Sequence record: PZ357121.2
Source of the DNA: a phage
Length of the DNA: 64,000 nt
Strand: one strand, 5' to 3'
Part shown: positions 1 to 64,000 of the stretch, piece by piece
How the letters are laid out: each line of letters starts with the position of its first letter
How positions within the stretch are numbered: the first letter of the stretch is position 1
The notes under the pieces: generated by a model
Told to the model about the DNA's origin: nothing
Database searches by the model: none
Seen by the model: the letters and a program-made list of their open reading frames with translations, nothing else
Program-made: the position numbers and the translations under genes

Positions 1-270
1 ATCAATTAATGAATCAACCACAAATTCATTTTCAGACCAGAAATATTTACGAGTGTTATATGCGTTATCTTTATACCATAATGGAACAAACTTAAATTCT
101 GGGAAAAGACGTTCGCATTCTTTAATATCAGATGCATTACGTGGATATGTAATCACATCACCCGGATTAGCACGGTGCAAATGAAGTTGGAAGTTGCCAT
201 CCTTAAGGATAGCATACTGTCCAGTTTCATAAGACCGCATACTCAAGATAGGTACGCGGAAAATAGCCAT
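1..270 (-). CDS. hypothetical protein, 5' part only (gene runs off window start); sits where T4 has beta-glucosyltransferase
   Basis: Manual minus-strand translation from ATG 270..268: MAIFRVPILSMRSYETGQYAILKDGNFQLHLHRANPGDVITYPR...; SD AAGGA upstream; TAATG overlap with stop of upstream gene. Confidence 0.5.
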   Translation of the reverse strand, partial: MAIFRVPILSMRSYETGQYAILKDGNFQLHLHRANPGDVITYPRNASDIKECERLFPEFKFVPLWYKDNAYNTRKYFWSENEFVVDSLID

Positions 271-986
271 TAGTCAAGGAATCCTTTAACATAATCAAAA
301 TCACGGTCAAACACATGGGCACTTACCATGGTATGAGTATAATCACCAACTTCTACACCACATTCTTTAGCGATATAATGAAGTAATTTTCCTTGGAGAT
401 AAAAATCCAACTGCATAACAACAGCACAGTTCTGAGAACGCATATGACAGTGGGTATAAAGCTTACCATCACGAATATAATAAGTCACTGAGTCAGTACA
501 TGGATATTCAAGTGTTTCGTCCGAATCAAGCAAAGCCTGATCTGAACTTTCAAGAATTTGAAACACAACTCTTCGTGAATTAGGTTTCTCTTTAAGTTCT
601 TTGAGAAGAGCTGGTAACTGGGCCGCAATTCGTGGACCATAGAAAGTGTTGAAGTTTGCAGGCAAAGCGTCTGATTTAGGTTTAGAAATAAATTTAGCAA
701 CGTTAGGATATGCCTTAAATGCTTCTTCTGCGTCGGTACCACCAGAAATCATAAATTTCCAGAAGTCTTCGGCATATTCATAAGAGATGCGGTTAATACG
801 TGGGTCGGTCATTTTGAATGATGATGGAGTGTCAACAACTACTGTCATAGACCCAATTTCATTACAACGTCCAATACGAGAATCAGTTACGAATTCCGGG
901 TTTTCTAAAATTTCACGATTGACTGCTTTAAATGCGGATTGAAAATCTGCGGCTTTGATATATTTCATTGTGTTATGTTTTCCCAT
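270..986 (-). CDS. thymidylate-synthase-fold pyrimidine hydroxymethylase (dCMP hydroxymethylase, gene 42 position)
   Basis: 238 aa; TS/dCMP-HMase motifs NSRRVVFQI, catalytic Cys in YPCTDSV, HMRSQN; SD GAGGT 5 nt before ATG. Confidence 0.8.
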   Translation of the reverse strand: MGKHNTMKYIKAADFQSAFKAVNREILENPEFVTDSRIGRCNEIGSMTVVVDTPSSFKMTDPRINRISYEYAEDFWKFMISGGTDAEEAFKAYPNVAKFISKPKSDALPANFNTFYGPRIAAQLPALLKELKEKPNSRRVVFQILESSDQALLDSDETLEYPCTDSVTYYIRDGKLYTHCHMRSQNCAVVMQLDFYLQGKLLHYIAKECGVEVGDYTHTMVSAHVFDRDFDYVKGFLD

Positions 987-1004
987 GTTTACCTCAATAC
1001 AGTT

Positions 1005-1030
1005 ATTATATACTCAATTCATAAAGCTTA
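1005..1030 (-). promoter_or_regulatory. candidate MotA-type middle promoter for the hydroxymethylase gene
   Basis: Minus strand reads AAGCTTTA (MotA-box-like) then 11 nt then TATAAT, about 20 nt upstream of ATG at 986. Confidence 0.3.
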
Positions 1031-1106
1031 TTTGAATTTCTTAGCGATGTTGATATAACGTAAAGCTTCAGCATCGATACTTCCAAGAACACTATGAAGA
1101 AATGCA

Positions 1107-1265
1107 TCAGCGTAGTATTCTAGTTGAACAGGTTTTAATCACTTTAGCCGCTTTAGTTTCAAACAGGCCCTTATGGGCCTTTTTAAGAATTTGTTCGTTG
1201 CTGTTAATTTTCGTAGTCAAAATCTCTTCGTTAAGTTGGTGGTTAAAAGTTTTTCTAGAAATCAT
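1107..1265 (-). CDS. small hypothetical protein (52 aa), below ORF-track cutoff
   Basis: ATG overlaps stop of upstream gene (ATGA); SD GAGGT 8 nt upstream; manual translation MISRKTFNHQLNEEILTTK... Confidence 0.3.
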   Translation of the reverse strand: MISRKTFNHQLNEEILTTKINSNEQILKKAHKGLFETKAAKVIKTCSTRILR

Positions 1266-2422
1266 TCTGGGTACCTCAAAGCGTCGTCAGAGTTAGTTAT
1301 ATCAATAATAGATATAGAATTTTCTGATAACCCATTTTTAGATAACTGACGTTTATAATATCTTTCACAATATGTACACGTCGTCCCGCAGATTTCATTA
1401 GCACAATCGAAATCTGGATGTTTGAACCACCTTTTTTCTAAAAAGCCATCTAACAAAGAGGTTTCAATATTTACCGTATGTGAAAACTCAGTTTCGTTTT
1501 CAAGAGTGAAAATGGTCTCTAAAGGCTTCCACAATTCCAACAAATTACCTTCAAATTTTTCAGAAGCATAAGCTTCAAGAACTTTCAAAATGTAGTCTGT
1601 GCTACCTGTACGTCCCGAAACTTTAAATTGGGTGATACCAATATCGTTATAAAGTTTCAAATCTTGTGGACGAACAAAACGAGTTCTCAACCAGTTAAAT
1701 GGGTCTGTATCACGAGCTTTAATACAGTGCTGCATTGGATATCCATTTAAGGATTTGGCATCATCTACTGTAACATCGGTGCTATGGAAAATATAGCAAG
1801 AGTCACGATAACTACAATGTGTTGTATACCCTTTACCAGCATTAGAACAGAACTCATTTACAAGAACTTCAAATATTATATTGTTCTTATTGCAAAACTC
1901 TGCTGCACGCTTCAGGAAAGAAACTGAACGGTTCTTATGAATTCCACAGCAGACCTTTTTGATATTATATTGGTCATGCAAGTATTTGATTTGAGTTACA
2001 GCATCGACATGTAGAATTGTTGAAACTTCAATCTCAATGTCTTTATTGACTTCACGAACAATTTCCATAACAACAGGGTTAGCGATAGTAATACGCCATA
2101 CGCCTATTGACCAAAGATACTGAACATAATCCTGAATAGCTTTCTTCTTCCACTCAACTAGTTCTCTTTTTGAACCAGGATTTATCGTGTTGAGTGTATA
2201 GTTAAAGCAAATACCTAATTCGTTACAACGTTTAACGTAATCTTCTAACATCTTTTTGTCAACGTCGGGAAGCCTAAAATCAGGTCTGGCTGCTACAAAA
2301 GCCATTTCTCTTGTAGAGCCGTATACTTCGTTTATCAAGCTATTAGGATAAGTTTTATTGAGCTCTACGATTTTATCAAGAAGAGCTAAATCAAAATTCG
2401 TTCCGATTTTAAAGGTATTCAT
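1262..2422 (-). CDS. peptidase-U32-like TIM-barrel protein with Cys cluster (putative Fe-S enzyme), function unknown
   Basis: 386 aa; U32-like segments (KIGTNFDLALLDKIVEL, FNYTLNTIN, EVLVNEFCSNAGKGYTTHC); C-terminal CANEICGTTCTYC. Confidence 0.75.
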   Translation of the reverse strand: MNTFKIGTNFDLALLDKIVELNKTYPNSLINEVYGSTREMAFVAARPDFRLPDVDKKMLEDYVKRCNELGICFNYTLNTINPGSKRELVEWKKKAIQDYVQYLWSIGVWRITIANPVVMEIVREVNKDIEIEVSTILHVDAVTQIKYLHDQYNIKKVCCGIHKNRSVSFLKRAAEFCNKNNIIFEVLVNEFCSNAGKGYTTHCSYRDSCYIFHSTDVTVDDAKSLNGYPMQHCIKARDTDPFNWLRTRFVRPQDLKLYNDIGITQFKVSGRTGSTDYILKVLEAYASEKFEGNLLELWKPLETIFTLENETEFSHTVNIETSLLDGFLEKRWFKHPDFDCANEICGTTCTYCERYYKRQLSKNGLSENSISIIDITNSDDALRYPE

Positions 2423-2476
2423 TTTTGCATCTCGCGTTAATTGTTGCGATGGTTTTTGCAGGTCTTACTTAAATTA

Positions 2477-2863
2477 TTATAGATTCGGTTTATATGATTT
2501 AAATGTTTCGAATTCGCCTTTATTCATAAGAGCTTTGAATTCGTCAGGACGCATAGCTTTGTCGTCGATAATCCAATCATATACTGGTTTATGTGTTAGC
2601 AAATTATGGTACTTCAATCCAATGTTTGCCAAGTTCTGAATCAGACTTGGGAGAATGTCAATTGCTATACGACCAGGACCGACTGACTTCATACCGCGAG
2701 CAGTGTAAAGCGTTATGGTATGCCCTGCATCATACAGGGCATTAATGGCAGACACCATTTCGACGTCTGGTTTGAAGTTCACGTAATCACGATTGTTATT
2801 CCACTCTGTTATACAATCATCGACATCAAAACAAAGATTAAGCATGTTTTCTACACGGTGCAT
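2477..2863 (-). CDS. HAD-superfamily phosphatase (small, GmhB/HisB-N-like)
   Basis: 128 aa from ATG 2863 (TAATG overlap with upstream stop); HAD motifs FDVDDCI, TLYTARG, HKP, IIDD. Confidence 0.75.
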   Translation of the reverse strand: MHRVENMLNLCFDVDDCITEWNNNRDYVNFKPDVEMVSAINALYDAGHTITLYTARGMKSVGPGRIAIDILPSLIQNLANIGLKYHNLLTHKPVYDWIIDDKAMRPDEFKALMNKGEFETFKSYKPNL

Positions 2864-4548
2864 TAGATTCGTTCCCATTGATGAGTGATATCGCCACCGA
2901 TTGGACGATAAGAAACACCAGTTTCTTTATCAGTTAGTACCCATTTACCAGGATTTTTTGTAATCAGAGTAGCCGTTACAGGTTCTGCTACATCATAACT
3001 AATAGTGCCGTCCTGAAGTACACGGCCCATGTTACGTAATTGCTTAGTCAGAAGTTCCATACCTTTATAATATGCGGCTACCGCTTTAAGTGGATTATTC
3101 TTGAAATAACCACCTAATGCAATCCAGATAATTGCCACTGCCAAATGATGATACTCGTTAAACGAACTCATCTTTCCATATTTGTAAACTAACGGATTGA
3201 TGTTAATAGTCACATTACAAGTTGTTTCATCAATAGTAAACTGTCCCCAAGTCGGATTAGCGTTGAATTCATCATAACCTGAAACAGCGTAAAGCACTTT
3301 AGCTTCATCATACAATTTTGGCCCATAAATCTTGGTTTCACCAAAATATCCACGAGGGTCGATAAACTTGACTTCACCATTATCAGTAATCATAGTATTA
3401 CTGAAGTTCGGGTCACCATGAATAACAGAGTACTGTCCCTGAGAACGGTTATGATAACGAATAAGGTGTTCTAAAGCTTGTTTCAACATTGGCTTCAGAC
3501 GCCCAATCTTAGTGTAGTTCACATGTGTGATTTTACCAAATGAATCAATCAATGGTTGAATACTTTCACAACGATCAATAACTTTAGTATAGAATTCTTT
3601 AGTGAAATCACGACGAACAGTTTCAGGACTTACAAAATAAGTGTCTGTGCTGAATTTCAGTGCATCTAAAATTGCATCAACAATTTGTGGACGAGCAAGA
3701 CTTGATTTGGATTTAATATATTCAAATGCCGGCTTACCTTTAATGCGTTCCATTTCAAAGTTATTTTCATTAACAGAAACTAACTGAGGAACTGAATCTG
3801 ATTTCACTTTAAGATACCATGAAATCTCATCTTTCTGAAGAGCTCGGCCCTGTTCGGTTAATGCGAATTTAGTTACAGTTTCTTCACCAATTTCAACTGC
3901 ATTAAAACTACGATTAAGTTCACGAACTTCATGAGCTTTTTCAAGTTTAGGCATATCACCTAAATCAATTAGATTCATAAGCTCTGATTTATTGAATGCG
4001 CTGCCGTAAAGGAATTCTACGAAATCACGTCCTTTGCAGTATTCATGAATTTCCTCATCAGTAGAACCCATATAGAATTCCCAGTCTTTGAACTGATAAA
4101 TTCCTACAACATTACCACCTGTTGAACCTACATTAGTGATATTTTCACCGTCGAAATTATATCGACATTCGTCACCCTTAACATAGATTGCGTTAACATT
4201 CCAAGACCACGAACCAAAATCAGGAATAATATCACACCAGTTAACAATTACATTATGGCCGTCTAAATCTTTGTGCAATTTAGCAAGAGCATAAGCAGAA
4301 CCATACGCTTCATCAACTGTACGAATAGTCACATTGAACCCTTCTTGCTCACAATAAGCTCGAACAGTTTCAGCAAATTTTGAATGAACTACTACAATAA
4401 TTTCATCTGCGCCAAGGTCAGAATAAATTGTATACAAATTGCTCAGAATAGTGTCTTGTTTATAGTTAACAAGCACCTTAGGAATATGATGCGTTATTGG
4501 ATACAAACGAGTTGCCAGTCCAGCACCAAGAATAACAGCTTTTTTCAT
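2863..4548 (-). CDS. bifunctional sugar-1-phosphate nucleotidyltransferase / sugar kinase
   Basis: 561 aa; N-terminal NTP-transferase motif ILGAGLATRLYPIT..PKVLV; C-terminal APH/choline-kinase-fold motifs IHGDPNFSN and FIDPRGY; SD GAGGA. Confidence 0.85.
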   Translation of the reverse strand: MKKAVILGAGLATRLYPITHHIPKVLVNYKQDTILSNLYTIYSDLGADEIIVVVHSKFAETVRAYCEQEGFNVTIRTVDEAYGSAYALAKLHKDLDGHNVIVNWCDIIPDFGSWSWNVNAIYVKGDECRYNFDGENITNVGSTGGNVVGIYQFKDWEFYMGSTDEEIHEYCKGRDFVEFLYGSAFNKSELMNLIDLGDMPKLEKAHEVRELNRSFNAVEIGEETVTKFALTEQGRALQKDEISWYLKVKSDSVPQLVSVNENNFEMERIKGKPAFEYIKSKSSLARPQIVDAILDALKFSTDTYFVSPETVRRDFTKEFYTKVIDRCESIQPLIDSFGKITHVNYTKIGRLKPMLKQALEHLIRYHNRSQGQYSVIHGDPNFSNTMITDNGEVKFIDPRGYFGETKIYGPKLYDEAKVLYAVSGYDEFNANPTWGQFTIDETTCNVTININPLVYKYGKMSSFNEYHHLAVAIIWIALGGYFKNNPLKAVAAYYKGMELLTKQLRNMGRVLQDGTISYDVAEPVTATLITKNPGKWVLTDKETGVSYRPIGGDITHQWERI

Positions 4549-4729
4549 GTTGTGGTCCTCATTGGTAAGTAGGAGTATTGTACACTATTCTAGTTAAAGC
4601 ATTCATACTTTGCTTGTAGTCCAATCATAATCCATCCGATTATAAGAGTCGGAATCATTACTGGAGCCGTTAAGCTCCAGTAGATAGTCATGACAAGCAT
4701 CAATAGTAAAAGTCCTATTGTTATTGCTT

Positions 4730-5365
4730 TCATTGTTCGCCTCGTAACATGGCACCTAGTGCACCACCAGGGTGGAACTTAAGGAAGTCATTAGAGGTAA
4801 ATCCACGTTCAGACGAAAGGTTGATAGCAAACGTATCGATAAGCGCTAACAACAATGTAGTGGACATGGTCGGAGCCAGAGAATTCTCATCAACCTCTAC
4901 TGCGATGCCTGTACAGAACGTATAATCAAAAAGAGCTTCGTATTCTTGTGGAATGTCCGGGTTACAATGCAACAGAATCTGTTTGACGTTCGGACGAATC
5001 ATTTTAAGATGCTTAGCCACGCCTATCATTTCTTCAGTTTTACCAGAACGACTAATATGAATCAACACATCATTAGGCGCAATGAATCCTGCATCACCGT
5101 GAGAATAATGCCCAGTGTTCAAGTACATACTCGGGATACCAAGTGAAGCAAATGTCTCAGAAGCTTTAGTTGCAATATTAGCATTCTTACCAACACCTGT
5201 AATAATTACTCGGCTTTCATAATTACTAAGTCCTGGGCGTCGAAGAGTTTCTAGAATAGCATTATAACGAGCAGGGTTTTGACTAATTACTTTGGCCATA
5301 GCGGCCAAAGAAGAAGCTTGTTTTATGATTGCGTCAATAGCGATAGTAATAGGAGTAGTTTTCAT
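4730..5365 (-). CDS. SIS-domain arabinose-5-phosphate isomerase (KdsD/GutQ/KpsF type, no CBS domains)
   Basis: 211 aa; motifs GVGKNANIA, HGDAG, ISRSGKTEE, LAPTMSTT, FHPGGALG parallel E. coli KdsD. Confidence 0.85.
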   Translation of the reverse strand: MKTTPITIAIDAIIKQASSLAAMAKVISQNPARYNAILETLRRPGLSNYESRVIITGVGKNANIATKASETFASLGIPSMYLNTGHYSHGDAGFIAPNDVLIHISRSGKTEEMIGVAKHLKMIRPNVKQILLHCNPDIPQEYEALFDYTFCTGIAVEVDENSLAPTMSTTLLLALIDTFAINLSSERGFTSNDFLKFHPGGALGAMLRGEQ

Positions 5366-5405
5366 ATTTCTCTCATTTAATTAGTTTACCGTCCATGTCA
5401 TTATA

Positions 5406-8117
5406 TCAAAAATCGAACATATCGAACAGAGATGCTTTCTTCTCGTAATCGAGTTTCGCTGCTGATGTGAATCCTTCAAGTGGTTTAATAAATGTCTTCT
5501 CAAGGAGAACAGTGTAGTCCATCCAATGAAGTACATCGTCTTTAATTAAATCTGTGATTTCAGTACCAGAAGGCCATGCGATACATTTATCACCGAATGG
5601 GTTTCCTTCACGTAAAGGCAGAACATATACTTTTTCACCTTCTACAACTTGCGGTGCATCGATATTACCTTTGATAGCCCGGTTATACGTCAGAATTCCA
5701 CGAATATGGAACGGGCATTTAGGACCAGGGAATCCACCTACATCATATTTAGCAATGTTATTCGCAGAAGATACCGACGCGATGCTAATATAATTCAATT
5801 GACGGAATTCTTTTTCAAACTCTTTAAAATATTCTTGTAATGATTCTTCACCTTCTTGAAGCATACGACGAATACATTCTTTAAGAGCTTTCTGTACTGC
5901 TTTAGGAGTCGAAGATTTCTGAGTCTCTAGACCCATGATTTTGAGTTTAGGCTCAGCGTATCTGGTTCCTTCCATATCCCACACGTTTAATGCATAACGT
6001 TTCTTACCAGTCCAGAATCCACCAATACCTTTAGAACCGAGTGGAGGACCAGCGATAGCTTCTCGGTCCATGAACATTAAGTGTTGTTTATTGTTCATGT
6101 ATTCACACATTTCACGGAAACCTCTATCAATAGCAGGTTCCATACGTTCACGTGCAAACTTATCTAAGAAGTCTACCCAATGGTTGGTATCACGGAATTT
6201 AGATTCACCAACCTTATCGATAATTTTATCAGCAGATACGTAAATAGAGTCCGTATCACCATAAAGAACGAAAGCTTCACCTTCCGTACCACAAACTTCA
6301 TTCAGATATTCATTAACTTTACGTTCAATCCACTGTAAAGCCATTTGACCAAATGTTGTGATTGCAGTAGCATTACGCAAATCATAATAACGGAACCAAA
6401 CGTTGCCAAGTGCACCATAAAGTGAGTTGATAAGCAATTTACGGTTAATTTGGGCAGTCATACCTGCAACTTCAGTACGTTGAGCTCTAAACAACATTTC
6501 GTTAAGAGATTTAGCGGACAACTTTTTAATCTTTTCTTTAATCTCATCACTGAAGTCGAAACGATAATCAACATCTAATGGTTCGTCAACAGAAAGATTA
6601 GGATTATGCAATGCCTCTTTAATTATTTCACCATTACGTTGAGCTGCAAGCATGTAACCTTTATGTTCTTTACGTTGATTAAAGACCTTAGTGATTTCAG
6701 TTGGAACAACACCGTCACGGTCTTTATAATACATCATGCCGTTAGGAGAGCAACTATACACATCTGAAGGACGTTCAGCAACAGCGTTAATATAATCATG
6801 CAATGGAGCTACTTTAAACGTTCCTGCTATTGTTTCTGGGCTAATATTCACTTGGCGAATAATACTTGGATACAGAGATGTAAGGTCGAAACTCATTACA
6901 TATTTGTATCGATTTGGAATAGGTTCCTTAACAAAAGCGCCGGGATAAGGTTGAACCGGGTGAGAACGACCTTGTGGAATCACCTTGTTCTGCTCTTTAA
7001 GGCTATTAAAAATAATAGCATCCCATGTTTTAATTGGGCTAAACACAGATTGAATCTGAATTTTAGCATAATAACCCATGTCCAAACTCAAGTTGATGAA
7101 CTGACGCTTAGCATCAATTTGCAATACACGATACACGTCGATAATGTTATAAGAAATATATCGTTGGTGATTGCTTTCACGAAGCTTAGAAATAGGGCCG
7201 TCATATTTCAGTTTACCAACGTTCAATTCAAATTCTGAAATGTAATCCAGAGAATATGATGGTTGATTGGTAAAAGAGAATTTTTTGTAAAGGTCAATGT
7301 AATCAAGAACAGAGATACCGAACAATGTAATGATTTCACGAGAACCATACATGTTTTCGATAACTTTAACACGAGTTTTACGATGTGGTGACAAACGTTT
7401 CGCAGTAGATTCGCCAAAAATATTCTTGATTCGGTTATACACATATGGAATATCAAATGACTCAACGTTCCATCCAGTCAAAATGACAGGAGTTTTTTGT
7501 TGCCAGAAGTTGAGATATTCCATCAACAATTCTTTTTCGTTATCGAACGGCATATAAATGATTTTATCGATAATTTCGGATGGAACTTCATCACCACCTT
7601 GTTCTTGAAGCTTAGCCGCAATTTCAATAGACCATTCTTCTACATTACCATATGGAGAATTCAATAGATCAAATACGTAGAACCTGTCATCAATTGAGTC
7701 ATAATGGGTGATAGCATCAATTGGATGTTTTGCTTGTGACGGCTCAGGGAACCCATCTGGAGATGTTACTTCGATGTCGAAGTTAGCCACACGAATTTTT
7801 GTATGGTCGTATTTAATTTCATAGTTATAAGTGTCAGACAAATACGCCAATTTGAAATCGTCCATGCCAAGTGCTTCAAGTCCGATATCTTCCATGCGTT
7901 TAATCCATTGGGAGGCATCACGCATATTAGCGAACAACTTACGAGTACACGGCTTACCATAGATATCGAAATATTTCGTAGCCTGACTTTCCGGACAATG
8001 AGCAAACAGTGATGGTTTATATTCTACTTCACGAGTACGTTCACGGCCGTTAGAATCGATGTAACGTTCAAAAATTGAATCACCAATCTGTTCAACCGTT
8101 AAGTAAAATTCTTTCAT
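5406..8117 (-). CDS. 43: DNA polymerase gp43 (family B, with 3'-5' exonuclease)
   Basis: 903 aa; N-terminus MKEFYLTVEQIGDSIFERYIDSNGRERTREVEY; exo motifs FDIE, YNIIDVY; pol motifs DLTSLYPS, YGDTDS; matches RB69/T4 gp43. Confidence 0.97.
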   Translation of the reverse strand: MKEFYLTVEQIGDSIFERYIDSNGRERTREVEYKPSLFAHCPESQATKYFDIYGKPCTRKLFANMRDASQWIKRMEDIGLEALGMDDFKLAYLSDTYNYEIKYDHTKIRVANFDIEVTSPDGFPEPSQAKHPIDAITHYDSIDDRFYVFDLLNSPYGNVEEWSIEIAAKLQEQGGDEVPSEIIDKIIYMPFDNEKELLMEYLNFWQQKTPVILTGWNVESFDIPYVYNRIKNIFGESTAKRLSPHRKTRVKVIENMYGSREIITLFGISVLDYIDLYKKFSFTNQPSYSLDYISEFELNVGKLKYDGPISKLRESNHQRYISYNIIDVYRVLQIDAKRQFINLSLDMGYYAKIQIQSVFSPIKTWDAIIFNSLKEQNKVIPQGRSHPVQPYPGAFVKEPIPNRYKYVMSFDLTSLYPSIIRQVNISPETIAGTFKVAPLHDYINAVAERPSDVYSCSPNGMMYYKDRDGVVPTEITKVFNQRKEHKGYMLAAQRNGEIIKEALHNPNLSVDEPLDVDYRFDFSDEIKEKIKKLSAKSLNEMLFRAQRTEVAGMTAQINRKLLINSLYGALGNVWFRYYDLRNATAITTFGQMALQWIERKVNEYLNEVCGTEGEAFVLYGDTDSIYVSADKIIDKVGESKFRDTNHWVDFLDKFARERMEPAIDRGFREMCEYMNNKQHLMFMDREAIAGPPLGSKGIGGFWTGKKRYALNVWDMEGTRYAEPKLKIMGLETQKSSTPKAVQKALKECIRRMLQEGEESLQEYFKEFEKEFRQLNYISIASVSSANNIAKYDVGGFPGPKCPFHIRGILTYNRAIKGNIDAPQVVEGEKVYVLPLREGNPFGDKCIAWPSGTEITDLIKDDVLHWMDYTVLLEKTFIKPLEGFTSAAKLDYEKKASLFDMFDF

Positions 8118-8176
8118 TTAATTTCCTTTAGACGAGTTATTGTCTTTTGTTTGTTGATGAACTTATTATACTCCAA

Positions 8177-8194
8177 ATGGGACCGAAGTCCCAT
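8177..8194 (-). promoter_or_regulatory. stable hairpin with UUCG tetraloop between regA and gene 43; TATAAT follows on minus strand
   Basis: Plus atgggaccgaagtcccat (7-bp stem); minus strand reads ATGGGAC-UUCG-GUCCCAU then TTGGAGTATAAT. Confidence 0.35.
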
Positions 8195-8198
8195 TGCT

Positions 8199-8567
8199 TT
8201 AATTACCAATTGTATATTTTGCTTTCAAAGTCCAGTCATCTTTCTGTTTAAAAGAGATAACACGGAAGTTATTAGTCAGGCCAAACAGATCTTCACGAGC
8301 AGAGTCTTCAATAACAATCAACCCCCAGTCTTCAAGCAACTGAGCAATCGAATCACGTCGCTGATAGTCTTCACCATCAATATCAACCTGACGTCCGTCC
8401 ATACGCAGCATTTCTTTAAAGTGGACGATGTAGTATTTACCTTGCTTTTGGAGGATATGACAGGACTGATAAAGAACTTTATCCTTGTTATTAGCGATGC
8501 CCATACGGGTCAAAGTCTCTTTGACTTTCAGAAAATCTTCAGGGTTCTTCAATTTAATTTCAATCAT
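8199..8567 (-). CDS. regA: translational repressor RegA
   Basis: 122 aa from internal ATG at 8567 (MIEIKLKNPEDFLKVKETLTRMGIANNKDKVLYQSCHILQ), matches T4 RegA length and sequence. Confidence 0.9.
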   Translation of the reverse strand: MIEIKLKNPEDFLKVKETLTRMGIANNKDKVLYQSCHILQKQGKYYIVHFKEMLRMDGRQVDIDGEDYQRRDSIAQLLEDWGLIVIEDSAREDLFGLTNNFRVISFKQKDDWTLKAKYTIGN

Positions 8568-8569
8568 TT

Positions 8570-9133
8570 TTACCATTCCAATGCTAATTTTTTAAATTGT
8601 TTTTGTTCTTTCACATTTTTTGTAACTTCTTTGAGAAACTCATCAGTGACCATGGCCTTCAGCTCTTTAAGGACTATTGGCAACTTGTTATTTTTTTCAA
8701 GGAGCCGCTTATACTCGGTAGCATCATTCATGTTGATTGTGTAATGTTTCATCAACAGTTTGATAACTAGTAACTCTGAAGTGTCTTCGACTAGTTTAGC
8801 CCATTTAGAGAATCGACGACCACGCGGAATTGCCGCCATCATATAGTTGAAGTGCGCTTCATCACTTAATTCAGAACCTACTAAGTTCATCATGTAAACA
8901 GCTGGCATACATTCCGGGAACTGGGATAATGAGTTCTCAACCATAAATTTTGAGTAGTCGACCTGAGCAATTGACATAGATTTCTTTTCATTAATAGCAT
9001 TAATGATTTTAAAGAATTCATTCTCAGGTTTTTCTTTAAACATGTCAGCACATTTTTGAATCGCATCAGCGTCATTAGACTTCCATGCAATTTGGTGCTC
9101 GTTAAGTTGGACGTCATCATCAAATAAGTTCAT
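8570..9133 (-). CDS. 62: clamp-loader small subunit gp62
   Basis: 187 aa; [17 protein letters not shown]...KKLALEW matches T4 gp62 end to end. Confidence 0.92.
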
Positions 9134-9134
9134 A

Positions 9135-10097
9135 TTATTTCCAAGTCAGTTCGCAGGTCAGTTGAAGAAGCATATACATAACATGTAATTCAATATTACT
9201 TGCTAATCCATGAAACTTATTATTTTCGCCTGCAATTTCATAAAGCGAAATAATACTTTTACCTGGTGCAACTTTGTCATAACACTCAGAAACTAATTTA
9301 TCGATGAACCATGAATAATCAGCGGCATATTTTGGAGCTAATGCACGAAGTTGTTTGATATCTTTATTCTTCATTGCTTCGATAACGTCAGAGACTGTGC
9401 CACGATCATTGGTTACAATCGACAAAATACCTGCATCAAGAACACCTTTAGACGAGTACTGGTCTAATTGGCCAATTGTACGACGAAAGTCTGGGAAGTT
9501 CTTTTTAACCAGAGCTGCAACAACTTTCATATCAGCGATTTCGATATTTTCGTTCTTACAGATTTCAACCATGCGATGAATCATTTTCTTCATCATTGAG
9601 ATTTTATCTTCTTCGGTTGGACGTCCGAATTCGATAACTCGACAACGACTACGTAACGGTTCAATAATTCCATCGATGTTGTTAGCAGTAATAATAATAG
9701 AACAGTTACTAGAGAATTCTTCCATAAATGTACGAAGGTGTCGTTGTGATTCAGCAAGGCCACTACGGTCAAATTCATCGATAACGATAACTTTCGGCTT
9801 GCCTTCCATTGAGACTGAACGAGCGAATGCAGTTAACGGACCGCGTACAAAATCAATCTTACAATCAGAACCGTTGACGAACATCATTTCGGCGTTGATA
9901 TCGTTACATAATGCTTTTGCTACGGTTGTTTTACCGGTACCAGGAGATGGAGAGTGTAAAATAATATGAGGAAGTTTTCCTTTAGATACTAAAGACTTGA
10001 ATGTTTCATGGTCATACGCAGGCAGAATACATTCGTCAATGGAAGAAGGACGATATTTCTGTTCCAGAATGTGTTCTTTAGAATTGATAGTAATCAT
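9135..10097 (-). CDS. 44: clamp-loader ATPase gp44
   Basis: 320 aa; Walker [16 protein letters not shown], Walker B VIVIDEFD; position between 62 and 45. Confidence 0.92.
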
Positions 10098-10172
10098 GTA
10101 ATTTTCCTCATTGTCATTAAACTGGAGGATTTCTCCTCCATAATCATACTACATTAAACGTAAAGCTTTGTC

Positions 10173-10859
10173 TTAGAAGTCGTGGGTAGAATCAGCTTCC
10201 ATTGCAATAACATAACTTACTTGAGAGCTTTCAAACTTAGCTGCAACTTTATCACCAGCTCCCCACAACATTACTTTATAGTTACCTGGCTGGATTTTCA
10301 TATTAGCCATATTGATTACGAAGTTAAAGTTGTTAGAACCATCATAATCGGTAAGAGTCAAAGAATACTTAGGACGAGTTAGTCCGGAATCTTCAACTTT
10401 ATTATAGCCATTGATAACAATTTTACCATCTTTATTTGTAATAGCAATTGTATCAATCTGAAGACCACGTGAAACTCGAAGCAATTGTTGAAGGTCTTCA
10501 GCTTTAATTTCAGTAATCACAGAAGCCACTGGGAATTGAATTGGCTTATTAGGAAAAACAATGGTGCTCTTGTCAGCGGCAGGCCAATAAACTGTGGAAC
10601 GTGTATCTGCAATTTTAATATTGCCATCAGTGTGCATTGAAATTTCAGCATCATCAGACACTAGACTCAAAATGCTTAAGAAGCTATTCAAATCATAAAG
10701 TGCTACGTCAAAATCAATTTCATCAGAGATATTTGCTTCCGCATAAGTGGTGCCATTAACTGCACGAGTCATAATAAATTTACCTTGACTCAGCAGAATA
10801 CCAGAGTTAATAGAGGCAAAGTTTTTCAGAATAGCGATAGTATCTTTAGACAGTTTCAT
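10173..10859 (-). CDS. 45: sliding clamp gp45
   Basis: 228 aa from ATG 10859 (MKLSKDTIAILKNFASINSG...), SD AAGGAAA; matches T4 gp45. Confidence 0.92.
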   Translation of the reverse strand: MKLSKDTIAILKNFASINSGILLSQGKFIMTRAVNGTTYAEANISDEIDFDVALYDLNSFLSILSLVSDDAEISMHTDGNIKIADTRSTVYWPAADKSTIVFPNKPIQFPVASVITEIKAEDLQQLLRVSRGLQIDTIAITNKDGKIVINGYNKVEDSGLTRPKYSLTLTDYDGSNNFNFVINMANMKIQPGNYKVMLWGAGDKVAAKFESSQVSYVIAMEADSTHDF

Positions 10860-10901
10860 TTTATTTCCTTTCAAGACAATTCAAAGTTTATAACAAATTT
10901 A

Positions 10902-11318
10902 TTATGCAGCAACCATCTGCTTTTTAATAGCTTCAGGCAGTGATTCAATATATTCTGGAATTTTAGAAGCAACAATTTCGCCAGCTGCAATTAGTTGTTC
11001 GTCGGCATCAACACAGTAAAAATCTTCAAGGCGCTCAGAACCGTCTTTATCAAGAACGATTTTAGCACCTGCTTCGATAGAATCTTTATAGTGTTTACGC
11101 ATCAGATGAATCCACATATCAGATACATCGTTATCAATAAAACCATAAATCATAAAACGAGTTTCTTGCGGCAAAGATTGGAGTTTTTTAGCACTTGCGT
11201 CATCACAATGCAGGACCCATGCTTTACGAACACGATTATGGTTATGTGGGTTAGCGTCAGTACGGATAGAAGTAACTTTCAGATCAGCAGCAGTGAAACC
11301 TTTAGCAGTAGTAAACAT
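10902..11318 (-). CDS. rpbA: RNA polymerase-binding protein RpbA (by position and size)
   Basis: 138 aa ORF immediately upstream of gene 45, as in T4. Confidence 0.65.
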   Translation of the reverse strand: MFTTAKGFTAADLKVTSIRTDANPHNHNRVRKAWVLHCDDASAKKLQSLPQETRFMIYGFIDNDVSDMWIHLMRKHYKDSIEAGAKIVLDKDGSERLEDFYCVDADEQLIAAGEIVASKIPEYIESLPEAIKKQMVAA

Positions 11319-11330
11319 ATTATTTCTCTC

Positions 11331-11522
11331 TTATTCGTAGAAGTCGGTAACTGTCCATGCGGAATTGCGATTAGACATTATTTTATTATACTCATCTTTA
11401 AAAGCAGATTTGAGCATTTGTTCAGTAACAATATGTTCTTCACCTGAAAACGTATTGGTCAAAACATATTTTTTAATTTCAGGGACAACGAGAAGATGTT
11501 GTCCGGTTGAATACTCCGCCAT
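11331..11522 (-). CDS. hypothetical protein (45.2-like)
   Basis: 63 aa ORF in T4 45.2 position. Confidence 0.55.
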   Translation of the reverse strand: MAEYSTGQHLLVVPEIKKYVLTNTFSGEEHIVTEQMLKSAFKDEYNKIMSNRNSAWTVTDFYE

Positions 11523-11546
11523 TATAAATCTCCGTGTTTAAAGCAA

Positions 11547-11554
11547 TATAAATA
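11547..11554 (+). promoter_or_regulatory. T4-type late promoter (TATAAATA) upstream of the HNH endonuclease gene
   Basis: Exact TATAAATA on plus strand about 45 nt before ATG 11600. Confidence 0.4.
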
Positions 11555-11599
11555 GGTTTATCAATTTATCTGTTGCTGTATCAAATAAGGATTTAGTAA

Positions 11600-12316
11600 A
11601 TGAATTATAACTCAATATACGAAAAGCTTATCACCAATGCTAAATCAAGAAGTTTAGATGGTTATACAGAACGTCATCACATTATACCACAATGTTTAGG
11701 TGGAAGTGATGATGCTTTAAACTTAGTAGACTTAACACCAGAAGAACATTATTTGGCACATCAACTGTTGGTAAAAATCCATCCAGATAATGCCTCTTTA
11801 ATATATGCTGCTCGTATGATGACTATCTCATCTCCTAAAGCAGATAGAAGCAAAAACAAATTATTTGGATGGCTTCGACGTAAGAATCAAGAAGTTCAAA
11901 AGAACAAAGAATTCACTGCTGAAACCCGTAAGAAAATGTCCGAGTCTGCAAAAAATAAACCAAAGATTACATGTCCACACTGCGGTTTAACCGGCACTGA
12001 AGGAAACATGAGACGTTGGCATTTTGATAACTGTAAACAGGGCCCTACGCCTAAAATAGTAAAACTTGATCAAGAAACAAAGGATAAAATAATTAAAACC
12101 ATGGCCACGAAAATTTGGAAAGAAGATTCTTGCCCGTTTTGTGGCTTAACTACTAAGTTATCGGCGTTAAAGCCGCATATAAAATTCTGTAAATCAAATC
12201 CTAACAGAAAGAAAAAAGAGGACAAGAAAATTAAATGTCCTCATTGCGATAAAATAGGGATCCCTGCTAATATGCATCGTTGGCATTTTGATAACTGTAA
12301 ACATAAGCCTCATTAA
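11600..12316 (+). CDS. HNH homing endonuclease with three tandem zinc-finger modules
   Basis: 238 aa; HNH motif ERHHIIPQCLGG..N; repeats CPHCGLTGTEGNMRRWHFDNCK / CPFCGLTT..KFCK / CPHCDKIGIPANMHRWHFDNCK; only plus-strand gene among minus-strand replication genes. Confidence 0.85.
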   Translation: MNYNSIYEKLITNAKSRSLDGYTERHHIIPQCLGGSDDALNLVDLTPEEHYLAHQLLVKIHPDNASLIYAARMMTISSPKADRSKNKLFGWLRRKNQEVQKNKEFTAETRKKMSESAKNKPKITCPHCGLTGTEGNMRRWHFDNCKQGPTPKIVKLDQETKDKIIKTMATKIWKEDSCPFCGLTTKLSALKPHIKFCKSNPNRKKKEDKKIKCPHCDKIGIPANMHRWHFDNCKHKPH

Positions 12317-14001
12317 GAGGCTTTCATTACAGTAAATCGTCCAACTTTGCTCATTTGCAAATGTTGTCCATAAGCTTGTGGGTCATGGTCTCTGTGGCTA
12401 ATTATAAACACGTTTGCATCGGTTAGAGAGTTAAGAATTGTTGAAATAGCTTTAATACCTTCAGAATCAGTCGCGGAATCCATGACTTCGTCCATAATTA
12501 ATGTATTGATTCTAACACCAGAAACCTTTTCAGCAATATCTCGCCATGTAAACAACAGTGCGATATCGATACGTGCCTTTTCACCTTGACTAAATGAAGC
12601 ATAACTAAAGTCTTCACGACCACGTGATTTTATAGATTCATTGAATTCTTCGTCAATAGAAAACACGTAATCAGCTTCCATGATTTTAAGATAATGGTTA
12701 ATCTGCTTATTAAACAGAGGCACATATTTTTTAATGATAGCACCTTTAATACCAGAATCTTTTAACATATCTGTGATAATACCACGATGGTATTTTTCAA
12801 GAACGATATCCGATTTTGTTTTAATGATTTTATCAAGTTCTTTTTGAAGCAAAGCTATCTCATCGGCATGGTCGATAAATTCTGCTGAGGCTTGCTCTAT
12901 TGCAGCTTTAACTTTCTTAGCTTTATCAATAGTGGCAATCATTGCTTGTTTCTTGGTACGAATATCAGATGCAAGGTCCTGCTTAGTCTTAACATTAGCT
13001 CTATATTCATCAACTAGGACACTCAGATTATCTCTGTGACAGGTAAGTTGCTCGAATGAGTGATTACATTCATGAAGCTTATCGGTAATCTTAGAGACAA
13101 TAGGGTCACCCTGGTGCAACTGTGATGCACAAGTAGGACATGTCCCGCCATCATGATACATCTTAATAACTTTGTTGTATGAGTCAATTTTAGATTTAAT
13201 CAAGAATGCTTCTTGTCCTATCTTGTTGAATGCCTCAGTAGGGTCTTCATCAAGAACGATATTAAGTAGACGCTCATTAGCTTCTTCGATTTCTGCTTTT
13301 AATGAACGAGCTTCTTTGGCTAGGTCGTCATACATATTCTGTAGACGCGCTACATTATCGCCAGATAATTTCTTTTGACGTTCGATATTCTCGTTATAAA
13401 TCTTAATTTGTTGGATAATACCATCTTTCTTGGCATCAAGAACTTGTCCCTGAGAATTAAGTTCTCGAACTTGAGACTTATTGATTTTATCCATTTCAGC
13501 GAGTGTGCCGACTTCTAAAAGGTCTTCGACAAGTTTTCTACGAGCAGGGGTGCTAAGAGCCATGAAAGGGGTATACCCTGCCGTCCCAAGCACAACGATC
13601 TGTTTAAAAGACGCGTATGACATTCCGATGCTACGTTCAAATTCTTCTTGGAAGTCACGACTGCTGGCAGATTCATCAAGACGAACACCGTCAACGGAGA
13701 TTTCGAAAATATTGGGCTTTTGGCCACGTTTAATGAAGTATTTTTTATCATCGAATTCCATCCAAAGCTCAACTAAGAGCTCTTTCTTGTTCGTGCTATT
13801 AATGATTTGTCCTTTCTTAACATCACGAAATGGTTTACCGAAAAGTCCGAAAGTAATGGCTTCTAACATCGTAGATTTACCACCGCCATTTTTACCAGTG
13901 ATTAATGTCTTTTGGACTTTATCTAATTGGATATCAATAGGATTCCCACCTACCGACATGATGTTTTGATAACGAACACGATTTAATTTAAATGATTTCA
14001 T
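12313..14001 (-). CDS. 46: recombination endonuclease subunit gp46 (Rad50-like)
   Basis: 562 aa; Walker A GKNGGGKST, long coiled coil with CPTC zinc hook, C-terminal signature/Walker B; T4 gp46-like N-terminus. Confidence 0.92.
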   Translation of the reverse strand: MKSFKLNRVRYQNIMSVGGNPIDIQLDKVQKTLITGKNGGGKSTMLEAITFGLFGKPFRDVKKGQIINSTNKKELLVELWMEFDDKKYFIKRGQKPNIFEISVDGVRLDESASSRDFQEEFERSIGMSYASFKQIVVLGTAGYTPFMALSTPARRKLVEDLLEVGTLAEMDKINKSQVRELNSQGQVLDAKKDGIIQQIKIYNENIERQKKLSGDNVARLQNMYDDLAKEARSLKAEIEEANERLLNIVLDEDPTEAFNKIGQEAFLIKSKIDSYNKVIKMYHDGGTCPTCASQLHQGDPIVSKITDKLHECNHSFEQLTCHRDNLSVLVDEYRANVKTKQDLASDIRTKKQAMIATIDKAKKVKAAIEQASAEFIDHADEIALLQKELDKIIKTKSDIVLEKYHRGIITDMLKDSGIKGAIIKKYVPLFNKQINHYLKIMEADYVFSIDEEFNESIKSRGREDFSYASFSQGEKARIDIALLFTWRDIAEKVSGVRINTLIMDEVMDSATDSEGIKAISTILNSLTDANVFIISHRDHDPQAYGQHLQMSKVGRFTVMKAS

Positions 14002-14249
14002 ATGTATTCTCTTCGAATGAAGTCCTCTACATATTTTAACATGTCATCCCTATCAGCAAAATATTCATCTAGTTCTGCATACATAACAACACCTGGTGCG
14101 TACTCACAGGTAACATACATTGTTCCGAAGAAACGAGGAGATGATTCCTCGTAATTCTCAGTCCATTCAACGATACCAATATAACCGTCACCAATACTAA
14201 ATTCATGACGATGGATTTCATAGTCAGTCTTCGTAGTCATTATAAGCAT
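13998..14249 (-). CDS. hypothetical protein (46.1-like)
   Basis: 83 aa ORF between 47 and 46; ATGA overlap with gene 46. Confidence 0.55.
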   Translation of the reverse strand: MLIMTTKTDYEIHRHEFSIGDGYIGIVEWTENYEESSPRFFGTMYVTCEYAPGVVMYAELDEYFADRDDMLKYVEDFIRREYI

Positions 14250-14484
14250 CCTCGATGCAGGCTTCAGCCATTTTCAGAAGAGAACCAGGAGTATCACCGT
14301 CCATTACATTGAAACTGAATTCCACAGCCCAGTCTGTACAGACACGAACTGCTTTAACTTCACCGTCTTCAACTCGTAATGGTTCAATCCAGTATTTCAC
14401 TGTGTTCTCGAATCCGTCGTCGTCAATAACGTCTATTTCAACTTCAAGCCCGAGCCCAGCATTGTTAAATTCATCTAAAGTCAT
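14224..14484 (-). CDS. hypothetical acidic protein (46.2-like)
   Basis: 86 aa ORF between 47 and 46. Confidence 0.55.
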   Translation of the reverse strand: MTLDEFNNAGLGLEVEIDVIDDDGFENTVKYWIEPLRVEDGEVKAVRVCTDWAVEFSFNVMDGDTPGSLLKMAEACIEDAYNDYED

Positions 14485-15500
14485 TGTGTTGCCTCAATAT
14501 AAAGTTCGTTGGAATATTTGACCAGCGCTTCTCTGTCTTCGTCTGAGATATCTGGAATCGCGTCAATATATTCTTTAATGATATCTTGAAGTGATTTAAT
14601 CTCGATTTCCTGGTCGTCATCAGATTCAACACTGTTATCAACTTTAGAAACCATACGAAGAGAGTGAACTACTTTTTCAAGTTCAGATTCAAACTTAGTC
14701 AAATCTGAATCAATTTCTGATACTATAACACGTACGGCTAGATTAGTATAATCAGAATAATTGATTTTGCCTTTAAACGGATAAGTGATTCGTCGATGCC
14801 ATGTTGTTTCATTAGGAATAAATTCCATACGTTCGACATCAGTGTCAAATACCCAGAATCCGCGCGGGTCGTTCTCATCACCTGCAGTAAGAGTCCATGG
14901 TGTCCCAATATATTTGACGTTAGCAGCTTCAGAGATTGTGTGGAAGTGGCCGGACCAGACTTGTTTATAGGTCTTTAAGAAATCAGGTTCAAGCCCATGA
15001 GACTTCATTCCTTTATAGAAATAAAAGCCGTTCAGTTCCCAGTGACCAACACAATATGCAGCAGAAGAAGTCTTGATGTGCTCTAAGATTTCACCTGTAT
15101 TTTCTTCACACATCCATGGAACGATATCAATCAGGCATCCGTCAAAATCTACAGTAGTTGGATGTTCGTAAATAGTAAAGTTTTCAAATTGAGTTAACAA
15201 TTCAGAAACAGTGTTAGGTGTTATTGTATTCTTAAACGCCATGTCATGGTTTCCTATCGTGACATGAACGTGAATGCCTGCTTTAGAAATCATATCAACG
15301 ATTTCACGATTGAATTCCATTGTACGATGTGTTATTGCTTTACGGACGTCAAACCAATCACCGTACTGAATCCAAGTTTTAATCCCGTGTTTCTTAGAGT
15401 ATTCAATTGCTTGTCGAATACCATCACGTTGAATATCTTGAACCCATGGGTCGTCTTGTTTGACTCCGATATGGAAGTCGCCTAAGTGCAAAATTTTCAT
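14481..15500 (-). CDS. 47: recombination endonuclease subunit gp47 (Mre11-like)
   Basis: 339 aa; phosphoesterase motifs LHLGDFH, GDWFD, GNHD; SD GAGGAAA. Confidence 0.92.
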   Translation of the reverse strand: MKILHLGDFHIGVKQDDPWVQDIQRDGIRQAIEYSKKHGIKTWIQYGDWFDVRKAITHRTMEFNREIVDMISKAGIHVHVTIGNHDMAFKNTITPNTVSELLTQFENFTIYEHPTTVDFDGCLIDIVPWMCEENTGEILEHIKTSSAAYCVGHWELNGFYFYKGMKSHGLEPDFLKTYKQVWSGHFHTISEAANVKYIGTPWTLTAGDENDPRGFWVFDTDVERMEFIPNETTWHRRITYPFKGKINYSDYTNLAVRVIVSEIDSDLTKFESELEKVVHSLRMVSKVDNSVESDDDQEIEIKSLQDIIKEYIDAIPDISDEDREALVKYSNELYIEATQ

Positions 15501-15551
15501 ATTATTTCCTCATTAGTTAATTCATTCTATCATCCGTTTATAAAGCAAAAA

Positions 15552-15569
15552 AGGAACTCCGAAGAGTTC
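15552..15569 (-). terminator. rho-independent terminator (minus strand)
   Basis: Stem GGAACTC/GAGTTCC with 4-nt loop, followed on minus strand by TTTTTTGC. Confidence 0.5.
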
Positions 15570-15743
15570 CTATCCACATAGTACACCGTACAGAGGCTCA
15601 TTTGAACTTTTAAATCGAATGGGCTTGTACGTAATAGTTCCTTCGGCTTTAGCTTTATCATAAGACTCTTTAAAACGTCTCATTCTTTCTGCTTTGCCTT
15701 TACGGATTTTATCAAAATTTTCAGAAGTCGGGATGTTCGTCAT
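15570..15743 (-). CDS. small hypothetical protein (57 aa), below ORF-track cutoff
   Basis: Manual translation MTNIPTSENFDKIRKGKAERMRRFKESYDKAKAEG...; SD GAGAGGTG; stop abuts terminator hairpin. Confidence 0.45.
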   Translation of the reverse strand: MTNIPTSENFDKIRKGKAERMRRFKESYDKAKAEGTITYKPIRFKSSNEPLYGVLCG

Positions 15744-15782
15744 GCATAAGCACCTCTCAGAAAATGCCTAAATCGATTTCTC

Positions 15783-15989
15783 TCATCGTTTCCACCATTT
15801 CTTAACTTGAAATGAATCAACCCACACGAGTTGTTTTGGATCTGCCTTTACAATAGGCGGACAAATTTCTGTAATAGAACCGTCGTGATATTCCTTTTCG
15901 GAAATTTTAACACAAAGAGGACCACCCAATTTAACGGTGAACCCTGCGTTCAGCTTCAGACGTTTAAACTTTGTTTGAACTAGCGCCAT
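15783..15989 (-). CDS. hypothetical protein
   Basis: 68 aa from internal ATG (MALVQTKFKRLKL...) with SD GAGGA; ORF-track start is a TTG extension. Confidence 0.5.
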   Translation of the reverse strand: MALVQTKFKRLKLNAGFTVKLGGPLCVKISEKEYHDGSITEICPPIVKADPKQLVWVDSFQVKKWWKR

Positions 15990-16287
15990 TAATGATGTCC
16001 TCAATAGCCTGACGAGTAGTAACCCACTGGATTTTAATTAACTTGTCATTATACGGTTGTCGTAGAATATCCCGAGATTTCTTAATAGCATATTCGTAAG
16101 CTTCGAAGTTGTTTTGAATTGCTGCTTCTTGAGCATGTGCATAAAGACGGTTTAGTTCAAAACGATTCTTTTTAAGAATCTTTTCGGATTTTTTACGTGC
16201 TTCAGCTTCATTTTTCTTTTGGATTTCTTGTAGCATTTTAGCTACTGCATCTTCTGCTTCTTTATTTTCAATAATCTCGGTAGTCAT
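15964..16287 (-). CDS. hypothetical protein
   Basis: 107 aa ORF, charged/helical. Confidence 0.55.
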   Translation of the reverse strand: MTTEIIENKEAEDAVAKMLQEIQKKNEAEARKKSEKILKKNRFELNRLYAHAQEAAIQNNFEAYEYAIKKSRDILRQPYNDKLIKIQWVTTRQAIEDIINGASSNKV

Positions 16288-16288
16288 A

Positions 16289-16504
16289 TTATCTCATTAA
16301 ATTAAAATAAAAACGTCCATCCTCTTCAATACAGAACTCATACTCAACTGGAGTCCCATTTATTGAAAATGACACGTCATGTGGGTTCAAAGGGTCGATG
16401 TCAAAATTAATTTTAAATTCACGACCCAACAGTTTTACCAAATAAGGGATTGCTTCGTCAAAAGGTTCTTCTAAGTAGTTAGAGATGTCAATTGTCATCC
16501 TCAT
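16289..16504 (-). CDS. hypothetical protein
   Basis: About 71 aa from internal ATG ([15 protein letters not shown]...); upstream part of ORF overlaps the gene 55 3' end. Confidence 0.45.
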
Positions 16505-17045
16505 ATAAAAAATCCAAACTAGGCGAATCGCTAACAACTTCCTTCTTTTCAGCCCCAGGAGCTTTATAAGCGGATTCTTCATAATGCGTCATTTTATCGT
16601 AGATGTCTTGAATAAACGTTTCATCTACCAACGCTACCATATCATCGTCATGACTGTCGTAGACATTATGAACGAAGTAACTATATTTCTTTGCAACTTC
16701 CTTACGTTCTTTTTTGATACGTTGGACAAAAGCATTAAAACAAGCTCGAGTTATGTATGCATGTGGGTTATTGTACTTAGTTTCGTCGAAATTATGAAGT
16801 CCCTTAATAGAGGCTTCAATCCCATCTGCAATCATCTCCTGCTTCCAAGACTGGGTATATCCTGAAAAGTTGAAACGTTTGGACAGGCCTTCGGCGATAA
16901 GCATAATTGCTAAACCGATGGTATCATTCTGACGAATAATTTTGTTTGGGTCTTTATTATTTAAGAGCTCCTTTTTCCACTCGATTATAGCGGCGAGAAG
17001 CTCTTTATTATTCACATAGTTATTTTTAGGTTTTTGTTCAGTCAT
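16488..17045 (-). CDS. 55: late-transcription sigma factor gp55
   Basis: 185 aa from ATG 17045 ([20 protein letters not shown]...), SD AGAGGT; matches T4 gp55 length and sequence. Confidence 0.9.
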
Positions 17046-17074
17046 AAGTACCTCTTGGCTCAATTCATAGGTCT

Positions 17075-17110
17075 ATTATATCATAATATTTAGAGACCTA
17101 TCTTAAAGCA
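17075..17110 (-). promoter_or_regulatory. candidate promoter for gene 55 (extended -10 TGnTATAAT; TGCTTTA MotA-box-like upstream)
   Basis: Minus strand reads CGTGCTTTAAGATAGGTCTCTAAATATTATGATATAATAG about 30 nt upstream of ATG. Confidence 0.3.
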
Positions 17111-17117
17111 CGAGATA

Positions 17118-17387
17118 CTATCGGAGCAAACAATAAGCCTGAAACACTTTTTCCATTAAACGTTTGAACTCATGGATATCGATATAAAGCTCAGTAAGAC
17201 CGGCATTATAAAGAAAATCTAAAAAGTTCTCATGTGTTTCGTTATAGTCGCCTTCGTTTAATTGAGATACATGAGTTTCCCAAAAACCAACACCTTTAAC
17301 AAATGGAAAATACGTAACTTTCATAAAGTTGTCGACGTAAAATTCACCCAGCTTTTCTTCAGTTATACTGATTCGAGTTAATTTCAT
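17118..17387 (-). CDS. hypothetical protein
   Basis: 89 aa ORF in minus-strand gene array. Confidence 0.55.
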   Translation of the reverse strand: MKLTRISITEEKLGEFYVDNFMKVTYFPFVKGVGFWETHVSQLNEGDYNETHENFLDFLYNAGLTELYIDIHEFKRLMEKVFQAYCLLR

Positions 17388-17611
17388 TCTAGTTCCTTTG
17401 CTGCTTCAAGAGCAACATCCAGCGAATCAAATTGGTCTACGAAATCAATATTCAACGCATCATCAACCGTAGCATATAACCACCATTGTTTGAATTCGTA
17501 TTCTAGAATAAATCCAGGACCTTCAATCTGAGGAAGACCTAGGCTATTTGTACCAACTTCGTAACCAGCTAGACGCAGGTCATTAATCAAAGTTTCTGTT
17601 AATACGCTCAT
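17384..17611 (-). CDS. hypothetical acidic protein
   Basis: 75 aa ORF; start/stop overlaps with neighbours. Confidence 0.55.
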   Translation of the reverse strand: MSVLTETLINDLRLAGYEVGTNSLGLPQIEGPGFILEYEFKQWWLYATVDDALNIDFVDQFDSLDVALEAAKELE

Positions 17612-17988
17612 TTTGCCGCCTTAACAATTTTCAGGTCAACGAATTTTTTCTTACGTTGATTTTTCATACGACGGATAGTCTTTTCAGAGATTTCATGTTT
17701 CTGATAAGCTTTAGATTCAACACCAAATGCAGCAACGTCAAATTCAGAAAGAATATATTGTACTAGAATTTCACGAATAGAATTACGTCCAATTTTCTGG
17801 TCGTGTTTTTGCATGATTTCATAAAGACGGAATTCCCACGCATCAAGAACTTGAGGAGTAACAATATTGCCAGATTCCAGAAGAGCAACAACTTTATCGA
17901 AAGCGAAAGAATTAACTACGTTTTTGATTTTAGTAGACATATTATTTTCCTCGGTTATTTTATTATCCAACGAGAGAATTATACTCAT
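17608..17988 (-). CDS. hypothetical protein
   Basis: 126 aa ORF. Confidence 0.6.
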   Translation of the reverse strand: MSIILSLDNKITEENNMSTKIKNVVNSFAFDKVVALLESGNIVTPQVLDAWEFRLYEIMQKHDQKIGRNSIREILVQYILSEFDVAAFGVESKAYQKHEISEKTIRRMKNQRKKKFVDLKIVKAAK

Positions 17989-18006
17989 CTCTCAAGAGTT
18001 TGTATA

Positions 18007-18246
18007 CTATTTTTTAAGCATGAAAAGTAAGTAATTTGTATCACGTGGAGTAATATCAACACCCATATCAAAGATGCCTTTATAGATTGGGTATTTGTTT
18101 TCGGTTGTATCGAAGCTGAAACTATTTCCATCACAACTAACAGTAATAGCATCTGTTAAAATGTCATACTCAATCCTAACAATTGAATCCCCAATTTTAA
18201 CGTCGAGGTGTTTTTTGAATTTGATAAAATCTAATTCTTGGGCCAT
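18007..18246 (-). CDS. hypothetical protein
   Basis: 79 aa ORF. Confidence 0.55.
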   Translation of the reverse strand: MAQELDFIKFKKHLDVKIGDSIVRIEYDILTDAITVSCDGNSFSFDTTENKYPIYKGIFDMGVDITPRDTNYLLFMLKK

Positions 18247-18309
18247 GATATTTTCCTCATTTTAAGACGATAGGAAGATAATAACATGTCTTCCTATCGT
18301 TGTACATTA

Positions 18310-18510
18310 TTAACCGAACTTTTTAGCGCCTTTCCAGCCTTCGTACATAACTGCACAAGTCAGTAGTACAGCGTGCTGGCATTCTTTGTATTTGTAAATC
18401 CAGAACCAGCGTAAGAAGTCTTCATCCTCAACGCCGTTGAGTTTCATATTGGCAAAGAATTCGGCACGTTCTTCACGAAGCTTTTGCGATAACATAGATT
18501 CAGGATTCAT
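18310..18510 (-). CDS. hypothetical protein
   Basis: 66 aa ORF. Confidence 0.5.
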   Translation of the reverse strand: MNPESMLSQKLREERAEFFANMKLNGVEDEDFLRWFWIYKYKECQHAVLLTCAVMYEGWKGAKKFG

Positions 18511-18641
18511 TTTGTGTTCCAGGCCCCATTTTCATCGATGAACTTAATCCAGTCATTTACAGACCATTTAGTTGTATCACCCTTTGGATTAACATTTAAA
18601 GTATATAATCCCTGCTTAAAAAGCATTCGTTTGATATTCAT
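18507..18641 (-). CDS. small hypothetical protein
   Basis: 44 aa from internal ATG 18641 with strong SD GAGGAAA; ORF-track start overlaps the upstream gene. Confidence 0.4.
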   Translation of the reverse strand: MNIKRMLFKQGLYTLNVNPKGDTTKWSVNDWIKFIDENGAWNTK

Positions 18642-18648
18642 AATTTCC

Positions 18649-18942
18649 TCAACTGTAACGATAACATTCGTTAGCTTTACGTTTGGCTTCAGTATGAGAA
18701 GTATTATAATCATACTCTTCTTTACTGTAAACATCTTTTTTCAACTTACGAACTTCTTTGCGGAGTTGTCGATTCATTTCATTCTTGACTTCAGAATCAA
18801 CGCCTTTCATACGCTTCCATTTATCAGAGCGGAATATGTTTTCAACCATGTCTTTGTGGCTAACACCGTCAGGAGCTTTACGCTTACCAAAATAGTCGTA
18901 ATCGCGAACTTTCAAATCTTTACGACGATATGTTTTACCCAT
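18649..18942 (-). CDS. hypothetical basic protein
   Basis: 97 aa from ATG 18942 (MGKTYRRKDLK...), SD GAGGT. Confidence 0.5.
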   Translation of the reverse strand: MGKTYRRKDLKVRDYDYFGKRKAPDGVSHKDMVENIFRSDKWKRMKGVDSEVKNEMNRQLRKEVRKLKKDVYSKEEYDYNTSHTEAKRKANECYRYS

Positions 18943-18949
18943 AAGTACC

Positions 18950-19198
18950 TCAGAGGTTGATTGATACAACGCGTTTGATAAAATTCACTTCACTTACTGA
19001 AAGGTCTTTAAGACCGATTGATTCTAAACGCTGAGTAAGCGTCAACATCGGGATATAATCCCAATGAGTTTTATTTGCTTGATAAGTACGAACGCCATTA
19101 GCAATTTCAACGTTCAAATCAGAAATGGTAATGAATATCGGACGTTCGTCATTAACTTTAAGGGTTAGAACAACTTTCTTTGAATCTAAACTAATCAT
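18950..19198 (-). CDS. hypothetical protein
   Basis: 82 aa ORF. Confidence 0.55.
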   Translation of the reverse strand: MISLDSKKVVLTLKVNDERPIFITISDLNVEIANGVRTYQANKTHWDYIPMLTLTQRLESIGLKDLSVSEVNFIKRVVSINL

Positions 19199-19377
19199 GA
19201 CTTAATTTCCTTCGCAATTGAACAGAAGATACCACGGTCACAAAGCATTTCACCAATTTCTGGATATTTGATTGAACGGTACCAAACATCCAGGTTTGAA
19301 ACTTTGGTTATCTGTACTGCATTACCGTTGACAGAATAGTACTGGTCAACCTTAATTTCTTTATCTTCAATTGTCAT
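19195..19377 (-). CDS. small hypothetical protein
   Basis: 60 aa from ATG 19377 (MTIEDKEIKVDQYY...), SD GAGGAAAA; early promoter GTTTAC..TAAGAT upstream; longer ORF-track form is a non-ATG extension. Confidence 0.45.
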   Translation of the reverse strand: MTIEDKEIKVDQYYSVNGNAVQITKVSNLDVWYRSIKYPEIGEMLCDRGIFCSIAKEIKS

Positions 19378-19526
19378 TTTATTTTCCTCTATAGTAGATG
19401 GTTTAATCTTAACACATTTATTGAGGATGTAAACTGTTTTATGAAAATATTTTTTGATTTGAGAGGGGCACAAGGAGATAGTGAAGTGAAGATTCCAATG
19501 GATTATATTAGAAATGAGATAAAGAA

Positions 19527-19545
19527 GACCAGGCGGCACCTGGTC
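19527..19545 (-). terminator. rho-independent terminator (minus strand)
   Basis: Stem GACCAGG/CCTGGTC with 5-nt loop, followed on minus strand by TTCTTTATCTC. Confidence 0.45.
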
Positions 19546-19867
19546 AATCTTCTATGATATCAGAGTCATATCCTAATGAAATCAAGGACTTTTTAAACTC
19601 TGCAATATTCTTTTGTTTCTTATCATTTAAAAATATGACAGGATAACGAATATTAAGTGAAGTGAATCCTGCACGTTTAGCAAGAGATACGATTAAAGGA
19701 CGGTCATATTCAATCTTACCATTATTAGTGAGGACTTTATAAAATGTATAAGGAGCATTGAGCTCCTTTAAAAGTTTTGTAACAGTATAACATCCTGGAC
19801 AACGTCCAACTTCTTCAGGGATGCCATAAATTTCAATCTTGTTCTTTAAGTTCGAGTTTTGTTCCAC
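19544..19867 (-). CDS. thioredoxin/glutaredoxin-fold protein (NrdH-like); start uncertain (GTG proposed)
   Basis: CPGC redox motif in IEIYGIPEEVGRCPGCYTV; candidate GTG start with SD AAGGA. Confidence 0.45.
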   Translation of the reverse strand: MEQNSNLKNKIEIYGIPEEVGRCPGCYTVTKLLKELNAPYTFYKVLTNNGKIEYDRPLIVSLAKRAGFTSLNIRYPVIFLNDKKQKNIAEFKKSLISLGYDSDIIED

Positions 19868-20150
19868 GAGAAATAATTCCTTGGTAAGCCCAATAAGGAG
19901 GATTAACAGAATCCTCGCCAGAGTTTTCTTCAGGAAAATAAACCTGGATAACGAAGCCGGATTCATCAAAGGTAAAATAAACCGTAGGCAGTTCACCTAA
20001 CAAATCGGCACGAGCGTTGATTTCTTCGAGGTCTTGTTCACGTCCAGCCCAGAAGCTTGGGTTCAGACTACATTCATAGAAATAATAGTCATTACCGAAC
20101 ATATCAAAACCATTCCAACTCTCTACTACATACCGCTCAAAACTAATCAT
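19833..20150 (-). CDS. hypothetical acidic protein
   Basis: 105 aa ORF. Confidence 0.5.
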   Translation of the reverse strand: MISFERYVVESWNGFDMFGNDYYFYECSLNPSFWAGREQDLEEINARADLLGELPTVYFTFDESGFVIQVYFPEENSGEDSVNPPYWAYQGIISRGTKLELKEQD

Positions 20151-20152
20151 AA

Positions 20153-20368
20153 TTAAGCCTTTTTATCAAGAACAGAGTTCAGTTTATTAGTAATTTTGTC
20201 CAAACGTTCATTGAATTCGCTGGAGGATAAACCCTTTTCTGGAGAAATTAAACTAATCACGAAAAATACACCAGTAAAAGGAATAAGAAAAATAGCTCCA
20301 ACTGCCATAAACAAAAAGAACGTTACAGTTGTAAGAAAATCAGCTAAACCTTTACGAAATTTGTACAT
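20153..20368 (-). CDS. small membrane protein
   Basis: 71 aa; hydrophobic segment FLFMAVGAIFLIPFTGVFFVISLI. Confidence 0.5.
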   Translation of the reverse strand: MYKFRKGLADFLTTVTFFLFMAVGAIFLIPFTGVFFVISLISPEKGLSSSEFNERLDKITNKLNSVLDKKA

Positions 20369-20478
20369 ATTTACCCTTAATTAACTAAGCATTGATAATC
20401 ATTAAACTATATTGCGAATAAAATTCTGGACCAAAACGAAAAATCATATCATTTATAGTATCCATAATGTAATTCAAT

Positions 20479-20949
20479 TTAATCATGTTTCCACACCCCA
20501 TCGGTATTTGACCAAAGTCGCTGATTATCTGATCCTCGCCACAGCTTTTTAGTCGGAAGATTTTTCTCATACTTCCCATCAATAATAACATCAACATATT
20601 TAAGCATTTCTAGTTGTTTAATATCTTCAAACTTATATCCTGTCCACAACCAAATGCTTTTATTGGGATAAAGATTTTTTACTGTTTGAGCAATGCAATG
20701 AATAACATCTCGGTTATCAGGATAGAGAGGGTCACCTCCGGTTATAGTTAATCCTTCTATATAATCATTATTCAAACATTCAATTAATTGTTCTAGTGTT
20801 TCACCAGTGAATGGAACACCATTTCTAGCATTCCATGTTGATTTATTATAACACCCTTCGCATTTATGCAAACAACCTGTAACGAAAAGAACGACCCTGC
20901 ATCCAGGACCATTCACAAAATCGCAAGGATAAAATCTATCATAATTCAT
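20479..20949 (-). CDS. nrdG: anaerobic ribonucleotide reductase activating protein NrdG (radical SAM)
   Basis: 156 aa; CxxxCxxC motif CLHKCEGC; directly downstream of nrdD. Confidence 0.9.
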   Translation of the reverse strand: MNYDRFYPCDFVNGPGCRVVLFVTGCLHKCEGCYNKSTWNARNGVPFTGETLEQLIECLNNDYIEGLTITGGDPLYPDNRDVIHCIAQTVKNLYPNKSIWLWTGYKFEDIKQLEMLKYVDVIIDGKYEKNLPTKKLWRGSDNQRLWSNTDGVWKHD

Positions 20950-22237
20950 TGGTGTTTAACCCTATGCATGATTTCTTTATTTTTACCGAGATTAAATCCG
21001 CGTTCGTTCGGATTTCCCAAATAACCACATGTTCTTCTTATTGTGTTCATCTTTTTAGGATCAGTTTCTCCACAAACTGAACAAACAAATCCGTTTTCAG
21101 TAGGAGTCATTTCATGGGTACTTCCGCATGTAAAACATTTATCTACTGGCATATTAACACCAAAATAATCTAAATGTTGTGCAGCATAATCCCATACGGC
21201 CTCAAGACCTTTTAGGTTATTTTTCATATCAGGAAGTTCAACATAAGAAATGTGACCGCCGGTCGCTATGAAATGATATGGCGCTTCACGAGAAATCTTT
21301 TCAAACGGAGTAATATTTTCTTCTACTGAAACGTGGAAACTGTTAGTGTACCAGCCTTTATCGGTAACATCCTTTACACTTCCATATTTTTCTGTATCGA
21401 GTTTACAGAAGCGATAACAAAGGTTTTCAGCAGGAGTCGAATATAAACTAAAAGCAAAACCGGTTCTTTCAGTCCACTGCTTAAGATGAGCATTCATTTT
21501 AGTTAAAATTTCTTGTCCAATATCACGACCGACAAGAATATTCAATTCGTGAATACCAATGTATCCTAAGGACACTGAACTTCTACCGTTTTTAAATAAC
21601 TCAATTATATCGTCATCAGGTTTAAGACGAACCCCGAATGCACCTTCTTGGTAAAGAATAGGAGCAACAGTCGCTTTAACACCCTTTAAAGAACTAATTC
21701 TACACATCAAGGCTTCAAAACACAGATCCATTCGTTCATTAAACAACTCGATAAATTTCTGTTCATTGAACTGTGTTCCAATATAAGAATCTAATGCGAT
21801 GCGAGGAAGATTCAGCGTTACAACACCGAGATTATTACGTCCATCAAGAATTTCATTACCAGTCGAATCTTTCCATACGCTCAAGAAACTACGGCAACCC
21901 ATTGGAGAAACTGGAACTGAAGAACCGGTAATAGCTTTATTATTCTTAACCGAAATAATGTCAGGATACATTCTTTTGCTTGCGCATTCTAACGCAAGTT
22001 GTTTAATATCATAGTTCGGATCATCTTTATAAAGATTAACACCTTCTTCAACAAACATAACAAGTTTAGGAAAAATAGGAGTTATTCCATCACGACCAAG
22101 ACCTTTAATGCGGTTTTTAAGAATTGCCTTCTGAATAATTCGTTCAGTCCAGTCAATTCCCGTACCAAATGTAATTGTCACAAAAGGCGTTTGTCCATTA
22201 GAGCTGAAAAGTGTATTTACTTCATCATTATATTCAG
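20946..22237 (-). CDS. nrdD: anaerobic ribonucleoside-triphosphate reductase NrdD, exon 2 (5' boundary inferred)
   Basis: Glycyl-radical motif RRTCGYLG, C-terminal Zn site CFTCG..CSVCG; joins exon 1 to give about 607 aa; junction chosen by alignment to E. coli NrdD (DAFQ..EY..VNTL). Confidence 0.8.
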
Positions 22238-23276
22238 CATGAGTCGCAAATTCATGCCCGTTTATATGAAACAACAAAATTTGGATAGTCCATAGATATG
22301 CAACGTTCTTTTATAGTGCTAGGATGAAAATTTAGCGCTTTAGCTGCTTCTATATAAGACGTATACTTAATACCGTCAACAACCACATATTCAGGAACTT
22401 TATGAATAGTAGTCTTAATACTCAAAACAAGAGGATGAGTTTCGACTTCACTTTCAGTGCAATTTAAATATTCCGCTGCTTTTTTAAAACTTCTAAAAGT
22501 TTTATTTTTAAGCTTTATCGATACTTGTTTTTTACTTTTTCGACTATTGATATTATTTTGCACATGTTCCTTAGATCTTCCGTTTTTAGCATAATATTCA
22601 GCTACAGAAGATTTTATATTGTTTTTATGAGATTCGGATAACACTTTACCCTTATGAGCATCTCTTAATTTTTGAATATGTTCTTCAGTATCCGGATGCT
22701 TATAAAACTTTTTACCGCCTATGGATTTATTTAAACATTTTTTGCTATAAAAATATTTACGTATGACCTCTTCTTCATGTTTTAATGCATCTTTATAACT
22801 ATCAAATGTTTTTAAAATTATCCATTTAGTAGGTGTATCAGTTTTTAAGCGTTCATTTATATACTTAGATGACGTTGTGTAAGTTTTCCAGTTTGTGGGC
22901 TTGTTTTTAATTGTTCTAAATTTTTTATAACCGATATAAATGTCACCATTAGAAAACTTAACTAAGTATGTAAATGCGTCTTTATCTTTTATTTTAGTAC
23001 AACGTCTTTTTATCCATTTCATTGTTTCACCTCGTATTCATAAGATAATCTTATTTATACAAGATGACTGCTGCATGTCGCCATGCAGATTAGACTATAT
23101 CTTCATCTTTCGATGCCGGCCGTTTCGAATAGCATTAGCTTCTATTCTACACCGCTACATTCATCACGGTTAGTCGTTAGGCATTTAGTTCAAAAGAACA
23201 TTTAGCACGGGATTGTCTACTAGAGAGGTTCCCCGTTTAGACCGGTTTTACATGAGCCTGAATTAAATTAACTCAT
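22238..23276 (-). mobile_element. group I self-splicing intron in nrdD (boundaries inferred, about 1039 nt)
   Basis: Minus strand carries the T4-intron core CTAAACGGGGAACCTCTCTAGTAGACAATCCCGTGCTAAAT just after the exon-1 end; proposed exon 1 ends in U, intron ends in G. Confidence 0.7.
22252..23022 (-). CDS. intron-encoded GIY-YIG homing endonuclease
   Basis: 256 aa; GIY-YIG core FTYLVKFSNGDIYIGYKK, NUMOD3-like SESHKNNIKSS, C-terminal HTH; sits 3' of the intron core. Confidence 0.8.
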   Translation of the reverse strand: MKWIKRRCTKIKDKDAFTYLVKFSNGDIYIGYKKFRTIKNKPTNWKTYTTSSKYINERLKTDTPTKWIILKTFDSYKDALKHEEEVIRKYFYSKKCLNKSIGGKKFYKHPDTEEHIQKLRDAHKGKVLSESHKNNIKSSVAEYYAKNGRSKEHVQNNINSRKSKKQVSIKLKNKTFRSFKKAAEYLNCTESEVETHPLVLSIKTTIHKVPEYVVVDGIKYTSYIEAAKALNFHPSTIKERCISMDYPNFVVSYKRA

Positions 23277-23808
23277 ACGCCTGGAATGCATCGTATACGT
23301 CTTTTTCTGTTTTAGATTGGGCATAATTCAACGCATCAGCGATTTGCCATTTTTCTGCATCCTCAATATGTTTTGCATAGGTGCGTTTAACATAAGGAGA
23401 AAGAACTTTATCGACATTCGCAAATGTAGTTCCACCATACTGATGCGAAGCAACTTGTGCAGTAATTTGTGCCATAATTGCAGTAGCAACACCAATAGAT
23501 TTAGGCGTTTCAATTTGAGCATTGCCGAGCTTAAATCCGTTTTCAAGCATTCCTTTTAAATCTACTAAACAGCAATTAGTAAAAGGCAATGATATACTGT
23601 AATCTAAATCATGAAAATGAATTAATCCAACATTATGGGCATTTACAATATGACTTGGAAGAATACGACAAGCGATATGTTTAGAAACAATACCGGCCAT
23701 TAAATCTCTTTTTGTTGGAAAGACGCGAGAATCTTTGTTGGCGTTTTCTGTATTTAATTCTTTATCTTTATTTGAAATAAAATTTAAAACATCTTTTTCT
23801 AAAGACAT
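23277..23808 (-). CDS. nrdD: anaerobic ribonucleoside-triphosphate reductase NrdD, exon 1
   Basis: ENANKDSRVFPTKRDLMAGIV...AQVASHQYGGTT aligns with E. coli NrdD after its ATP-cone; ORF-track stop at 23263 lies in the intron. Confidence 0.8.
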
Positions 23809-24620
23809 AATTCTAATTTATCCTTTTGAAATTCTTCGTCTAAATATGGGTTCCAACCCATTTTAAACCTTTTGATGAAATTATCAATTCTAAATTTCGG
23901 TAAGTTTAAATCCGCAAAAATAGATGATTTACTTTTAAAATCTGGACTTAAATAATCATATAAAATTTCTGCGTATTTTAACCATAATATACAAGTACCA
24001 GATTTAATTGCTCTCGGAGTTTTCCAAGGTTTTACACCATACATCGGATTTCCACTTCCTTTATGCCTGATAGAAGATGAAATTCCAATTTTAATTTTAG
24101 CTTCCTTTGTATGCGAAAATCCACGATGTGGATTTTCTTTCCAGTATTTTTTAGAAGCTTCTGATATTTTCTTTCTGGCTAAATTAGTATGATGCTTTCC
24201 ATAAAATCCATGATTTTTGCCTTTATTACGATTTCTTTTAATCATGGTTATTGATTGCTTTTCTCTAGTTTCTTTAGAAGGAGAAATACCATATGTCGTA
24301 AATTGGCCATCAGCATATGCTAAATTAAAATACTCTTTATTCCATACATCTTTTTCTATATTCTTTTGAAATTCAGCTTCAATGCTAGTTATTTGTTCAT
24401 CTCCGACTAATTGAAAATATAATATCTCAACTTTCGGCGTTTCTTTCAATAAGGCTTTTTGAAATTCGGAAGATGACGAAGACGAATAATAAAATTTACC
24501 ATTTTTATCAATAATATTCGTTCCGTCAAAAGTGCAATTGGTTTTACTTCCAATGTAATAATATGGCGGGGTTTTAGCATTAATTCTACTAATAAACGAT
24601 AGTTTATATACTACATTCAT
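23799..24620 (-). CDS. free-standing GIY-YIG homing endonuclease (Seg-like)
   Basis: 273 aa; GIY-YIG core VYKLSFISRINAKTPPYYYIGSK; NUMOD3-like repeats (HTKEAKIKIGISSS). Confidence 0.75.
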   Translation of the reverse strand: MNVVYKLSFISRINAKTPPYYYIGSKTNCTFDGTNIIDKNGKFYYSSSSSSEFQKALLKETPKVEILYFQLVGDEQITSIEAEFQKNIEKDVWNKEYFNLAYADGQFTTYGISPSKETREKQSITMIKRNRNKGKNHGFYGKHHTNLARKKISEASKKYWKENPHRGFSHTKEAKIKIGISSSIRHKGSGNPMYGVKPWKTPRAIKSGTCILWLKYAEILYDYLSPDFKSKSSIFADLNLPKFRIDNFIKRFKMGWNPYLDEEFQKDKLELCL

Positions 24621-25090
24621 TTTAAACTCTTTCTAAGCTGCTTTTTGAATGAAGCTATTAATTGTGTTTTAGTATCAGATTCATTATATTCAAATCCTCT
24701 TTGAAGCATCTCGGCCATCATTTCCTCTTTACCTAGTCTCGAGAACTCTTTAGTTTTGTCTGGAACAAAATTAGGATGGATATTATTATCAGAATAATCT
24801 TGTTTCAAATAAGCAAGAAGAGCTTCAAGCCATTCGAGGTAGTTGACATCACGGCCTTTAAGACCGGAACGGTTGAACTTATGCTTCATTTGACCTTCTG
24901 CTGCGTTGCACAGATTACAGAGTAACCCACGAACTCTACCGGCTTTTGGCCCGTTTAATTCGTGGTCGTGGTCAAGATGGTTACCTTGAACATCAGGGTC
25001 TAATTCACGGTGGCAAATAGGACACTTACCGTTCTGTGCATCATAAAATTTTTGTTTTTCTTCTTTATATTTTGCGCCTGATAATAACAT
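24617..25090 (-). CDS. 49: endonuclease VII (Holliday junction resolvase) gp49
   Basis: 157 aa; zinc site CPIC..C..C and HLDHDHELNG motif; T4 gp49 length. Confidence 0.9.
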   Translation of the reverse strand: MLLSGAKYKEEKQKFYDAQNGKCPICHRELDPDVQGNHLDHDHELNGPKAGRVRGLLCNLCNAAEGQMKHKFNRSGLKGRDVNYLEWLEALLAYLKQDYSDNNIHPNFVPDKTKEFSRLGKEEMMAEMLQRGFEYNESDTKTQLIASFKKQLRKSLK

Positions 25091-25125
25091 GATAAACCCT
25101 TACCTTAAATAGATAAGGGTATTTA

Positions 25126-25551
25126 TTAACTTAAACGTCTTTCTAAATATTCAATGTATTCTGCGGCTGCTTGCATCAGGTTACCTTCATAGCCGTCGTT
25201 ATTTTCTTGTCCAGCTAATTTAGCTAATGCATAAGAAATTCGTTCACCTTCGAATTCACCAAGTTTACTACCTAGCACATCCGCAATATCAGCCGAATCA
25301 ATTTCTTCGAGTTCATCTATTGAATGTGATTCCCAGAAGCACCAAAGAGAAGTATCACGGTCATAGATGCAAAGTTTCTCACCAGTGTTCAACATCACTT
25401 CAATAATGCCATGGTCGCCATAACCATCTTCGGTCGTAGTACCAATTACCTTGATGATTGTTCCTTTCTTTAATTCAGGAAACTTGACTTGTAGTTCTTC
25501 ATCTTCTTTAACAATCTTGAACCATTTACCACGTGTGTCAGAAATATTCAT
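25126..25551 (-). CDS. hypothetical acidic protein
   Basis: 141 aa from ATG 25551 (MNISDTRGKWFKIV...), SD GAGGA; longer ORF-track form overlaps the upstream gene. Confidence 0.55.
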   Translation of the reverse strand: MNISDTRGKWFKIVKEDEELQVKFPELKKGTIIKVIGTTTEDGYGDHGIIEVMLNTGEKLCIYDRDTSLWCFWESHSIDELEEIDSADIADVLGSKLGEFEGERISYALAKLAGQENNDGYEGNLMQAAAEYIEYLERRLS

Positions 25552-25552
25552 A

Positions 25553-25723
25553 TCAATATCCTCTATAAAAGTTACGATGAGAACGTTTAGCTTTGCGAAG
25601 CTGACGTTTAGTAGGACGAACTGTAAATGGTTGTCCAGAGAAAAAATTCGGATCTGTTTTAATAAGCAAATACCAATCATGCTTGCCATTTTTTAATAAA
25701 CGGTACAATAATTTAACTTGCAT
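25553..25723 (-). CDS. small basic hypothetical protein
   Basis: 56 aa from ATG 25723; ORF-track start is a TTG. Confidence 0.4.
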   Translation of the reverse strand: MQVKLLYRLLKNGKHDWYLLIKTDPNFFSGQPFTVRPTKRQLRKAKRSHRNFYRGY

Positions 25724-25851
25724 AATAATCTCTTCCCATTTCCATATCAATCATATCGTTTACTGTAGGTTCATCATAACACGTTTCTTCGTCGTTGTAA
25801 ACTGTTTCGACGTCTGGCTCGACAGTTTCCCATCGAGCCGAATACCATGGC

Positions 25852-26208
25852 TTAACCCCGGAGTTTATTGAGCTCTTCATAATCAATCCAGGATTCTAGC
25901 CCTGACGGCAGGTCACATTCAATGTTCCACAGAAGCTCTTCAATGGCTTGCAGGCGATTATATTCTTCAACGGTAATGGTAACCATTGGTGTAACCGGTT
26001 CTGCCTTTTTAACCATCATGTCGTTCATCAGGACGTAAAGGTCATCACGAACGACAGTGTCGTTCCAACCCCATGATTTGGCTTCGTAAGCTAATGATGA
26101 AGGGAGCACATTTAAAACTTCAATAATAGTTGGAGCATCAGGACCAAGTTCATTGGCACAAACTTCGTATACATCTTGGAAATCTTTAAGATTTAATGAA
26201 TATGTCAT
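25852..26208 (-). CDS. hypothetical protein
   Basis: 118 aa; start region is one copy of a 22-bp direct repeat. Confidence 0.55.
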   Translation of the reverse strand: MTYSLNLKDFQDVYEVCANELGPDAPTIIEVLNVLPSSLAYEAKSWGWNDTVVRDDLYVLMNDMMVKKAEPVTPMVTITVEEYNRLQAIEELLWNIECDLPSGLESWIDYEELNKLRG

Positions 26209-26227
26209 TTAAAATATTCTCGCAGTT
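26206..26227. repeat. 22-bp direct repeat, copy 1 (CATTTAAAATATTCTCGCAGTT)
   Basis: Identical to 26521..26542; covers start codon and RBS of gene 25852..26208. Confidence 0.7.
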
Positions 26228-26523
26228 TATTGTTCTACACATGCACAGGAAACTTCGAAATCAGGACCGTCGTACTTCCAGTGATATTCACCAACAGGAA
26301 TCCAGTCACCATGCTCGTTTTCTTCATAGTCCTCAGGCTCAAGGCCAACGAATCGCCATTGGACACCGATGATTCTATTACCCATCATTACTCGAAATTC
26401 GCCCCATGGATTATCAATAGCATACTGAATATCGTTCTTAGCACGAGAACACATTTCTTGATATAACAAAGTTTCTAATTCGTCCTGGTCATAAGGGCCT
26501 GGGAAAGTTAAATCGATATTCAT
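26227..26523 (-). CDS. hypothetical acidic protein (cassette flanked by 22-bp direct repeats)
   Basis: 98 aa ORF lying exactly between the two repeat copies. Confidence 0.55.
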   Translation of the reverse strand: MNIDLTFPGPYDQDELETLLYQEMCSRAKNDIQYAIDNPWGEFRVMMGNRIIGVQWRFVGLEPEDYEENEHGDWIPVGEYHWKYDGPDFEVSCACVEQ

Positions 26524-26783
26524 TTAAAATATTCTCGCAGTTGGTCAAATCCACCAATGTGACTTCCGTCAGGAGCAAACACTTGAGGCATCGTCAATCC
26601 AACATGTGTTTCACGTCCAAGCTTAGCCAGAAGCTCAGCAATTTTTTCTTCATCGAATACACCTTTTTCTGGCATAACATTAATGAATTCGAACGGCTGT
26701 TTCTTAACAGTCAGCAATCGTTTCGCATTATCACAATAAATGCATTTATGAATAGTAGAGTCATACCCGTACACTTTAAACAT
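26520..26783 (-). CDS. nrdC: thioredoxin/glutaredoxin NrdC
   Basis: 87 aa from ATG 26783 (MFKVYGYDSTIHKCIYCDNAKRLL...), SD AAGGAAAA; matches T4 NrdC. Confidence 0.9.
   Translation of the reverse strand: MFKVYGYDSTIHKCIYCDNAKRLLTVKKQPFEFINVMPEKGVFDEEKIAELLAKLGRETHVGLTMPQVFAPDGSHIGGFDQLREYFK
26521..26542. repeat. 22-bp direct repeat, copy 2 (CATTTAAAATATTCTCGCAGTT)
   Basis: Identical to 26206..26227; covers the nrdC 3' end and the start of gene 26227..26523. Confidence 0.7.
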
Positions 26784-27189
26784 TATTTTTCCTTTCATCA
26801 ATTAAATATGCAATGCCAAATACAATACATGTAATAAAACCTGTGATACAGATAGAAACCAACAACACTGTACCAAAGAACCAAATCAAGTTATCTTTAG
26901 TAGTTTGTTTGATATCCATCTCACGAATTTCTATAGCTATCGTATCACCTTTATTCAGAAGCGTATAAAACGATGGCGATACACGCCTGTCAAAAACTCG
27001 TCCTTGCTCATCTTTATAGACTGCAATAAATTCTAATTTAGAATATTTTCCTGTAGATTGACCTGAGATTAGCTCTACTACCTCCACAGGAATTACTTTA
27101 GTTTCCATGTAAGTATTCTGGCTGTTCCAAATGAATGGAATGATGGCAAAAACTAAAGCTGCAATAAAGCAACGAAGGCTATATCTCAT
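26776..27189 (-). CDS. membrane protein (N- and C-terminal TM segments)
   Basis: 137 aa; hydrophobic N-terminus and C-terminal FFGTVLLVSICITGFITCIVFGIAYLI. Confidence 0.5.
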   Translation of the reverse strand: MRYSLRCFIAALVFAIIPFIWNSQNTYMETKVIPVEVVELISGQSTGKYSKLEFIAVYKDEQGRVFDRRVSPSFYTLLNKGDTIAIEIREMDIKQTTKDNLIWFFGTVLLVSICITGFITCIVFGIAYLIDERKNNV

Positions 27190-27494
27190 TATAATGTTCT
27201 CTCAAATTTGTGGAAGCATTTACGGCATTTCAATTTCAAGTTATCAGTGGTCCAGTTAACCAGTTGGACTTGGATAGTTCCACATTCCGGACATGGATGT
27301 TTTGCTGCCGATTTGGCAGCATTTTCACGTCGTTCAACCATTTTCATGATTTCGTTCCATGCCGGAGGAACGAACTCTTCTTCACTGTGGATTTTATCTC
27401 GCTGAACAAATTCAATCTTTGAACTATCGTCAATAAACTTAACCAAGCCGTGATTAGTGCTCATATCAATATCCTCTAAAAGACGTAGTTTCAT
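27189..27494 (-). CDS. zinc-ribbon protein
   Basis: 101 aa; CPECG...CRKC four-Cys ribbon. Confidence 0.55.
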   Translation of the reverse strand: MKLRLLEDIDMSTNHGLVKFIDDSSKIEFVQRDKIHSEEEFVPPAWNEIMKMVERRENAAKSAAKHPCPECGTIQVQLVNWTTDNLKLKCRKCFHKFERTL

Positions 27495-28444
27495 TATAAA
27501 ACCTCAATGGCATTTCGTAAACCGTCCGCTTTCGCATTCAGAGCTTTTAACGATTTAGTTTGTTCTGCAATCTGGGCTTCGACTTCTTTCAGACGAGATT
27601 TGAGATATTCGCGTTCTTCTCTTAAGTTATCAACTTTTTCTGCTTTAGGCTCTTTAATAGGCTTAGGCTTATACTCGTTAGGGTTCTTCAGCTTAATTTG
27701 AATACGAGAACTGAATAACATTGAACCGTTATCTTCGGTTTCATCATACATTTCTACCACGTCCATGATTCTTAACATCATGCGAAGTTTATAAGACAGC
27801 GAACGAATGGTTTTGTTGCGCTTATTAATTTCTTCGGCTTTCATGGTACCGAGATTACGTGAGTAGTAATAAGGAACCTGGATATCAATTGTCAATGATG
27901 CGTTACCATTACCGGTTGGTTTGAATACTGCAGTAACCCAATCTTTAACATGAACTTTATTTGTACGACCATCGCCGCCTGTGAATAATTTACGTGAATG
28001 TTTAAAAAGCATATTCACTTGGTTATTGAATTCACAAGCAAATTTATCGGCAAATTTAGTTTCAGGAATGGTAGATAACCAATCAGCCAAATGAGTCTTT
28101 TTAACATCGTTAATAATAGTAAATTCAACTAAATCAGTTTTAGGTGTCACAGATTTAATAAAGCTCGGCTTCATAAAGTTTTTAATGTTATCACGAGCTA
28201 CAGTAGAAGATAATAAACGAGAACGTTTGAACCATTGAAGCAGTGTCCCTAATGAATGAGAATACGCATTCTGAGTATCTTTACAGATATGATTTTCTTG
28301 GCCTGTGTATGTACCAAAATCGCGAAGAATACCACTTACTACAACTCGGTGTGGAACATCAAATCCTAATGAACCAGAAGCACGTTGGGCATGAACGTTA
28401 GCGATAAGACCTGCAAAATAATCAATGTAATGTGAACGTGTCAT
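27494..28444 (-). CDS. hypothetical 316-aa protein with C-terminal coiled coil (early gene A)
   Basis: Own promoter and SD GAGAGGAAAA; C-terminal heptad-rich tail. Confidence 0.65.
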   Translation of the reverse strand: MTRSHYIDYFAGLIANVHAQRASGSLGFDVPHRVVVSGILRDFGTYTGQENHICKDTQNAYSHSLGTLLQWFKRSRLLSSTVARDNIKNFMKPSFIKSVTPKTDLVEFTIINDVKKTHLADWLSTIPETKFADKFACEFNNQVNMLFKHSRKLFTGGDGRTNKVHVKDWVTAVFKPTGNGNASLTIDIQVPYYYSRNLGTMKAEEINKRNKTIRSLSYKLRMMLRIMDVVEMYDETEDNGSMLFSSRIQIKLKNPNEYKPKPIKEPKAEKVDNLREEREYLKSRLKEVEAQIAEQTKSLKALNAKADGLRNAIEVL

Positions 28445-28472
28445 AATATTTTCCTCTCGTTAAGATAGAAAG

Positions 28473-28501
28473 ATTATACTCCAACCGTCCTTGGTTGTAA
28501 A
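28473..28501 (-). promoter_or_regulatory. sigma70-type early promoter (TTTACA, 17 nt, TATAAT)
   Basis: Minus strand reads GTTTACAACCAAGGACGGTTGGAGTATAAT about 30 nt upstream of ATG 28444. Confidence 0.55.
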
Positions 28502-28506
28502 CTGAT

Positions 28507-29439
28507 TTATGATTTTAATGCATTCATTGCGTTAAAAAGTTTAGAGTACTGCAACTGGAGCTTGGTAACTACTTGTTGAGCATCACGAAGCTTAGCTTGT
28601 GCTTTGTCAAGTTCAACAGACAGTTGGTCCACAGTGGCTTTGATTTGATTATAATAGTAATCTTCTGCAGGAAGAAGACCGTTAGAGATTTCCAGTTTAG
28701 ACGACGGTGTGCCGTTAAACATAACAGGTTGTGCTGAAGCTGAATTAATCTTACCGATAGTCGGGGCGACAATAATTGACGCTTCGAACGTTGCATTTTC
28801 CTTTTTAAGATTTTTATAATATTCAGAGTCTTTGTGCCACCATGGCGCAGGAACCTTTTTACCAATAGATACACGAGCCTGGATAGCGATATGGCCCTTA
28901 TTCTTGATAACGTCGATAATATTAAGCTCACGAGAATAAATTGCTTTAATCTGGTGAATATTATCACCTAACACTTCCAACGCTTGGTGGAATACACGAG
29001 CAACGTTATCATTCTTAGGTTTATACGTAAGAGTGAACTCGTTCTCACTGATAACCATGATTTCCAACTTATCGTAAGTATATTTCAAATGTTTCATGTT
29101 AATTGCTTGAGGACGAATACGAGAAGCAATGGCCATCAGATTGTTAAGGTTATTCCGGAACTGCTTAGCGAAATATTGTCCTTCACCACCAATACAAAAA
29201 TTACGAAGTTTCTGTTTGGCTAATAAACGGCTGAACTCACCATTTTTAATGAACTCTTTAACGGGGGTGTTAGTAACGCATTCAAATTGAGTAAACTTAC
29301 GAGAAGTAATTCCATAATACGAACAGATTTCCTCAATCTCTTCAGGAGTCTTTACAGGCATACGGATAGGATTAGGACCTGGGGTATATGCGTTCGAGGT
29401 AAATTCTTTGATAAGTTCTCTACGTGTAATAAAAGCCAT
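28507..29439 (-). CDS. hypothetical 310-aa protein with C-terminal coiled coil (early gene B)
   Basis: Own promoter; C-terminal coiled coil KLRDAQQVVTKLQLQYSKL. Confidence 0.65.
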   Translation of the reverse strand: MAFITRRELIKEFTSNAYTPGPNPIRMPVKTPEEIEEICSYYGITSRKFTQFECVTNTPVKEFIKNGEFSRLLAKQKLRNFCIGGEGQYFAKQFRNNLNNLMAIASRIRPQAINMKHLKYTYDKLEIMVISENEFTLTYKPKNDNVARVFHQALEVLGDNIHQIKAIYSRELNIIDVIKNKGHIAIQARVSIGKKVPAPWWHKDSEYYKNLKKENATFEASIIVAPTIGKINSASAQPVMFNGTPSSKLEISNGLLPAEDYYYNQIKATVDQLSVELDKAQAKLRDAQQVVTKLQLQYSKLFNAMNALKS

Positions 29440-29465
29440 TTTATATTCCTCATGTTGAAAAATTT

Positions 29466-29494
29466 ATTATACTCCAACCATCCTTGGTTGTACA
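29466..29494 (-). promoter_or_regulatory. sigma70-type early promoter sharing its spacer with 28473..28501
   Basis: Minus strand reads TGTACAACCAAGGATGGTTGGAGTATAAT; spacer differs by 1 nt from the neighbouring promoter. Confidence 0.5.
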
Positions 29495-30490
29495 TCATTC
29501 CTTAAGAAGTTTTACTACCTGAATAAGATTAGCTCGTTCTGTTTTATTTTTACCGTTTAAGCCTGCTAATCGTGAGATTTCATCGTCAGTCTGTTGAATA
29601 GTTACATTAAGTTCGTTAATCAAAGCTTCAAAGTATTTGATTTGCTCAGCATGTTTTGATTCAAATTTCTGAACTGGAATAACGTCTTGGTTTAGTTCAT
29701 CAATAAGGTCTTTAAGAGCATCTTCTTGGTTGATATCATATTCAACTTCTTTTATTTCTTCAATGAGCTCGTCTTTATATCTAACGTCTTTTAGTCCTGG
29801 TGCTGGTCCTGAAATCTCTTCTTTAGGAGTACAAACATATCCAATACGGTATCCAATGCCGTCTCGCTTGATATCAACTTCGTCAATAAATCCACAATGT
29901 TTAAGACCAGAGCCGATTAGGTCAAAATATCCTTGACGTCGTCCTTCAAACGTTACACGAACTACTAAGACAGTTTTACCTGCAACCTTTTGAAGCTCAC
30001 ATTTATAAAAGTCTGTTGAACCTGAATAACGTGGATGAGTTTTAAAGTTCATCTGACGATCTAGGCCCATTTGTAAGCGTGCTGATACGGCCATAAAACG
30101 TGTTTGGTTCTCGTTAAGATGAGCAACAATCCATTTCAAAGGCATTTTACACTGTTCACGACCGAACAAATCAGTATATCCTAGATTACGCAGAATGTTG
30201 TTAGAGTTAATCATCGACAGAACGTTAAGTTTATTCAGCGCGCTGAAGATTCCATCGGCCATTGATTTTCCGTAACCTTTACACGCTTTAATAAGCGCTC
30301 GCGGTAGATTAGTATAGATTTCAGACGGCATATGAAAATCAAATTTACTAGTCAGTAATTGATGAACTTGGATAGCAATTTGCTCATAATTAAGCGCTCT
30401 GCGATCATTATGGTCTTTAAACCACACTTTAATCTGTGAAGCACATAAACCGTTAATTTCATGTTTTACCGCATCAGATGTAATGCTCAT
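29495..30490 (-). CDS. hypothetical 331-aa protein with C-terminal coiled coil (gene C)
   Basis: Own promoter; acidic coiled-coil C-terminus. Confidence 0.65.
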   Translation of the reverse strand: MSITSDAVKHEINGLCASQIKVWFKDHNDRRALNYEQIAIQVHQLLTSKFDFHMPSEIYTNLPRALIKACKGYGKSMADGIFSALNKLNVLSMINSNNILRNLGYTDLFGREQCKMPLKWIVAHLNENQTRFMAVSARLQMGLDRQMNFKTHPRYSGSTDFYKCELQKVAGKTVLVVRVTFEGRRQGYFDLIGSGLKHCGFIDEVDIKRDGIGYRIGYVCTPKEEISGPAPGLKDVRYKDELIEEIKEVEYDINQEDALKDLIDELNQDVIPVQKFESKHAEQIKYFEALINELNVTIQQTDDEISRLAGLNGKNKTERANLIQVVKLLKE

Positions 30491-30525
30491 AACTATTTCC
30501 TCAGATTGAATTGGAACTCAAAACC

Positions 30526-30551
30526 ATTATAACCCGTCCTTGGGTAAAGCG
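30526..30551 (-). promoter_or_regulatory. candidate MotA-dependent middle promoter
   Basis: Minus strand reads CGCTTTA then 13 nt (CCCAAGGACGGGT) then TATAAT; shares the CCAAGGACGG element with the two early promoters. Confidence 0.4.
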
Positions 30552-30552
30552 T

Positions 30553-31080
30553 TTATGCGTGAACCGTCTTTAAACGTTCTTCAAATTTCCGAAGAGTACT
30601 AATACGTTCTGCTTTCTGTTTTGTATAGTTTGCAATACGTTCTGAAGTGAGAGCGTATCGTTCGTTTACTGTTTCTTTCATGAAGTCAGGGATTTCACGA
30701 GAAGCTTTAATTTCATCAAACTTATCGAGTACTGCCTGGTCTTCAGCGATTAAATTTTCGTACATCTCGATATCTTTCTTGATAAACTCGATATCTTCCT
30801 GGGTTACTTTGGATAAACGAGATGCTTTATCCTTTTTGTACTGCTCGTTAGTTTCACGAGACCAGAATAATGTACGTTTTTTGTTAGTGTTTTTGTAGAC
30901 TTCCACAATTCCAACTGAATCGATGATAGCAATCCAATTCCAGCGAGATTTGAAAATCTGACCTCCGTCCACGGTAATCTCGTTACCATAAGCAACGTCA
31001 TTAAAGAACTTGCTTTGTGCTTCAGATTTAAATTTACCGTCGTTATAATTTACCAGGTTGAAAATATCTTTAGCGTTCAT
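30553..31080 (-). CDS. hypothetical protein
   Basis: 175 aa ORF; early promoter GTTTAC..TATTAT with inverted repeat upstream. Confidence 0.6.
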   Translation of the reverse strand: MNAKDIFNLVNYNDGKFKSEAQSKFFNDVAYGNEITVDGGQIFKSRWNWIAIIDSVGIVEVYKNTNKKRTLFWSRETNEQYKKDKASRLSKVTQEDIEFIKKDIEMYENLIAEDQAVLDKFDEIKASREIPDFMKETVNERYALTSERIANYTKQKAERISTLRKFEERLKTVHA

Positions 31081-31138
31081 GTTTTACCTCCAGTAGTTGA
31101 TAGGTCTATAATAACATAACCATAGACCTTGTAAACAA

Positions 31139-31426
31139 CTAAAAGAAACTTTTTTCGGTATTTTTTCCACTGAACCAAACCGATTTCGGAATTTTCTGTA
31201 ATTTTTCAGATTTAAGTTTCTCTTCCTGTTCTTTCTTATATGCATCCTTGTCGTACCGGAACAACTCTAGGGCATTCTTTTGTAGACGGTCTAAGGTAAT
31301 TAAGGCTTTAGTTTTTCCTTTCAAGGAAGAGTCCTGGCGAACCTCCTCGCTATATTGCATCGTAGAACTAACCATACGATGAGCATAGAGTTCGACTGCG
31401 GCTTTAATTTTTTGCATAAAATCCAT
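31139..31426 (-). CDS. hypothetical protein
   Basis: 95 aa ORF. Confidence 0.55.
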   Translation of the reverse strand: MDFMQKIKAAVELYAHRMVSSTMQYSEEVRQDSSLKGKTKALITLDRLQKNALELFRYDKDAYKKEQEEKLKSEKLQKIPKSVWFSGKNTEKSFF

Positions 31427-31564
31427 AACATATCCTCTTTGATTTGTACATCATTATTTTTAAATATTTCTATGCCCTCAGTAGGTTCCTGGTGTCCTTA
31501 TTTGAGGTAAGCCATATGATTATTCATCTTTATGGCTTTTGTTACCTCAGAACTTCCTATAAGC

Positions 31565-32566
31565 TTATTTCAGTAAAGTTACTTCAGAGATTTCCTCCCA
31601 ACCATCTTTGTCAGTTGAAATAAAATCTGCTACGTAAAGAGCCGTACGTAATGATACATTGCGAAGACGAGATACGTTAGCCTTCATCCAGGACAAGGCT
31701 TTATACGTTTCTGCATCTGTCAGACCACGTTTCTGCATCATGTCAGTAGATAATATTACATCTTCAACTCGAACCATAATCTCTTCATTAGAGTGTACTC
31801 CAAGGTCGAGATACACTGAACGAGATACTAAAGCTTGAAGGTGTGGGGCAAGTTTCGAACCGCGTTCTAACTCTTTATCGATATCAACGTTTGTAATGAA
31901 AACGATAGTACCTTCAAACTCAAATTCTTTATCAATACCCTTATCATCGAGATAAGATGACGCAGTGCTCCAGCAAACTTTGCGTTTATCTCCAGTATCT
32001 AATGCTGCTTTAAGAAGGTTCAAGATGTCCATATCTGAGAATACGTCAACGTCGTCGATTAAGAGAACGCTGTCTGCATCACGGTTGAGCCAAAGTTGTT
32101 CGTAAAGGCCGATACCAGAGATTTTACCATTAATGCTTTTGTATTTGATGAAACCGTTATCATTAGCATTATTAAGTGCTTTATCCAGAGAATACGTCTT
32201 ACCAATACCAGCTGCACCTGAAATAATGAGTGAACGAATTTTACCATCGATAATGCCATTCGTCATCATGTTCATTACTTTAAAGCGTTTGTTGATACGA
32301 GTTTTCATATCTTCAGTGCTTTCAACAACTGCAACTGGTGATGTCTCAACTCCTTCCATTACGATGTCTGATTTGAAGACCCATACTCCACGTTCAGAAC
32401 CATCAATCATAACGAAAATTTTACCATCACCTAAGTGGGAACATTCAGGATTAAGCTTTGCCGGGAACCAGGTCTTTGTGGCAACATAAGAACCAGAGAT
32501 TTCGTTATTACGATAGATACCTTTTTTGATTTGAACGTTGAACATTTTATTCTCCAATTTACTCAT
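31565..32566 (-). CDS. P-loop ATPase (AAA-like)
   Basis: 333 aa; Walker A ISGAAGIGKTYSL, Walker B VLLIDDVD. Confidence 0.7.
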   Translation of the reverse strand: MSKLENKMFNVQIKKGIYRNNEISGSYVATKTWFPAKLNPECSHLGDGKIFVMIDGSERGVWVFKSDIVMEGVETSPVAVVESTEDMKTRINKRFKVMNMMTNGIIDGKIRSLIISGAAGIGKTYSLDKALNNANDNGFIKYKSINGKISGIGLYEQLWLNRDADSVLLIDDVDVFSDMDILNLLKAALDTGDKRKVCWSTASSYLDDKGIDKEFEFEGTIVFITNVDIDKELERGSKLAPHLQALVSRSVYLDLGVHSNEEIMVRVEDVILSTDMMQKRGLTDAETYKALSWMKANVSRLRNVSLRTALYVADFISTDKDGWEEISEVTLLK

Positions 32567-32663
32567 TTCGTTTCGATAGGTCTATAGTATCATATCCTAA
32601 AAGCATGTACACTACTTTTTTAAAATATTTTAACCCCCTAAAGGGACCCGAAGGTCCCCACAT

Positions 32664-32945
32664 TTACTTATCGCACTTAGCAACATAATTAGGCATATCA
32701 CAGAATACGGAGCGAGTAACTACTCGGCCCTTTGACCATGCTTCAGTTGCTTGTCCGGCCGTGCTATTAATATAGCTTGATCTAATGTTCTCAATACCCT
32801 GAGAATGTGATGCATTTACCGAACCATTAGAAGACCCAGAAGACTGGTTACCACCAGCTCCTGCACTACCGCCAGCAGCACCCGTGGTAGCACCAACAGA
32901 GAATGCCATCATTACTGCGAATAAACCAATTACTAATTTTTTCAT
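32664..32945 (-). CDS. secreted Gly/Ser-rich small protein
   Basis: 93 aa; signal peptide MKKLVIGLFAVMMAFSVGA then G/A/S-rich region and C-terminal Cys pair. Confidence 0.6.
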   Translation of the reverse strand: MKKLVIGLFAVMMAFSVGATTGAAGGSAGAGGNQSSGSSNGSVNASHSQGIENIRSSYINSTAGQATEAWSKGRVVTRSVFCDMPNYVAKCDK

Positions 32946-32976
32946 ATTTACCTCAAGTTAATGGTTATTTATCTAC

Positions 32977-33966
32977 TTATTTATAGTAAGAATTATGATT
33001 TTCGAGATAGACTTGTTCAAGGAAGTCATCCCAGAAACTCATATCTACTTTTTGTTGCATGCCGTTCTTGGCAGCTTGTTCTGATGCTTGTTCAACTTGG
33101 TCAACGATATCTTCTAGGAATTCTTGTACAGTTTTAAATGTATGTTTACCAAGCTTAACATCGAGAATAAATGGAGCATCCTGAAGTGGGTAAACCAGAT
33201 CGCCTGTTTTGTAAATTTCCAATAATTGAAGTCCACCACGACATGCATGACTCAATGCTTTCCAGTCAATACCTTCGTTAGCTTCTGCCTTACGAGCACG
33301 TTCACCATAGTTCTCTTCCAGTTTAACCAGGATGGCATTGAACTCTTTATTGGTTAATGTGTCTTGGAATTTACGGTCTAACAGATTATAGAATGTTTGC
33401 TTACCTGTTTTCTCGTTTTCAGTTTCAACCCACGAAGCAAATTCACCTACAGGCAGAACATTCTTCATATGTGATAAACGAATTACTGCACCATTATCAA
33501 AGTATTGTCCCCATTCATTAGAACGTTTAAGGGCTTGACGAAGAACAGCCAGTCGAGAACCCTTGACACCGTATTTAGAAGCTTGCTTACGGACGTACCC
33601 TAAATAAGATTTCATGTTAGTGGTATAGAAACGAGACCTGTTGTCTTGAATATACTTCCATACATCAGGCAAATCAGATTTAACTACTAAACTTGGTGGA
33701 GTGTGAAGCATATCTAATGCGACGGTTTCACCATCTGCAGCTAGTTTAAAGAAATATTTGAGACTATACAACTCATGGTCCACGTCGTCTTTTGTGTTCT
33801 TAGAAGATGTGTTATTCGTGTTCTTGCTCACGTGTTCTTTAACGTTACCGGTCAAGATATCACGAGCATGAGGGACATAAATTTCTTTAAAATCGACGTC
33901 GGATTCAGGAGTAGACGTTCCATAAAGGTGGCTACCAAAGTAGCCTTTCATAATTGTTTTCATCAT
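32977..33966 (-). CDS. putative nucleotidyltransferase (Pol-beta superfamily fold)
   Basis: 329 aa; N-terminal GSHLYGTSTPESDVDF (G-S...D-x-D) motif. Confidence 0.6.
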   Translation of the reverse strand: MMKTIMKGYFGSHLYGTSTPESDVDFKEIYVPHARDILTGNVKEHVSKNTNNTSSKNTKDDVDHELYSLKYFFKLAADGETVALDMLHTPPSLVVKSDLPDVWKYIQDNRSRFYTTNMKSYLGYVRKQASKYGVKGSRLAVLRQALKRSNEWGQYFDNGAVIRLSHMKNVLPVGEFASWVETENEKTGKQTFYNLLDRKFQDTLTNKEFNAILVKLEENYGERARKAEANEGIDWKALSHACRGGLQLLEIYKTGDLVYPLQDAPFILDVKLGKHTFKTVQEFLEDIVDQVEQASEQAAKNGMQQKVDMSFWDDFLEQVYLENHNSYYK

Positions 33967-34436
33967 TTAGCCTTATATTCAAGAGTAGGACAAACTTTTT
34001 CTTTACGAGCTTTAAGGTATTCGCCTATTAATGATTTCTTACGTTCAATAGGCTCAAGTCCATTTTTAATTCGTTCTTGGTTTTGCGCAATGAGCTCAAT
34101 TTCTTTATAATATTTTCTGTCGTTATATTTGTCTAACAACCAAGACGGACCAATTACCAATCCAGTAGCAATAAAAGCCATGACTGCTACCATTAAAATG
34201 CCTACGCCAATTGAGGCCGGAACTAATGTCCATAGACTGCTAAAAACAAAGAATCTAGTTAAAATTTCCTGGCCAATGATTGTGACTGCTGCTAAAATCG
34301 CAAATCCAATAATTGAAACAGACAATACCGGGATTAACGTTTTCCAAAAATAAGCACACAACGTTTTCGGACGATTCCATGTACTATTGAACGCGGCATA
34401 AATTTTAAAGTGCCAAGAGTTTTCATTGATAATCAT
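33963..34436 (-). CDS. membrane protein
   Basis: 157 aa; three predicted TM segments. Confidence 0.55.
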   Translation of the reverse strand: MIINENSWHFKIYAAFNSTWNRPKTLCAYFWKTLIPVLSVSIIGFAILAAVTIIGQEILTRFFVFSSLWTLVPASIGVGILMVAVMAFIATGLVIGPSWLLDKYNDRKYYKEIELIAQNQERIKNGLEPIERKKSLIGEYLKARKEKVCPTLEYKAK

Positions 34437-34445
34437 AATAATTCC

Positions 34446-34976
34446 TTATTTCAAAGTTGGGATAATAGAATCGAGATAAGCTTTAAGAGCAACTGCTTCA
34501 TCTTTGTCTAATGTAATGATATGTTGACGAAGGTCATCAATTTGGCGAATAACTACGACATCACCGTCTTCATAAGAAGGATTAACGCCTAGGACTGTTG
34601 TATAGTCAGGGCGGTCCTGATTTGTAATAAAAGCATTACGGCATTTAGCCCATTGAAGCTTGGCCTTTTTGGCAGTTTCAGATTCTATGAATTCTTTCAC
34701 CTTAGTGACGAATGTTTTCCAATTATTGATAGAAAGGCATTCATCTTCTGTTTCGATATTAACCCCACTATAAAGACCGTGATAAAAACGAACTTGAAGG
34801 TCTTCATCAATGTTAATTACAGATGCATGTCCCGGTGGATTGAGTTTCAAAATCTTGTCCAGTTCCATAGGAAGAATAGTAGCAGCATCATCTTCTTGTG
34901 TCAGAACATACACATAACCACGTTTTTCGATACATAAATCACCAAACAACTCGGTTGTTTCAATTACAGTTTTCAT
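34446..34976 (-). CDS. hypothetical protein
   Basis: 176 aa from ATG 34976 (MKTVIETTELFG...); ORF-track start is a TTG. Confidence 0.55.
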   Translation of the reverse strand: MKTVIETTELFGDLCIEKRGYVYVLTQEDDAATILPMELDKILKLNPPGHASVINIDEDLQVRFYHGLYSGVNIETEDECLSINNWKTFVTKVKEFIESETAKKAKLQWAKCRNAFITNQDRPDYTTVLGVNPSYEDGDVVVIRQIDDLRQHIITLDKDEAVALKAYLDSIIPTLK

Positions 34977-34977
34977 A

Positions 34978-35157
34978 TTATTCACCAATTAAAGTTTCAA
35001 CAAAATTCACCAAAGCATTCTGGCAAACATCAACCTGATTTTCATAAAAGTCTTCGTTATCATTTACTGCATGATAAGCTACATCATTTAAATCTGAATC
35101 AGCTTCACGTAAGTCATGGATAAGGTCCATCAATTTATTAGCTTGTTCACGGGTCAT
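34978..35157 (-). CDS. small hypothetical acidic protein (59 aa), below ORF-track cutoff
   Basis: Manual translation MTREQANKLMDLIHDLREADSDLNDVAYHAV...; coupled to a further 36-aa ORF upstream (35154..35264). Confidence 0.35.
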   Translation of the reverse strand: MTREQANKLMDLIHDLREADSDLNDVAYHAVNDNEDFYENQVDVCQNALVNFVETLIGE

Positions 35158-35283
35158 TTTACCATACTCGTTTCAATAAGATTCACTATGCCATTTACCA
35201 TGTTATAAGTAAACATCGGATAATTGTATTGTACTACAACATAAGAGATAAGCAAAAGTTTCATTTTGTTCTCCGTTTGTTTT

Positions 35284-35322
35284 GATAGGACTACTATAAC
35301 ATAGTCCTATCAAGATGTAAAC
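35284..35322 (-). promoter_or_regulatory. early promoter with 28-bp perfect palindrome (PeSL-type cassette)
   Basis: GATAGGACTA-CTATAACA-TAGTCCTATC followed by tgtaaac (GTTTACA on minus strand); identical palindrome at 53660 and near-identical at 45274 and 46568. Confidence 0.55.
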
Positions 35323-35558
35323 TACCGATTGTGTTTTAAATGTTGATAAAGTTCTTCAACTTGTTTAGGGTCCAAAACAATTAAGTCATTTTCTTGACGA
35401 AGATAAATCCATCCCTTATCCCCAGGGCCATTTTTACAAAACATCACCGTCGTCATATCGTCATCTTCAGCGCTTTCAGGTAAAAGTTCAAGTACACCGT
35501 CTTCAGATTTTCCAGTATAATCGTAAAGCATAATATCCTCACATAATCTCGTTAACAT
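35322..35558 (-). CDS. hypothetical acidic protein
   Basis: 78 aa ORF. Confidence 0.55.
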   Translation of the reverse strand: MLTRLCEDIMLYDYTGKSEDGVLELLPESAEDDDMTTVMFCKNGPGDKGWIYLRQENDLIVLDPKQVEELYQHLKHNR

Positions 35559-35787
35559 ACATTTGCAATTCGGTGTGGGCTTCAGCCATCTTTTTCATAG
35601 CTCTGTTAATGTCGATGTCTCCATCTTCGCAACCATGAGCATTTTCCCAATCAGATACCGCATTAGCGTACTCTTCAATCAAAAACATTAACTTTGAAAT
35701 CTTTTCTTTACGCGTCATAATGTTCTCCTCTAGTAAGTAAGGACTACTATAACACAACCTGAGGAGAAGTAAACTGATAGATGCCAA
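35539..35787 (-). CDS. hypothetical protein (rI.-1 position)
   Basis: 82 aa ORF downstream of rI. Confidence 0.5.
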   Translation of the reverse strand: MASISLLLLRLCYSSPYLLEENIMTRKEKISKLMFLIEEYANAVSDWENAHGCEDGDIDINRAMKKMAEAHTELQMYVNEIM

Positions 35788-35790
35788 AAA

Positions 35791-35812
35791 GCCCCAACCA
35801 TAAGGAAGGGGC
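35791..35812 (-). terminator. rho-independent terminator after rI (minus strand)
   Basis: GCCCCAACC..GGAAGGGGC hairpin followed on minus strand by TTTTTGGC; same stem sequence as terminator at 50539. Confidence 0.55.
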
Positions 35813-35819
35813 TAGTAAA

Positions 35820-36122
35820 TTAGATAGATGTAGGCTCTAATTTTATTTTCATGAACTCAGCAAATTGTCTGGCAGTTTTTATGCCTTGTTCATGACATTC
35901 AAATGCATCATCACAGGGGCTATTTTTGTAATGCTTTGCCATATACTTATAGAATTTTTCAGAATTCTCGACATTTTGAATTTCAAACAAAGTATATACG
36001 TTTTTAATCCCTGATTCCATAAAGTTATCAAAATATGGGTCGATATATGCAGTACCAACGATAGGAGTTGTTGCTGCAAAAAACCCCAGCATCGCCATGA
36101 CAGCTATCGCTCTTAAGGCCAT
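35820..36122 (-). CDS. rI: lysis-inhibition regulator RI
   Basis: 100 aa; signal anchor MALRAIAVMAMLGFFAATTP then conserved DPYFDNFMESGIKNVY and CDDAFEC; matches T4 RI. Confidence 0.8.
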   Translation of the reverse strand: MALRAIAVMAMLGFFAATTPIVGTAYIDPYFDNFMESGIKNVYTLFEIQNVENSEKFYKYMAKHYKNSPCDDAFECHEQGIKTARQFAEFMKIKLEPTSI

Positions 36123-36134
36123 ATAGGCCTCCTG

Positions 36135-36347
36135 TTAATTTTGGCCAGTATTTATTTTTCGCCTTTGGACGGCCTTAACATCTGTGAGGTATTTTTCCAG
36201 CTTGCGCTTGCGTGTATAATCAGCTTTAGAACCAGTTTGACGGATATCCTCGTTTAAATGAGAAATAGAATGACCTAATTCTCTTCGGATTTCATCCAAT
36301 TGGGTTACAGTAAGATTACGAAGTTGTCTTTCGTTTAATTGCTGCAT
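36135..36347 (-). CDS. hypothetical basic protein
   Basis: 70 aa ORF between tk and rI. Confidence 0.55.
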
Positions 36348-36374
36348 ATATACCTCTTGGTTAGATATTAGTAT

Positions 36375-36956
36375 TTATAACAACCCTGTCAAATCGTTCC
36401 AATGCTTCCGGCATAATGACACATATCTATCGGTATCACCAATTTCAATTTGACTGCCATCTGTAATTGGAAGTCCGTCTTCCGTGACTCTAGCTACCAT
36501 TGTGGCCTTTTTACCACAATGACAGACACCTTTAAGTTCAACAAGCTTATCGGCAATAGCCATTAATGCTTGAGAACCTTCAAATAGATTACCTTTAAAA
36601 TCTGTTCGTAGTCCATATGCCATTACCGGCACATTGTATACGTCAACAATACGACTAAGTTGATACACCTTTTCAGTAGTTAAGAACTGAGCTTCATCAA
36701 CAAATACACAGTGAATATCCTTTTGTGCTGCAGCCCATTTATAGAATTCAAAGATATCCATGTCTTTTGTAATTATATTGGCATCCTGACGAATACCAAT
36801 ACGAGAGACTATTTCACCTTTTGAATCACGAGTATCAATAGCCGGTTTAAGAACTAATACACCCATGCCACGTTCTTTATAGTTATGTGCGGCAGTAAGT
36901 AATGAAGCAGACTTACCAGCGTTCATAGCGGCATATGTAAAAATTAAACTAGCCAT
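36375..36956 (-). CDS. tk: thymidine kinase
   Basis: 193 aa; P-loop AAMNAGKSASL, C-terminal Zn site CHCGKK...LCRKH; T4 Tk length. Confidence 0.9.
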   Translation of the reverse strand: MASLIFTYAAMNAGKSASLLTAAHNYKERGMGVLVLKPAIDTRDSKGEIVSRIGIRQDANIITKDMDIFEFYKWAAAQKDIHCVFVDEAQFLTTEKVYQLSRIVDVYNVPVMAYGLRTDFKGNLFEGSQALMAIADKLVELKGVCHCGKKATMVARVTEDGLPITDGSQIEIGDTDRYVSLCRKHWNDLTGLL

Positions 36957-36964
36957 AAGAGTCC

Positions 36965-37150
36965 TTATTCGGTAATTCGTTCTAAATAATCATCCAATGC
37001 TTTTTGAGCATCTTCCAATTCTTGTGTTGCAAGTTGTTTTGCCAGTTTAGACGAGAAATACGATGAATGTTCCCATTCATAAGCTTGTTCTGCTAACCGT
37101 ATTTCATTAGACAAATAAATTATTTCTTCTTTCTGTTGGCGAGTAATCAT
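36965..37150 (-). CDS. hypothetical protein
   Basis: 61 aa ORF. Confidence 0.5.
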   Translation of the reverse strand: MITRQQKEEIIYLSNEIRLAEQAYEWEHSSYFSSKLAKQLATQELEDAQKALDDYLERITE

Positions 37151-37329
37151 AACGAATTCACATAGTTAATGAGTTCTTGCTCTTTCCTGTCAAATGATTC
37201 CATCAATGCTTGATATTCTTCGTCTGATAACGGGGCGTATTCGTCGTATGTGGCTGTACCCGCCTGCTCATCCAAAAGGTCGTGAATGAGTTCAAATAAT
37301 TTAGCTTTTTCTTCTTTAGTCAATTTCAT
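37147..37329 (-). CDS. hypothetical acidic protein
   Basis: 60 aa ORF. Confidence 0.5.
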   Translation of the reverse strand: MKLTKEEKAKLFELIHDLLDEQAGTATYDEYAPLSDEEYQALMESFDRKEQELINYVNSL

Positions 37330-37553
37330 TTAGGTTCGCCTTCTTTAACGAAATCTGGATAAGGGCAAAATCCTGAGTAAAACCCTTCACCTTTATGATT
37401 GTTACAACCCTTGTTCGAGCAATAGCACCAATAATCAAAATCACAAGCCATTTCGTCATTGCATAGAGCAAATACTACAGGCCATTCGCACTTTTCGCAT
37501 TTAGCGCCTAGAAGAATTTTTGTTTGACTCATAACCACGTCACCTGCATGCAA
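37326..37553 (-). CDS. Cys-rich small protein (putative metal-binding)
   Basis: 75 aa with 10 Cys (CEKCEW...CNDEMACDFDYWCYCSNKGCNNH...FCPYP). Confidence 0.55.
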   Translation of the reverse strand: MHAGDVVMSQTKILLGAKCEKCEWPVVFALCNDEMACDFDYWCYCSNKGCNNHKGEGFYSGFCPYPDFVKEGEPK

Positions 37554-37741
37554 TATTCTTCGACATGCTTTTTACGACCTTTCTTATCGATAAAGGTGTA
37601 TTCCATAAAGCGGCCATGATAACGACGTTCAACATCATGTGGGGTATTAATAGGACACTTAGTCTGGCGAATTTCTTCCCATTCACGAATAATGACTGCT
37701 TTATTCTTCGGGTCATACGGGTGAGGATAATGTACATTCAT
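37529..37741 (-). CDS. hypothetical protein
   Basis: 70 aa from ATG 37741 (ATGA overlap with the macro-domain gene stop). Confidence 0.45.
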   Translation of the reverse strand: MNVHYPHPYDPKNKAVIIREWEEIRQTKCPINTPHDVERRYHGRFMEYTFIDKKGRKKHVEEYCMQVTWL

Positions 37742-38235
37742 AACAATGGTTCCCAATCAACAATCACAATTTCTAGTTTAGTGGAATACGTATCAAGAAT
37801 TTCTTCAATGATATCCCAGTTTCCACCACCTATACCTGCACCAATTCTCGGCATATAAATCACAGGCTTTGTTATTTTATTCTTTCCGAATTCATTTAAT
37901 TCTATTATACAATTCATTAAAGCATAGTACTCGAAATTAGGTCCCGGCTCAAACTGTGTATAAAGATTAAAGCAATAAGCTTTATGGGTCTTAAAATATT
38001 TTTCATAAACCGAATAAGTCCCGAGTTTAGTCTCATCACCGAATTCGGTTTGAAGTTTATCTGCTTCTAAAATTTTTGGATAAGCCTTTGCTAATTGTCC
38101 TGCTACACCGGAACCCATTGTATGAAAACAATTACACCCATGAGCAATATTATTACCTTTAGAAAACAGGGCGACAATATCGCCCTTGATATAGTTTTTA
38201 ATCACTTGCTGCAAGTCCTCTATTATAAGAGTCAA
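37738..38235 (-). CDS. macro-domain protein (ADP-ribose binding/hydrolase fold)
   Basis: 165 aa; KGDIVALFSKGNNIAHGCNCFHTMGSGVAGQLAKAYP and C-terminal IYMPRIGAGIGGGNW resemble macro-domain motifs. Confidence 0.6.
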   Translation of the reverse strand: MTLIIEDLQQVIKNYIKGDIVALFSKGNNIAHGCNCFHTMGSGVAGQLAKAYPKILEADKLQTEFGDETKLGTYSVYEKYFKTHKAYCFNLYTQFEPGPNFEYYALMNCIIELNEFGKNKITKPVIYMPRIGAGIGGGNWDIIEEILDTYSTKLEIVIVDWEPLL

Positions 38236-38545
38236 CTAGACGGTCCACCATAGAATTGCATGCTGCCTTATCTTTAGGTTCCGCCACCGAGCATTCTAAT
38301 ATTTGCCATTTTTTATAGTATCTTTTAATTAAGGTAGACGCCTTGAACCTACTAGACGCCCCATCTTTTTCTCCGTCTTTATACGCATATAACAATTTTT
38401 GTGAAAAATCTACTTTACACTCTTGACTTTTACCACAATAATCAGACGCCGTTCTGTTTGTATACTCCGTTACATCAGTATATGTAGTATTAGCAAGAGC
38501 GCTAAATGAAACCAAGCCAACTATTAAAGCCAACATTTTGGTCAT
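38198..38545 (-). CDS. secreted Cys-containing protein
   Basis: 115 aa; signal peptide MTKMLALIVGLVSFSALA. Confidence 0.55.
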   Translation of the reverse strand: MTKMLALIVGLVSFSALANTTYTDVTEYTNRTASDYCGKSQECKVDFSQKLLYAYKDGEKDGASSRFKASTLIKRYYKKWQILECSVAEPKDKAACNSMVDRLVDSYNRGLAASD

Positions 38546-39084
38546 TCTTTTATTTCCAGTAGTTTATTTGATTTAAGGTAATTAGCCTTTTCTAGGACTT
38601 CAGAAGCATATTTACTTCCAGCACTTGTCTTCCATCCCGCATTATATGAGGATATAGCTTTTCTTATATCCCCATTATGTATATTTAACCAATAAGAAAA
38701 TTCGATATAAGCCCATCTGGCTGAATTAGACCGCTTAGATAGCATTTTCTTAATTTGGGCATCAGTCATATTATAACCAAGTTGGTTAATTCTTGCCCTC
38801 ATTGTTGGTAGATAATTTTGGAACATTCCATACGCATGGTGACCTTTCTTATCTTTAAGATTAATACCGGCAGATGATTCCTGCCATAGTATTGCGGCCA
38901 TTATGTATCCAAGTCCTTTCTTATGCATATTTTCATGCGTTTTAAATTTTCCGTCCTTAGAAAACTGTTCCCCAAACTGATAAGCATAATTCAAGTTATC
39001 GAGTTGGACATTACTAAAAGTATGCTCGGAGCTATGTGCTGATAATGAAAGAGCAAATAGACCAGCGAGTAGTGCTTTTCTCAT
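38542..39084 (-). CDS. periplasmic lytic-transglycosylase-like protein (SLT domain)
   Basis: 180 aa; signal peptide; SLT motifs ILWQESSAG, YGMFQ, AISSYNAGW. Confidence 0.65.
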   Translation of the reverse strand: MRKALLAGLFALSLSAHSSEHTFSNVQLDNLNYAYQFGEQFSKDGKFKTHENMHKKGLGYIMAAILWQESSAGINLKDKKGHHAYGMFQNYLPTMRARINQLGYNMTDAQIKKMLSKRSNSARWAYIEFSYWLNIHNGDIRKAISSYNAGWKTSAGSKYASEVLEKANYLKSNKLLEIKE

Positions 39085-39092
39085 GTTTACCT

Positions 39093-39551
39093 CTAGATTT
39101 TAATCACTGCTTTAGAAGCTTTTCCTGGTAGTCGTTTACTGTTAATAATAGCCATTCTGCATTGAAGAGTCTTCATTTTGAATGCTGGATTTTCGCGACA
39201 AACTGTAAGTCCTAACCAAAGATTTCCATCAGTTATTTCTAAACGGCCTGGGCGATATTCGACACCTTCGACAAAATCTTCATCAACATCTGGACGTGCC
39301 GGCATTGATAAAAATTCTGCAACTTCTTTAACATGATTTTTTACTTTACGAAATAATTCAAAAACGTAATTCTCATCTATTTCTCTCTGGATGGCACGAT
39401 CTAAGAGATGTTGAGAATACTTGATATGAAAGCCTGGTAGTCCAAGAGACTTTGCAGCATCTTTTATACTGGCATTTATTTTGCGGAACTCCGTTTCAAA
39501 GATTCGACGGAGTTTATTGCGGCGGATAAAAACGTCTGAATTGATAGCCAT
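39093..39551 (-). CDS. regB: endoribonuclease RegB
   Basis: 152 aa; MAINSDVFIRRNKLRR...HLLDRAIQREIDENYVFELF...RLEITDGNLWLG...CRMAIINSKRLPGKASKAVIK matches T4 RegB. Confidence 0.85.
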   Translation of the reverse strand: MAINSDVFIRRNKLRRIFETEFRKINASIKDAAKSLGLPGFHIKYSQHLLDRAIQREIDENYVFELFRKVKNHVKEVAEFLSMPARPDVDEDFVEGVEYRPGRLEITDGNLWLGLTVCRENPAFKMKTLQCRMAIINSKRLPGKASKAVIKI

Positions 39552-39558
39552 TTTGATT

Positions 39559-39608
39559 TCTCCTCTAGTTGACAGGTCTATAGTAACACAACTAGAGGAG
39601 AAGTAAAC
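39559..39608 (-). promoter_or_regulatory. early promoter (GTTTAC..TACTAT) inside a 13-bp-arm inverted repeat whose downstream arm carries the regB SD
   Basis: TCTCCTCTAGTTG ... CAACTAGAGGAGA; on the minus strand the proximal arm contains GAGGAG 8 nt before ATG 39551. Confidence 0.5.
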
Positions 39609-39907
39609 TACTCTTTGAAAGGAATTAACTTTTTAACTGCTTTAGATACTTCGTCACGAACCTGGTGGAAGTTCTTGAGCTGTTCAAGGCGTTGTTCGTA
39701 ATACGCAATCTCATCTTCTTCAAGACAATCGTCAGCGTCTTCTTTCAGATATGCCTTGTACTCATTAAAGAGGGCCCATAGGCGGTTCTCAAAGTCATCA
39801 AGGCTTTGAATTTTCTTGTGCTTCGGAACAAGGCCAAAAGGATTGCTTTCAGTTATGCGTCTAGATGCTTCATAATGAGTTCCAAAGCCTGATAGGATTT
39901 GAGCCAT
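39608..39907 (-). CDS. hypothetical protein
   Basis: 99 aa ORF. Confidence 0.55.
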
Positions 39908-40173
39908 TAGTATTTTTCCTCAGGTCGAAATACTGCACGACAGGCCCACATGCTGGCTTCTTTTAGATGTTGCTTAGCATACTTAAGAGCCTGTACTGCA
40001 TCCATATCTTCTTTGGTTTGTTGCTCTGTTTCATTTTCTTTCAAGATATATGCTTCTTCAATCAGAGCATCAAACAACAATCCAAGACGGACTTCTGCAT
40101 CTTTAATAGCGTTCACTTTACCGATTTTATCATCGGTATGCGGCTTGTAGCCTTTGATGTCTTCAATCGACAT
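39907..40173 (-). CDS. hypothetical protein
   Basis: 88 aa from ATG 40173 ([12 protein letters not shown]...), SD GAGGAAA; ORF-track N-terminal extension rejected. Confidence 0.5.
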
Positions 40174-40387
40174 AAGGAATTTCCTCATCGGTGGCAAGGT
40201 CATATTCGACCAATTGGATAGGCTCATTAATACCATATCCACGTACAGTGATATCAGTTGTCGGATAGTTTCCAGTAATATCACCCATTCTAAATGATTC
40301 AATGAATGATTGCTCGCCTGAGCAACTAAACCAGGCGGCAAAACATTTTAAAACATCTTCAGACCCTTCTATAATCAATTTAGCCAT
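40163..40387 (-). CDS. hypothetical acidic protein
   Basis: 74 aa ORF. Confidence 0.5.
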   Translation of the reverse strand: MAKLIIEGSEDVLKCFAAWFSCSGEQSFIESFRMGDITGNYPTTDITVRGYGINEPIQLVEYDLATDEEIPYVD

Positions 40388-40749
40388 TATAGACTCTCAG
40401 TAAAGGTGCGAGCGATAACGTCACGCTGCTGTTCCGGAGTCAGAGAGTTAAAGCGAACTGCATAACCGGATACACGGATGGTCAGCTGCGGATATTTTTC
40501 CGGATGCTTAACTGCATCTTCCAGAGTTTCACGACGCAGAACGTTAACGTTCAGATGTTGACCACCTTCAATTTTAACTTTAGGTTGATGTTCAATTTCA
40601 ATTTCACGGGCATTCAAACCGTAGAAAATTTCTGGGTCTACAATAGCGTCTTCTTTAAAAGTCTTAGAGACAATAATCCGGGCTTGAGTACCGTCTTCAA
40701 AATAAATAGTGCCTTTGTGTGTGCCTTCAAGAATTTGATATGCTTTCAT
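40387..40749 (-). CDS. autonomous glycyl-radical cofactor (GrcA/YfiD-like)
   Basis: 120 aa; C-terminal glycyl-radical domain ...[32 protein letters not shown] as in E. coli GrcA (from memory). Confidence 0.85.
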
Positions 40750-40755
40750 ATAACC

Positions 40756-41064
40756 TCAATTAGAAAATAAATTTATCCAAGTTTTTTCTTTAATCAAAAA
40801 TGGGTTGGAATTAAACACCATTAAACTTTGAGTGATTAATCCCTTAAATGGCCCATCAATAAATTCCATTTTGAAATGTGGAATACTAGTCATCAACCGT
40901 GCATTAGGAGCAGTACAAAGAACCTGCTGACCTGCGAACGGACCTTTAGTCAAACGATATCGTTTAGGTTTAAAATGGTAAATCTCATAATTTTCTACAA
41001 GAGCCCTTTTATTGCATACCGGGCTATTATAACAATATTCAAAAACTTCAATAGTGGTCATCAT
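40756..41064 (-). CDS. hypothetical protein
   Basis: 102 aa from ATG 41064 (ATGA overlap with upstream stop). Confidence 0.45.
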   Translation of the reverse strand: MMTTIEVFEYCYNSPVCNKRALVENYEIYHFKPKRYRLTKGPFAGQQVLCTAPNARLMTSIPHFKMEFIDGPFKGLITQSLMVFNSNPFLIKEKTWINLFSN

Positions 41065-41600
41065 TGCATTCCAATCACAAAAAATTGAGGACGAGCAATA
41101 CCGCCGTTGCAATATTTGCTTTTGCAACAGTGTTGGACTGTTTTAATATGTACATTGTAAATCTTATCCATATCAGGAGCTTTAATAGGCTCGTCAATTA
41201 TATACAGAATACGAGAAAGCGTTAATCCACGGAATTTAGAACCTTCATTGCCAATAAAACTACGAACAGAATCAGTAAATAAACGGAATCGAATATCGTC
41301 GCTAGAATAACGAGAAAATTCTTTTTCAATGTTGCCAGCAGAAATTTTAGCATAAGCTGAAGTATTAGAAAGAACAATAACCGTTCCACCATCATACAGC
41401 CAATTAGCAGCAAAGTTAGTCACAGCAATTGATTTACCTGATTGTCGGCCACCGTCTAAACGAAGTGTACAGTACTGCTTGAGTACGTCTTCAAACGGTG
41501 GGACATAACCGTTCTTACAAATTTCTTCTACTCTAGCATCAGAATGGTGTGTAAAAGCATTCATCAGGGATAGATAAGGTCCAGTTAAAAATGTTCTCAT
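41061..41600 (-). CDS. P-loop NTPase (Walker A/B), start uncertain
   Basis: Walker A GGRQSGKS, Walker B LYIIDEP; early promoter GTTTAC upstream. Confidence 0.55.
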   Translation of the reverse strand: MRTFLTGPYLSLMNAFTHHSDARVEEICKNGYVPPFEDVLKQYCTLRLDGGRQSGKSIAVTNFAANWLYDGGTVIVLSNTSAYAKISAGNIEKEFSRYSSDDIRFRLFTDSVRSFIGNEGSKFRGLTLSRILYIIDEPIKAPDMDKIYNVHIKTVQHCCKSKYCNGGIARPQFFVIGMQ

Positions 41601-41776
41601 ATTATTTCTCTTAAGGTTTGGGCCATTCCGTGGCACATGTTAGGTCCTTCGACTCGCTATGTAAACCCATTACCGCATTGCGCTCGACCTTATTACAGGT
41701 TGGAAAAGGTACATCACTCAGAGGACTCGACGTTCATGAGGAGAGGTTGCGTTCCCCTTTATTAGACAGGAATTAT

Positions 41777-42037
41777 TTAAGCTTTACCACCAGAAACAAT
41801 TCCAAAGTTATCAAAATCGTATTCAATATCATCAGCATCCACTTTAGGTCCCGCTACGATGTATGCGATTTCGCGGCGCTTTGCATAGGTATTGATTTCT
41901 TTACCGTCACCACCTAAGAAAGAATATCCATTACGTTTTAATGAGCCAAAGTCTTCAGCATCACCTGCGAATGCTTTAACTTTAAATTTAGGGCCTTTAA
42001 CGACTGCTTCTGTGATAAATTCTTGATACGTTTTCAT
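41777..42037 (-). CDS. internal (capsid-injected) protein with capsid-targeting sequence, ipII-like
   Basis: Starts MKTYQEFITEA (T4 CTS consensus MKTYQEFIAE); 86 aa; adjacent to denV. Confidence 0.7.
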   Translation of the reverse strand: MKTYQEFITEAVVKGPKFKVKAFAGDAEDFGSLKRNGYSFLGGDGKEINTYAKRREIAYIVAGPKVDADDIEYDFDNFGIVSGGKA

Positions 42038-42052
42038 TTTTATGTCCATTAG

Positions 42053-42466
42053 TTAGTAAATTGATTTGCCATAATATTTGTACCAAGACGGCCGTTGAGC
42101 AATTTTTTCATCTAAGCGTGCTTGACTTATCGCAATGGACGCTTCGGACGGGTCATAATTATTACGAAATTCGGCAGGGATGTCGGAAATATCCTGGACT
42201 GTCGTGTCCTTGATTTTGAAACCACGTTTCAAGCATTCAGCGATTAGCTCGATTTGACGTAAACGTAAAAATTCGAGTTTGTCGTAAAAGAATGTTACGT
42301 GACCTGTGCCTAAGATAAATGTTGGAGAGATTTTAAAATCCTTTACACGTTTACCGTTTTGAACATGTTTACGGACTGCACCAAATACGCGTGGTAATTC
42401 ACGATACTCAGCCATAAGATGTTGGTCGGCCAGTTCAGAAACAAGTGTTAAATTGATACGGGTCAT
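42053..42466 (-). CDS. denV: endonuclease V (pyrimidine-dimer DNA glycosylase) DenV
   Basis: 137 aa from ATG 42466 ([34 protein letters not shown]...), SD GGAGG; matches T4 DenV. Confidence 0.92.
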
Positions 42467-42524
42467 AATTTCCTCCAAGTAGTTGATGAATGTATAGTAT
42501 CAAAGTCCTTGGAGGAAGTAAACA

Positions 42525-42806
42525 CTATTTTTCTGAAGCGCCTGAAATATATTTTTCAAGACGTTGTTTCATTAGCGAGCCGTTCTTAGCGATTTCTTCC
42601 GGTTTATCGCACATACGTAACAAGGCTTCAAGCTTAGCGATATCGCTGGTACGTTCAAATTTGCGAGTATCTATCTTACTAGCAAGTTCAGAAATACGTG
42701 CTAATAGACTTTCAGCTTCAACCAAAGCTGCACCTAGCTTAGTTGCAAATGTGTCAGTAGCTTCGTTAAGAATAGATTCTGATAAAAATTCACTATATGT
42801 TTTCAT
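42525..42806 (-). CDS. internal (capsid-injected) protein with capsid-targeting sequence, ipIII-like
   Basis: From ATG 42806 starts [11 protein letters not shown]; ATGA overlap with e stop; 93 aa. Confidence 0.7.
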
Positions 42807-43291
42807 ATATACGCTTTCCAAGTTCCTGTTTTAAATGTTGAGATTACGCGTTTCGCGCGATTAGGTGTCTGACGATACCATTTAGATTGGGCTAGATTTA
42901 CTGCCGCTTCATCCCAACGTTTCTGTTGAAGCATACGAAGAGAATTAGTAAAACCGGCGACTCCTGCTACACCCATTTGGAAGACCATATTGACCAATGC
43001 ACACCGACGAACTGCATCTAAAGAATCATATACCGGTTTAAGTTTAGCATTACCCAAGATTCCGCGGACGGCTTTATCAACGTCTTCATTAAATAGCTTT
43101 TCAGCCTCATCAAGGGTAATTGTACCGTTGCATTTACGTCCGATCATTCTGTCAAGTTCAGCTTTAGCTACGGCTAAAGACGGATTCTTTGTTACTAAAT
43201 GACCTATGCCAATCGTCCAAAAGCCTTCAGTGTCTTTGTATAAAGTCAGTCTAAGACCTTCGTCATTACGAAGCATTTCAAATATATTCAT
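42803..43291 (-). CDS. e: endolysin (T4 lysozyme e)
   Basis: 162 aa from ATG 43291: [32 protein letters not shown]...; SD GGAGG; near-identical to T4 lysozyme. Confidence 0.95.
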
Positions 43292-43325
43292 AATACCTCC
43301 CACGTTTATAGGAGGTATTTATTAC

Positions 43326-43784
43326 TTATAGGAGGGTAGTGAGCACCTTATATAATGATTTGCCCATTACATATTCCCATTGAGAAGGTTTAATTAAAGC
43401 GAATGCATCAAATTCAGGAATCTGTCGTCCGTCTGGGAACGTATGATAGGAATTACAAACACTGTTTCTGAATTGCTCGTGCTCTACAGGGATGGTATAT
43501 AAGAACAGATGAATATTCTTATTGTCTGAGTAACGATGTTCACCTAGGTCTTTCAGGAAGGCAGGGTCATATTGTGTAAACCCAGTTTCTTCTTCGCATT
43601 CACGAATAGCGGCTTCGATAGGAGATTCACCGGGCTCGACACGGCCTTTAGGAATATCCCACCGATGAGCTAAAGAACCTTTAGGACGAGAACCAGTTAC
43701 ACGGCCCATGAATAACTCTTTATCTTTTGTCATGAAGATAATACCAGCTGATAGCTCTTTCACTTTATTTTTCTTACTCATCAT
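43326..43784 (-). CDS. nudE: Nudix hydrolase NudE
   Basis: Nudix box GRVEPGESPIEAAIRECEEETG; next to e as in T4. Confidence 0.85.
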   Translation of the reverse strand: MMSKKNKVKELSAGIIFMTKDKELFMGRVTGSRPKGSLAHRWDIPKGRVEPGESPIEAAIRECEEETGFTQYDPAFLKDLGEHRYSDNKNIHLFLYTIPVEHEQFRNSVCNSYHTFPDGRQIPEFDAFALIKPSQWEYVMGKSLYKVLTTLL

Positions 43785-44260
43785 CTCAAATTCCTGCATT
43801 CGGTAATAAAATGTTCAACTTCATTATTCTTGGCCTTTATCTTGTCTTTATGATCTTGTAAACTACTTTTAATAAGATTAATAATGATGGCGGCGGTACC
43901 GCCGCCAATGATGCCACCAACAACACTTATGATACTAGATGCTAATAAGATAGCAATAATATCAACAAAACCGAAAGAACTCACCTTAGTACTGAAAAAC
44001 CATATAGACGGTACAAATATAATCCATCCTGTTATCCATTGGCACTTATTGAAAAACCTTTCAAGCTCAGCTTGAGTTGTTCGTATTACTTCATCGATAG
44101 GTTGATATCCATTAATGTATCTGTTCACGATAATACCTGCTGGCTGGTCGATTTTAAATTCTTGACAAATATGTTTCACTAAGTAGGATGGACAGGATGT
44201 CCAATCTACTGAATAGTATGAAATACCTTCATTGCCATCGTCTATATTATTGTTAATCAT
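43781..44260 (-). CDS. membrane protein (C-terminal FITECR junction motif)
   Basis: 159 aa; TM segments; ends ...EHFITECRNLR. Confidence 0.55.
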   Translation of the reverse strand: MINNNIDDGNEGISYYSVDWTSCPSYLVKHICQEFKIDQPAGIIVNRYINGYQPIDEVIRTTQAELERFFNKCQWITGWIIFVPSIWFFSTKVSSFGFVDIIAILLASSIISVVGGIIGGGTAAIIINLIKSSLQDHKDKIKAKNNEVEHFITECRNLR

Positions 44261-44946
44261 TACCAGCCTTCCATAGGGAATTCCAGATAAACTTGAGCAT
44301 TGACACGAATTTCATTGGTAATCTTTTTAACTCGGTCTGTATTACGAGATACACGTCCGAACCAACGCCATCCATTACTAATTGCACGAGAACCAGTGTG
44401 CCATGTTTGCCAATCAAACTGAAGAAGAGTACGATCTGGAGCTTCCCATTTCTCTAGTTCACCTTTTTCGATTTTTTCGAGGACTTCTTTGTGCCACTGG
44501 CGATAGATAAGTTCGCCATCAGGAATCTGACCGAACTCTGCAGTTCCTGTTGCAAAATGAGTAGGACACACATCAGCGTTAACAAGACCAAGAATATGTT
44601 CAGAATGGTAACGAGGGTTGTCATAATCAGGTTGTCCTGCAGTAATAAAGTGTTGACCGGCTGGAATATCAGGGCGTGGTACGTCATCATGGTGATATCC
44701 AGGAATAGCAGGATACCAACCAGGCATCAACATGTGAACTCGTGAATCAAATACTACATCCGAGTCTTTCCAATCGCCAGGAAGATTTTGGATAAAGCTA
44801 CGAGTAATTGGACCGCCATTATCAAAAGCAAAATTCAAATCGCAGTTAAAGAACATAGGCTCGTTTTTAATCTGGTCGTTTTTAATCGCGTGAGCAAAAC
44901 CACCTACTGCACGAGCTTGGCTATTAAACACTTTAGAACTATTCAT
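44260..44946 (-). CDS. hypothetical protein
   Basis: 228 aa ORF; SD GAGGAAAA. Confidence 0.6.
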   Translation of the reverse strand: MNSSKVFNSQARAVGGFAHAIKNDQIKNEPMFFNCDLNFAFDNGGPITRSFIQNLPGDWKDSDVVFDSRVHMLMPGWYPAIPGYHHDDVPRPDIPAGQHFITAGQPDYDNPRYHSEHILGLVNADVCPTHFATGTAEFGQIPDGELIYRQWHKEVLEKIEKGELEKWEAPDRTLLQFDWQTWHTGSRAISNGWRWFGRVSRNTDRVKKITNEIRVNAQVYLEFPMEGW

Positions 44947-44947
44947 A

Positions 44948-45253
44948 TTATTTTCCTCGACATTCTTTAATGAAATTTTCTAGATTGGTAGATTCAATAG
45001 CTTTTTTACGAGCTTCTGCGTGTTCTTCTTCAGACAATTTACATTTATAATTGACCCAGACATTATGGTCGAAACTAGTCGTGGCATATAATAACAATGC
45101 TCCAACGAATAGCAAAAACGGCGATAAGAATACAAAACCAGGAACACCATCCATATCGTAAGCCTTTTGTAATACTGCAACAGAAAGAGCTGCGTAAAAA
45201 GGTGATGCAAATATTGTTAAAAGACCAATTCGGTTGGTTTCGCCTAATTTCAT
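44948..45253 (-). CDS. membrane protein (C-terminal FIKECR junction motif)
   Basis: 101 aa; two TM segments; ends ...ENFIKECRGK; PeSL promoter upstream. Confidence 0.55.
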   Translation of the reverse strand: MKLGETNRIGLLTIFASPFYAALSVAVLQKAYDMDGVPGFVFLSPFLLFVGALLLYATTSFDHNVWVNYKCKLSEEEHAEARKKAIESTNLENFIKECRGK

Positions 45254-45273
45254 AATATTCTCCTCATGTTTTA

Positions 45274-45311
45274 ATAGGACTACTATAACATAGTCCTATC
45301 ATGTTGTAAAC
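45274..45311 (-). promoter_or_regulatory. early promoter with palindrome (PeSL-type cassette)
   Basis: ATAGGACTA-CTATAACA-TAGTCCTAT then tgtaaac. Confidence 0.55.
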
Positions 45312-45323
45312 AGTTTTGCGAAA

Positions 45324-46280
45324 CTATTTGAAAGGTTTTACCATATGGAAATTTTGTTTGAAACGTTTGACGTAATCATCATGTCCTAAGCTTTGATACA
45401 TACTTACTACTTTGCTGTAGTTTTCCCAGGCATACTCACGGAACCAGCCGGAGGTTATGCTTGTGCAGACTTTTTCTAATGCTATCATAAAACTGGCTTC
45501 AGGGTTAATTTTAAAGTCATTAGGAATCTGAGAACGTTCTAATGCTAGTACACATGATTCTTCGTATACGCCGGCCAATTTGACCATTTCTGGCAATGAT
45601 TCAAACTTCTCGCGTGAGGTCATGACTTCAGAACCGTCTTTCATATAAAATGTATACGCTGGACGGTCTGTTAGTGCAATGGCTTCATGAATAGTATCAT
45701 GGTCGTATGTATAGATGTCATCTTTAAAGAACGCACTTTTAGAAGTGTCAAGAACTGGGTGAGCATAGTTCAAGGTTTCTTTCTGGCGTTTCAGCATAAT
45801 TTCAGTAAGTTCATCGTTCAGTGTAACACCTTTACCACGAAGATACTGAATATGGTTCATAGTCTTTAAAAAGAACGGATTATTTTTCTTGAAACGATGA
45901 GACATCTTAATTGCAAGACATATCTCAGGAGTTGCCCAGTAAAACCCATTCAAACGGTCTTTAGACAAATGTTTCTTGGCGTATTTTAAAAGGTCATAAG
46001 AAGACGTGAAATCTTCAGGAGTGAGTTCACCGACTAATTCACGGACATTAGTGATTGCCGGAACAATATACGCTTCAAAATGAGTTTCGCGTCCGTTATG
46101 GAAGCATTTGAAAACTTGGACATCAGGGTTATCTTGATGAACATATACACCCATCATTTGATTTTTGAATGTATTCCAAGAACCTTGGTCTGCAATAAAG
46201 TCCCAGTCACTATTTTTGATAGCGTTAGAATCAATAAGACCATGATAGTGAAGTGCACGAGAACCAATAACTAACATCAT
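45324..46280 (-). CDS. hypothetical protein
   Basis: 318 aa ORF. Confidence 0.65.
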   Translation of the reverse strand: MMLVIGSRALHYHGLIDSNAIKNSDWDFIADQGSWNTFKNQMMGVYVHQDNPDVQVFKCFHNGRETHFEAYIVPAITNVRELVGELTPEDFTSSYDLLKYAKKHLSKDRLNGFYWATPEICLAIKMSHRFKKNNPFFLKTMNHIQYLRGKGVTLNDELTEIMLKRQKETLNYAHPVLDTSKSAFFKDDIYTYDHDTIHEAIALTDRPAYTFYMKDGSEVMTSREKFESLPEMVKLAGVYEESCVLALERSQIPNDFKINPEASFMIALEKVCTSITSGWFREYAWENYSKVVSMYQSLGHDDYVKRFKQNFHMVKPFK

Positions 46281-46308
46281 AATATTTTCCTCGGATTAAT
46301 TCATTAAC

Positions 46309-46548
46309 TTAAATTTCACGACATGCGATATCATATTCATCCCAGAGGTCATCGTGTGAAGCCTCTACCAATGGAACGATTGTACCATTTATGTCTTCAT
46401 TATAAGGGCAAATTGTACAGTGCGCATCTTCGAATCGAATGCCTTTGTGTTCAGATTTTTTATAACGCATATCGAATATCTTTGCAAACTTTTCACGAGT
46501 AATGGTTTTAGCAACCACTTCGGTTCCAACACTTTCGTAATAAATCAT
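46309..46548 (-). CDS. hypothetical protein
   Basis: 79 aa ORF; PeSL promoter upstream. Confidence 0.55.
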   Translation of the reverse strand: MIYYESVGTEVVAKTITREKFAKIFDMRYKKSEHKGIRFEDAHCTICPYNEDINGTIVPLVEASHDDLWDEYDIACREI

Positions 46549-46567
46549 TGTGGACTCCGTTTAATTT

Positions 46568-46606
46568 GATAGGACTACTATAACATAGCCCTATCTTGTT
46601 GTAAAC
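46568..46606 (-). promoter_or_regulatory. early promoter with palindrome (PeSL-type cassette, one mismatch)
   Basis: GATAGGACTA-CTATAACA-TAGCCCTATC then tgtaaac. Confidence 0.5.
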
Positions 46607-46610
46607 TGTT

Positions 46611-46808
46611 TTAGCAAGAATAACTAGATGATACCCAGCCTTGAACAGTAATACTATTATTTGATACCGAGATCGCGTTCTGGAGATTCAGGCCTGCGTT
46701 ATCTTCAATCCACAATGTAACTTCTTCGCGTTCTTCTGTTGCAATTTGGAACAGGTTTTCTAGGGCAGCTACTGCCGTACGTACAGCACAATCTAATTCA
46801 CGAGACAT
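46611..46808 (-). CDS. small protein, paralog family member 3 (C-terminus GWVSSSYSC)
   Basis: 65 aa; shares MS(K/R) start, TTAAGGAA RBS junction and W-[VI]-[SA]-S-S-x-x-C terminus with two upstream paralogs. Confidence 0.55.
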   Translation of the reverse strand: MSRELDCAVRTAVAALENLFQIATEEREEVTLWIEDNAGLNLQNAISVSNNSITVQGWVSSSYSC

Positions 46809-46817
46809 ATGGTTTCC

Positions 46818-47090
46818 TTAACAAGTGTGAGAAGATGCGATCCAACCACCAGTTTCGAGGCTCAGGTTGTAGTCGTATTGGTAAACATCAGCCCATTCAG
46901 CATAGCCGTTTTTTGTACAACGTTCAAGATCGGCTTTAAGTTGTCCGGGTGAATGATAGGTTCCACCCATACCATAAGCTGGACACAAGTCGAATGTTGT
47001 GTTTTGTTTATCAGCAATTTCTTTGGCAGCCTCAATAGCTGCATAGATTTTTGCTACGGCTTCAGCCAGTTCGGTTTGTTCTTTAGACAT
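46818..47090 (-). CDS. small protein, paralog family member 2 (C-terminus GWIASSHTC)
   Basis: 90 aa; see paralog family. Confidence 0.55.
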   Translation of the reverse strand: MSKEQTELAEAVAKIYAAIEAAKEIADKQNTTFDLCPAYGMGGTYHSPGQLKADLERCTKNGYAEWADVYQYDYNLSLETGGWIASSHTC

Positions 47091-47099
47091 AATGATTCC

Positions 47100-47405
47100 T
47101 TAGCACAACGCAGAAGACGAAACCCAAGCACCTTCAGTAATAACGTAACCATTACCTTCACGCTTAACATCGCCACCATTATTTTCAATTTCATCTTTCA
47201 TCCACTGGGATACGATTTCACCCTTAGGATAATAAGTACGACCGCTACCATAATCACCTACAGAAAATGATACGGCGTATTGGTCTGCGATCTTTGTTGC
47301 TTCTTCTTCGATACGTTCAGCTTGATTCAGAAGTTTATAAATTGCATCTGAAGCGGATTTGGCATCATTAAACTCTGGTACTTTAATTTCAATAATCTTA
47401 CTCAT
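47100..47405 (-). CDS. small protein, paralog family member 1 (C-terminus AWVSSSALC)
   Basis: 101 aa; see paralog family. Confidence 0.55.
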   Translation of the reverse strand: MSKIIEIKVPEFNDAKSASDAIYKLLNQAERIEEEATKIADQYAVSFSVGDYGSGRTYYPKGEIVSQWMKDEIENNGGDVKREGNGYVITEGAWVSSSALC

Positions 47406-47761
47406 TTTCTACATTCCTTAATAAAGTTTTCTATTGTTTCATTTTCACGTCTAGCTAGGAGTTCATTATAACTAATCATTTGAGAAGCGTAAACCTTTTT
47501 ATTTTTCTTGTTATGGTTTATAAAATCGTAGTAAAAATAGACTACAGTACAAAATGATGCGATGGATGCAAAGGCTTGGGTATACCGTAAGTCCTGCCAT
47601 TGGTCTGTGAATCCACCAGTGTTCCCTATAAATCCTAACACAACGCCGTCAATAAGAAATCCAACTAATCCAAAGGCAAATCCCATGCCAATACTCATAA
47701 TAAAAATTAGAATGTTCTCACCAAGAGAAGGCCATACGGTTAAGAGTTGAGGCTTTTGCAT
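47402..47761 (-). CDS. membrane protein (C-terminal FIKECR junction motif)
   Basis: 119 aa; TM segments; ends ...ENFIKECRK. Confidence 0.55.
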   Translation of the reverse strand: MQKPQLLTVWPSLGENILIFIMSIGMGFAFGLVGFLIDGVVLGFIGNTGGFTDQWQDLRYTQAFASIASFCTVVYFYYDFINHNKKNKKVYASQMISYNELLARRENETIENFIKECRK

Positions 47762-48135
47762 CTTATTTCCTTAACGAATTCCATAGCTTCTTCATATTCA
47801 TACTTTTTAACAGCTTCGTCATACTGAGCTTGGGCTTTTGCGCACTGAACTTTCCATTCTCTTAATCGGGCTCTGTGATGACGTCCTTGGTGCCAATATC
47901 CTGCCCAATTAATAGGCATTAATAAAAATGGTACAATAAACGACCCGGCTATAATAAGTAAAAACACTGCATCAGACGATATAACTTCACTAGAATCTAA
48001 AATAGCTCCTATAATCATAAAGATTAAAAATGCTAAAGCTAAAATAGGGCCAAATAGTACTTCATTTGGGATTAATTTACGCTTGTATTCATACGCCCAG
48101 GGCTTACTTGGCATGTATAGGGTTGGCTTTGACAT
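47740..48135 (-). CDS. membrane protein
   Basis: 131 aa from ATG 48135 (MSKPTLY...); RBS lies in the FIMECR-coding junction of the upstream gene. Confidence 0.5.
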   Translation of the reverse strand: MSKPTLYMPSKPWAYEYKRKLIPNEVLFGPILALAFLIFMIIGAILDSSEVISSDAVFLLIIAGSFIVPFLLMPINWAGYWHQGRHHRARLREWKVQCAKAQAQYDEAVKKYEYEEAMEFVKEIRCKSLNS

Positions 48136-48700
48136 ATTCTCTACATTCCATAATAAATTGCTCAAGGATTAAATTGTTAGTGAAATTAGGACTAACAACC
48201 ATGGTTTCATAAAGCGCATCAATAGCACTTAAAGCATCAACTCTTTTAAGCAAAGGCTTGCCTTCATACATAGTTTCAGAATCGACGATTAACGTAAAGT
48301 AATATTTTTTATTATCGACTAGAACTTCAGTATCGATATAAAACATGTTAGACCTTAAGAGCTTATCTCTAAAACCATAATAATCTTCAGAGCGTTCGCT
48401 GATATAGTCCCGTTCAGTGTTTAAACAACAAACAGACCATGTAGGAGCAACAAAATCAGTGAATCTAATATCATGGTCTGCAACTAGTTTAGCAATAGCT
48501 CCGATATCATGAATCATAATACCTGGGGCTAATAAAGATTTTCGGCGATTTGCATATTCAGTTGTCTCATAAGAAGACGACCAGTACCATTTACGTCCAG
48601 TTGCAACATATCGTAATGAATCAACTAAAGAAGTAGGTGGATTTACCTTATTTCGGAACTCTTCGAACATTGAGTCAATATCATTATTTTGGTTTCGCAT
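48104..48700 (-). CDS. hypothetical protein
   Basis: 198 aa from ATG 48700 (MRNQNNDIDS...), SD AAGGAG. Confidence 0.6.
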   Translation of the reverse strand: MRNQNNDIDSMFEEFRNKVNPPTSLVDSLRYVATGRKWYWSSSYETTEYANRRKSLLAPGIMIHDIGAIAKLVADHDIRFTDFVAPTWSVCCLNTERDYISERSEDYYGFRDKLLRSNMFYIDTEVLVDNKKYYFTLIVDSETMYEGKPLLKRVDALSAIDALYETMVVSPNFTNNLILEQFIMECREYVKANPIHAK

Positions 48701-48748
48701 GTTAACTCCTTTATTATCCAAAGGAGGACCGGAGTCCTCCGTATTATT

Positions 48749-49342
48749 TTATTTCAAAGAGTTAATATATTCTTGTACATCAGCAGAAGTGGTTTCGACA
48801 CCAGCTGGAGCGCCATTGAACGTTTCAACACGAGTCAGAGTGTCTTCGATATCAACCTTAGTCAGTGCAGCGATTTCAATTACATCGTCAGCCGTAGAGA
48901 TACCAAGGGCATTAGCTGCTCGAGTTTCACGAATGTATTCGAGTTTGATTGCCAGATTCTGACGAGCATCGTCAAGTTCAACAACCTTACGAGCAATTTC
49001 AATTCGCATAGCGGCATACCCGTCAGCTTTTGTATTAAGTTGTTCAGCCGTTCGACGATACAGAAGACCAAGCTTAGCATGCATGGTAACATCTTGACCT
49101 TCAGCCAGGAGCTTACGAATTTCACGTTCCTTAGAAGCGGCTTGCTTATTCTTTTCATTAACAAGTTCGCGAATACGTTTTTCTTCATTAATAGATTTAA
49201 CAGAAGCCGTTTTTAGTTCTTTGATTTGGGTAATCAACTTATCTGCAGCTGCGTTATACTGTTCTTCGACAGTCAGATTTTTAGCCATAGCAGTACCCAG
49301 TTTAGTGCGGATGAATTCAACAAGTTTCTTCAGTGTGTTCAT
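48749..49342 (-). CDS. coiled-coil protein with PspA/IM30-like features (tentative)
   Basis: 197 aa from ATG 49342; amphipathic N-terminal helix then long charged coiled coil in a PspA-like arrangement. Confidence 0.5.
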
Positions 49343-49412
49343 ATTATTACCTTTCAATTGGTGGTTTATTATCCAATGAGAGCATTATACTCTGCTCTCA
49401 AGAGTTTGTAAA

Positions 49413-49640
49413 TTATTTTTTAATCAAATTGACATAAAACTCGGCGTCTTCCGGGTGCATGCCTTCGCAGTATTCTTCAACCATGAACTTCTTAACAGCT
49501 TCATAAGGACCACTCAGATTAAGCTCAGTTGTCCAGAACTTGGAATCTTGGACTGAATCGATACGAACTTCAGGGTGGCGGTTGCGAATAACTTCTTCGG
49601 TGTATTCATAATCAACGACATCAATACTAACTGTAGCCAT
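49413..49640 (-). CDS. hypothetical acidic protein
   Basis: 75 aa ORF; early promoter with inverted repeat upstream. Confidence 0.55.
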   Translation of the reverse strand: MATVSIDVVDYEYTEEVIRNRHPEVRIDSVQDSKFWTTELNLSGPYEAVKKFMVEEYCEGMHPEDAEFYVNLIKK

Positions 49641-49707
49641 TTTGTTTCTCCTCTGTAGTTGATAAGTCTATAGTATCACCATCTTTGGTGCTTGTACATC
49701 ATTATTT

Positions 49708-50013
49708 TTAATTTTTCCAACTTAACAACTTGTAGTGTCCTTCATTCATACGTGGTTTATCCCAAGAAATACTAATATATGATTCGCTGTCAATAGAAGT
49801 CGCCGGGTTTTTCTCTACCGTAAGACCTTCACTTTCCAGCCATTCAATAGTATTTGCGCATAAATCGGAAGAACACCTCATTGGAAACCGGCAAGATTTT
49901 TCACCTTTAGCTGCAGTGTTATACATCTTTTCTAAAATACGCTTTTGCACGTTTTTAAAAATAGTTTCAGCAGATTCTTCAGATTTTTTATTCAGTTCAG
50001 TATAAAGATTCAT
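49708..50013 (-). CDS. hypothetical protein
   Basis: 101 aa from ATG 50013, SD GAGGAG. Confidence 0.5.
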   Translation of the reverse strand: MNLYTELNKKSEESAETIFKNVQKRILEKMYNTAAKGEKSCRFPMRCSSDLCANTIEWLESEGLTVEKNPATSIDSESYISISWDKPRMNEGHYKLLSWKN

Positions 50014-50070
50014 AATATTCTCCTCATTAATAGGGCTCATAATATCTCAATCATAAGCCCGTGTAAACAA

Positions 50071-50346
50071 TTATTTCATATTATTGAAATAATCTTCCGC
50101 ATCAAAATCGTTATCATGGTAAACTTTGGTAGACGATTTGGCGTAACCTTCAGCTGAGAACATATTAATCACAACTTTAATTGTATACCACTGTCCGTCT
50201 TCATTACCCATTACTGCATAGGTTTCATACACTGGGTGTTCAGGTCCAATAACTTTAATATCATTCACCGTACGTCCGAAATCTTCTGGAACGCATTTCA
50301 TAAAGAAGTTGAACAGTTCACCGTAATTATCCATTTCATTCTCCAA
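50071..50346 (-). CDS. hypothetical acidic protein
   Basis: 91 aa ORF. Confidence 0.55.
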   Translation of the reverse strand: MENEMDNYGELFNFFMKCVPEDFGRTVNDIKVIGPEHPVYETYAVMGNEDGQWYTIKVVINMFSAEGYAKSSTKVYHDNDFDAEDYFNNMK

Positions 50347-50538
50347 GTTTTTTCTGTATTGGTAGTTGATAGTTGTATAGTACCACGGAAGAACAGGGAT
50401 GTAAACAGTTTTGTGAAAAAAAGTTTTTGTGGAATTCTAGGGCAGGGAGAGGAAATTAAAAAGTAGGATAATATATTATAAAGGGTATAAACTAAATGAT
50501 GTGCCTAGAGAGGTCCAGAAAGGCCTAGATACCAAAAA

Positions 50539-50560
50539 GCCCCAACCTTTCGGAAGGGGC
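50539..50560 (-). terminator. rho-independent terminator closing the RNA-gene cluster (minus strand)
   Basis: GCCCCAACC-TTTC-GGAAGGGGC hairpin followed on minus strand by TTTTTGGT. Confidence 0.55.
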
Positions 50561-50600
50561 TATACCTTGTCGGGGTTCCACCTGCAAGGCAAGTGTTTGT

Positions 50601-50692
50601 ACGAAACGCCGGGATTCGAACCCGGTTATTAAGCAGTTGACGCTACTCAATATTTTTAAAAGGCCATATCTCGACCATATCCGAACGTTCCG
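50601..50692 (-). ncRNA. tRNA-like element / candidate small stable RNA (canonical T-arm and acceptor pairing, no clean cloverleaf)
   Basis: Minus strand has CCGGG-TTCGAAT-CCCGG T-arm and 7-bp acceptor-like pairing CGGAACG/CGTTTCG, but D and anticodon arms do not fold canonically. Confidence 0.35.
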
Positions 50693-50860
50693 TCAAAAAC
50701 GCTACTCGGCTTACGGCAAAGATATTTCCTCGAATCGATAATTCTGTGCGCTGTTTCTGCTGTGATGTAAGGGGATATTAACGAATCATAAAGATTTATT
50801 AAGACCAGTCCTTACGCAGGGAACATCAGTCCGACGACTTACCGGTAGCGACCCGGCTTC

Positions 50861-51205
50861 TTATTTTGGCATATCATCAATTTGCTCTCGACGCCGACGC
50901 CATAGATTAATCGCTTCATAAACACATTCTGCGTTTGGTATATGACGGCAATAATATAATGATTCGCGTTTCTGGAACCGATGTTGCAACGGGATTTCGT
51001 TTAAAAGGTCTTTACGGTCAAAGTATTCAAAACTAGTTAACCCAGAACGATTTTTAATGAACTTCCAATGCCCAAATTCATTTTGAACATAGATGTAATC
51101 GGCATGCTGATACAGCGAATTAATCAATCGATGAGAAATAACTGTATCATATTCGTTAAAATAAAACGTTAAATCATGAACTACCAGATAAATATTGCCT
51201 TTCAT
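50861..51205 (-). CDS. hypothetical protein
   Basis: 114 aa from ATG 51205 (MKGNIYLVVHDL...), SD GAGGAAAA. Confidence 0.5.
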   Translation of the reverse strand: MKGNIYLVVHDLTFYFNEYDTVISHRLINSLYQHADYIYVQNEFGHWKFIKNRSGLTSFEYFDRKDLLNEIPLQHRFQKRESLYYCRHIPNAECVYEAINLWRRRREQIDDMPK

Positions 51206-51284
51206 ATTTTCCTCACTTAAAGTTGGTGCCTCTAGAAAGATTTGAACTCTCACCATTAACCTTAGAACGATTATATGCTATCCA

Positions 51285-51956
51285 TTACACTATAGAGGCA
51301 ATTAAATTATTTACAATATCTTCTTTATAAACTTCAGCATAATGAAGTTCATATATTTCCCATCCTAATGATTTTATAATATCATGGCGTTCTTTATAAT
51401 AAGGGGCCAAAATCTTTTTCTTAGGATTGGAGTAATGTTGGTTTCCATTAACTTCAATAATAATCTTTTTATCTATTAAAGCAATATCCGTGCAATACGC
51501 TCGGTTTTTAACCGGTTGGTATTCTTCAATAAATGAAATTCCGTTTTCTATTAATTTAGATTTCAAAAATTCACAAGGCACAGATTTAAATTTTGTATTT
51601 TTCTTCCAAGGATGTTTATCAGGGTTTTCATTCAACCATTTTTTCCGAGCATTAGATATTTTTATTCTAGATTCCTCAGAGTGTTCTCTACCTAATGAAG
51701 CGGCTGACAATTTTTGTCTAGTCTCTTCCGAAATTACTACAGGGACACCAGTCTTTTTAGATACAACATACTGGTTTAAATTACCTGAAGCTATACGTGC
51801 TTTATTCATTGCTGCAATGGCTGATTTAGAACTTTCTTTATACAATTCCAATTTAGGGTTGGATTTACACCATCTAGTGTGGTTAGCCATCCATCCTTTA
51901 GGTTTATTAGAAATATCAAATTCCATATTACAATGTTTACAAATGCTCATTACCAA
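51285..51956 (-). CDS. homing-endonuclease-like protein with N-terminal zinc finger, NUMOD3 and C-terminal Vsr/DUF559-like nuclease domain
   Basis: 223 aa; CKHCNMEF..HTRWCK finger, LGREHSEESRIKIS (NUMOD3-like), C-terminal IIIEVNGNQHY...RHDIIKSLGWEIYEL; in tRNA region where T4 has segB. Confidence 0.7.
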   Translation of the reverse strand: MVMSICKHCNMEFDISNKPKGWMANHTRWCKSNPKLELYKESSKSAIAAMNKARIASGNLNQYVVSKKTGVPVVISEETRQKLSAASLGREHSEESRIKISNARKKWLNENPDKHPWKKNTKFKSVPCEFLKSKLIENGISFIEEYQPVKNRAYCTDIALIDKKIIIEVNGNQHYSNPKKKILAPYYKERHDIIKSLGWEIYELHYAEVYKEDIVNNLIASIV

Positions 51957-51960
51957 TTAT

Positions 51961-51979
51961 CTCCTATAAAATATAGGAG
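51961..51979 (-). promoter_or_regulatory. perfect hairpin sequestering the SD of gene 51285..51956
   Basis: CTCCTATA-AAA-TATAGGAG; on the minus strand the proximal arm TATAGGAG is the RBS 5 nt before ATG 51956. Confidence 0.45.
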
Positions 51980-52024
51980 TATTTATTATTTGGATAGAGC
52001 ACTTAATTTACTTCGTTTAAATTA

Positions 52025-52096
52025 CTGGCGCACTTGGACTCGAACCAAGATAAAGGAGTTAACAGCTCCCCGTAATAACCTTTATACGATGCACCA
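52025..52096 (-). tRNA. tRNA-Asn (anticodon GUU), CCA not encoded
   Basis: Manual cloverleaf: acceptor UGGUGCA/UGCGCCA, anticodon stem GGGAG/CUCCU with loop CUGUUAA, T-arm CUUGG-UUCGAGU-CCAAG, discriminator G; U1-A72 as in E. coli tRNA-Asn. Confidence 0.75.
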
Positions 52097-52102
52097 TTTG
52101 TT

Positions 52103-52177
52103 TGGTGACCCTGGCTGGTTTCGATCCAGCTACCTATCAGTTATGAGCTGACAGCTCTCCCATTGAGCTACAGGGCC
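52103..52177 (-). tRNA. tRNA with CAU anticodon (Met or AUA-decoding Ile2-like), CCA encoded
   Basis: Manual cloverleaf: acceptor GGCCCUG/CAGGGUC, D-stem GCUC/GAGC, anticodon loop CUCAUAA, T-stem GCUGG/CCAGC, 3' ACCA; resembles E. coli tRNA-Ile2. Confidence 0.75.
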
Positions 52178-52256
52178 TAAATAACTTTCTATTATGAAAG
52201 GCACTTTAGAGCACCTTTGGTAATAGAGGGTATGAATTAATAATAACACATAATTC

Positions 52257-52772
52257 TTAAAGCAAATCAATCATTTTAACAGTCGGCAAAACAATTTCTT
52301 CTTCAATATAAGCGAATTCAACACGTTCAACTACACGCAAGAAATCATAGTCGTAGTATTCAGAAGCATAGCCAAGAATATCAATAAGGCCTTGGGATAT
52401 CTCATCGCCTTTCACAAAGAACAGGTCGAATACACGCGATTCGTCTTCTTCAGATTTATTACCAAGGTCGACTTCAATATCAAAGACCTTTTTAATGAAT
52501 TCTGGATAAAGCTGGTCTGAGAACAGTCCTTCAACCAAGTATTCATAGATTAAAAGCGAGCAATCACTGAATGGTGTATTACCACAGTAACGTTCAACTT
52601 TAGTGCTAGAATGACGACTCTTAAATTTCTTCAAGAGATATTTAAACTGTTGGAGCTCATGCTCTTCTACACCAAATAATGTTTTGGTTTTATAGTTGTC
52701 GCCGTCATTTTCCCAAGTAGTGACATCAATTACGTAACCTTTAGGAATTGTACTGCCTAAACAAATATTCAT
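52257..52772 (-). CDS. hypothetical acidic protein
   Basis: 171 aa ORF. Confidence 0.6.
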   Translation of the reverse strand: MNICLGSTIPKGYVIDVTTWENDGDNYKTKTLFGVEEHELQQFKYLLKKFKSRHSSTKVERYCGNTPFSDCSLLIYEYLVEGLFSDQLYPEFIKKVFDIEVDLGNKSEEDESRVFDLFFVKGDEISQGLIDILGYASEYYDYDFLRVVERVEFAYIEEEIVLPTVKMIDLL

Positions 52773-52776
52773 TTAC

Positions 52777-53067
52777 TCACCGTACCATATTAATGTAATT
52801 ATATTCAATGCAACATAATTTCAAAGGATTCTTGAAAATATCATATTCAAGAGGACCTTTTTCTGTTTCAATAAAGAAATCAAAGTTCACACTATTAAAT
52901 TTGCGGTCTTCCCAAAGTAATTTAACCTGTGAAGATGAACGGTCGACGTAAACCTTTTCAACTTCAAAACATGTTAAAATGCCATAATCATCAATCAAGG
53001 CTTTAGCTGCTTCTTGATCATATTTATATCCATTTTCAATGGATGATACTTTCGCATAAAGAATCAT
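52777..53067 (-). CDS. hypothetical protein
   Basis: 96 aa ORF. Confidence 0.55.
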   Translation of the reverse strand: MILYAKVSSIENGYKYDQEAAKALIDDYGILTCFEVEKVYVDRSSSQVKLLWEDRKFNSVNFDFFIETEKGPLEYDIFKNPLKLCCIEYNYINMVR

Positions 53068-53069
53068 TA

Positions 53070-53453
53070 TTAACCTTTATCAACAATAGTATGTGTATGG
53101 GCATTTACGATTTGCCACCAGTCAAAACTATCGCCAAATCGTTTTGATTTATTGTCTTCAATAATTTGGCGTAATTCATCTTCAGTAGCGGCTTTCGCGA
53201 TTAAATCAGCATATCCACCACGAGGATAATAATTATCACCTGCAAAAAGTAAAAAGTTTGGTTTAATATTATTAAACTCTTCAAGAGTAATAACTTTTCC
53301 TGTCGGTTGAACAATCTCTACATATTTATATCCTAATTTTTGAGCAGCATCTACTGCTTCAAGCAAAGTATCATGAGCCCATCCAATTTGACAACCTGGC
53401 TTTTCAGATGGATTAGCCTGATAATCCGCGTACACTTTATACATTCTATTCAC
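53070..53453 (-). CDS. hypothetical protein
   Basis: 127 aa ORF. Confidence 0.6.
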   Translation of the reverse strand: MNRMYKVYADYQANPSEKPGCQIGWAHDTLLEAVDAAQKLGYKYVEIVQPTGKVITLEEFNNIKPNFLLFAGDNYYPRGGYADLIAKAATEDELRQIIEDNKSKRFGDSFDWWQIVNAHTHTIVDKG

Positions 53454-53652
53454 CTTTAGAAATTTTATCCATAACGATAGCGATTAAGCCGATTAGAAAT
53501 GCTACTACCAATGAGATAGAATTTTCGGTTGTTGTCAGTAGTCCGCAAATGAATCCTACAAACATCGAAAAACTAAAAGCCATTGAAGCAATTACTACAG
53601 CAACATTACGAATCAGTTCAGCGCGTTTCATTTTATTTCTCCATTTACTCAT
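53446..53652 (-). CDS. small membrane protein
   Basis: 68 aa; two hydrophobic segments; PeSL promoter upstream. Confidence 0.55.
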   Translation of the reverse strand: MSKWRNKMKRAELIRNVAVVIASMAFSFSMFVGFICGLLTTTENSISLVVAFLIGLIAIVMDKISKGE

Positions 53653-53659
53653 TTGTTTT

Positions 53660-53698
53660 GATAGGACTACTATAACATAGTCCTATCATCATGTAAAC
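53660..53698 (-). promoter_or_regulatory. early promoter with 28-bp perfect palindrome (PeSL-type cassette)
   Basis: GATAGGACTA-CTATAACA-TAGTCCTATC then tgtaaac; identical to the 35284 copy. Confidence 0.55.
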
Positions 53699-53700
53699 TA

Positions 53701-53964
53701 TTAAATACCAGCTTCGCGTTTAACATAATCGACGTAAGCTTGGATAGCTTTCTTGCTGGTAATTTTTACCTGACCACGACCATTGCCTTCTTTAGAGTTT
53801 TTCTTAACAACTACATTACCATCTTTAACACCCCATACATGGACGTAAGTACCGATGTTTCGGTCGTAGAACATTGCATGGTCGTTGTTGTAAGAGAATG
53901 ATTCGTAGTTCTCTGTCAGAGTAGAAGATTGAGATTCGGCGATAAATTCTTTATAGGTTTTCAT
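53701..53964 (-). CDS. ipI: internal protein I-like (capsid-injected, CTS-bearing)
   Basis: 87 aa; starts MKTYKEFIAES (capsid-targeting sequence); T4 ipI position next to 57B; early promoter with inverted repeat upstream. Confidence 0.75.
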   Translation of the reverse strand: MKTYKEFIAESQSSTLTENYESFSYNNDHAMFYDRNIGTYVHVWGVKDGNVVVKKNSKEGNGRGQVKITSKKAIQAYVDYVKREAGI

Positions 53965-54041
53965 TTTATTTCCTTGAGGCTGTTTATTTGATAGGATGAT
54001 AGTAACACACCATCATCCTTATGTAAACTGTTTTGTGAAAA

Positions 54042-54727
<686 letters not shown>

Positions 54728-54731
54728 TTTA

Positions 54732-55466
54732 TTACCTTAAGATTGTTTCAATTTTAGAATAAAGCTCTTCTAAAGAGCCGTCGTTTGTAATAACTAAATC
54801 GCCTTCTTCAATAGGCAACCCAGCTTCTGTAATATGTTTATCAGTGGATTCCGTACCAGAGCGAACCACATGAATAACTGTAGCACCCATCGCTCTAGCG
54901 GTTTCCATTTCATGGACTTGGCGTGTATCGGTTACAACATAGTAATCGAAATCACTTCCAATATAATCCATATAGTTTAATGCAAAAAGTTTAACCCAAT
55001 ACATACGGTCAAATAAATTAACGACAACATCCGTACCGAGGGCTTGCATAAGACGGCGGATTGACCATGTGTCGTTGATATTATTTATAGCTTCACGCAG
55101 GGCTTCATATGGTTTAATATCTAGATATGAATACCCACCTTCTAATGATGATAATACTTTAACATTATTAATTGGTAAATATTGACTTTGTAAATAAATT
55201 AGCGCTTCTTCCAATAATTCAATAACATCCAACTTATTGAGATTTAATGGTGTTTCACGGTCGTATCCAACACCTTCGAAGTATTCATATTTCAACTCAG
55301 TGAATACATCAGGATTTTCAGCATGCCTACGTCCCCAGGCTATTGCTAGAGCGTCTTTAATCGGATATGCCAATTGGTATTTTACGGATTTAAAGTTTGA
55401 ATTGATGTAATCGGCAGTAGTGTCTTTACCACTACGTTTGATGCCGCTTAAAAAGATTAGCTCCAT
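54732..55466 (-). CDS. 1: deoxynucleoside monophosphate kinase gp1
   Basis: 244 aa; P-loop GIKRSGKDT; ...RRLMQALGTDVVVNLFDRMYWVKLFAL...ARAMGATVIHVVR matches T4 gp1. Confidence 0.92.
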   Translation of the reverse strand: MELIFLSGIKRSGKDTTADYINSNFKSVKYQLAYPIKDALAIAWGRRHAENPDVFTELKYEYFEGVGYDRETPLNLNKLDVIELLEEALIYLQSQYLPINNVKVLSSLEGGYSYLDIKPYEALREAINNINDTWSIRRLMQALGTDVVVNLFDRMYWVKLFALNYMDYIGSDFDYYVVTDTRQVHEMETARAMGATVIHVVRSGTESTDKHITEAGLPIEEGDLVITNDGSLEELYSKIETILR

Positions 55467-55519
55467 AGGTTTTCCTCATATAATTTATGAATGATTATAA
55501 CATACGGAGCTAGAAGCGA

Positions 55520-56104
55520 TTAACGCAAGGAAGGGTGTCTAGAAATGGATTTAGATTCGACCGCTTGACGTGGCTGTTGAGATACAATGACTTCGCCATC
55601 CTTTTCTATCGTCATATACGCGTAGTGAATAGTTGCTACGCACGTAACGGCAGGGTCAGAGTCTTCGGTGTAACTAAATTCAATTTCACTCAAATCAGAA
55701 ATCCATGGTTTATAGAAATTTGCCGTCAAAACTACTTCGGTCTTATTGTTGTTTAAAATGTGCAAAGTAACAAACTCAGGACCATCTGAGTGGGCCGTAT
55801 TATGTCCGGTTATATAGTTATTAGTGCTGAGCATCCATTTATACATGTTCATCCAGGACGTCATGTCTTCATCAACTATAAATCGTACAACAAAAGGGTC
55901 ATATTCAAATGTGGTGCCTGCACGCATTGCACGTCCTAACCCCATTGTGCCTGTCACAGTTTCAACAACAGGAATTCTCACACCTGGTAATGGAGCCGTT
56001 TGGGCATTGAGCACAAAACCTGAAGTTCGTGTACTATCTGGGATATCCACAACAAAGTTTGTTATATTTGTTTGGTTAAAAATCTGTCTCGCTGGACGAG
56101 TCAT
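55520..56104 (-). CDS. 3: tail completion / sheath stabiliser gp3 (by position)
   Basis: 194 aa from ATG 56104, SD GAGGTG; lies between genes 2 and 1 as in T4. Confidence 0.65.
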   Translation of the reverse strand: MTRPARQIFNQTNITNFVVDIPDSTRTSGFVLNAQTAPLPGVRIPVVETVTGTMGLGRAMRAGTTFEYDPFVVRFIVDEDMTSWMNMYKWMLSTNNYITGHNTAHSDGPEFVTLHILNNNKTEVVLTANFYKPWISDLSEIEFSYTEDSDPAVTCVATIHYAYMTIEKDGEVIVSQQPRQAVESKSISRHPSLR

Positions 56105-56206
56105 AAGCACCTCAAAAACGCTTTAATAAAAATGCAGTATAATGGTTTTAGGTCTCTTCCATTAATCCGGTTCAACAGAATATCAGAAGAACGGAAGAGA
56201 ATAGAA

Positions 56207-57028
56207 TTAAGATTTCCAAACAGTATTCGCAGAGAAACGTTTTCCTTTTGACATAAACTGCTGAGTAGGTAACATGATTATGTTAGCCCAGTCTTTAGGA
56301 GCTATTTCTGTTATTGTTCCTCTAATGTGGCCTGGCAGGTATGCTTTAATCATTTTGTCAGCACCTTGAAATCCTTTCACCTTGCTCCAGTCTATCTTAA
56401 ACTTTGTGTTATTAGTAATAGTAGTTGTGCTAGCATATTGCTTCAGCAATTCTTCAAGAAACTGTTGTCGTGCTTTAGGTGGGATATAGTGCAAGTTTAA
56501 CCCATACATCAAATTATGTTTACCTAATCCTAAATAAATAATCAAAGGATATCGGTCCCAGTATGGCAAAGTATCTTTATGTTTAGCATCATACACGTAA
56601 GTATAAATTTTGCCTGGCGTAGGCTTGACTACTTTATGACCTTTTACACTTTTCTTAATTGTTTCAACAAACCACTTAGATGATTTGTTGTTTACTGCTG
56701 CGCCTTCATTTCTAATCTTTTCTCGTATTGAACTGCGAAACGAGTTTATCATCAGAAGTTGACGTTCTTGCTTATTGAGTTTATTTTTAGGTTTAGATTC
56801 AAGCGTTTCAATTTTCTGTGCAGTCTTAATAGATGATGCATATCTAGACATTGCAGATGTAAACGACGAGTATTTTATTCCTTTTGATTCTGCAAATGCT
56901 TTTGCAGTGATTCCTTTCTCTTTAGCTTTCTTGTATTCTAATCCTATCTCAATCCATTTTCTTTCATTCATAGACTGAGCAATCTTAGTGGCTTGTACGC
57001 CTTCAGATATAATTTGGAATATGCTCAT
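56207..57028 (-). CDS. 2: DNA end-protector protein gp2 (by position and size)
   Basis: 273 aa basic protein; between gene 4 and gene 3. Confidence 0.7.
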
Positions 57029-57675
57029 TCAACTTTCCTCATTTTACAATTATCACCATGCCAACGTTTATAAGGCGCAGGTTTACATTCTATACCGCAG
57101 TATTGGCATATCTTATTATGAGTATTTAAGTATCCTAATCTCATGTTTTCCTTTTCTTCAGGAGTTCTATTTCGTCCTGTAAGAGTATTTTTTATTTTGT
57201 CTCTAATCTCTTTGGGCATTATCCTGCCTCGGCCTGCTTTACCTATTTTAGCTTTATGCTCTTCGGATAATTTCTTACCCTTCTTAGCTAAACTCATTTT
57301 CTTTTTAGATTCTTCGGAAATAGGACCTAATTTTCTACCTCTGGATGAATCGCCTATTCTTTTTCGCACATCAATAGAACGGCCTCGTCCTCCCTTTCCT
57401 CCTAGGTCTATATTATATGTATCTTCTCTATCCACAAAAGATTGATCAACTAATTCTGCTTCCTTTTGGAAAGCCATTTCTTCATTTAGTAATTCGTCAC
57501 CGGTATCATACACATATAATACTTCTTTTACAAAATTATCTAATCCGTATTTAGCATGGGCTTTTAAGATAATTTTACCTGTTCCTTTATAAGAATCATC
57601 CGGATTATTAGTTTTATGAACACCTATATAAATTTTATTATTTACGATGTTAGTTATTTTATATACAGTATACAT
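57025..57675 (-). CDS. GIY-YIG homing endonuclease with C-terminal zinc finger (inserted between genes 4 and 2)
   Basis: 216 aa; GIY-YIG core [16 protein letters not shown]; C-terminal [22 protein letters not shown] matches the finger module of the HNH protein at 11600. Confidence 0.8.
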
Positions 57676-57676
57676 A

Positions 57677-58126
57677 TCATCCCTTATATCCTAAACGACG
57701 TAAACCGTCTTCTGTGAGAATTCTGAATTTTATATTTCTCTTTTCTGCGACAGCAGAAGCAGCTTTCCATTTATCACAGTTCACAGACCACACGTAGATC
57801 TCGTTCATATAACGTTTCTTTGCTGCGGTCGTAAGATTTGCAGGCTTAATAGGTGGCTGAGTTTCTTTCTTTGGTTTTATTTCTACAAAGAACTCTTGAC
57901 CTGATGCATCTTTCATCCATATGTCCATATAGTATCGACGTTTCTTACCTTCGGCATTACAAAAATATGGAATTACTGCTGTTTCACTACCCCATGCAAT
58001 AATTTCTGGATTTTTATCTAACCATTCGAAAAAGAATTTTTCCCAGTTTGAACGATACGTTATTTTGGTATGGTCTCCACGGTATTTTTTTAAATTTTTT
58101 GGGACCCATTTACCAGAGTAGGCCAT
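57677..58126 (-). CDS. 4: head completion protein gp4
   Basis: 149 aa from ATG 58126 (MAYSGKWVPKNLKKYRGD...), SD GGAGGA; late promoter TATAAATA on minus strand at 58160..58153. Confidence 0.8.
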   Translation of the reverse strand: MAYSGKWVPKNLKKYRGDHTKITYRSNWEKFFFEWLDKNPEIIAWGSETAVIPYFCNAEGKKRRYYMDIWMKDASGQEFFVEIKPKKETQPPIKPANLTTAAKKRYMNEIYVWSVNCDKWKAASAVAEKRNIKFRILTEDGLRRLGYKG

Positions 58127-58137
58127 GTTGTCCTCCT

Positions 58138-58145
58138 TATAAATA
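58138..58145 (+). promoter_or_regulatory. late promoter (TATAAATA) for gene 53
   Basis: Exact T4 late consensus about 43 nt upstream of the gene 53 start. Confidence 0.5.
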
Positions 58146-58152
58146 GTATTAT

Positions 58153-58160
58153 TATTTATA
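58153..58160 (-). promoter_or_regulatory. late promoter (TATAAATA on minus strand) for gene 4
   Basis: Plus tatttata is the reverse complement of TATAAATA; about 27 nt upstream of ATG 58126; divergent from the gene 53 promoter. Confidence 0.5.
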
Positions 58161-58187
58161 CCAATTTCATATTGGAAGGAGACTATC

Positions 58188-58763
58188 TTGTTATTTACAT
58201 TCTTCGACCCAATAGGATACAGTGCTAAAACAGTTAATAAGAATGCACCTACTATTCCTATGACAGACATATTTCGTAACTATAAAGAGTACTTTAAGCG
58301 TGTTGCTGCCAATTATAGATTACGTTCTTATTATATTAAAGGCTCTCCGCGTCCTGAAGAACTAGCAAACATAATTTATGGCAACCCTCAATTATACTGG
58401 GTCCTTTTGATGTGTAATGACAACTATGATCCGTATTATGGTTGGATTACATCTCAGGAAGCAGCGTATCAAGCTTCTATTCAGAAATATGCTAATGCCG
58501 GCGGCGACCAAGTTCTTTATCATATTAATGAAAATCATGAGAAATTTTACAATTTGGTTTCATATCCAGACGAGCCTTTAGTGTGGTACGATAAAGGTGA
58601 TGAAGCTCGTAAGTATCCGCAATATAAAGGACCTTTAGCTGCAGTAGATACTTATGAAGCTGCAGTATTAGATAATGAAAAACTTCGTAAAATAAAAATT
58701 GTTGCAAAAGAAGATATAAACTCGTTTATCACAGATTTGATTCGTGAGATGGAGATTGCATAA
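58188..58763 (+). CDS. 53: baseplate wedge protein gp53
   Basis: 191 aa; MLFTFFDPIGYSAKTVNKNAPTIPMTDIFRNYK...; apparent TTG start after SD AGGAG. Confidence 0.88.
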   Translation: MLFTFFDPIGYSAKTVNKNAPTIPMTDIFRNYKEYFKRVAANYRLRSYYIKGSPRPEELANIIYGNPQLYWVLLMCNDNYDPYYGWITSQEAAYQASIQKYANAGGDQVLYHINENHEKFYNLVSYPDEPLVWYDKGDEARKYPQYKGPLAAVDTYEAAVLDNEKLRKIKIVAKEDINSFITDLIREMEIA

Positions 58764-60499
58764 TGGAAATGATTAGCAGTAGCCTTAATTGGTTCGTGGG
58801 TGTTGTCGAGGACAGAATGGACCCGTTAAAACAAGGGCGAGTTCGAGTTCGAGTCGTTGGTCTTCATCCGGCGCAGAGAACACAAGGTGATGTACAAGGT
58901 ATTCCTACAGAAAAACTTCCATGGATGACTGTTATTCAACCTATTACGTCTGCATCAATGTCAGGTATTGGTGGTTCTGTTACAGGTCCTGTTGAAGGAA
59001 CTCGAGTATATGGTCATTTCTTAGACAAATGGAAAACAAACGGGATTGTACTTGGTACATATGGCGGAATAGTACGTGAAAAGCCTAATAGACTTGAAGG
59101 TTTTTCAGACCCGACAGGTCAGTATCCGCGACGTTTAGGTAATGATACGAACGTATTAAACCAAGGTGGTGAAGCTGGTTATTATTCGAACTCTAACGTA
59201 ATTCAAGATAACAACTTGGATTACGGTATAAACCCAGATGATACAGATTTAGCAAATATTCCAGAAGATGACGACCCTAATTTTACAATAACAGAAATGT
59301 TACGTCGTGATGAAGGTCTTCGTGATAAAGTGTATTGGGACCATCTCGGGTATCCTACAGTAGGTATTGGACACCTTATCGTAATGGAAAAGACCCGAGA
59401 TATGTCTCGAATTAATAAATTGTTATCTGATCAAGTAGGGCGTGAAGTAACAGGAAATCCGGGAACTATTACATTAGAAGAAGCAACAGCGTTATTTGAG
59501 AAGGACCTTTCTAAGATGCAGAAAGACATTCGTTCTAATTCTAAAGTAGGTCCTGTTTATGCTAAAATGAACAGATCTCGCCAAATGGCATTAGAAAACA
59601 TGTGCTTCCAAATGGGCGTTGGTGGTGTAGCAAAATTCAATACTATGCTTAAAGCAATGGCCACAGGTGATTGGAAAACCGCATACAAATCTGGACGCGA
59701 TTCGTTATGGTTCCAACAGACTAAAGGGCGTGCTTCACGTGTAACAACAATTATTTTAACTGGTAACATGGAATCATATGGCGTTCCTGTTAAAACACCA
59801 CCTTCACCAGGAGTTGGTGCTGATTTAGTTACTAGAAATACCGATCCAGAAGACCCAGCTGGTCCTCCTGTTCCGTTAGATTCGCGTATCCTTTTTAAAG
59901 AACCGGAATCAAGTTATCGTGGTGAGTATCCATACGTTCATGCTATGGAAACAGAAAGTGGTCATATCCAAGAATTTGACGATACTCCAGGTAATGAACG
60001 TTATCGCTTAGTTCATCCAACAGGGTCATATGAGGAAGTTTCTCCGTCTGGGCGTCGTACTCGTAAAACTGTAGAAGACCTTTTTGACATCACTAATGGC
60101 GATGGGAACTTCTTGATTTCTGGTGATAAACTTGTTAACGTTGGTGCTAACGAAATATATTATAACATGGCAGACCGCCTCCATCAAATAGATGGCAATG
60201 ACACAATCTTTATTCGTGGTAACCAATCTAAAACTGTTGAAGGCGATGGAACTCTTTACGTTAAGGGTAATATCAAAATAGTTGTTGACGGAAATGCAGA
60301 TATTCTTGTTAAAGGTGATGCTAAAACTCAGGTCGAAGGGAATCATGATTACACCGTCAATGGAAACGTTAAATGGACTGTTAACGGTAATGTTGATATG
60401 ACTGTTGCCGGGGATTGGGCAGAAACAATGTCTACAATGAGCTCAGTAGCTTCAGGACAATACACAATTGATGGTAGCCGTGTGGATGTCGGGTTATAA
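58763..60499 (+). CDS. 5: baseplate hub / tail lysozyme gp5
   Basis: 578 aa; N-terminal OB domain, lysozyme domain with LGYPTVGIGHL, C-terminal beta-helix repeats (VxGxxxxx). Confidence 0.93.
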   Translation: MEMISSSLNWFVGVVEDRMDPLKQGRVRVRVVGLHPAQRTQGDVQGIPTEKLPWMTVIQPITSASMSGIGGSVTGPVEGTRVYGHFLDKWKTNGIVLGTYGGIVREKPNRLEGFSDPTGQYPRRLGNDTNVLNQGGEAGYYSNSNVIQDNNLDYGINPDDTDLANIPEDDDPNFTITEMLRRDEGLRDKVYWDHLGYPTVGIGHLIVMEKTRDMSRINKLLSDQVGREVTGNPGTITLEEATALFEKDLSKMQKDIRSNSKVGPVYAKMNRSRQMALENMCFQMGVGGVAKFNTMLKAMATGDWKTAYKSGRDSLWFQQTKGRASRVTTIILTGNMESYGVPVKTPPSPGVGADLVTRNTDPEDPAGPPVPLDSRILFKEPESSYRGEYPYVHAMETESGHIQEFDDTPGNERYRLVHPTGSYEEVSPSGRRTRKTVEDLFDITNGDGNFLISGDKLVNVGANEIYYNMADRLHQIDGNDTIFIRGNQSKTVEGDGTLYVKGNIKIVVDGNADILVKGDAKTQVEGNHDYTVNGNVKWTVNGNVDMTVAGDWAETMSTMSSVASGQYTIDGSRVDVGL

Positions 60500-60501
60500 A
60501 T
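60494..60501 (+). promoter_or_regulatory. late promoter (TATAAATA) upstream of the GIY-YIG endonuclease gene
   Basis: Exact TATAAATA overlapping the gene 5 stop, 18 nt before ATG 60519. Confidence 0.45.
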
Positions 60502-60518
60502 AATTCCAGAGGTAAATT

Positions 60519-61382
60519 ATGAAGAAATCCAAAACCATACAATTCCGTTACATTTATAAATCAACAGTAACCAACCCAAAGGGGTTGGTTCGAATATATA
60601 TAGGAAAGCATGAATCCAGATATTTTAATCTAGAGGATGATAATTACGTAGGAAGCGGGGATTATATACAAAAGATTAAAAACAAACCAGGCTATGCTAT
60701 AGATTTCGAAATTATCGAATTCGTTTCAACACTCGATGTTTTAAATGAAAGAGAAAAATTTTGGATATCTGAATATAGAAAAACAGGCCAGTGTGTTAAT
60801 ATAAAAGACGGTGGAGATGGATTTTCTTCAAACGATTTAAAACGAATGTGGTCTAATCCTGAGTATCGAGAAACTCAACTTAAAGCTTTGGCAAAAGGAA
60901 AATCTACAAAAGAATTTTCAGAAAAAATTTCAAAAATTAATAAACTTAGATGTTCGGAATCGGAATATCGAAAGAAAATGAGTAATGCGATGAAAACTGC
61001 TTTTGAAAATGATCCCACATTAAAAATTCGTATTTCTAATACTGTCAAATCTTTATGGAAATCCGATGAATATAGAAACAAATTAATTAATCATCCAGGA
61101 AAAATAGAAGGAACGAAAAAATCCTGGAATAATCCTTTAATAAGAAAATCAAGATTAGATACTAGAAATAAAAAACTAAGATCAGTTGAACCTTGGATTA
61201 GTATTGAAAAAGTCAAAAAACTTTGGGAGGATTTGGGAAAACCTCATCCGCAGAAATATAAATGGTTTAGAGAAAAAGCAATTGAACATAATCTACCGGA
61301 TGTAAGTTATAACGCAATTTTAAAAGCATTGAAAAAATGTGATTATAAATTTACACCATTGGAGAATTCAGTAATTGGCTAA
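60519..61382 (+). CDS. GIY-YIG homing endonuclease (Seg-like) between genes 5 and 5.1
   Basis: 287 aa; FRYIYKSTVTNPKGLVRIYIGKHE core; multiple NUMOD3-like repeats. Confidence 0.75.
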   Translation: MKKSKTIQFRYIYKSTVTNPKGLVRIYIGKHESRYFNLEDDNYVGSGDYIQKIKNKPGYAIDFEIIEFVSTLDVLNEREKFWISEYRKTGQCVNIKDGGDGFSSNDLKRMWSNPEYRETQLKALAKGKSTKEFSEKISKINKLRCSESEYRKKMSNAMKTAFENDPTLKIRISNTVKSLWKSDEYRNKLINHPGKIEGTKKSWNNPLIRKSRLDTRNKKLRSVEPWISIEKVKKLWEDLGKPHPQKYKWFREKAIEHNLPDVSYNAILKALKKCDYKFTPLENSVIG

Positions 61383-61890
61383 TATACTTCCTTTAAATAC
61401 CGACTTAGGAGAAGACATGGAAGGGGCGTCTATTGACGTCCTTTTTACTCCACAGTTAGAAACAACCGAAACTTTAGTGTCAATAAATATAACAGATTAT
61501 GAACCGACACAAGGCATTACGGTAGATGGTAATCGTTTATATGGAACATATGAAAGTGTGTTTAGTTTTTCTTCGGATGCATTGAAATACCGATTAAATG
61601 ATGATTTTGAAACTGCATCTTCATGGGATGATTTACCAAAAGATGAATCCACACAGTTATATTTGTGGAGAGCTCCTCAGAATCTTCGTAAAGTGTTTAG
61701 TTATACGGTTGAAATGATTTATAACTACCAAGAAGAAAGTTCATCAGGCGATTCTAGAAGTGCCTCTGGTACAGAACCTCCACCGGCTCCAGTACAAAAA
61801 ACTCTTACTAAGGTTTATACAAAAACTATAGTAGGAAATTGGAGCAAATGGGCTCAACAATTACGAAACTATGTTTATGTGAGGCCGTGA
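61375..61890 (+). CDS. hypothetical protein (5.1-like)
   Basis: 171 aa ORF between the endonuclease and 5.4. Confidence 0.6.
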
Positions 61891-61892
61891 AA

Positions 61893-62186
61893 ATGTCTGG
61901 TTTAAGTTACGACAAGTGCGTTACAACAGGTCATGAAGCATGGCCTCCTACTGTAATAAATGCTTCCCAATCTAAAGTATTCACCGGCGGTATTCCTGTT
62001 CTTGTGGCAGGAGACCAAATAACACCTCATACAGAAATTAAAAAACCATACGAGACTCATGGAGGTGTTACTGAACCTCGTACATCTAAAGTATACGTCA
62101 CCGGTAAAAAGGCCGTTCAAATGGCTGACCCAATTTCATGCGGGGATACTGTTTCTCAGGCCTCGTCAAAAGTCTTTATAAAATAG
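61893..62186 (+). CDS. 5.4: PAAR-repeat spike-tip protein gp5.4
   Basis: 97 aa from ATG 61893 ([41 protein letters not shown]...), SD GAGG; matches T4 gp5.4. Confidence 0.85.
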
Positions 62187-62194
62187 GAATTAAA

Positions 62195-64000
62195 ATGGCA
62201 AACACTCCTGTAAATTATCAATTAGCCCGAACAGCGAATGCTATTCCCGAGATTTTTATCGGGGGCACATTTGCCGAAATCAAACAGAATATTATCGAAT
62301 GGCTTAATGGGCAGAATGAATTTCTTGATTATGATTTTGAAGGTTCGCGTTTAAACGTATTGTGTGACCTTTTAGCATATAACACTCTTTACATCCAACA
62401 GTTCAGTAATAGTGCAGTGTATGAAAGTTTTATGCGTACTGCAAACTTGCGTAGTTCTGTTGTACAAGCGGCTCAAGATAACGGATATCTGCCTTCATCT
62501 AAATCAGCAGCACAAACAGAAATTATGCTCACATGTACGGATGCATTAAATAGAAACTATATCACCATTCCACGCGGCACTCGTTTCTTAGCATACGCTA
62601 AAGATACTTCTGTTAACCCGTATAACTTTGTTTCTACTGAAGATGTCATTGTAGTTAAAGACAAAAATAACCAATATTTTCCACGTCTTCGATTAGCTCA
62701 AGGACGTATTGTTCGCACTGAATTAACATTTGATAAATTAAAACCTATCATTATTCGTGATAAGAATATTGACCGTAATTTGGTTAAGTTGTATGTTGAC
62801 GGAGCAGAATGGATTAACTGGACTCGTAAGTCGATGGTTCACGCTGGTTCTACGTCAACAATCTATTATATGCGTGAAACAGTTGATGGGAACACCGAAT
62901 TTTATTTTGGTGAAGGCGAAATCTCTATTAACACATCAGAAGGTGCGTTAACATCTAACTATATTGGTGGCCTTAAACCTGTTCAGGGTTCTAAAATCGT
63001 AATTGAGTATATTTCTACTAATGGTGCAGATGCTAACGGAGCTGTAGGATTTTCTTATGCTGATACATTAGCTAATATCACGGTAATCGATATTAACGAG
63101 AACCCTAGCAATAACCCAGACTTTGTTGGGGCAGACGGTGGTGGTGACCCTGAAGATATTGAACGTATCCGCGAATTAGGCACAATTAAACGCGAAACTC
63201 AACAACGTTGTGTAACCGCTTCCGACTATGACACATTCGTCTCTGAGCGGTTTGGTTCTATTATTCAAGCGGTTCAAACATTCACAGATTCATCTAAACC
63301 AGGGTACGCATATATTGCTGCTAAGCCTAAATCTGGATTGTATTTGACTTCTGTCCAACGTGATGATATCAAAAACTATTTGAATGATTATAACTTAGGG
63401 ACTATTACACCTGTTGTTATTTCGCCTGATTATTTGTTTATCAAAATGAATATCAAAGTTACATACGCGTTGAATAAACTCCAAGAATCAGAACAATATC
63501 TTGAAGGGCAAATTATTAATAAAATTGACCGATATTATATTGAAGATGTAGAAATTTTTAACTCATCGTTTGCAAAATCTAAAATGCTAACTTATGTCGA
63601 TGATGCAGATATTTCTATTATTGGTTCTTCTGCTACTATTCAAATGGTTCGCGAAGTACAAAACTTCTATAAAACGCCTGAGGCCGGTATTAAATACAAT
63701 AATCAGATTAAAGATAGATCGATGGAATCTAATATATTCTCGTTTGATTCGCACAGACCTAATCCAGAAAATGCAAACGAAACTATTAAATACGGTGTTC
63801 GCATAGTATCTTCTGACCGTAATGACCGTGGCATAGGTCAAGTTATTATTGGTCCATTTGCAGAAGGTGATGTTGTTGAAAACGAAAATATACAACCTTA
63901 TACAGGTAATGATTTTAATAAACTTACTGTTACTGACGGACGAAACAAATACTATTCAATTGGTGAAGTGAATTATCCTGCCGATTCGATTTATTGGAAC
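62195..64000 (+). CDS. 6: baseplate wedge protein gp6 (N-terminal about 600 codons; continues beyond window end)
   Basis: Starts MANTPVNYQLARTANAIPEIFIGGTFAEIKQNIIEWLNGQNEFLDYDFEG as in T4 gp6; open to the window edge. Confidence 0.88.
   Translation, partial: MANTPVNYQLARTANAIPEIFIGGTFAEIKQNIIEWLNGQNEFLDYDFEGSRLNVLCDLLAYNTLYIQQFSNSAVYESFMRTANLRSSVVQAAQDNGYLPSSKSAAQTEIMLTCTDALNRNYITIPRGTRFLAYAKDTSVNPYNFVSTEDVIVVKDKNNQYFPRLRLAQGRIVRTELTFDKLKPIIIRDKNIDRNLVKLYVDGAEWINWTRKSMVHAGSTSTIYYMRETVDGNTEFYFGEGEISINTSEGALTSNYIGGLKPVQGSKIVIEYISTNGADANGAVGFSYADTLANITVIDINENPSNNPDFVGADGGGDPEDIERIRELGTIKRETQQRCVTASDYDTFVSERFGSIIQAVQTFTDSSKPGYAYIAAKPKSGLYLTSVQRDDIKNYLNDYNLGTITPVVISPDYLFIKMNIKVTYALNKLQESEQYLEGQIINKIDRYYIEDVEIFNSSFAKSKMLTYVDDADISIIGSSATIQMVREVQNFYKTPEAGIKYNNQIKDRSMESNIFSFDSHRPNPENANETIKYGVRIVSSDRNDRGIGQVIIGPFAEGDVVENENIQPYTGNDFNKLTVTDGRNKYYSIGEVNYPADSIYWN

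Follow-up and report, generated by a model that had tools for sequence, protein, structure and literature searches.

A probable arabinosyl-5-hydroxycytosine DNA hypermodification cluster in an RB69-type phage and a candidate role for its U32-family protein

Which pathway is encoded by the genes that lie between the DNA polymerase gene and the gene for a TS-fold enzyme in this phage? In T4, the gene order is 43, imm.1, imm, 42, and beta-gt, and a preliminary description of the DNA had contrasted that interval with the four enzyme genes present here. The comparison stands: genes for a SIS isomerase, a nucleotidyltransferase-kinase fusion, an HAD phosphatase, and a U32-family Fe-S protein were all found between gp43 and the TS-fold gene, and ORF reading placed every ORF of the cluster on the minus strand, with the same coordinates as in that description. 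The window (the whole 64,000-nucleotide stretch that was analyzed) is Mosigvirus DNA, from the genus of RB69, and its positions 1 to 5405 share 98.8% nucleotide identity with Escherichia phage 308Ecol101PP. The proposal that the four genes are part of an arabinose DNA hypermodification cluster also held up. RB69 carries the same genes in the same order. We put at roughly 85% the probability that positions 1 to 5405 form the core of an arabinosyl-5-hydroxycytosine (ara-5hoC) DNA hypermodification cluster of an RB69-type phage; the role of the U32 protein is graded separately. The sugar pathway is already known from published work on RB69, HY126, and DLP3, and the U32 role is a testable hypothesis.

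The cluster is bounded by the gene for DNA polymerase gp43 (5406 to 8117, minus strand), whose product is 62% identical to T4 gp43 over 901 amino acids. A 47-amino-acid ORF within the interval (4590 to 4733, minus strand; phrog_3610) has a largely hydrophobic sequence and is probably a small membrane protein that, again probably, lies outside the arabinose pathway; sequence comparison revealed no significant similarity to T4 Imm or JS10 Imm.

Genes for the synthesis of UDP-arabinose

The gene nearest to the polymerase gene (4730 to 5365) encodes a single-domain, 211-amino-acid SIS arabinose-5-phosphate isomerase homologous to RB69 gp55 (Ru5P to Ara5P). This protein matched Pfam SIS (41 bits; cutoff, 25), phrog_5670, the NCBIfam families KpsF/GutQ (E = 2e-32) and KdsD (E = 1e-30), and PDB entries 3etn, 5uqi, and 2xhz (E = 5e-25 to 6e-19). 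The AfhE-type bifunctional enzyme of 561 amino acids (2863 to 4548; RB69 gp52:53 homolog) combines an N-terminal sugar-1-phosphate uridylyltransferase with a C-terminal Ara5P 1-kinase of the APH/choline-kinase fold. Its N-terminal half matched Pfam NTP_transferase (39 bits; cutoff, 21), with residues 3 to 96 retrieving PDB structures of the LicC, GalU, and GMPP type, whereas residues 308 to 409 of the kinase half gave solely subthreshold matches to APH, fructosamine-kinase, and EcKL profiles. AfhE-type fusions were present in 377 phage records. The third gene (2477 to 2863) encodes an AfhF-type minimal HAD phosphatase (RB69 gp51 homolog; Ara-1,5-P2 to Ara-1-P) with the DxD motif FDVDD; the annotated ATG gives 128 amino acids, although the longest ORF begins at 2878. 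The protein matched TIGR01689 (E = 4e-13) and aligned end to end with the solved chain PDB 9IQW (E = 8e-88; ~98 to 99% identity). The domain calls for SIS, NTP_transferase, HAD, Peptidase_U32, and Thymidylat_synt were all well above chance. The motifs that had been singled out earlier are readable in the translations of the isomerase (GVGKN, HGD, ISRSGKT, LAPTMSTT, and HPGGALG), the fusion (GAGLATRLYPIT, HGDPNFSN, and FIDPRGY), and the phosphatase (FDVDD and IIDD).

By analogy with orthologs for which each step has been shown in the literature, the SIS isomerase would divert ribulose-5-phosphate to D-arabinose-5-phosphate, the kinase domain of the fusion would phosphorylate C1, the HAD phosphatase would take off the 5-phosphate, and the N-terminal domain of the fusion would make UDP-D-arabinofuranose. 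As far as the HY126 reconstitution of He et al. 2026 is described in PMC13326640, Ara5P comes from API and is converted to Ara-1,5-P2 by the kinase domain of the AfhE-type fusion; the AfhF-type HAD phosphatase cleaves off the 5-phosphate, and UDP-D-arabinofuranose is the product of the N-terminal domain of the fusion. The clusters of RB69 (gp45 to gp55), the E. coli phage HY126 (Afh proteins), and DLP3 (gp76 to gp83) encode the same pathway as the window. Compared with RB69, which belongs to the same genus, the window has one intact 561-amino-acid ORF where the RB69 GenBank record has a split fusion.

The pathway resembles ADP-heptose synthesis by GmhA, HldE, and GmhB, in which a SIS isomerase, an anomeric kinase that produces a bisphosphate, an HAD phosphatase, and a nucleotidyltransferase also act, again with kinase and transferase joined in a single polypeptide. 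HldE combines a kinase of the PfkB type with a domain of the cytidylyltransferase type. The kinase domain in the window, with its APH/choline-kinase fold, is not homologous to its heptose counterpart, and the transferase belongs to the RmlA/GlmU/MurU type; moreover, it is a pentose furanose that is made here, and this sugar is carried by UDP and transferred to DNA. The preliminary description had recognized this heptose-like logic and had proposed the route from Ru5P via Ara5P and Ara-1-P to NDP-arabinose, and both agree with the published orthologs to the extent that these are described in PMC13326640. It had, however, taken the donor pathway to be new, when it was already published for RB69, HY126, and DLP3 (Lee et al. 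2026, NAR, PMC13326640; He et al. 2026, Nat Chem Biol; and Mahler et al. 2025, Cell Host Microbe).

The TS-fold enzyme and the modified base

The TS-fold gene (270 to 986) encodes a 238-amino-acid homolog of RB69 gp48 that had been described as a hydroxymethylase more diverged than the neighboring replication proteins. The divergence was borne out, with 25% identity to T4 gp42 compared with 62% for the polymerases, but the proposed activity was not. The protein matched Pfam Thymidylat_synt (57 bits) and is ~98% identical to the solved PDB chains 9IQC, 9IR2, and 9IQU. Direct reading of its sequence (MRSQN...LD and LEYPC) showed the signature published for such enzymes, D169N, N177D, and L143E, including an Asn at the position of the conserved catalytic Asp of T4 gp42 (MRSQN versus MRSND). 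Based on the RB69 gp48 ortholog, the enzyme is a flavin/O2-dependent 5-hydroxy-dCMP synthase (PMC13326640).

The base must be revised along with the enzyme. A role for the module in decorating hydroxymethylcytosine, made by a diverged dCMP hydroxymethylase of the gp42 type, would be in keeping with the ara-hmC reported for RB69 by Thomas et al. 2018 (PMC6024577) and with the TS fold and gene 42 position of the enzyme. We nevertheless regard this possibility as extremely improbable: besides the substitution of the catalytic Asp, NMR/MS and 18O2 labelling have refuted ara-hmC in RB69, where arabinose is ether linked directly to C5 via a 5-hydroxycytosine made by gp48 (PMC13326640), and the hmC assignment has been termed erroneous elsewhere (PMC13390438).

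The first 89 codons of a DNA arabinosyltransferase gene (4 to 270; RB69 gp46:47 homolog) are cut by the window edge. The ATG of this gene overlaps the stop codon of the TS-fold gene (TAATG), and the encoded N terminus is 100% identical over 89 amino acids to a 299-amino-acid 308Ecol101PP protein encoded downstream of the TS homolog; its role is taken from Table 1 of PMC13326640. As in the orthologs for which these steps have been shown in the literature, the TS-fold enzyme would use flavin and O2 to hydroxylate C5 of dCMP, the resulting 5hodCMP would be phosphorylated and then incorporated by gp43, and arabinosyltransferases, the first of which begins at the left edge of the window, would modify the DNA.

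The arrangement recalls that of T4 gp42 and beta-glucosyltransferase, which occupy the same slot between gene 43 and uvsX and likewise pair a TS-fold dCMP-modifying enzyme with a DNA glycosyltransferase. The chemistry differs, however, being flavin/O2 hydroxylation here and folate-dependent hydroxymethylation in T4, and the phage must make UDP-arabinose, whereas T4 draws on the UDP-glucose of its host.

The U32-family Fe-S protein

The U32 gene (1262 to 2422) encodes a 386-amino-acid homolog of RB69 gp50, which was assigned by its Peptidase_U32 match (42 bits; cutoff, 22), predicted fold, cysteines, and context. The best PDB fold match of its AF2 model (pLDDT, 93) was the U32 protein 5D88. Three canonical Fe-S cysteines are common to the phage protein, RlhA, TrhP, and UbiU, and nine cysteines are invariant across 98 homologs. 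In contrast with the characterized members, to which it is just ~20% identical, the phage family has no alignment at the fourth canonical cysteine and has an added C-terminal CX4CX3CX2C motif. The nearest characterized relative is the 5-hydroxycytidine synthase RlhA (hhalign E = 8e-6). Across genera, the U32 protein has the highest or near-highest amino acid identity in the cluster (dN of 0.12 to 0.14 with saturated synonymous sites, versus 0.16 to 0.35 for Pol), and within the genus its dN/dS of 0 to 0.02 indicates strongly purifying selection.

The U32 protein had been counted as part of the sugar module, but nothing ties it to the sugar pathway, and its associations point to base hydroxylation. 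We suggest, with slightly better than even confidence, that it is an O2-independent, prephenate-dependent pyrimidine C5 hydroxylase acting on dCMP or on cytosine in DNA; judging from the neighboring genes alone, the substrate may be dCMP, DNA, or another molecule. Characterized U32 proteins act in O2-independent hydroxylations, with prephenate as the shown oxygen donor in the UbiU/V pathway and the proposed one for the whole family, although in vitro hydroxylation has so far been shown for no U32 protein (PMC10990095). By analogy with UbiU/V, RlhA, and TrhP, the phage protein would oxidize the pyrimidine ring with oxygen from prephenate, yielding phenylpyruvate and CO2. It would thereby provide a second route to the 5-hydroxyl and keep up cytosine replacement when a facultatively anaerobic host lacks O2 and the flavin enzyme cannot work. 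Paired systems of this kind are known: UbiU/UbiV (U32, prephenate) serve as a backup of the flavin/O2 hydroxylases UbiI/H/F (PMC10990095), and TrhP (U32, prephenate) is paired with TrhO (O2). The window similarly combines a flavin/O2 hydroxylase with a U32 protein that would yield an identical product, and C5 of a pyrimidine, the proposed target here, is also that of TrhP and of RlhA, which makes ho5C2501. If true, action on a DNA precursor would be without precedent in the U32 family.

Since RB69 gp48 and a kinase are enough for 5hoC in aerobic E. coli (PMC13326640), the U32 protein is not needed aerobically, which fits a backup role but equally fits an unrelated one. An accessory function as a sugar reductase, as a heterocycle reductase, or as a flavin reductase that serves the TS-fold hydroxylase would accord with the label "Sugar or heterocycle reductase" that the RB69 protein carries (Table 1, PMC13326640), with the adjacent flavin enzyme gene, and with the possible capacity of an Fe-S protein for electron transfer. 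We consider such a function unlikely, as the RB69 and DLP3 TS-fold enzymes are active in E. coli when the U32 protein is absent (PMC13326640), reductase activity is known for no U32 member (PMC10990095), and the gene is entirely absent from DLP3 and Dhakavirus. It is somewhat less unlikely, but still improbable, that a prephenate-dependent hydroxylase acts on a polynucleotide (replicated phage DNA or host rRNA or tRNA) rather than on dCMP. RlhA and TrhP do modify RNA polymers; however, the phage protein, with 386 amino acids, lacks the long C-terminal extensions of these proteins, which are 653 and 453 amino acids in total length, respectively, and the phage route incorporates premade 5hodCTP (PMC13326640).

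The "peptidase" and "collagenase" labels in databases would suggest a real peptidase, or else the gene might serve host takeover independently of DNA modification. Both are very doubtful, since the peptidase label is historical and all E. coli members work in hydroxylation pathways (PMC10990095), and since the gene is under the purifying selection noted above, holds a conserved position with tight translational coupling, and is found again in unrelated phages alongside nucleotide and glycosylation genes.

The U32 stop codon is overlapped by a small gene (1028 to 1265) of the RB69 ORF049c family (phrog_8601; 79 amino acids), which is gp49-like and, compared with RB69, frameshifted here. An ORF of 52 amino acids (1107 to 1265), matching positions 1 to 46 of the 79 in phrog_8601, is followed by a tail in another frame (1028 to 1111), and the frame-corrected 79 amino acids matched positions 1 to 79 (143 bits). 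RB69 and most Mosigviruses have an intact copy; in a sublineage, the gene is in two pieces. Sequence searches led us to reject it as a chorismate mutase.

Neighbors and distribution of the U32 gene

An AroQ chorismate mutase (CM_2, 41 bits) is encoded in the U32 cluster, beside the TS homolog, in 56 phage records. It was found in 12 of the 15 T4-like viral U32 loci, lay between or directly adjoined the U32 gene and TS homolog in every locus inspected, and adjoins the U32 gene in most genera other than that of this phage, providing a link to prephenate like that of the paired systems. We found no chorismate mutase in the window, which counts against the proposed hydroxylase role; this phage would need host prephenate. 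In unrelated, non-T4-like viral contigs, the U32 gene adjoins DAHP synthase-chorismate mutase fusions (five loci) or DAHP synthase alone (two loci), and a TS homolog occurs within the surrounding 8 to 21 kb (up to 10 kb on each side) in just 1 of ~38 loci, a pattern that a reductase function leaves unexplained. Farther from the U32 gene, these genomes may nevertheless encode a TS homolog. Other neighbors in these contigs include thymidylate-kinase-like kinases (nine proteins among 27 loci), dUTPase, DCD, dCMP deaminase, glycosyltransferases including TAGT, and SIS plus AfhE-like genes; NT5C and dNK also recur. The Tmk-like kinases, dCMP deaminase, dUTPase/DCD, NT5C, and dNK are enzymes of the dNMP level, which argues against a polynucleotide substrate.

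Among the U32 matches listed, all hosts were facultative anaerobes and no record came from an Acinetobacter phage, even though the fusion is present in 57 records of such phages; this absence of the U32 gene is confounded by phylogeny. Acinetobacter is an obligate aerobe. The window differs from DLP3, an Acinetobacter phage, in having the U32 gene. The E. coli Dhakaviruses, too, carry the cluster but lack this gene, which, like the low identity of the phage family to characterized members and its unaligned fourth cysteine, weighs against the proposed hydroxylase role.

T4-type NrdAB and NrdDG offer a precedent for a T-even-type phage with O2-dependent and anaerobic enzymes that serve one and the same step in supplying dNTPs, although they belong to other enzyme families and catalyze another reaction. 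The window carries the anaerobic RNR genes nrdD and nrdG as well as a GrcA-like gene, so paired aerobic and anaerobic enzymes would fit the lifestyle of this phage.

The arabinosyl-5-hydroxycytosine gene cluster

Over positions 1-5405, the window shared 98.8% nucleotide identity with Escherichia phage 308Ecol101PP, which belongs to the RB69 genus (Mosigvirus); 153 phage records were at least 95% identical. On the minus strand, the DNA polymerase gene (gp43, 5406-8117) is followed by genes encoding a 211-aa SIS protein (4730-5365), a hydrophobic 47-aa ORF (4590-4733), a 561-aa fusion protein (2863-4548), a 128-aa HAD protein (2477-2863), a 386-aa U32 protein (1262-2422), a 52-aa ORF (1107-1265), a 238-aa thymidylate synthase (TS)-fold protein (270-986), and the N-terminal 89 codons of a glycosyltransferase (4-270), the remainder of which lies beyond the left edge of the window. 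The preliminary description had reported four enzymes between gp43 and the TS-fold gene, and this observation was confirmed in full: all of the motifs that it quoted were found, and all domain calls were significant. As it had also stated, the T4 43-42 interval holds small genes only (imm and imm.1), and the TS-fold protein is more diverged than the replication proteins, being 25% identical to T4 gp42, whereas the polymerases are 62% identical.

In RB69 and Acinetobacter phage DLP3, cytosine is replaced by mono- or polyarabinosylated 5-hydroxycytosine (ara-5hoC), with the arabinose ether linked directly to C5 (Lee et al. 2026 NAR, PMC13326640). The TS homolog of RB69, gp48, binds flavin and produces 5-hydroxy-dCMP (5hodCMP) with oxygen derived from 18O2 (PMC13326640). 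For the sugar donor, PMC13326640 relays results obtained for phage HY126 by He et al. 2026, according to which API (gp55) yields D-arabinose-5-phosphate (Ara5P), the kinase activity of the AfhE-type bifunctional protein (gp52:53) converts Ara5P to Ara-1,5-P2, the AfhF-type HAD phosphatase (gp51) yields Ara-1-P, and the N-terminal domain of AfhE produces UDP-arabinofuranose. An older assignment of arabinosyl-hmC to RB69 was erroneous (PMC13390438); ara-5hoC in virion DNA has been reported for RB69 and Mosigvirus NP (PMC13326640, PMC13390438).

The cluster in the window matches this published system. Its TS-fold protein carries the 5hodCMP synthase signature, namely D169N, N177D, and L143E (MRSQN...QLD and LEYPC in the translation), and differs from the solved chain 9IQC at 4 of 238 residues (~98% identity). 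The HAD protein is of the AfhF type (E = 8e-88 to PDB 9IQW). The fusion protein, which is 57% identical to DLP3 gp82, has the AfhE-type architecture of a sugar-1-phosphate nucleotidyltransferase joined to an APH-like kinase: residues 3 to 99 match NTP_transferase (39 bits), and in the kinase half, Brenner-type motifs (HGDPNFSN and IDPRG) accompany weak matches to APH, EcKL, and fructosamine kinase at residues 308 to 409. The N-terminal 89 aa encoded at 4-270 belong to a DNA arabinosyltransferase adjoining the cluster. Last, the SIS protein has a KpsF/GutQ-type catalytic domain (TIGR00393, E = 2e-32; KdsD, E = 1e-30; PDB 3etn and 2xhz). At 211 aa, it covers only model positions 2 to 153 of 268, lacking the tandem CBS domains, and it scores 112.7 bits against a curated KdsD/GutQ equivalog cutoff of 203.7; it is akin to single-domain, 3etn-type proteins.

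Given these matches, the core of the region is very probably the known ara-5hoC cluster, a modification that we predict for the present isolate from its genes. The interpretation in the preliminary description was thus supported in part. Its donor pathway, modeled on ADP-heptose synthesis, is right at every step according to the published work on orthologs, although it is already in print and is not a discovery here. The kinase and transferase domains of the fusion protein are not HldE homologs: its Pfam and NCBIfam matches are to APH/choline kinase-like and RmlA/GlmU/MurU-type families, and its sole heptose-related match is the guanosyltransferase HddC (E = 9e-5), so the ADP-heptose pathway shares its working logic but not its enzymes. 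In contrast, the premise that the TS-fold protein is a dCMP hydroxymethylase of the T4 gp42 type, and hmC the decorated base, is wrong: the alignment shows MRSQN where T4 gp42 has MRSND, which places Asn at the position of the catalytic Asp (ThyA D169, T4 D179), and the ortholog produces 5hodCMP. The sugar-nucleotide pathway explains how the DNA of RB69-type phages is shielded from restriction and CRISPR.

A promoter and terminator scan of window positions 1-8300 gave counts no higher than those for shuffled sequence, so operon boundaries cannot be claimed. A sigma-70-like site (TTTAAA-16-TATAAT) at 2476-2503 on the minus strand, within the 3' end of the HAD gene and 54 nt upstream of the U32 start codon, may likewise be due to chance, since such sites are no commoner than in shuffled sequence.

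No homolog of the window SIS protein was detectable at the cluster locus of Klebsiella phage PhiKpNIH-6 (a Marfavirus; locus L017) or JS10 (a Dhakavirus; locus L003), phages that presumably rely on host KdsD/GutQ for Ara5P. A Tmk-like kinase gene lies between the HAD and U32 genes in Marfavirus and Bragavirus, not downstream of the glycosyltransferase gene. Public labels for homologs of the products of 270-5365 are widely misleading: HAD phosphatases appear as "phosphoheptose isomerase" or "haloacid dehydrogenase," 5hodCMP synthases as "thymidylate synthase" or "dCMP hydroxymethylase," U32 proteins as "peptidase" or "collagenase," and fusion proteins as "GlmU."

The U32 protein and its distribution in T4-like phages

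RB69 gp50, the homolog of the U32 protein, appears in PMC13326640 as a table entry only ("sugar or heterocycle reductase") and is not discussed there. The discussion in that paper does cite work on RlhA and ho5U as two further routes of pyrimidine hydroxylation, without linking them to gp50. Both routes use U32 proteins. The annotation of E. coli RlhA is 23S rRNA 5-hydroxycytidine C2501 synthase, and that of E. coli TrhP is tRNA wobble-base hydroxylation protein. [quoted passage not shown]

The window protein is a member of this family, albeit one remote from its characterized enzymes. It matched Peptidase_U32 (Pfam) at 42.4 bits (cutoff, 22.4), and the top Foldseek match of its AF2 model (pLDDT, 93; pTM, 0.91) was the U32 protein 5D88 (E = 1e-6; TM-score normalized by target, 0.69). 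A sequence search of the PDB returned no match, and the fold search returned only 5D88 and generic TIM barrels, with no RlhA, TrhP, or UbiU/V entry in either search. In profile comparisons with hhalign, the phage family was nearest to RlhA (E = 8e-6 over 206 columns), followed by TrhP, UbiU, and UbiV. A library-wide search yielded 1,710 clusters at 50% identity with E values of ≤1e-3, 491 of them at ≤1e-30.

When aligned with UbiU, UbiV, RlhA, and TrhP, C209 and C233 were invariant and C203 was nearly so; their counterparts in UbiU, RlhA, and TrhP are cysteines one to three of the CX6CX15-16C stretch, whereas the canonical fourth has no counterpart. Across 98 members of the phage family, nine cysteines were invariant: C158, C192, C203, C209, C233, and a C-terminal CX4CX3CX2C motif. 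C192 or one of the C-terminal cysteines (C340, C345, C349, or C352) could take its place; there may be a relocated fourth ligand and a second metal site.

The U32 protein was found in 222 phage records, in all cases at ≥80% identity. Hosts among the matches listed were Escherichia, Klebsiella, Shigella, Serratia, Proteus, Yersinia, Enterobacter, Providencia, Edwardsiella, Pectobacterium, and Shewanella, which are facultative anaerobes. In contrast, the fusion protein was found in 377 records, 57 of them from Acinetobacter, an obligate aerobe, and no Acinetobacter records were among the U32 matches, although this contrast is confounded by phylogeny. In DLP3, the HAD gene directly abuts the TS gene, and the E. 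coli Dhakaviruses likewise have the cluster without U32.

In other genera with U32, an adjoining gene of 75 to 124 aa encodes a genuine AroQ chorismate mutase (CM; CM_2, 41 bits). Entb_45 and KpNIH-6 have the arrangement U32-CM-TS, and metagenomic locus L008 has CM-U32-TS; overall, 56 phage records and 12 of the 15 T4-like viral loci have CM near U32. It is absent from the Mosigviruses, including the window, all six frames of which gave no match to a phage CM HMM.

The U32 protein is also strongly conserved, its amino acid identity being the highest or nearly the highest in the cluster. Relative to KpNIH-6, U32 is 86% identical, compared with 72% for the polymerase, 77% for TS, and 44% for the fusion protein, and relative to phiP4-3 the values are 83% for U32, 73% for TS, and 51% for the fusion protein. 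The sole more conserved case was HAD versus that of Entb_45 (90%, against 87% for U32; dN, 0.06 against 0.12). Recent transfer cannot account for the U32 identity, since synonymous sites are saturated between genera (pS, 0.70 to 0.80). Because this saturation makes between-genus dN/dS unusable, we relied on dN values and on ratios within the genus, where U32 dN/dS was 0 to 0.02, similar to that of the polymerase.

U32 in unrelated viruses and a proposed role

Relatives of the U32 protein at 40 to 58% identity were present on non-T4-like viral contigs of 8 to 466 kb. Ten loci share the order glycosyltransferase-SIS-AfhE-like fusion-(DAHP synthase)-U32 (L007, L044, L045, L047, L050, L051, L054, L056, L060, and L066); two have glycosyltransferase-U32-TAGT-dUTPase/DCD followed at a distance by UDP-galactopyranose mutase (L011 and L043), and four have glycosyltransferase-U32-PolIII-alpha followed at a distance by dCMP deaminase (L038, L042, L052, and L065). 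On two megaphage-like contigs, U32 directly follows dCMP deaminase (L004 and L010), and the two genes overlap in L004. Within the 8 to 21 kb covered per locus, only one non-T4-like locus, L037, had a TS homolog.

When Pfam families were tallied among the 124 nearest U32 neighbors at 27 non-T4-like loci, Thymidylate_kin (9), DAHP_synth_1 (7), CM_2 (5), and SIS (4) led the list, followed by dUTPase, DCD, dNK, dCMP deaminase, UDG, TAGT, and other glycosyltransferases. All five CM_2 matches were C-terminal domains of fusions with an N-terminal DAHP synthase that adjoin U32 (L047:8411-9433, L048:9-971, L050:7302-8357, L051:8332-9387, and L061:11079-12197), and a HAD hydrolase lies between the fusion and U32 in L047, L048, and L050. 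The enzyme encoded at L007 is a DAHP synthase of type I-beta rather than a KDO8P synthase (E = 3e-70 against 3e-17). To our knowledge, entry enzymes of the shikimate pathway are unusual in phages. Taken together with the T4-like loci, these associations indicate that two unrelated phage groups couple this U32 subfamily to prephenate supply, dNMP-level enzymes, and DNA glycosylation genes.

Membership in the family, cysteine conservation, the associated genes, and selection are observed; from them we infer an activity, a substrate, a dependence on prephenate, and an anaerobic role for the U32 protein. Specifically, we propose, with a probability of about 0.55, that it is an O2-independent, prephenate-dependent C5 hydroxylase that makes the 5-hydroxypyrimidine handle, most likely at the level of dCMP. 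The RB69 gp50 family would then be the first U32 hydroxylase to act on a DNA precursor, converting dCMP and prephenate to 5-hydroxy-dCMP in the absence of O2. For the T4-like phages of enterobacteria, this would mean an anaerobic counterpart to the TS-fold synthase, serving as a backup for that O2-dependent enzyme; many uncultured phages may have no other source of the 5-hydroxypyrimidine handle for DNA glycosylation. Such a pairing would parallel those of UbiU/V with UbiI/H/F, of TrhP with TrhO, and of the phage's own NrdDG with NrdAB. As far as can be seen, this well-supported and testable hypothesis is unpublished: a full-text literature search found no paper linking phage U32 or CM to 5hoC, although He et al. 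2026 and Mahler et al. 2025, which lay outside its scope, may already treat the U32 gene.

O2 is required by the published hydroxylase, whereas the enteric bacteria on which these phages prey live in an anoxic gut. Since RB69-type phages destroy dCTP, their replication depends on the modified base, and a U32 hydroxylase using prephenate would remove this paradox. It would also extend U32 chemistry beyond RNA and quinones to DNA precursors, and with dCMP it would give the family a soluble small-molecule substrate for work in vitro. The odd CM and DAHP synthase genes in phages would be explained as well: by a rough estimate, ~62,000 cytosines per genome and ~100 progeny call for nearly 10^7 hydroxylations per infection, which is of about the same order of magnitude as normal prephenate flux in the host. 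A demand of this size could explain why many such phages carry a monofunctional CM or a DAHP synthase-CM fusion, the latter of which could raise the prephenate supply in some uncultured U32 phages. If the proposal holds, glyco-DNA based on 5-hydroxypyrimidines is predicted to be common among phages outside the cultured-phage collection.

A separate U32 homolog lies in what looks like a bacterial or prophage context, with a dockerin GH43 gene nearby (L005:8001-15428; also L006). In L005 it is accompanied by NT5C, a PnuC-like transporter, a deoxynucleoside kinase, a radical-SAM/SPASM protein, a nucleoside deoxyribosyltransferase, and a second, faint U32-like protein; this locus may be an island for nucleoside-level hydroxylation and salvage.

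Small ORFs and genes suited to anaerobic growth

The 52-aa ORF at 1107-1265 (minus strand) is part of a frameshifted gene. Its position in the CM slot raised the possibility that it is a remnant of CM; however, neither the ORF nor its frame-corrected 79-aa version gave a CM_2 signal, the hhalign probability was 0.2%, and the two genes are neighbors in Yersinia phages, where a 38%-identical homolog of the frameshifted gene lies between U32 and CM. The frameshift is real, and the gene belongs to another family, that of RB69 ORF049c (phrog_8601, 79 aa). In the window this gene spans 1028-1265 on the minus strand, overlaps the U32 stop codon, and is split into the 52-aa ORF and a tail in another frame. 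The two-piece form is common to several independently sequenced Mosigviruses (DCP548, PNJ-6, TU01, and JS09), whereas the gene is intact in RB69 and most other Mosigviruses.

The 47-aa ORF between the SIS and fusion genes (4590-4733, minus strand) belongs to phrog_3610 and is largely hydrophobic, and its product is probably a small membrane protein. It lies roughly at the position of T4 imm, and it had no significant similarity to the Imm proteins of T4 or JS10. Its label in OR062945, "putative phosphosugar isomerase," is clearly wrong.

The genes nrdG and nrdD occupy 20482-23808, with nrdG at 20482-20949. The nrdD region (20946-23808, minus strand) is interrupted by a 256-aa ORF at 22252-23022 with a GIY-YIG-like N terminus and a match to homing endonuclease PHROGs (phrog_314, E = 4e-29); Rfam detected no group I intron at the interruption, and the closest relative has an intact nrdD of 605 aa. 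A GrcA/YfiD-like autonomous glycyl-radical cofactor is encoded at 40390-40749 (minus strand) by a gene 100% identical to the copy in that relative; this gene, too, suits growth under anaerobic or microaerobic conditions.

Follow-up and report, generated by a model that had tools for sequence, protein, structure and literature searches.

A truncated gene in the beta-GT slot of an RB69-like phage is the start of an ortholog of RB69 gp46:47, the probable first arabinosyltransferase

Introduction

T4 beta-glucosyltransferase (beta-GT), which represents CAZy family GT63, is an inverting enzyme that transfers glucose from UDP-Glc onto hmC-DNA. The DNA of phage RB69 carries beta-D-Araf-(1,3)-alpha-D-Araf-5-hydroxy-2'-deoxycytidine, which has no methylene bridge (PMC13326640; PMC13390438). 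Lee et al. showed that a D169N signature is diagnostic of flavin-dependent 5-hydroxy-dCMP synthases (PMC13326640), and the proteins AfhE and AfhF of phage HY126 have been reported to produce UDP-D-arabinose, with AfhE having UDP-D-arabinose pyrophosphorylase activity (PMC13326640). RB69 gp46:47 was proposed by Lee et al. (NAR 2026) as "arabinosyltransferase 1," which would put alpha-D-Araf onto 5-hydroxycytosine (5hoC) (PMC13326640), and in Thanatos, whose DNA is mono-arabinosylated, a gp46:47-type glycosyltransferase (GT) is the only GT (PMC13326640; PMC13390438). Among the hypermodifications of phage DNA, arabinosyl-5-hydroxycytosine was defined only recently. It blocks type II restriction and makes therapeutic Mosigviruses more difficult to sequence and engineer, and protection from type I CRISPR-Cas and from the glycosylase Brig1 has been reported for it. 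In the accessible literature, the initiating transfer is the only step of this pathway that lacks biochemical proof.

The current study concerns a 64-kb stretch of phage DNA, hereafter the window, at whose edge an earlier note had recognized a truncated gene in the beta-GT position and proposed it as a candidate DNA pentosyl/arabinosyl transferase. The fragment represents the N-terminus of a highly diverged, 299-aa RB69 gp46:47 ortholog with a GT-B fold, which probably puts the first alpha-Araf from UDP-D-Araf onto 5hoC. The assignment as arabinosyltransferase 1 is already in the literature, with which this guess agrees, and its novelty is therefore low.

Results

The bases A270-T269-G268 of the minus strand form the ATG that opens the reading frame of the fragment. 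The A of this ATG is at the same time the final base of the TAA (272..270) of the upstream ORF, and the resulting TAATG overlap (minus-strand sequence ...GGATTCCTTGACTAATGGCTATT...) suggests translational coupling with the upstream ThyA homolog. The translation of 270..1 (-) comprises 90 stop-free codons and starts MAIFRVPILSMRSYETGQYAILKDG..., and the frame leaves the window at position 1. Both the frame and the overlap described in the earlier note are real on the minus strand, and our translation (MAIFRVPILSMRSYETGQYAILKDGNFQLHLHRANPGDV...) agrees with its reading.

1..270, minus strand: 5' part (90 of 299 codons) of the GT gene up to the window edge, orthologous to RB69 gp46:47 (proposed "arabinosyltransferase 1")

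The fragment belongs to a real gene because it is identical in 89/89 residues to the 299-aa database protein P0001, matches PHROG 3891 (E=3e-48; full-length SSE1 ortholog, E=2e-155), and has homologs in 349 phage records (tblastn). A chance ORF or pseudogene is ruled out by the conservation of the 299-aa ORF across 341 of these records, which cover at least 80% of it. PHROG 3891, a family without functional annotation, is the sole profile-family match of the protein. A megablast search with positions 1..1300 gave matches in 230 phage records, with identities of 95-99% in 152, and the best matches were all Mosigvirus, i.e., RB69-like T-even phages (SSE1, 98.0%; RB69, 97.1%); judged by this nucleotide identity of 97-98%, the window is assigned to an RB69-like Mosigvirus. 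At the GT locus, SSE1, JS09, and HY126 have one 900-nt ORF of 299 aa (XAN60474.1 in HY126), which the annotation of the RB69 record divides into ORF047c (182 aa) and ORF046c (116 aa). The alignment traced this split to a single extra T at gene nucleotide 545, regarded by Lee et al. as a sequencing error (PMC13326640). The full-length ORF is intact in all close relatives but the RB69 record, and its codons 91-299 lie outside the window. Codon 90 is GAT (Asp) in the window and GCT (Ala) in RB69 and SSE1, a difference of one base at window position 2, beside the edge, which falls into helix alpha3 of the structure model.

Structure prediction was the only informative route to the identity of the GT, since sequence-based searches all failed. 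The protein had no match in Pfam or NCBIfam at E<=1 and none in the PDB, neither in phmmer searches with the single sequence nor with a 50-sequence profile of the family. The lack of resemblance to T4 beta-GT stated in the earlier note is borne out by BLASTP, which gave nothing (E=3.7 for the full length, 5.4 for the fragment), and by hhalign of the 50-sequence family profile against T4 beta-GT (probability 0.2%); the corresponding value for RB69 gp3 was 0.6%. With T4 alpha-GT, T4 beta-GT, and RB69 gp3 as tblastn queries, no homolog was detected in the whole 64-kb window. The GT family is small, and it is phage-borne wherever the source was examined: 138 relatives, all unnamed and devoid of Pfam domains, were found among 5.8 billion proteins searched, and no more than 225 family members emerged when 1.84 billion representatives were searched exhaustively with an HMM.

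The structure model was built on P0001, which closely corresponds to the SSE1 protein (99% identity over 299 positions). AlphaFold2 with P0001 and 50 diverse homologs reached a pLDDT of 95.3 and a pTM of 0.89 and predicted two Rossmann-like beta/alpha/beta domains separated by a cleft, i.e., a GT-B fold, in which the 90 residues of the window span beta1 to alpha3 of the N-terminal Rossmann-like, acceptor-side domain. The search for a GT-A or GT-B fold that the earlier note had recommended, negative for Pfam and PDB profiles, hence ended with a GT-B model of P0001. BFVD returned the family itself first, followed by viral group-1 glycosyltransferases, and the BFVD models of RB69 ORF047c and ORF046c overlay the N- and C-terminal halves (TM 0.97). 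Foldseek against the PDB found MshA 3c4q and the fold-related UDP-GlcNAc 2-epimerases (E about 1e-6). The best PDB E-values belong to these epimerases and would fit a GT-B-fold protein that is not a transferase, e.g., a UDP-sugar 2-epimerase-like enzyme acting on a nucleotide sugar; they share the GT-B fold, and a Pfam match to Epimerase_2 is absent, and we consider such an enzyme extremely improbable.

Seventeen residues are conserved in at least 89% of 229 near-full-length members. Nine of these family-wide invariant positions fall in the window fragment (S10, R12, Y19, D24, G25, N26, P43, Y66, and R74), and the others are Q151, P195, R197, D200, Y203, N225, H270, and E275. For R197, D200, H270, and E275, conservation among the 229 members amounts to 89-99%, and in the model these four fall at the secondary-structure positions expected of nucleotide-sugar-binding residues: R197 follows the first strand of the C-domain, and H270 and E275 are located at the N-terminus of a C-domain helix. 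Going by topology, R197, H270, and E275 may occupy the positions where GT-B enzymes bind the diphosphate and ribose of the donor. The E-x7-E motif of GT4 enzymes is not kept, because position 267 is variable in the family, and an invariant H270-P-G...E275 stands in its place.

The gene directly upstream had been taken for a hydroxymethylase in the earlier note.

270..986, minus strand: 238-aa thymidylate-synthase homolog, dCMP 5-hydroxylase (5hodCMP synthase), according to Pfam PF00303, PDB identity, motif, and PMC13326640

The 238-aa ORF matches Pfam Thymidylat_synt (PF00303) and shares ~98% identity with three solved structures, PDB 9iqc/9ir2/9iqu, whose codes are in the same range as 9iqz and 9ir0, entries titled "phage HY126 glycosyltransferase." Motif alignments show RSQN at the position where T4 gp42 has RSND, which corresponds to the D169N signature of Lee et al. 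This signature and the identity to the solved structures mark the upstream gene as that of a ThyA-family dCMP 5-hydroxylase, and the designation as hydroxymethylase has to be abandoned. Since the RB69 DNA modification lacks a methylene bridge and a hydroxylase signature is found upstream, the acceptor would be 5hoC, not hmC. The GT-B fold, the context, and the published proposal support the suggested pentosyl/arabinosyl transferase, but with 5hoC instead of the hmC acceptor that the note had envisaged.

The following genes of the window lie upstream of the hydroxylase gene.

1031..1265, minus strand: small ORF, RB69 gp49 homolog, frameshifted relative to RB69 (tblastn: two HSPs in different frames)
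1262..2422, minus strand: 386-aa peptidase-U32-family protein, RB69 gp50 homolog (Pfam PF01136, E=6e-11)
2477..2878, minus strand: HAD-like phosphatase, RB69 gp51 / HY126 AfhF homolog (function from PMC13326640)
2863..4548, minus strand: 561-aa bifunctional sugar-1-phosphate nucleotidyltransferase/kinase, RB69 gp52:53 / HY126 AfhE homolog (Pfam NTP_transferase; NCBIfam; PMC13326640)
4730..5365, minus strand: 211-aa SIS-domain arabinose-5-phosphate isomerase, RB69 gp55 homolog (Pfam SIS)

In the window, the sugar-donor module that had been noticed next to the fragment belongs to a cluster of the SIS isomerase, the 561-aa NTP-transferase/kinase, the HAD-like protein, and the U32-family protein. 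Within this cluster it is the 561-aa nucleotidyltransferase/kinase that serves as the NDP-arabinose synthase proper. It is a single intact ORF in the window and split into ORF053c and ORF052c in the RB69 record; the RB69 GenBank record (L001:2750-4436, 7033-7933) is an unsuitable model for the split nucleotidyltransferase/kinase and transferase genes. Annotated homologs of the HAD-like ORF have 128 aa and start 5 codons further in. The gp49-like small ORF is located between the U32 gene and the hydroxylase gene; RB69 gp49 has 79 aa, and only a 40-aa ORF is annotated at the matching spot in HY126.

One published experiment would assign the synthesis of the activated sugar to the GT-family protein itself. 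Brandt et al. incubated His-tagged TH1_063 (300 aa) of Thanatos with UTP and xylose-1-phosphate and reported a product that had UDP-xylose mass and an MS/MS pattern to match (PMC12838424). TH2_066, which corresponds to TH1_063 in Thanatos-2, shares 47-48% identity with the Mosigvirus GT. A UDP-pentose pyrophosphorylase, which makes the activated sugar instead of transferring it, is hard to reconcile with the predicted fold, which is GT-B and not that of sugar-1-phosphate nucleotidyltransferases; the Pfam search revealed no NTP_transferase signature, and the cluster already has a genuine NTP-transferase/kinase (Pfam, NCBIfam), whose HY126 homolog AfhE reportedly acts as a UDP-D-arabinose pyrophosphorylase. 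A no-enzyme reaction is the only control described in the accessible part of the report (PMC12838424), so that a co-purified E. coli uridylyltransferase may have formed the product. We regard a pyrophosphorylase function as very improbable.

The U32 protein (1262..2422) also has a weak NCBIfam match to UbiU; besides RlhA and TrhP, UbiU/V are further U32 hydroxylases. RlhA and TrhP catalyze the prephenate-dependent C5-hydroxylation of pyrimidines, including the formation of 5-hydroxycytidine in 23S rRNA, and the route of TrhP operates without O2 (PMC6599085). The flavin-dependent ThyA-type hydroxylase of the phage uses O2, and by analogy with the O2-free TrhP route the U32 protein could therefore provide gut phages with an anaerobic route to 5-hydroxycytosine. 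Lee et al. enter this protein only as a "sugar or heterocycle reductase" (PMC13326640). In an alignment with TrhP, E162 and C170 have counterparts in the phage protein (FEVLVNEFC) and C177 has none; the phage U32 proteins have an extra C-terminal CxxxCxxC motif. The U32 protein shares 79% identity with its Thanatos-2 counterpart and 48% with that of a distant contig.

The gene order of T4 is 43, imm.1, imm, 42, beta-gt, segA, uvsX, 40, 41, and that of Mosigvirus is 43, sugar cluster, ThyA homolog, GT gene, thymidylate-kinase-like gene, uvsX, 40, 41. The GT gene therefore occupies the beta-gt slot, in agreement with the position inferred for it earlier. A trio consisting of an N-type (RSxN) ThyA homolog, the GT, and a gp45-like kinase is found in RB69, SSE1, Thanatos-2, and three distant metagenomic phage contigs. 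This synteny and co-occurrence hold for every lineage sampled, in which the trio genes are adjacent and often have overlapping stop and start codons; HY126 likewise has a gp45-like kinase gene downstream of the GT gene. Within the window only the upstream (ThyA) side of the trio is visible, and the kinase was seen in RB69, SSE1, and HY126. The GTs of the distant contigs L005, L009, and L010 (217, 356, and 169 kb) are 37-39% identical, and their ThyA homologs have RSNN or RSQN. A homolog of the bifunctional NTP-transferase/kinase is present in L005 and L009 and absent from L010. No SIS or NTP-transferase genes were found in the 15 kb examined at the L010 locus, so another sugar may serve there. 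On the same contig (L010:5715-6275), a Flavodoxin_2 gene, encoding an NAD(P)H-dependent FMN reductase-like protein, directly precedes the N-type ThyA homolog, which is consistent with flavin-dependent hydroxylase chemistry.

Two types of natural fusion proteins were identified.

P0224, P0231, P0238, P0245, P0253, P0260, P0210; L015:5412-7064: GT-kinase fusions
P0140, P0149, P0151, P0153, P0167, P0179, P0234; L014:733-2343: N-domain-GT fusions

In the seven GT-kinase fusions, the GT domain is followed by ~200 residues with homology to the gp45-type kinase (hhalign 94.6%, E=7e-8), and this C-terminal domain has sub-threshold Pfam matches to Thymidylate_kin. Single-sequence phmmer searches with RB69 gp45 and gp51 found nothing among the fusion partners, and the kinase link comes from profile-profile comparison. 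Most fusion proteins are encoded on contigs of 1.7-2.5 kb without context; L015 alone is informative, where SIS, NTP-transferase/kinase, and U32 genes come immediately after the fusion gene. The seven other fusions consist of a ~185-residue N-terminal domain followed by the GT. This domain, which may be HAD-like (sub-threshold Pfam matches only), is homologous (hhalign 99.3%) to a small protein that L005 and L009 encode as a separate gene upstream of their ThyA homologs, and it is not detectably related to RB69 gp51 (hhalign 0.3%). A P-loop kinase-like gene precedes the L014 fusion.

A full-length distant GT homolog (hhalign 99.2%) occupies the same slot in Serratia phage PS2 (L012:5001-5927; FF83_gp042). 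PS2 is an hmC phage: its gp42 shares 59% identity with T4 gp42 and contains the RSND motif, and the genome encodes beta-gt as well as a beta-glucosyl-HMC-alpha-glucosyltransferase. The PS2 homolog has lost most of the family-invariant residues to substitutions, for example at R12, K23, G25, N26, R197, and H270. This degenerate homolog may be a remnant or may have taken on another function.

Discussion

The following pathway is proposed for the first arabinosylation. The GT gene would be co-transcribed with the dCMP 5-hydroxylase gene upstream and the thymidylate-kinase-like gene downstream, and it is probably translationally coupled to these two neighbors. The adjacent isomerase, kinase-nucleotidyltransferase, and phosphatase module would supply UDP-D-arabinofuranose, from which the GT would attach the first, alpha-linked arabinofuranose to 5-hydroxycytosine at its 5-hydroxyl. 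The beta-1,3 arabinose would then be put on by another GT, the GT4-like gp3 homolog, whose gene lies outside the window. A retaining mechanism is suggested because the closest folds are those of retaining GT4 enzymes and the published linkage is alpha. The comparisons establish the identity, full length, fold, synteny, and co-occurrence of the gene; the donor, the acceptor, which may be DNA or a nucleotide, and this stereochemistry are inferred.

In the accessible literature, there is no demonstration of glycosyl transfer by any family member. Published assays of orthologs were negative or used acceptors without a 5-OH. The purified DLP3 GTs, including the ortholog gp79, did not singly arabinosylate 5hoC-DNA, whether UDP-Araf or UDP-Arap was the donor (PMC13326640, mentioned there as data not shown), and Thanatos TH1_063 with UDP-xylose did not modify plasmid DNA, dCMP, or dCTP (PMC12838424).

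Lee et al. could not distinguish between a first arabinosylation of the mononucleotide and a post-replicative one (PMC13326640). If the GT acted before replication, its substrate would be 5hodCMP; after phosphorylation of the bulky glycosylated nucleotide by the gp45-type kinase, arabinosyl-5hodCTP would be used by the polymerase, and such a phage would be the first known to build and polymerize a glycosylated dNTP. The gene order of hydroxylase, transferase, and kinase would mirror the order of these reactions, and the constant adjacency of the trio with its overlapping stop and start codons, the natural GT-kinase fusions, and the inactivity of the single DLP3 GTs on 5hoC-DNA (PMC13326640) are all compatible with this route. 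Moreover, the RB69 gp1-type kinase gp159 already turns 5hodCMP into 5hodCDP, and gp159 and gp48 suffice for 5hoC in DNA. The conserved and sometimes fused gp45-type kinase is therefore left without an assigned role, and its redundancy with gp159 keeps the synthesis at the nucleotide level open. However, the characterized T-even sugar transferases all act on DNA, DLP3 gp76 and gp77 put a third arabinose on DNA (PMC13326640), and the fusion of neighboring genes is no proof of a common substrate. Polymerases are reportedly poor with glycosylated dNTPs, as stated in the accessible part of bioRxiv 10.64898/2026.07.20.739590. With a median pI of 5.1 the family is acidic, but so are T4 alpha-GT (6.1), gp3 (6.3), and PS2 beta-GT (5.9), and the pI was therefore dropped as a clue to DNA versus nucleotide substrates. 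On balance, a first arabinosyltransferase acting before replication appears rather unlikely.

For the preferred reading as arabinosyltransferase 1, the window adds nothing to the assignment, and the residual interest lies in the biochemistry of the initiating step. New in the current study are the GT-kinase and HAD-GT fusions, the latter with a putative HAD-like domain, the family-wide invariant residues, and the degenerate homolog in an hmC phage. Handles on the initiating step are the hydroxylase-GT-kinase trio, the fusions, the 17 invariant residues, and this degenerate paralog.

With respect to known systems, T4 beta-GT occupies the same genomic slot, downstream of a gene-42-type ThyA homolog and upstream of uvsX, and would resemble the window GT in fold class (GT-B) and in putting a sugar onto a C5-modified cytosine. 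The two differ in that sequence and profile homology are absent and that the acceptor is hmC-DNA in T4 and would be 5hoC here. Retaining GT4-type GT-B enzymes (6kih sucrose-phosphate synthase, BshA 6n1x, PimA 2gej, and MshA 3c4q) and T4 alpha-GT 1y6f are only 7-12% identical; these enzymes have 340-400 aa, compared with 299 aa in the window family, which has no match to Pfam Glycos_transf_1 or Glyco_trans_4. In its predicted model, the window-family GT resembles GT4 by fold only. RB69 gp3 and the HY126 glycosyltransferase (PDB 9iqz, 9ir0), the proposed second (beta) arabinosyltransferase, are GT4-like with a solved structure; in RB69, the gene for gp3 lies between rIIA and the topoisomerase gene, and gp3 is unrelated to the window GT by profile comparison. 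The closest described systems are RB69 gp46:47, DLP3 gp79, and Thanatos TH1_063 (PHROG 3891), which belong to the same family as the window fragment.

Follow-up and report, generated by a model that had tools for sequence, protein, structure and literature searches.

Among the described members of the U32 family, RlhA (YdcP) from Escherichia coli forms 5-hydroxycytidine-2501 of 23S rRNA, modifying a single position in an rRNA precursor, and requires prephenate and Fe-S cluster biogenesis, but not O2 (PMC5727448). Two Cys residues of its U32 motif are essential, the E161A substitution nearly abolishes activity, and C-terminal Cys residues are also needed (PMC5727448). TrhP (YegQ) produces 5-hydroxyuridine-34 in tRNA, again with prephenate and without O2, while the non-homologous rhodanese TrhO provides an O2-dependent route to the same nucleoside; the pair is kept together in organisms that meet both oxygen conditions. 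UbiU and UbiV, acting with UbiT, are [4Fe-4S] proteins of the same family that replace flavin/O2 monooxygenases under anoxia; prephenate is their demonstrated oxygen donor, and the pathway is rescued by a chorismate mutase domain expressed alone. In vitro reconstitution has not yet been achieved for any U32 enzyme. We know of no U32 enzyme that acts on a free nucleotide or on DNA.

In DNA of the RB69 type, which carries mono- and di-arabinosyl-5-hydroxycytosine, the 5-hydroxyl group is introduced by gp48, a ThyA-like 5-hydroxy-dCMP synthase whose dependence on flavin and O2 was shown experimentally and whose product, 5-hydroxy-dC, is labeled by 18O2 (PMC13326640). This newly described pathway depends on an O2-requiring flavoenzyme, and many of the phages concerned infect gut bacteria, for which anoxic growth is common. 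A literature search for U32 or chorismate mutase in phages, and for tests of the gene described here, returned nothing relevant; He et al. (Nat Chem Biol 2026) and Mahler et al. (Cell Host Microbe 2025) were outside its scope and might assign the gene.

The window analyzed in this study, a stretch of 64,000 nucleotides of phage DNA (PZ357121.2), contained the following features:

1 to 273, minus strand: start of the gene for GT1, the putative first DNA arabinosyltransferase (RB69 gp46:47 family; tblastn with GT1 queries)
270 to 986, minus strand: ThyA-like 5-hydroxy-dCMP synthase, ortholog of RB69 ORF048c/gp48 (Pfam Thymidylat_synt)
1107 to 1265, minus strand: 52-aa ORF, corresponding to RB69 ORF049c (79 aa) but frameshifted by a 2-bp deletion relative to RB69 and locus L010
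1262 to 2422, minus strand: U32-family protein of 386 aa, ortholog of RB69 ORF050c (RB69p050)
1367 to 1405, minus strand: C-terminal CX4CX3CX2C group of the U32 protein (C340, C345, C349, and C352), a putative second metal or Fe-S site
1724 to 1855, minus strand: central U32 signature segment, residues 190-233 (E190, C192, C203, C209, and C233), a putative [4Fe-4S] site
2477 to 2878, minus strand: AfhF-like HAD-type phosphatase of the UDP-arabinose pathway, RB69 gp51 (PHROG 1238; role from PMC13326640)
2863 to 4548, minus strand: AfhE-like bifunctional nucleotidyltransferase/kinase, RB69 gp52:53 (Pfam NTP_transferase and kinase-like C-terminal matches; PHROG 4098)
4730 to 5365, minus strand: SIS-domain arabinose-5-phosphate isomerase, RB69 gp55 (Pfam SIS; PHROG 5670)

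The GT1 match was found directly after the ThyA-like gene, and the GT1 gene extends beyond the start of the window; its arabinosyltransferase function is listed as putative in Table 1 of PMC13326640. The roles of the AfhE-like nucleotidyltransferase/kinase and SIS isomerase in the UDP-arabinose pathway are summarized in the same paper. The product of 270-986 was 98.7% identical to RB69 ORF048c, and the neighbor that the sequence-only reading had taken for a hydroxymethylase is, therefore, a 5-hydroxy-dCMP synthase (PMC13326640). The hmC glycosylation scheme within which the locus had been framed was inapplicable because RB69-type DNA carries arabinosyl-5-hydroxycytosines instead (PMC13326640). 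RB69, which has the U32 gene, and Acinetobacter phage DLP3, the published cluster of which does not, contain modified nucleosides of equal mass and retention time (PMC13326640), leaving the suggestion of an additional modification (+16) unsupported; a further way of forming the same 5-hydroxyl group, independent of O2, fits the evidence better. No NrdD-sized ORF was seen in the remainder of the window, and a scan for promoters and terminators found sites no more frequently than in shuffled sequence.

The U32 protein matched Pfam PF01136 (Peptidase U32) over residues 94-286 (42.4 bits against a gathering score of 22.4; E 6.3e-11), and 116 of 120 homologs were listed with a precomputed PF01136 match. 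In a fold comparison, it was a TIM barrel like Mk0906 from Methanopyrus kandleri (PDB 5D88), to our knowledge the only solved U32 structure, with 14% identity, 247 residues, and the C-terminal Cys-rich region of the phage protein left uncovered. The assignment as a U32-family TIM-barrel protein, made earlier from the sequence alone, was thereby borne out, as was the description of its characterized relatives (RlhA, TrhP, and UbiU/V) as O2-independent hydroxylases; the fold was not that of a glycosyltransferase, and the earlier option of a new transferase found no support. PDB sequence searches, whether started from the protein or from the family profile, gave no meaningful match (a spurious one to BIM1 at E 0.012), no curated equivalog was found in NCBIfam, and Pfam gave no match to Thymidylat_synt; the likeness to ThyA-like synthases is limited to the proposed function and module position. 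The gene is under strong purifying selection: its dN/dS was 0.02-0.03, at least as tight as that of the ThyA-like synthase (0.04-0.06), and no other protein of the cluster was as well conserved between genera as its product (83-89% identity). Judged by these profile matches, the phage gene is a divergent member of the U32 iron-sulfur hydroxylase family.

Both Cys groups pointed out in the sequence-only reading, the central segment and the C-terminal four-Cys cluster, were confirmed: E190, C192, C203, C209, and C233, and also C340, C345, C349, and C352, were invariant in 28 homologs. In the hhalign comparison with E. coli RlhA (probability 84.6%, E 6.8e-6), E190, C203, and C209 aligned with E161, C169, and C176, respectively. 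The Glu and first two Cys residues of the reference signature (E-x-F-x2-G-[SA]-L-C-x6-C, as in UbiU, RlhA, and TrhP) were present in a variant form (E-F-C-x10-C-x5-C) with a five-residue insertion, a predicted beta-hairpin. On the other hand, the canonical four-Cys [4Fe-4S] motif (CX6CX15CX3C in RlhA and TrhP; C169, C176, C193, and C232 in UbiU) was not found: the layout in the phage protein is C-x10-C-x5-C-x23-C, and the CX3C pair (C192 and C196 of RlhA) has no counterpart in the phage family, in which C192 and C233 are invariant in place of the canonical third and fourth Cys, in addition to the C-terminal four. These residues suggest that the phage protein may bind an Fe-S cluster.

RlhA resembles the phage protein in its U32 domain, in the possession of extra C-terminal Cys residues, and in its target atom, C5 of cytosine, which is also the proposed target of the phage protein; however, RlhA is a 653-aa protein with DUF3656, whereas no DUF3656 was found in the phage protein by Pfam and no RlhA model matched in NCBIfam. 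Furthermore, in contrast to the single rRNA residue modified by RlhA, the phage protein would need to modify every cytosine in the precursors for a whole genome. TrhP (453 aa) differs in its tRNA uridine substrate and canonical motif; the phage protein contained PF01136 only, without the U32 C-terminal domain, and matched no TrhP model in NCBIfam (hhalign probability of 7%). The logic of the TrhP/TrhO pair is the same as that proposed here for the phage pair, although the aerobic partner is a rhodanese in one and a ThyA-like flavoenzyme in the other. The UbiU model of NCBIfam, the lone match in that database, scored 19.4 bits against a cut-off of 440, and hhalign probabilities with single E. 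coli UbiU, UbiV, and TrhP sequences were below 8%. UbiU and UbiV form a heterodimer on lipid substrates held by UbiT, unlike the proposed phage enzyme, and no second U32 or SCP2-like gene was found beside the phage gene in the window and T4-like loci. The ThyA-like synthases (RB69 gp48, DLP3 gp80, and the HY126 homolog) share with the U32 protein the proposed product, the pathway, and the module position, beside GT1 and a kinase; however, they have an unrelated fold, that of the thymidylate synthase superfamily with the published D169N signature, and their flavin- and O2-dependent activity is experimentally demonstrated, whereas the role of U32 is a proposal.

In 56 of approximately 68 non-Mosigvirus phage records, a type II chorismate mutase of 75-80 aa was encoded between the U32 and ThyA-like genes. 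This protein matched Pfam CM_2 with 40.9 bits (cut-off of 27) over only the first two-thirds of the profile, and its activity is putative; in Entb_45, where it is gp105, the stop and start codons overlap. The window and all Mosigviruses lack the gene. DAHP synthase occurred in five of the approximately 20 distant loci described below, in three of which (L036, L039, and L040) it was fused to chorismate mutase and encoded two genes upstream of U32; a partial copy of the fusion was found in L037. In L008 and L024, a DAHP synthase of the Bacillus subtilis type, scoring 216-237 bits versus approximately 60 for KDO8P synthase models, directly followed U32. These results suggested that U32 is linked to prephenate supply in three separate gene arrangements. 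Reading anaerobic hosts of the distant phages from the fusion protein was rejected: its closest relatives are Bacteroidota of mixed oxygen physiology, and no inference on host oxygen was thus drawn from it.

Within Kanagawavirus, Entb_45 has the order HAD, U32, chorismate mutase, and ThyA-like, while in IME523 the HAD gene is directly followed by the ThyA-like gene, showing that U32 and chorismate mutase are present or absent as a pair. The ThyA-like gene was located directly before GT1 in all 19 T4-like clusters examined (the window and 18 loci). A homolog of GT1 (hhalign probability of 99.7%, E 4.7e-27) was also found within 10 kb of U32 in approximately 20 distinct distant viral loci, most of which also carried a Tmk-like kinase or SIS, AfhE-like, and HAD sugar genes; among them, a ThyA-like gene was seen in L026 alone, in a search that covered the 10 kb to either side of U32 on contigs of up to 466 kb. 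This pattern suggests displacement of the ThyA-like gene by U32 in the distant loci. Further neighbors of U32 belonged to pyrimidine deoxynucleotide metabolism: thymidylate kinase, dCMP deaminase, dUTPase/DCD, NT5C, dNK, and UDG. By raw record counts that ignore phylogeny, the 222 U32-bearing phage records were all named for phages of Enterobacterales and Shewanella, except for a few with no host genus in the name, and 57 records of Acinetobacter phages and 20 of Rhizobium phages contained the ThyA-like gene without U32. U32 was absent from the enteric phages Dhakavirus VR5 and Kanagawavirus IME523 (E. coli and Enterobacter), which have the same pathway; phages can, therefore, be isolated on enteric hosts without the gene. 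The relatives Bas46/47 also lack U32.

Based on these results, we lean, at slightly better than an even chance, towards a phage U32 protein that hydroxylates C5 of a cytosine deoxynucleotide with prephenate and without O2, and is thereby the counterpart of the ThyA-like enzyme under anoxia, or its replacement. The substrate, which the neighboring nucleotide genes point to, would probably be dCMP, converted without O2 to 5-hydroxy-dCMP, and the oxygen atom would be drawn from prephenate, as it is, or is thought to be, by RlhA, TrhP, and UbiU/V. Under anoxia, the protein would thus duplicate the step performed in air by the adjacent flavin- and O2-dependent synthase, after which 5-hydroxy-dCMP would take the usual course of phosphorylation, incorporation into DNA, and arabinosylation. 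Having no chorismate mutase of its own, the phage analyzed here would depend on the PheA and TyrA proteins of the host for prephenate.

The same hydroxylation may take place on cytosine already in DNA, after replication, rather than on dCMP. All characterized U32 enzymes for nucleic acids (RlhA and TrhP) act on polymers, and the reading frames of GT1 and U32 overlap in seven distant loci. However, dCTP is kept out of the nucleotide pools of T4-like phages (RB69 and DLP3 each have a listed dCTPase; PMC13326640), and little cytosine is, therefore, expected in DNA for U32 to modify; the recurrent neighbors (Tmk-like kinase, dCMP deaminase, dUTPase/DCD, NT5C, and dNK) also act at the nucleotide level, making this alternative unlikely. 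The position of U32 beside a flavoenzyme in all T4-like loci, its many conserved Cys residues, and the label of "sugar or heterocycle reductase" in Table 1 of PMC13326640 are consistent with a redox helper, in which Fe-S electron transfer would provide reduced flavin for the ThyA-like synthase or reduce an intermediate. We regard this as improbable: in 19 of the 20 distant loci with GT1 and U32, no ThyA-like gene lay within 10 kb, the presence of chorismate mutase and DAHP synthase neighbors is left unexplained, and ThyA-like enzymes function without U32 both in Acinetobacter phages and on expression in E. coli.

Database records label the protein as "peptidase", "putative protease", or "collagenase protein", but the family name is historical, characterized members are linked to hydroxylation, and the genomic context is unrelated to proteolysis; a true peptidase or collagenase is hardly credible. 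RlhA gave the best single-sequence profile match of the E. coli paralogs, and T4-like phages carry tRNA genes, both of which would suit a TrhP- or RlhA-like hydroxylase that remodels tRNA or rRNA of the host or phage during infection. Nevertheless, this role appears very unlikely for a protein without the RlhA- or TrhP-specific C-terminal domains or a curated equivalog match, found within DNA-precursor or DNA-glycosylation modules in every context examined, and in a host already equipped with TrhP and RlhA. A function in the sugar branch, on arabinose, UDP-arabinose, or the attached sugar, would agree with the TIM-barrel fold, which is common among sugar enzymes, and with the proximity (a few genes) of U32 to AfhE-like and HAD genes in approximately 17 distinct distant loci, 11 of which also have SIS. 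On the other hand, AfhE and AfhF suffice for the synthesis of UDP-arabinose from arabinose-5-phosphate, and DLP3 produces the same mono- and di-arabinosyl nucleosides without U32 (PMC13326640). Moreover, no arabinose genes were within reach at seven loci with Tmk, GT1, and U32 and two with dCMP deaminase and U32, while L009 and L032 carry TAGT-type transferases instead (L009 also UDP-galactopyranose mutase); this assignment is, therefore, quite improbable, if a little less so than that to RNA.

If the preferred reading, a prephenate-dependent hydroxylase of cytosine deoxynucleotides, is correct, it would explain how the modification is achieved under anoxia, and would take U32 chemistry beyond RNA and quinones to the precursors of DNA. 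The protein would then offer a small, soluble, high-flux enzyme for the in vitro reconstitution still missing in the U32 field, chorismate mutase and DAHP synthase would be phage auxiliary metabolic genes with a defined purpose, and the oxygen dependence of therapeutic phages in this group would vary with the presence of the U32 gene. More tentatively, and at somewhat less than an even chance, a mostly uncultured phage group, the candidates for which include contigs that are 120-470 kb in length and encode Pol III alpha-type polymerases, may use U32 as the sole 5-hydroxypyrimidine synthase; the oxygen of every modified base would come from prephenate, with the DAHP synthase and chorismate mutase genes pushing the shikimate flux of the host towards the donor. 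In that case, no earlier U32 hydroxylase would have been described for DNA precursors and no earlier virus with an organic oxygen donor, and prephenate would be needed in stoichiometric amounts. As a rough estimate, ~6e4 cytosines per 170-kb genome multiplied by the burst size mean that each infected cell would consume ~1e7 molecules of prephenate, which is a considerable part of the normal flux to aromatic amino acids.

A decayed chorismate mutase in the slot between the ThyA-like and U32 genes of the window (986-1265) was rejected because a profile built from 12 phage chorismate mutases gave no match in six frames of the slot or in the intact 79-aa ORF049c of RB69, and Pfam gave no match to CM_2. 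The 52-aa ORF, the start of which overlaps with the stop of U32 (ATGA), is ORF049c shortened by the 2-bp deletion, and occupies the slot used for chorismate mutase by most non-Mosigvirus relatives.

The source of the window was an RB69-like (Mosigvirus) T4-type phage (closest record, 98.8% identity in the first 5.5 kb), with DNA polymerase, clamp-loader, and clamp genes further along the minus strand. The 386-aa ORF at 1262-2422 (-) was present as described in the sequence-only reading, all of whose quoted motifs were found in the translation. This ORF was the ortholog of RB69 ORF050c (RB69p050), with 3 of 386 residues substituted. The annotation of ORF050c begins three codons earlier (MQKMNTF...) than the window ORF (MNTF; window 2420-2431 vs 4654-4662 of the compared locus L060), so the upstream start is not available in the window, and the authentic one is probably the shorter. 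With dN/dS values (Nei-Gojobori) of 0.03 against RB69 and 0.02 against a second Mosigvirus, the U32 gene was constrained at least as much as the ThyA-like gene at 270-986 (-) (0.04-0.06). Across T4-like genera, it encoded the most conserved protein of the cluster: 83-89% identity, vs 73-82% for the ThyA-like protein, 66-75% for the isomerase, and 42-73% for the nucleotidyltransferase/kinase.

The proposed U32-family assignment was borne out by a profile-to-sequence alignment with Escherichia coli RlhA (probability 84.6%, E 6.8e-6, 204 columns), in which E161, C169, C176, and FKIEGR of RlhA corresponded to E190, C203, C209, and FKVSGR of the phage protein. In RlhA, activity is almost lost in the E161A mutant, and two cysteines in the U32 motif are essential (PMC5727448); the source text gives no residue numbers, and we identify them as C169 and C176 because the signature holds only these two. 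By sequence, the phage protein is a divergent member of the family. It lacked the canonical CX3C pair, with invariant C192 and C233 present instead, and also lacked the C-terminal domains specific to RlhA and TrhP; no curated NCBIfam equivalog matched (UbiU model, 19.4 bits vs a cut-off of 440). The C-terminal CX4CX3CX2C group (C340-C352) was invariant in homologs of the phage protein, and the ten invariant Cys were all retained in many protein-database homologs at 46-58% identity.

The neighbor at 270-986, initially taken for a hydroxymethylase, showed 98.7% identity to RB69 ORF048c, a thymidylate-synthase homolog that converts dCMP to 5-hydroxy-dCMP, co-purifies with loosely bound flavin, and incorporates oxygen from 18O2 into the product (PMC13326640, 2026). 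The modification context is also not hmC glycosylation: RB69 DNA bears mono- and di-arabinosyl-5-hydroxycytosine rather than arabinosyl-hmC (PMC13326640), a second paper reports arabinosyl-5-hydroxycytosine in a related Mosigvirus (PMC13390438), and the three genes upstream of the U32 ORF produce UDP-arabinofuranose (PMC13326640). The U32 gene itself is already known and annotated: RB69p050 is only tabulated, as "sugar or heterocycle reductase" with 5D88 as a structural match, in a study whose discussion cites the RlhA/TrhP pyrimidine-hydroxylation pathways and draws no link to gp50 (PMC13326640); an older survey lists "homologs among peptidases".

Among characterized U32 proteins, the formation of 5-hydroxycytidine-2501 in 23S rRNA requires RlhA, prephenate synthesis, and Fe-S cluster biogenesis (PMC5727448). 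5-Hydroxyuridine-34 in tRNA is formed in parallel by a prephenate-dependent, O2-independent TrhP route and an O2-dependent TrhO route. In UbiU/V, 18O labelling identified prephenate as the oxygen donor, and the authors propose such chemistry for U32 proteins generally; in vitro reconstitution has so far been achieved for no U32 enzyme.

Prephenate is the product of chorismate mutase (CM). In Enterobacter phage Entb_45 (Kanagawavirus; gene order HAD, U32, CM, ThyA-like, where HAD is an AfhF-like phosphatase), a 79-aa type II CM (40.9 bits vs Pfam CM_2; cut-off, 27) lies between, and overlaps, the U32 and ThyA-like genes. Of the 15 T4-like viral loci fetched, 12 carried CM of this type, which was also present in 56 phage records. 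In Kanagawavirus IME523, HAD is directly followed by the ThyA-like gene; since Entb_45 has both U32 and CM and IME523 neither, the two genes were gained or lost jointly. No CM was found in Mosigviruses, including the window. A Klebsiella-phage lineage (L011; U32 89% identical to that of the window) has a mere 47-bp gap (11158-11205) at the CM position (cf. 11161-11400 in L013), so CM seems to have disappeared on more than one occasion with U32 retained.

U32 homologs with at least 80% identity occurred in 222 phage records, named as Enterobacterales or Shewanella phages apart from a few without a host genus, and the ThyA-like synthase in 374, 57 of them from Acinetobacter phages and 20 from Rhizobium phages. 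The latter gene directly preceded that for the first DNA arabinosyltransferase (GT1) in each of the 19 T4-like clusters covered (the window and 18 loci). HAD is directly followed by the ThyA-like gene in Acinetobacter phage DLP1, and U32 is also missing from some enteric phages that share the pathway (IME523 and E. coli Dhakavirus VR5, in which neither U32 nor CM was found).

Distant homologs were surveyed in 5 loci via encoding contigs and 47 from viral contigs, with the following arrangements (SIS, arabinose-5-phosphate isomerase; NTK, AfhE-like nucleotidyltransferase/kinase; DAHPS, DAHP synthase):

GT1, SIS, NTK, HAD, U32: L033, L034, L043, L045, L049, L053
GT1, SIS, NTK, DAHPS-CM fusion, HAD, U32: L036, L039, L040; L037 (partial)
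GT1, SIS, NTK, U32, DAHPS: L008
Tmk, GT1, U32: L009, L027, L031, L032, L038, L041, L052 (TAGT-type transferases also in L009, L032)
U32, GT1, NTK, HAD: L042, L044, L047, L048, L050, L056
dCMP deaminase, U32: L005, L051
Tmk, U32, DAHPS: L024

Pfam assignments of 135 immediate neighbors included thymidylate kinase (8), DAHP-synthase family (6), Pol III alpha and SIS (5 each), type II CM (4), dUTPase (3), and dCMP deaminase, UDG, DCD, and TAGT (2 each). In seven loci, the reading frame of a ~330-aa GT1 homolog runs into the U32 start (hhalign probability 99.7%, E 4.7e-27; BLASTP E down to 8e-26 vs T4-like GT1); the preceding ~175-aa gene showed weak Tmk-like kinase similarity in six (BLASTP E 5e-8 to 8e-3), the match in L038 not being significant. 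GT1 was located within 10 kb of U32 in 20 distinct distant loci, only one of which (L026) had a ThyA-like gene within the same distance (25% identity, E 8e-7), on large contigs. The DAHP-family neighbors were Bacillus subtilis-type DAHP synthases (216-237 bits vs ~60 for KDO8P synthase models), that of L036 fused to a C-terminal CM_2 domain; the nearest cellular relatives of the fusion were Bacteroidota bifunctional enzymes (~46% identity). DAHPS, alone or CM-fused, was on viral contigs at L036 8411-9433, L039 7302-8357, L040 8332-9387, L008 9145-9891, and L024 9384-10130. Shikimate-pathway entry and branch-point enzymes appear to have no earlier description as phage auxiliary genes.

The module attaching sugar to a 5-hydroxyl group, which therefore needs a hydroxylase, thus occurs in three forms: ThyA-like only, both enzymes, and U32 only (distant loci checked to 10 kb). 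Judged from gene content, this is a pattern of non-orthologous displacement; taken with the family chemistry and the recurring prephenate-pathway genes nearby, this comparative evidence points to a U32 that hydroxylates position 5 of a cytosine deoxynucleotide in a prephenate-dependent reaction without O2. The earlier hint at hydroxylase chemistry agrees with RlhA, TrhP, and UbiU/V and with the gene neighborhoods, while the suggestion of an added modification or a novel transferase is not supported: the context is the existing 5-hydroxycytosine arabinosylation pathway, and aerobic RB69 shows no U32-specific nucleoside relative to DLP3. A post-replicative reaction on DNA is possible; action on the nucleotide is favored because nucleotide kinases, deaminases, and dUTPase/DCD-type enzymes recur as neighbors, and because T4-like phages clear dCTP from the pool (PMC13326640). 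In the window phage, U32 would serve as the anaerobic equivalent of the O2-dependent ThyA-like synthase, for which TrhP/TrhO and UbiUV/UbiIHF are precedents, and Mosigviruses, including the window, would depend on host CM. The nucleoside profile of aerobically grown RB69 fits such pairing, as does the fact that a gene dispensable for modification in air is under very strong purifying selection. Within the literature covered, which is incomplete, the role of O2-independent DNA-precursor hydroxylase, combined with phage prephenate-pathway genes, appears unassigned; the proposed role is open to direct test.

Several other features were observed in the distant loci. After U32, L009 has two TAGT-type glycosyltransferase homologs and UDP-galactopyranose mutase (9098-10000, 12267-13076, 13073-14179), and L032 also has two TAGT homologs (11086-11979, near 14281), an arrangement suggestive of hexofuranose addition to the same hydroxyl handle, recalling Rhizobium phage RL38J1. 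An IS605 OrfB/TnpB (Cas12f-like) gene is inserted between HAD and U32 in L034 (8689-9951). In L006 (8001-14360; also L007), a contig with dockerin/GH43 proteins, U32 is near NT5C, NMN-transporter-like, and dNK genes, a radical SAM/SPASM protein, a nucleoside deoxyribosyltransferase-like gene, and another U32 paralog, highly divergent (22% identity); the group possibly represents a nucleoside-modification cluster of its own.

Two further ORFs were found in the window:

1107-1265 (-): 52-aa ORF, a shortened RB69 ORF049c, with a frame change near 1125-1135
11600-12316 (+): 238-aa ORF, on the strand opposite to the surrounding replication genes

ORF049c has 79 aa in RB69 and the compared locus L010; the 2-bp deletion in the window (GATTAAAGAACC -> GATTAAAACC) could reflect either a genuine frameshift or an error in the sequence. 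The start codon of the 52-aa ORF shares bases with the U32 stop codon (ATGA), and the ORF was ruled out as a CM, having no similarity to this enzyme. The N-terminus of the 238-aa ORF is HNH-like (HHIIPQCLGG...EEH), and CPHCG...NMRRWHFDNCK motifs recur in it; this ORF resembles a homing endonuclease that has entered the replication module.
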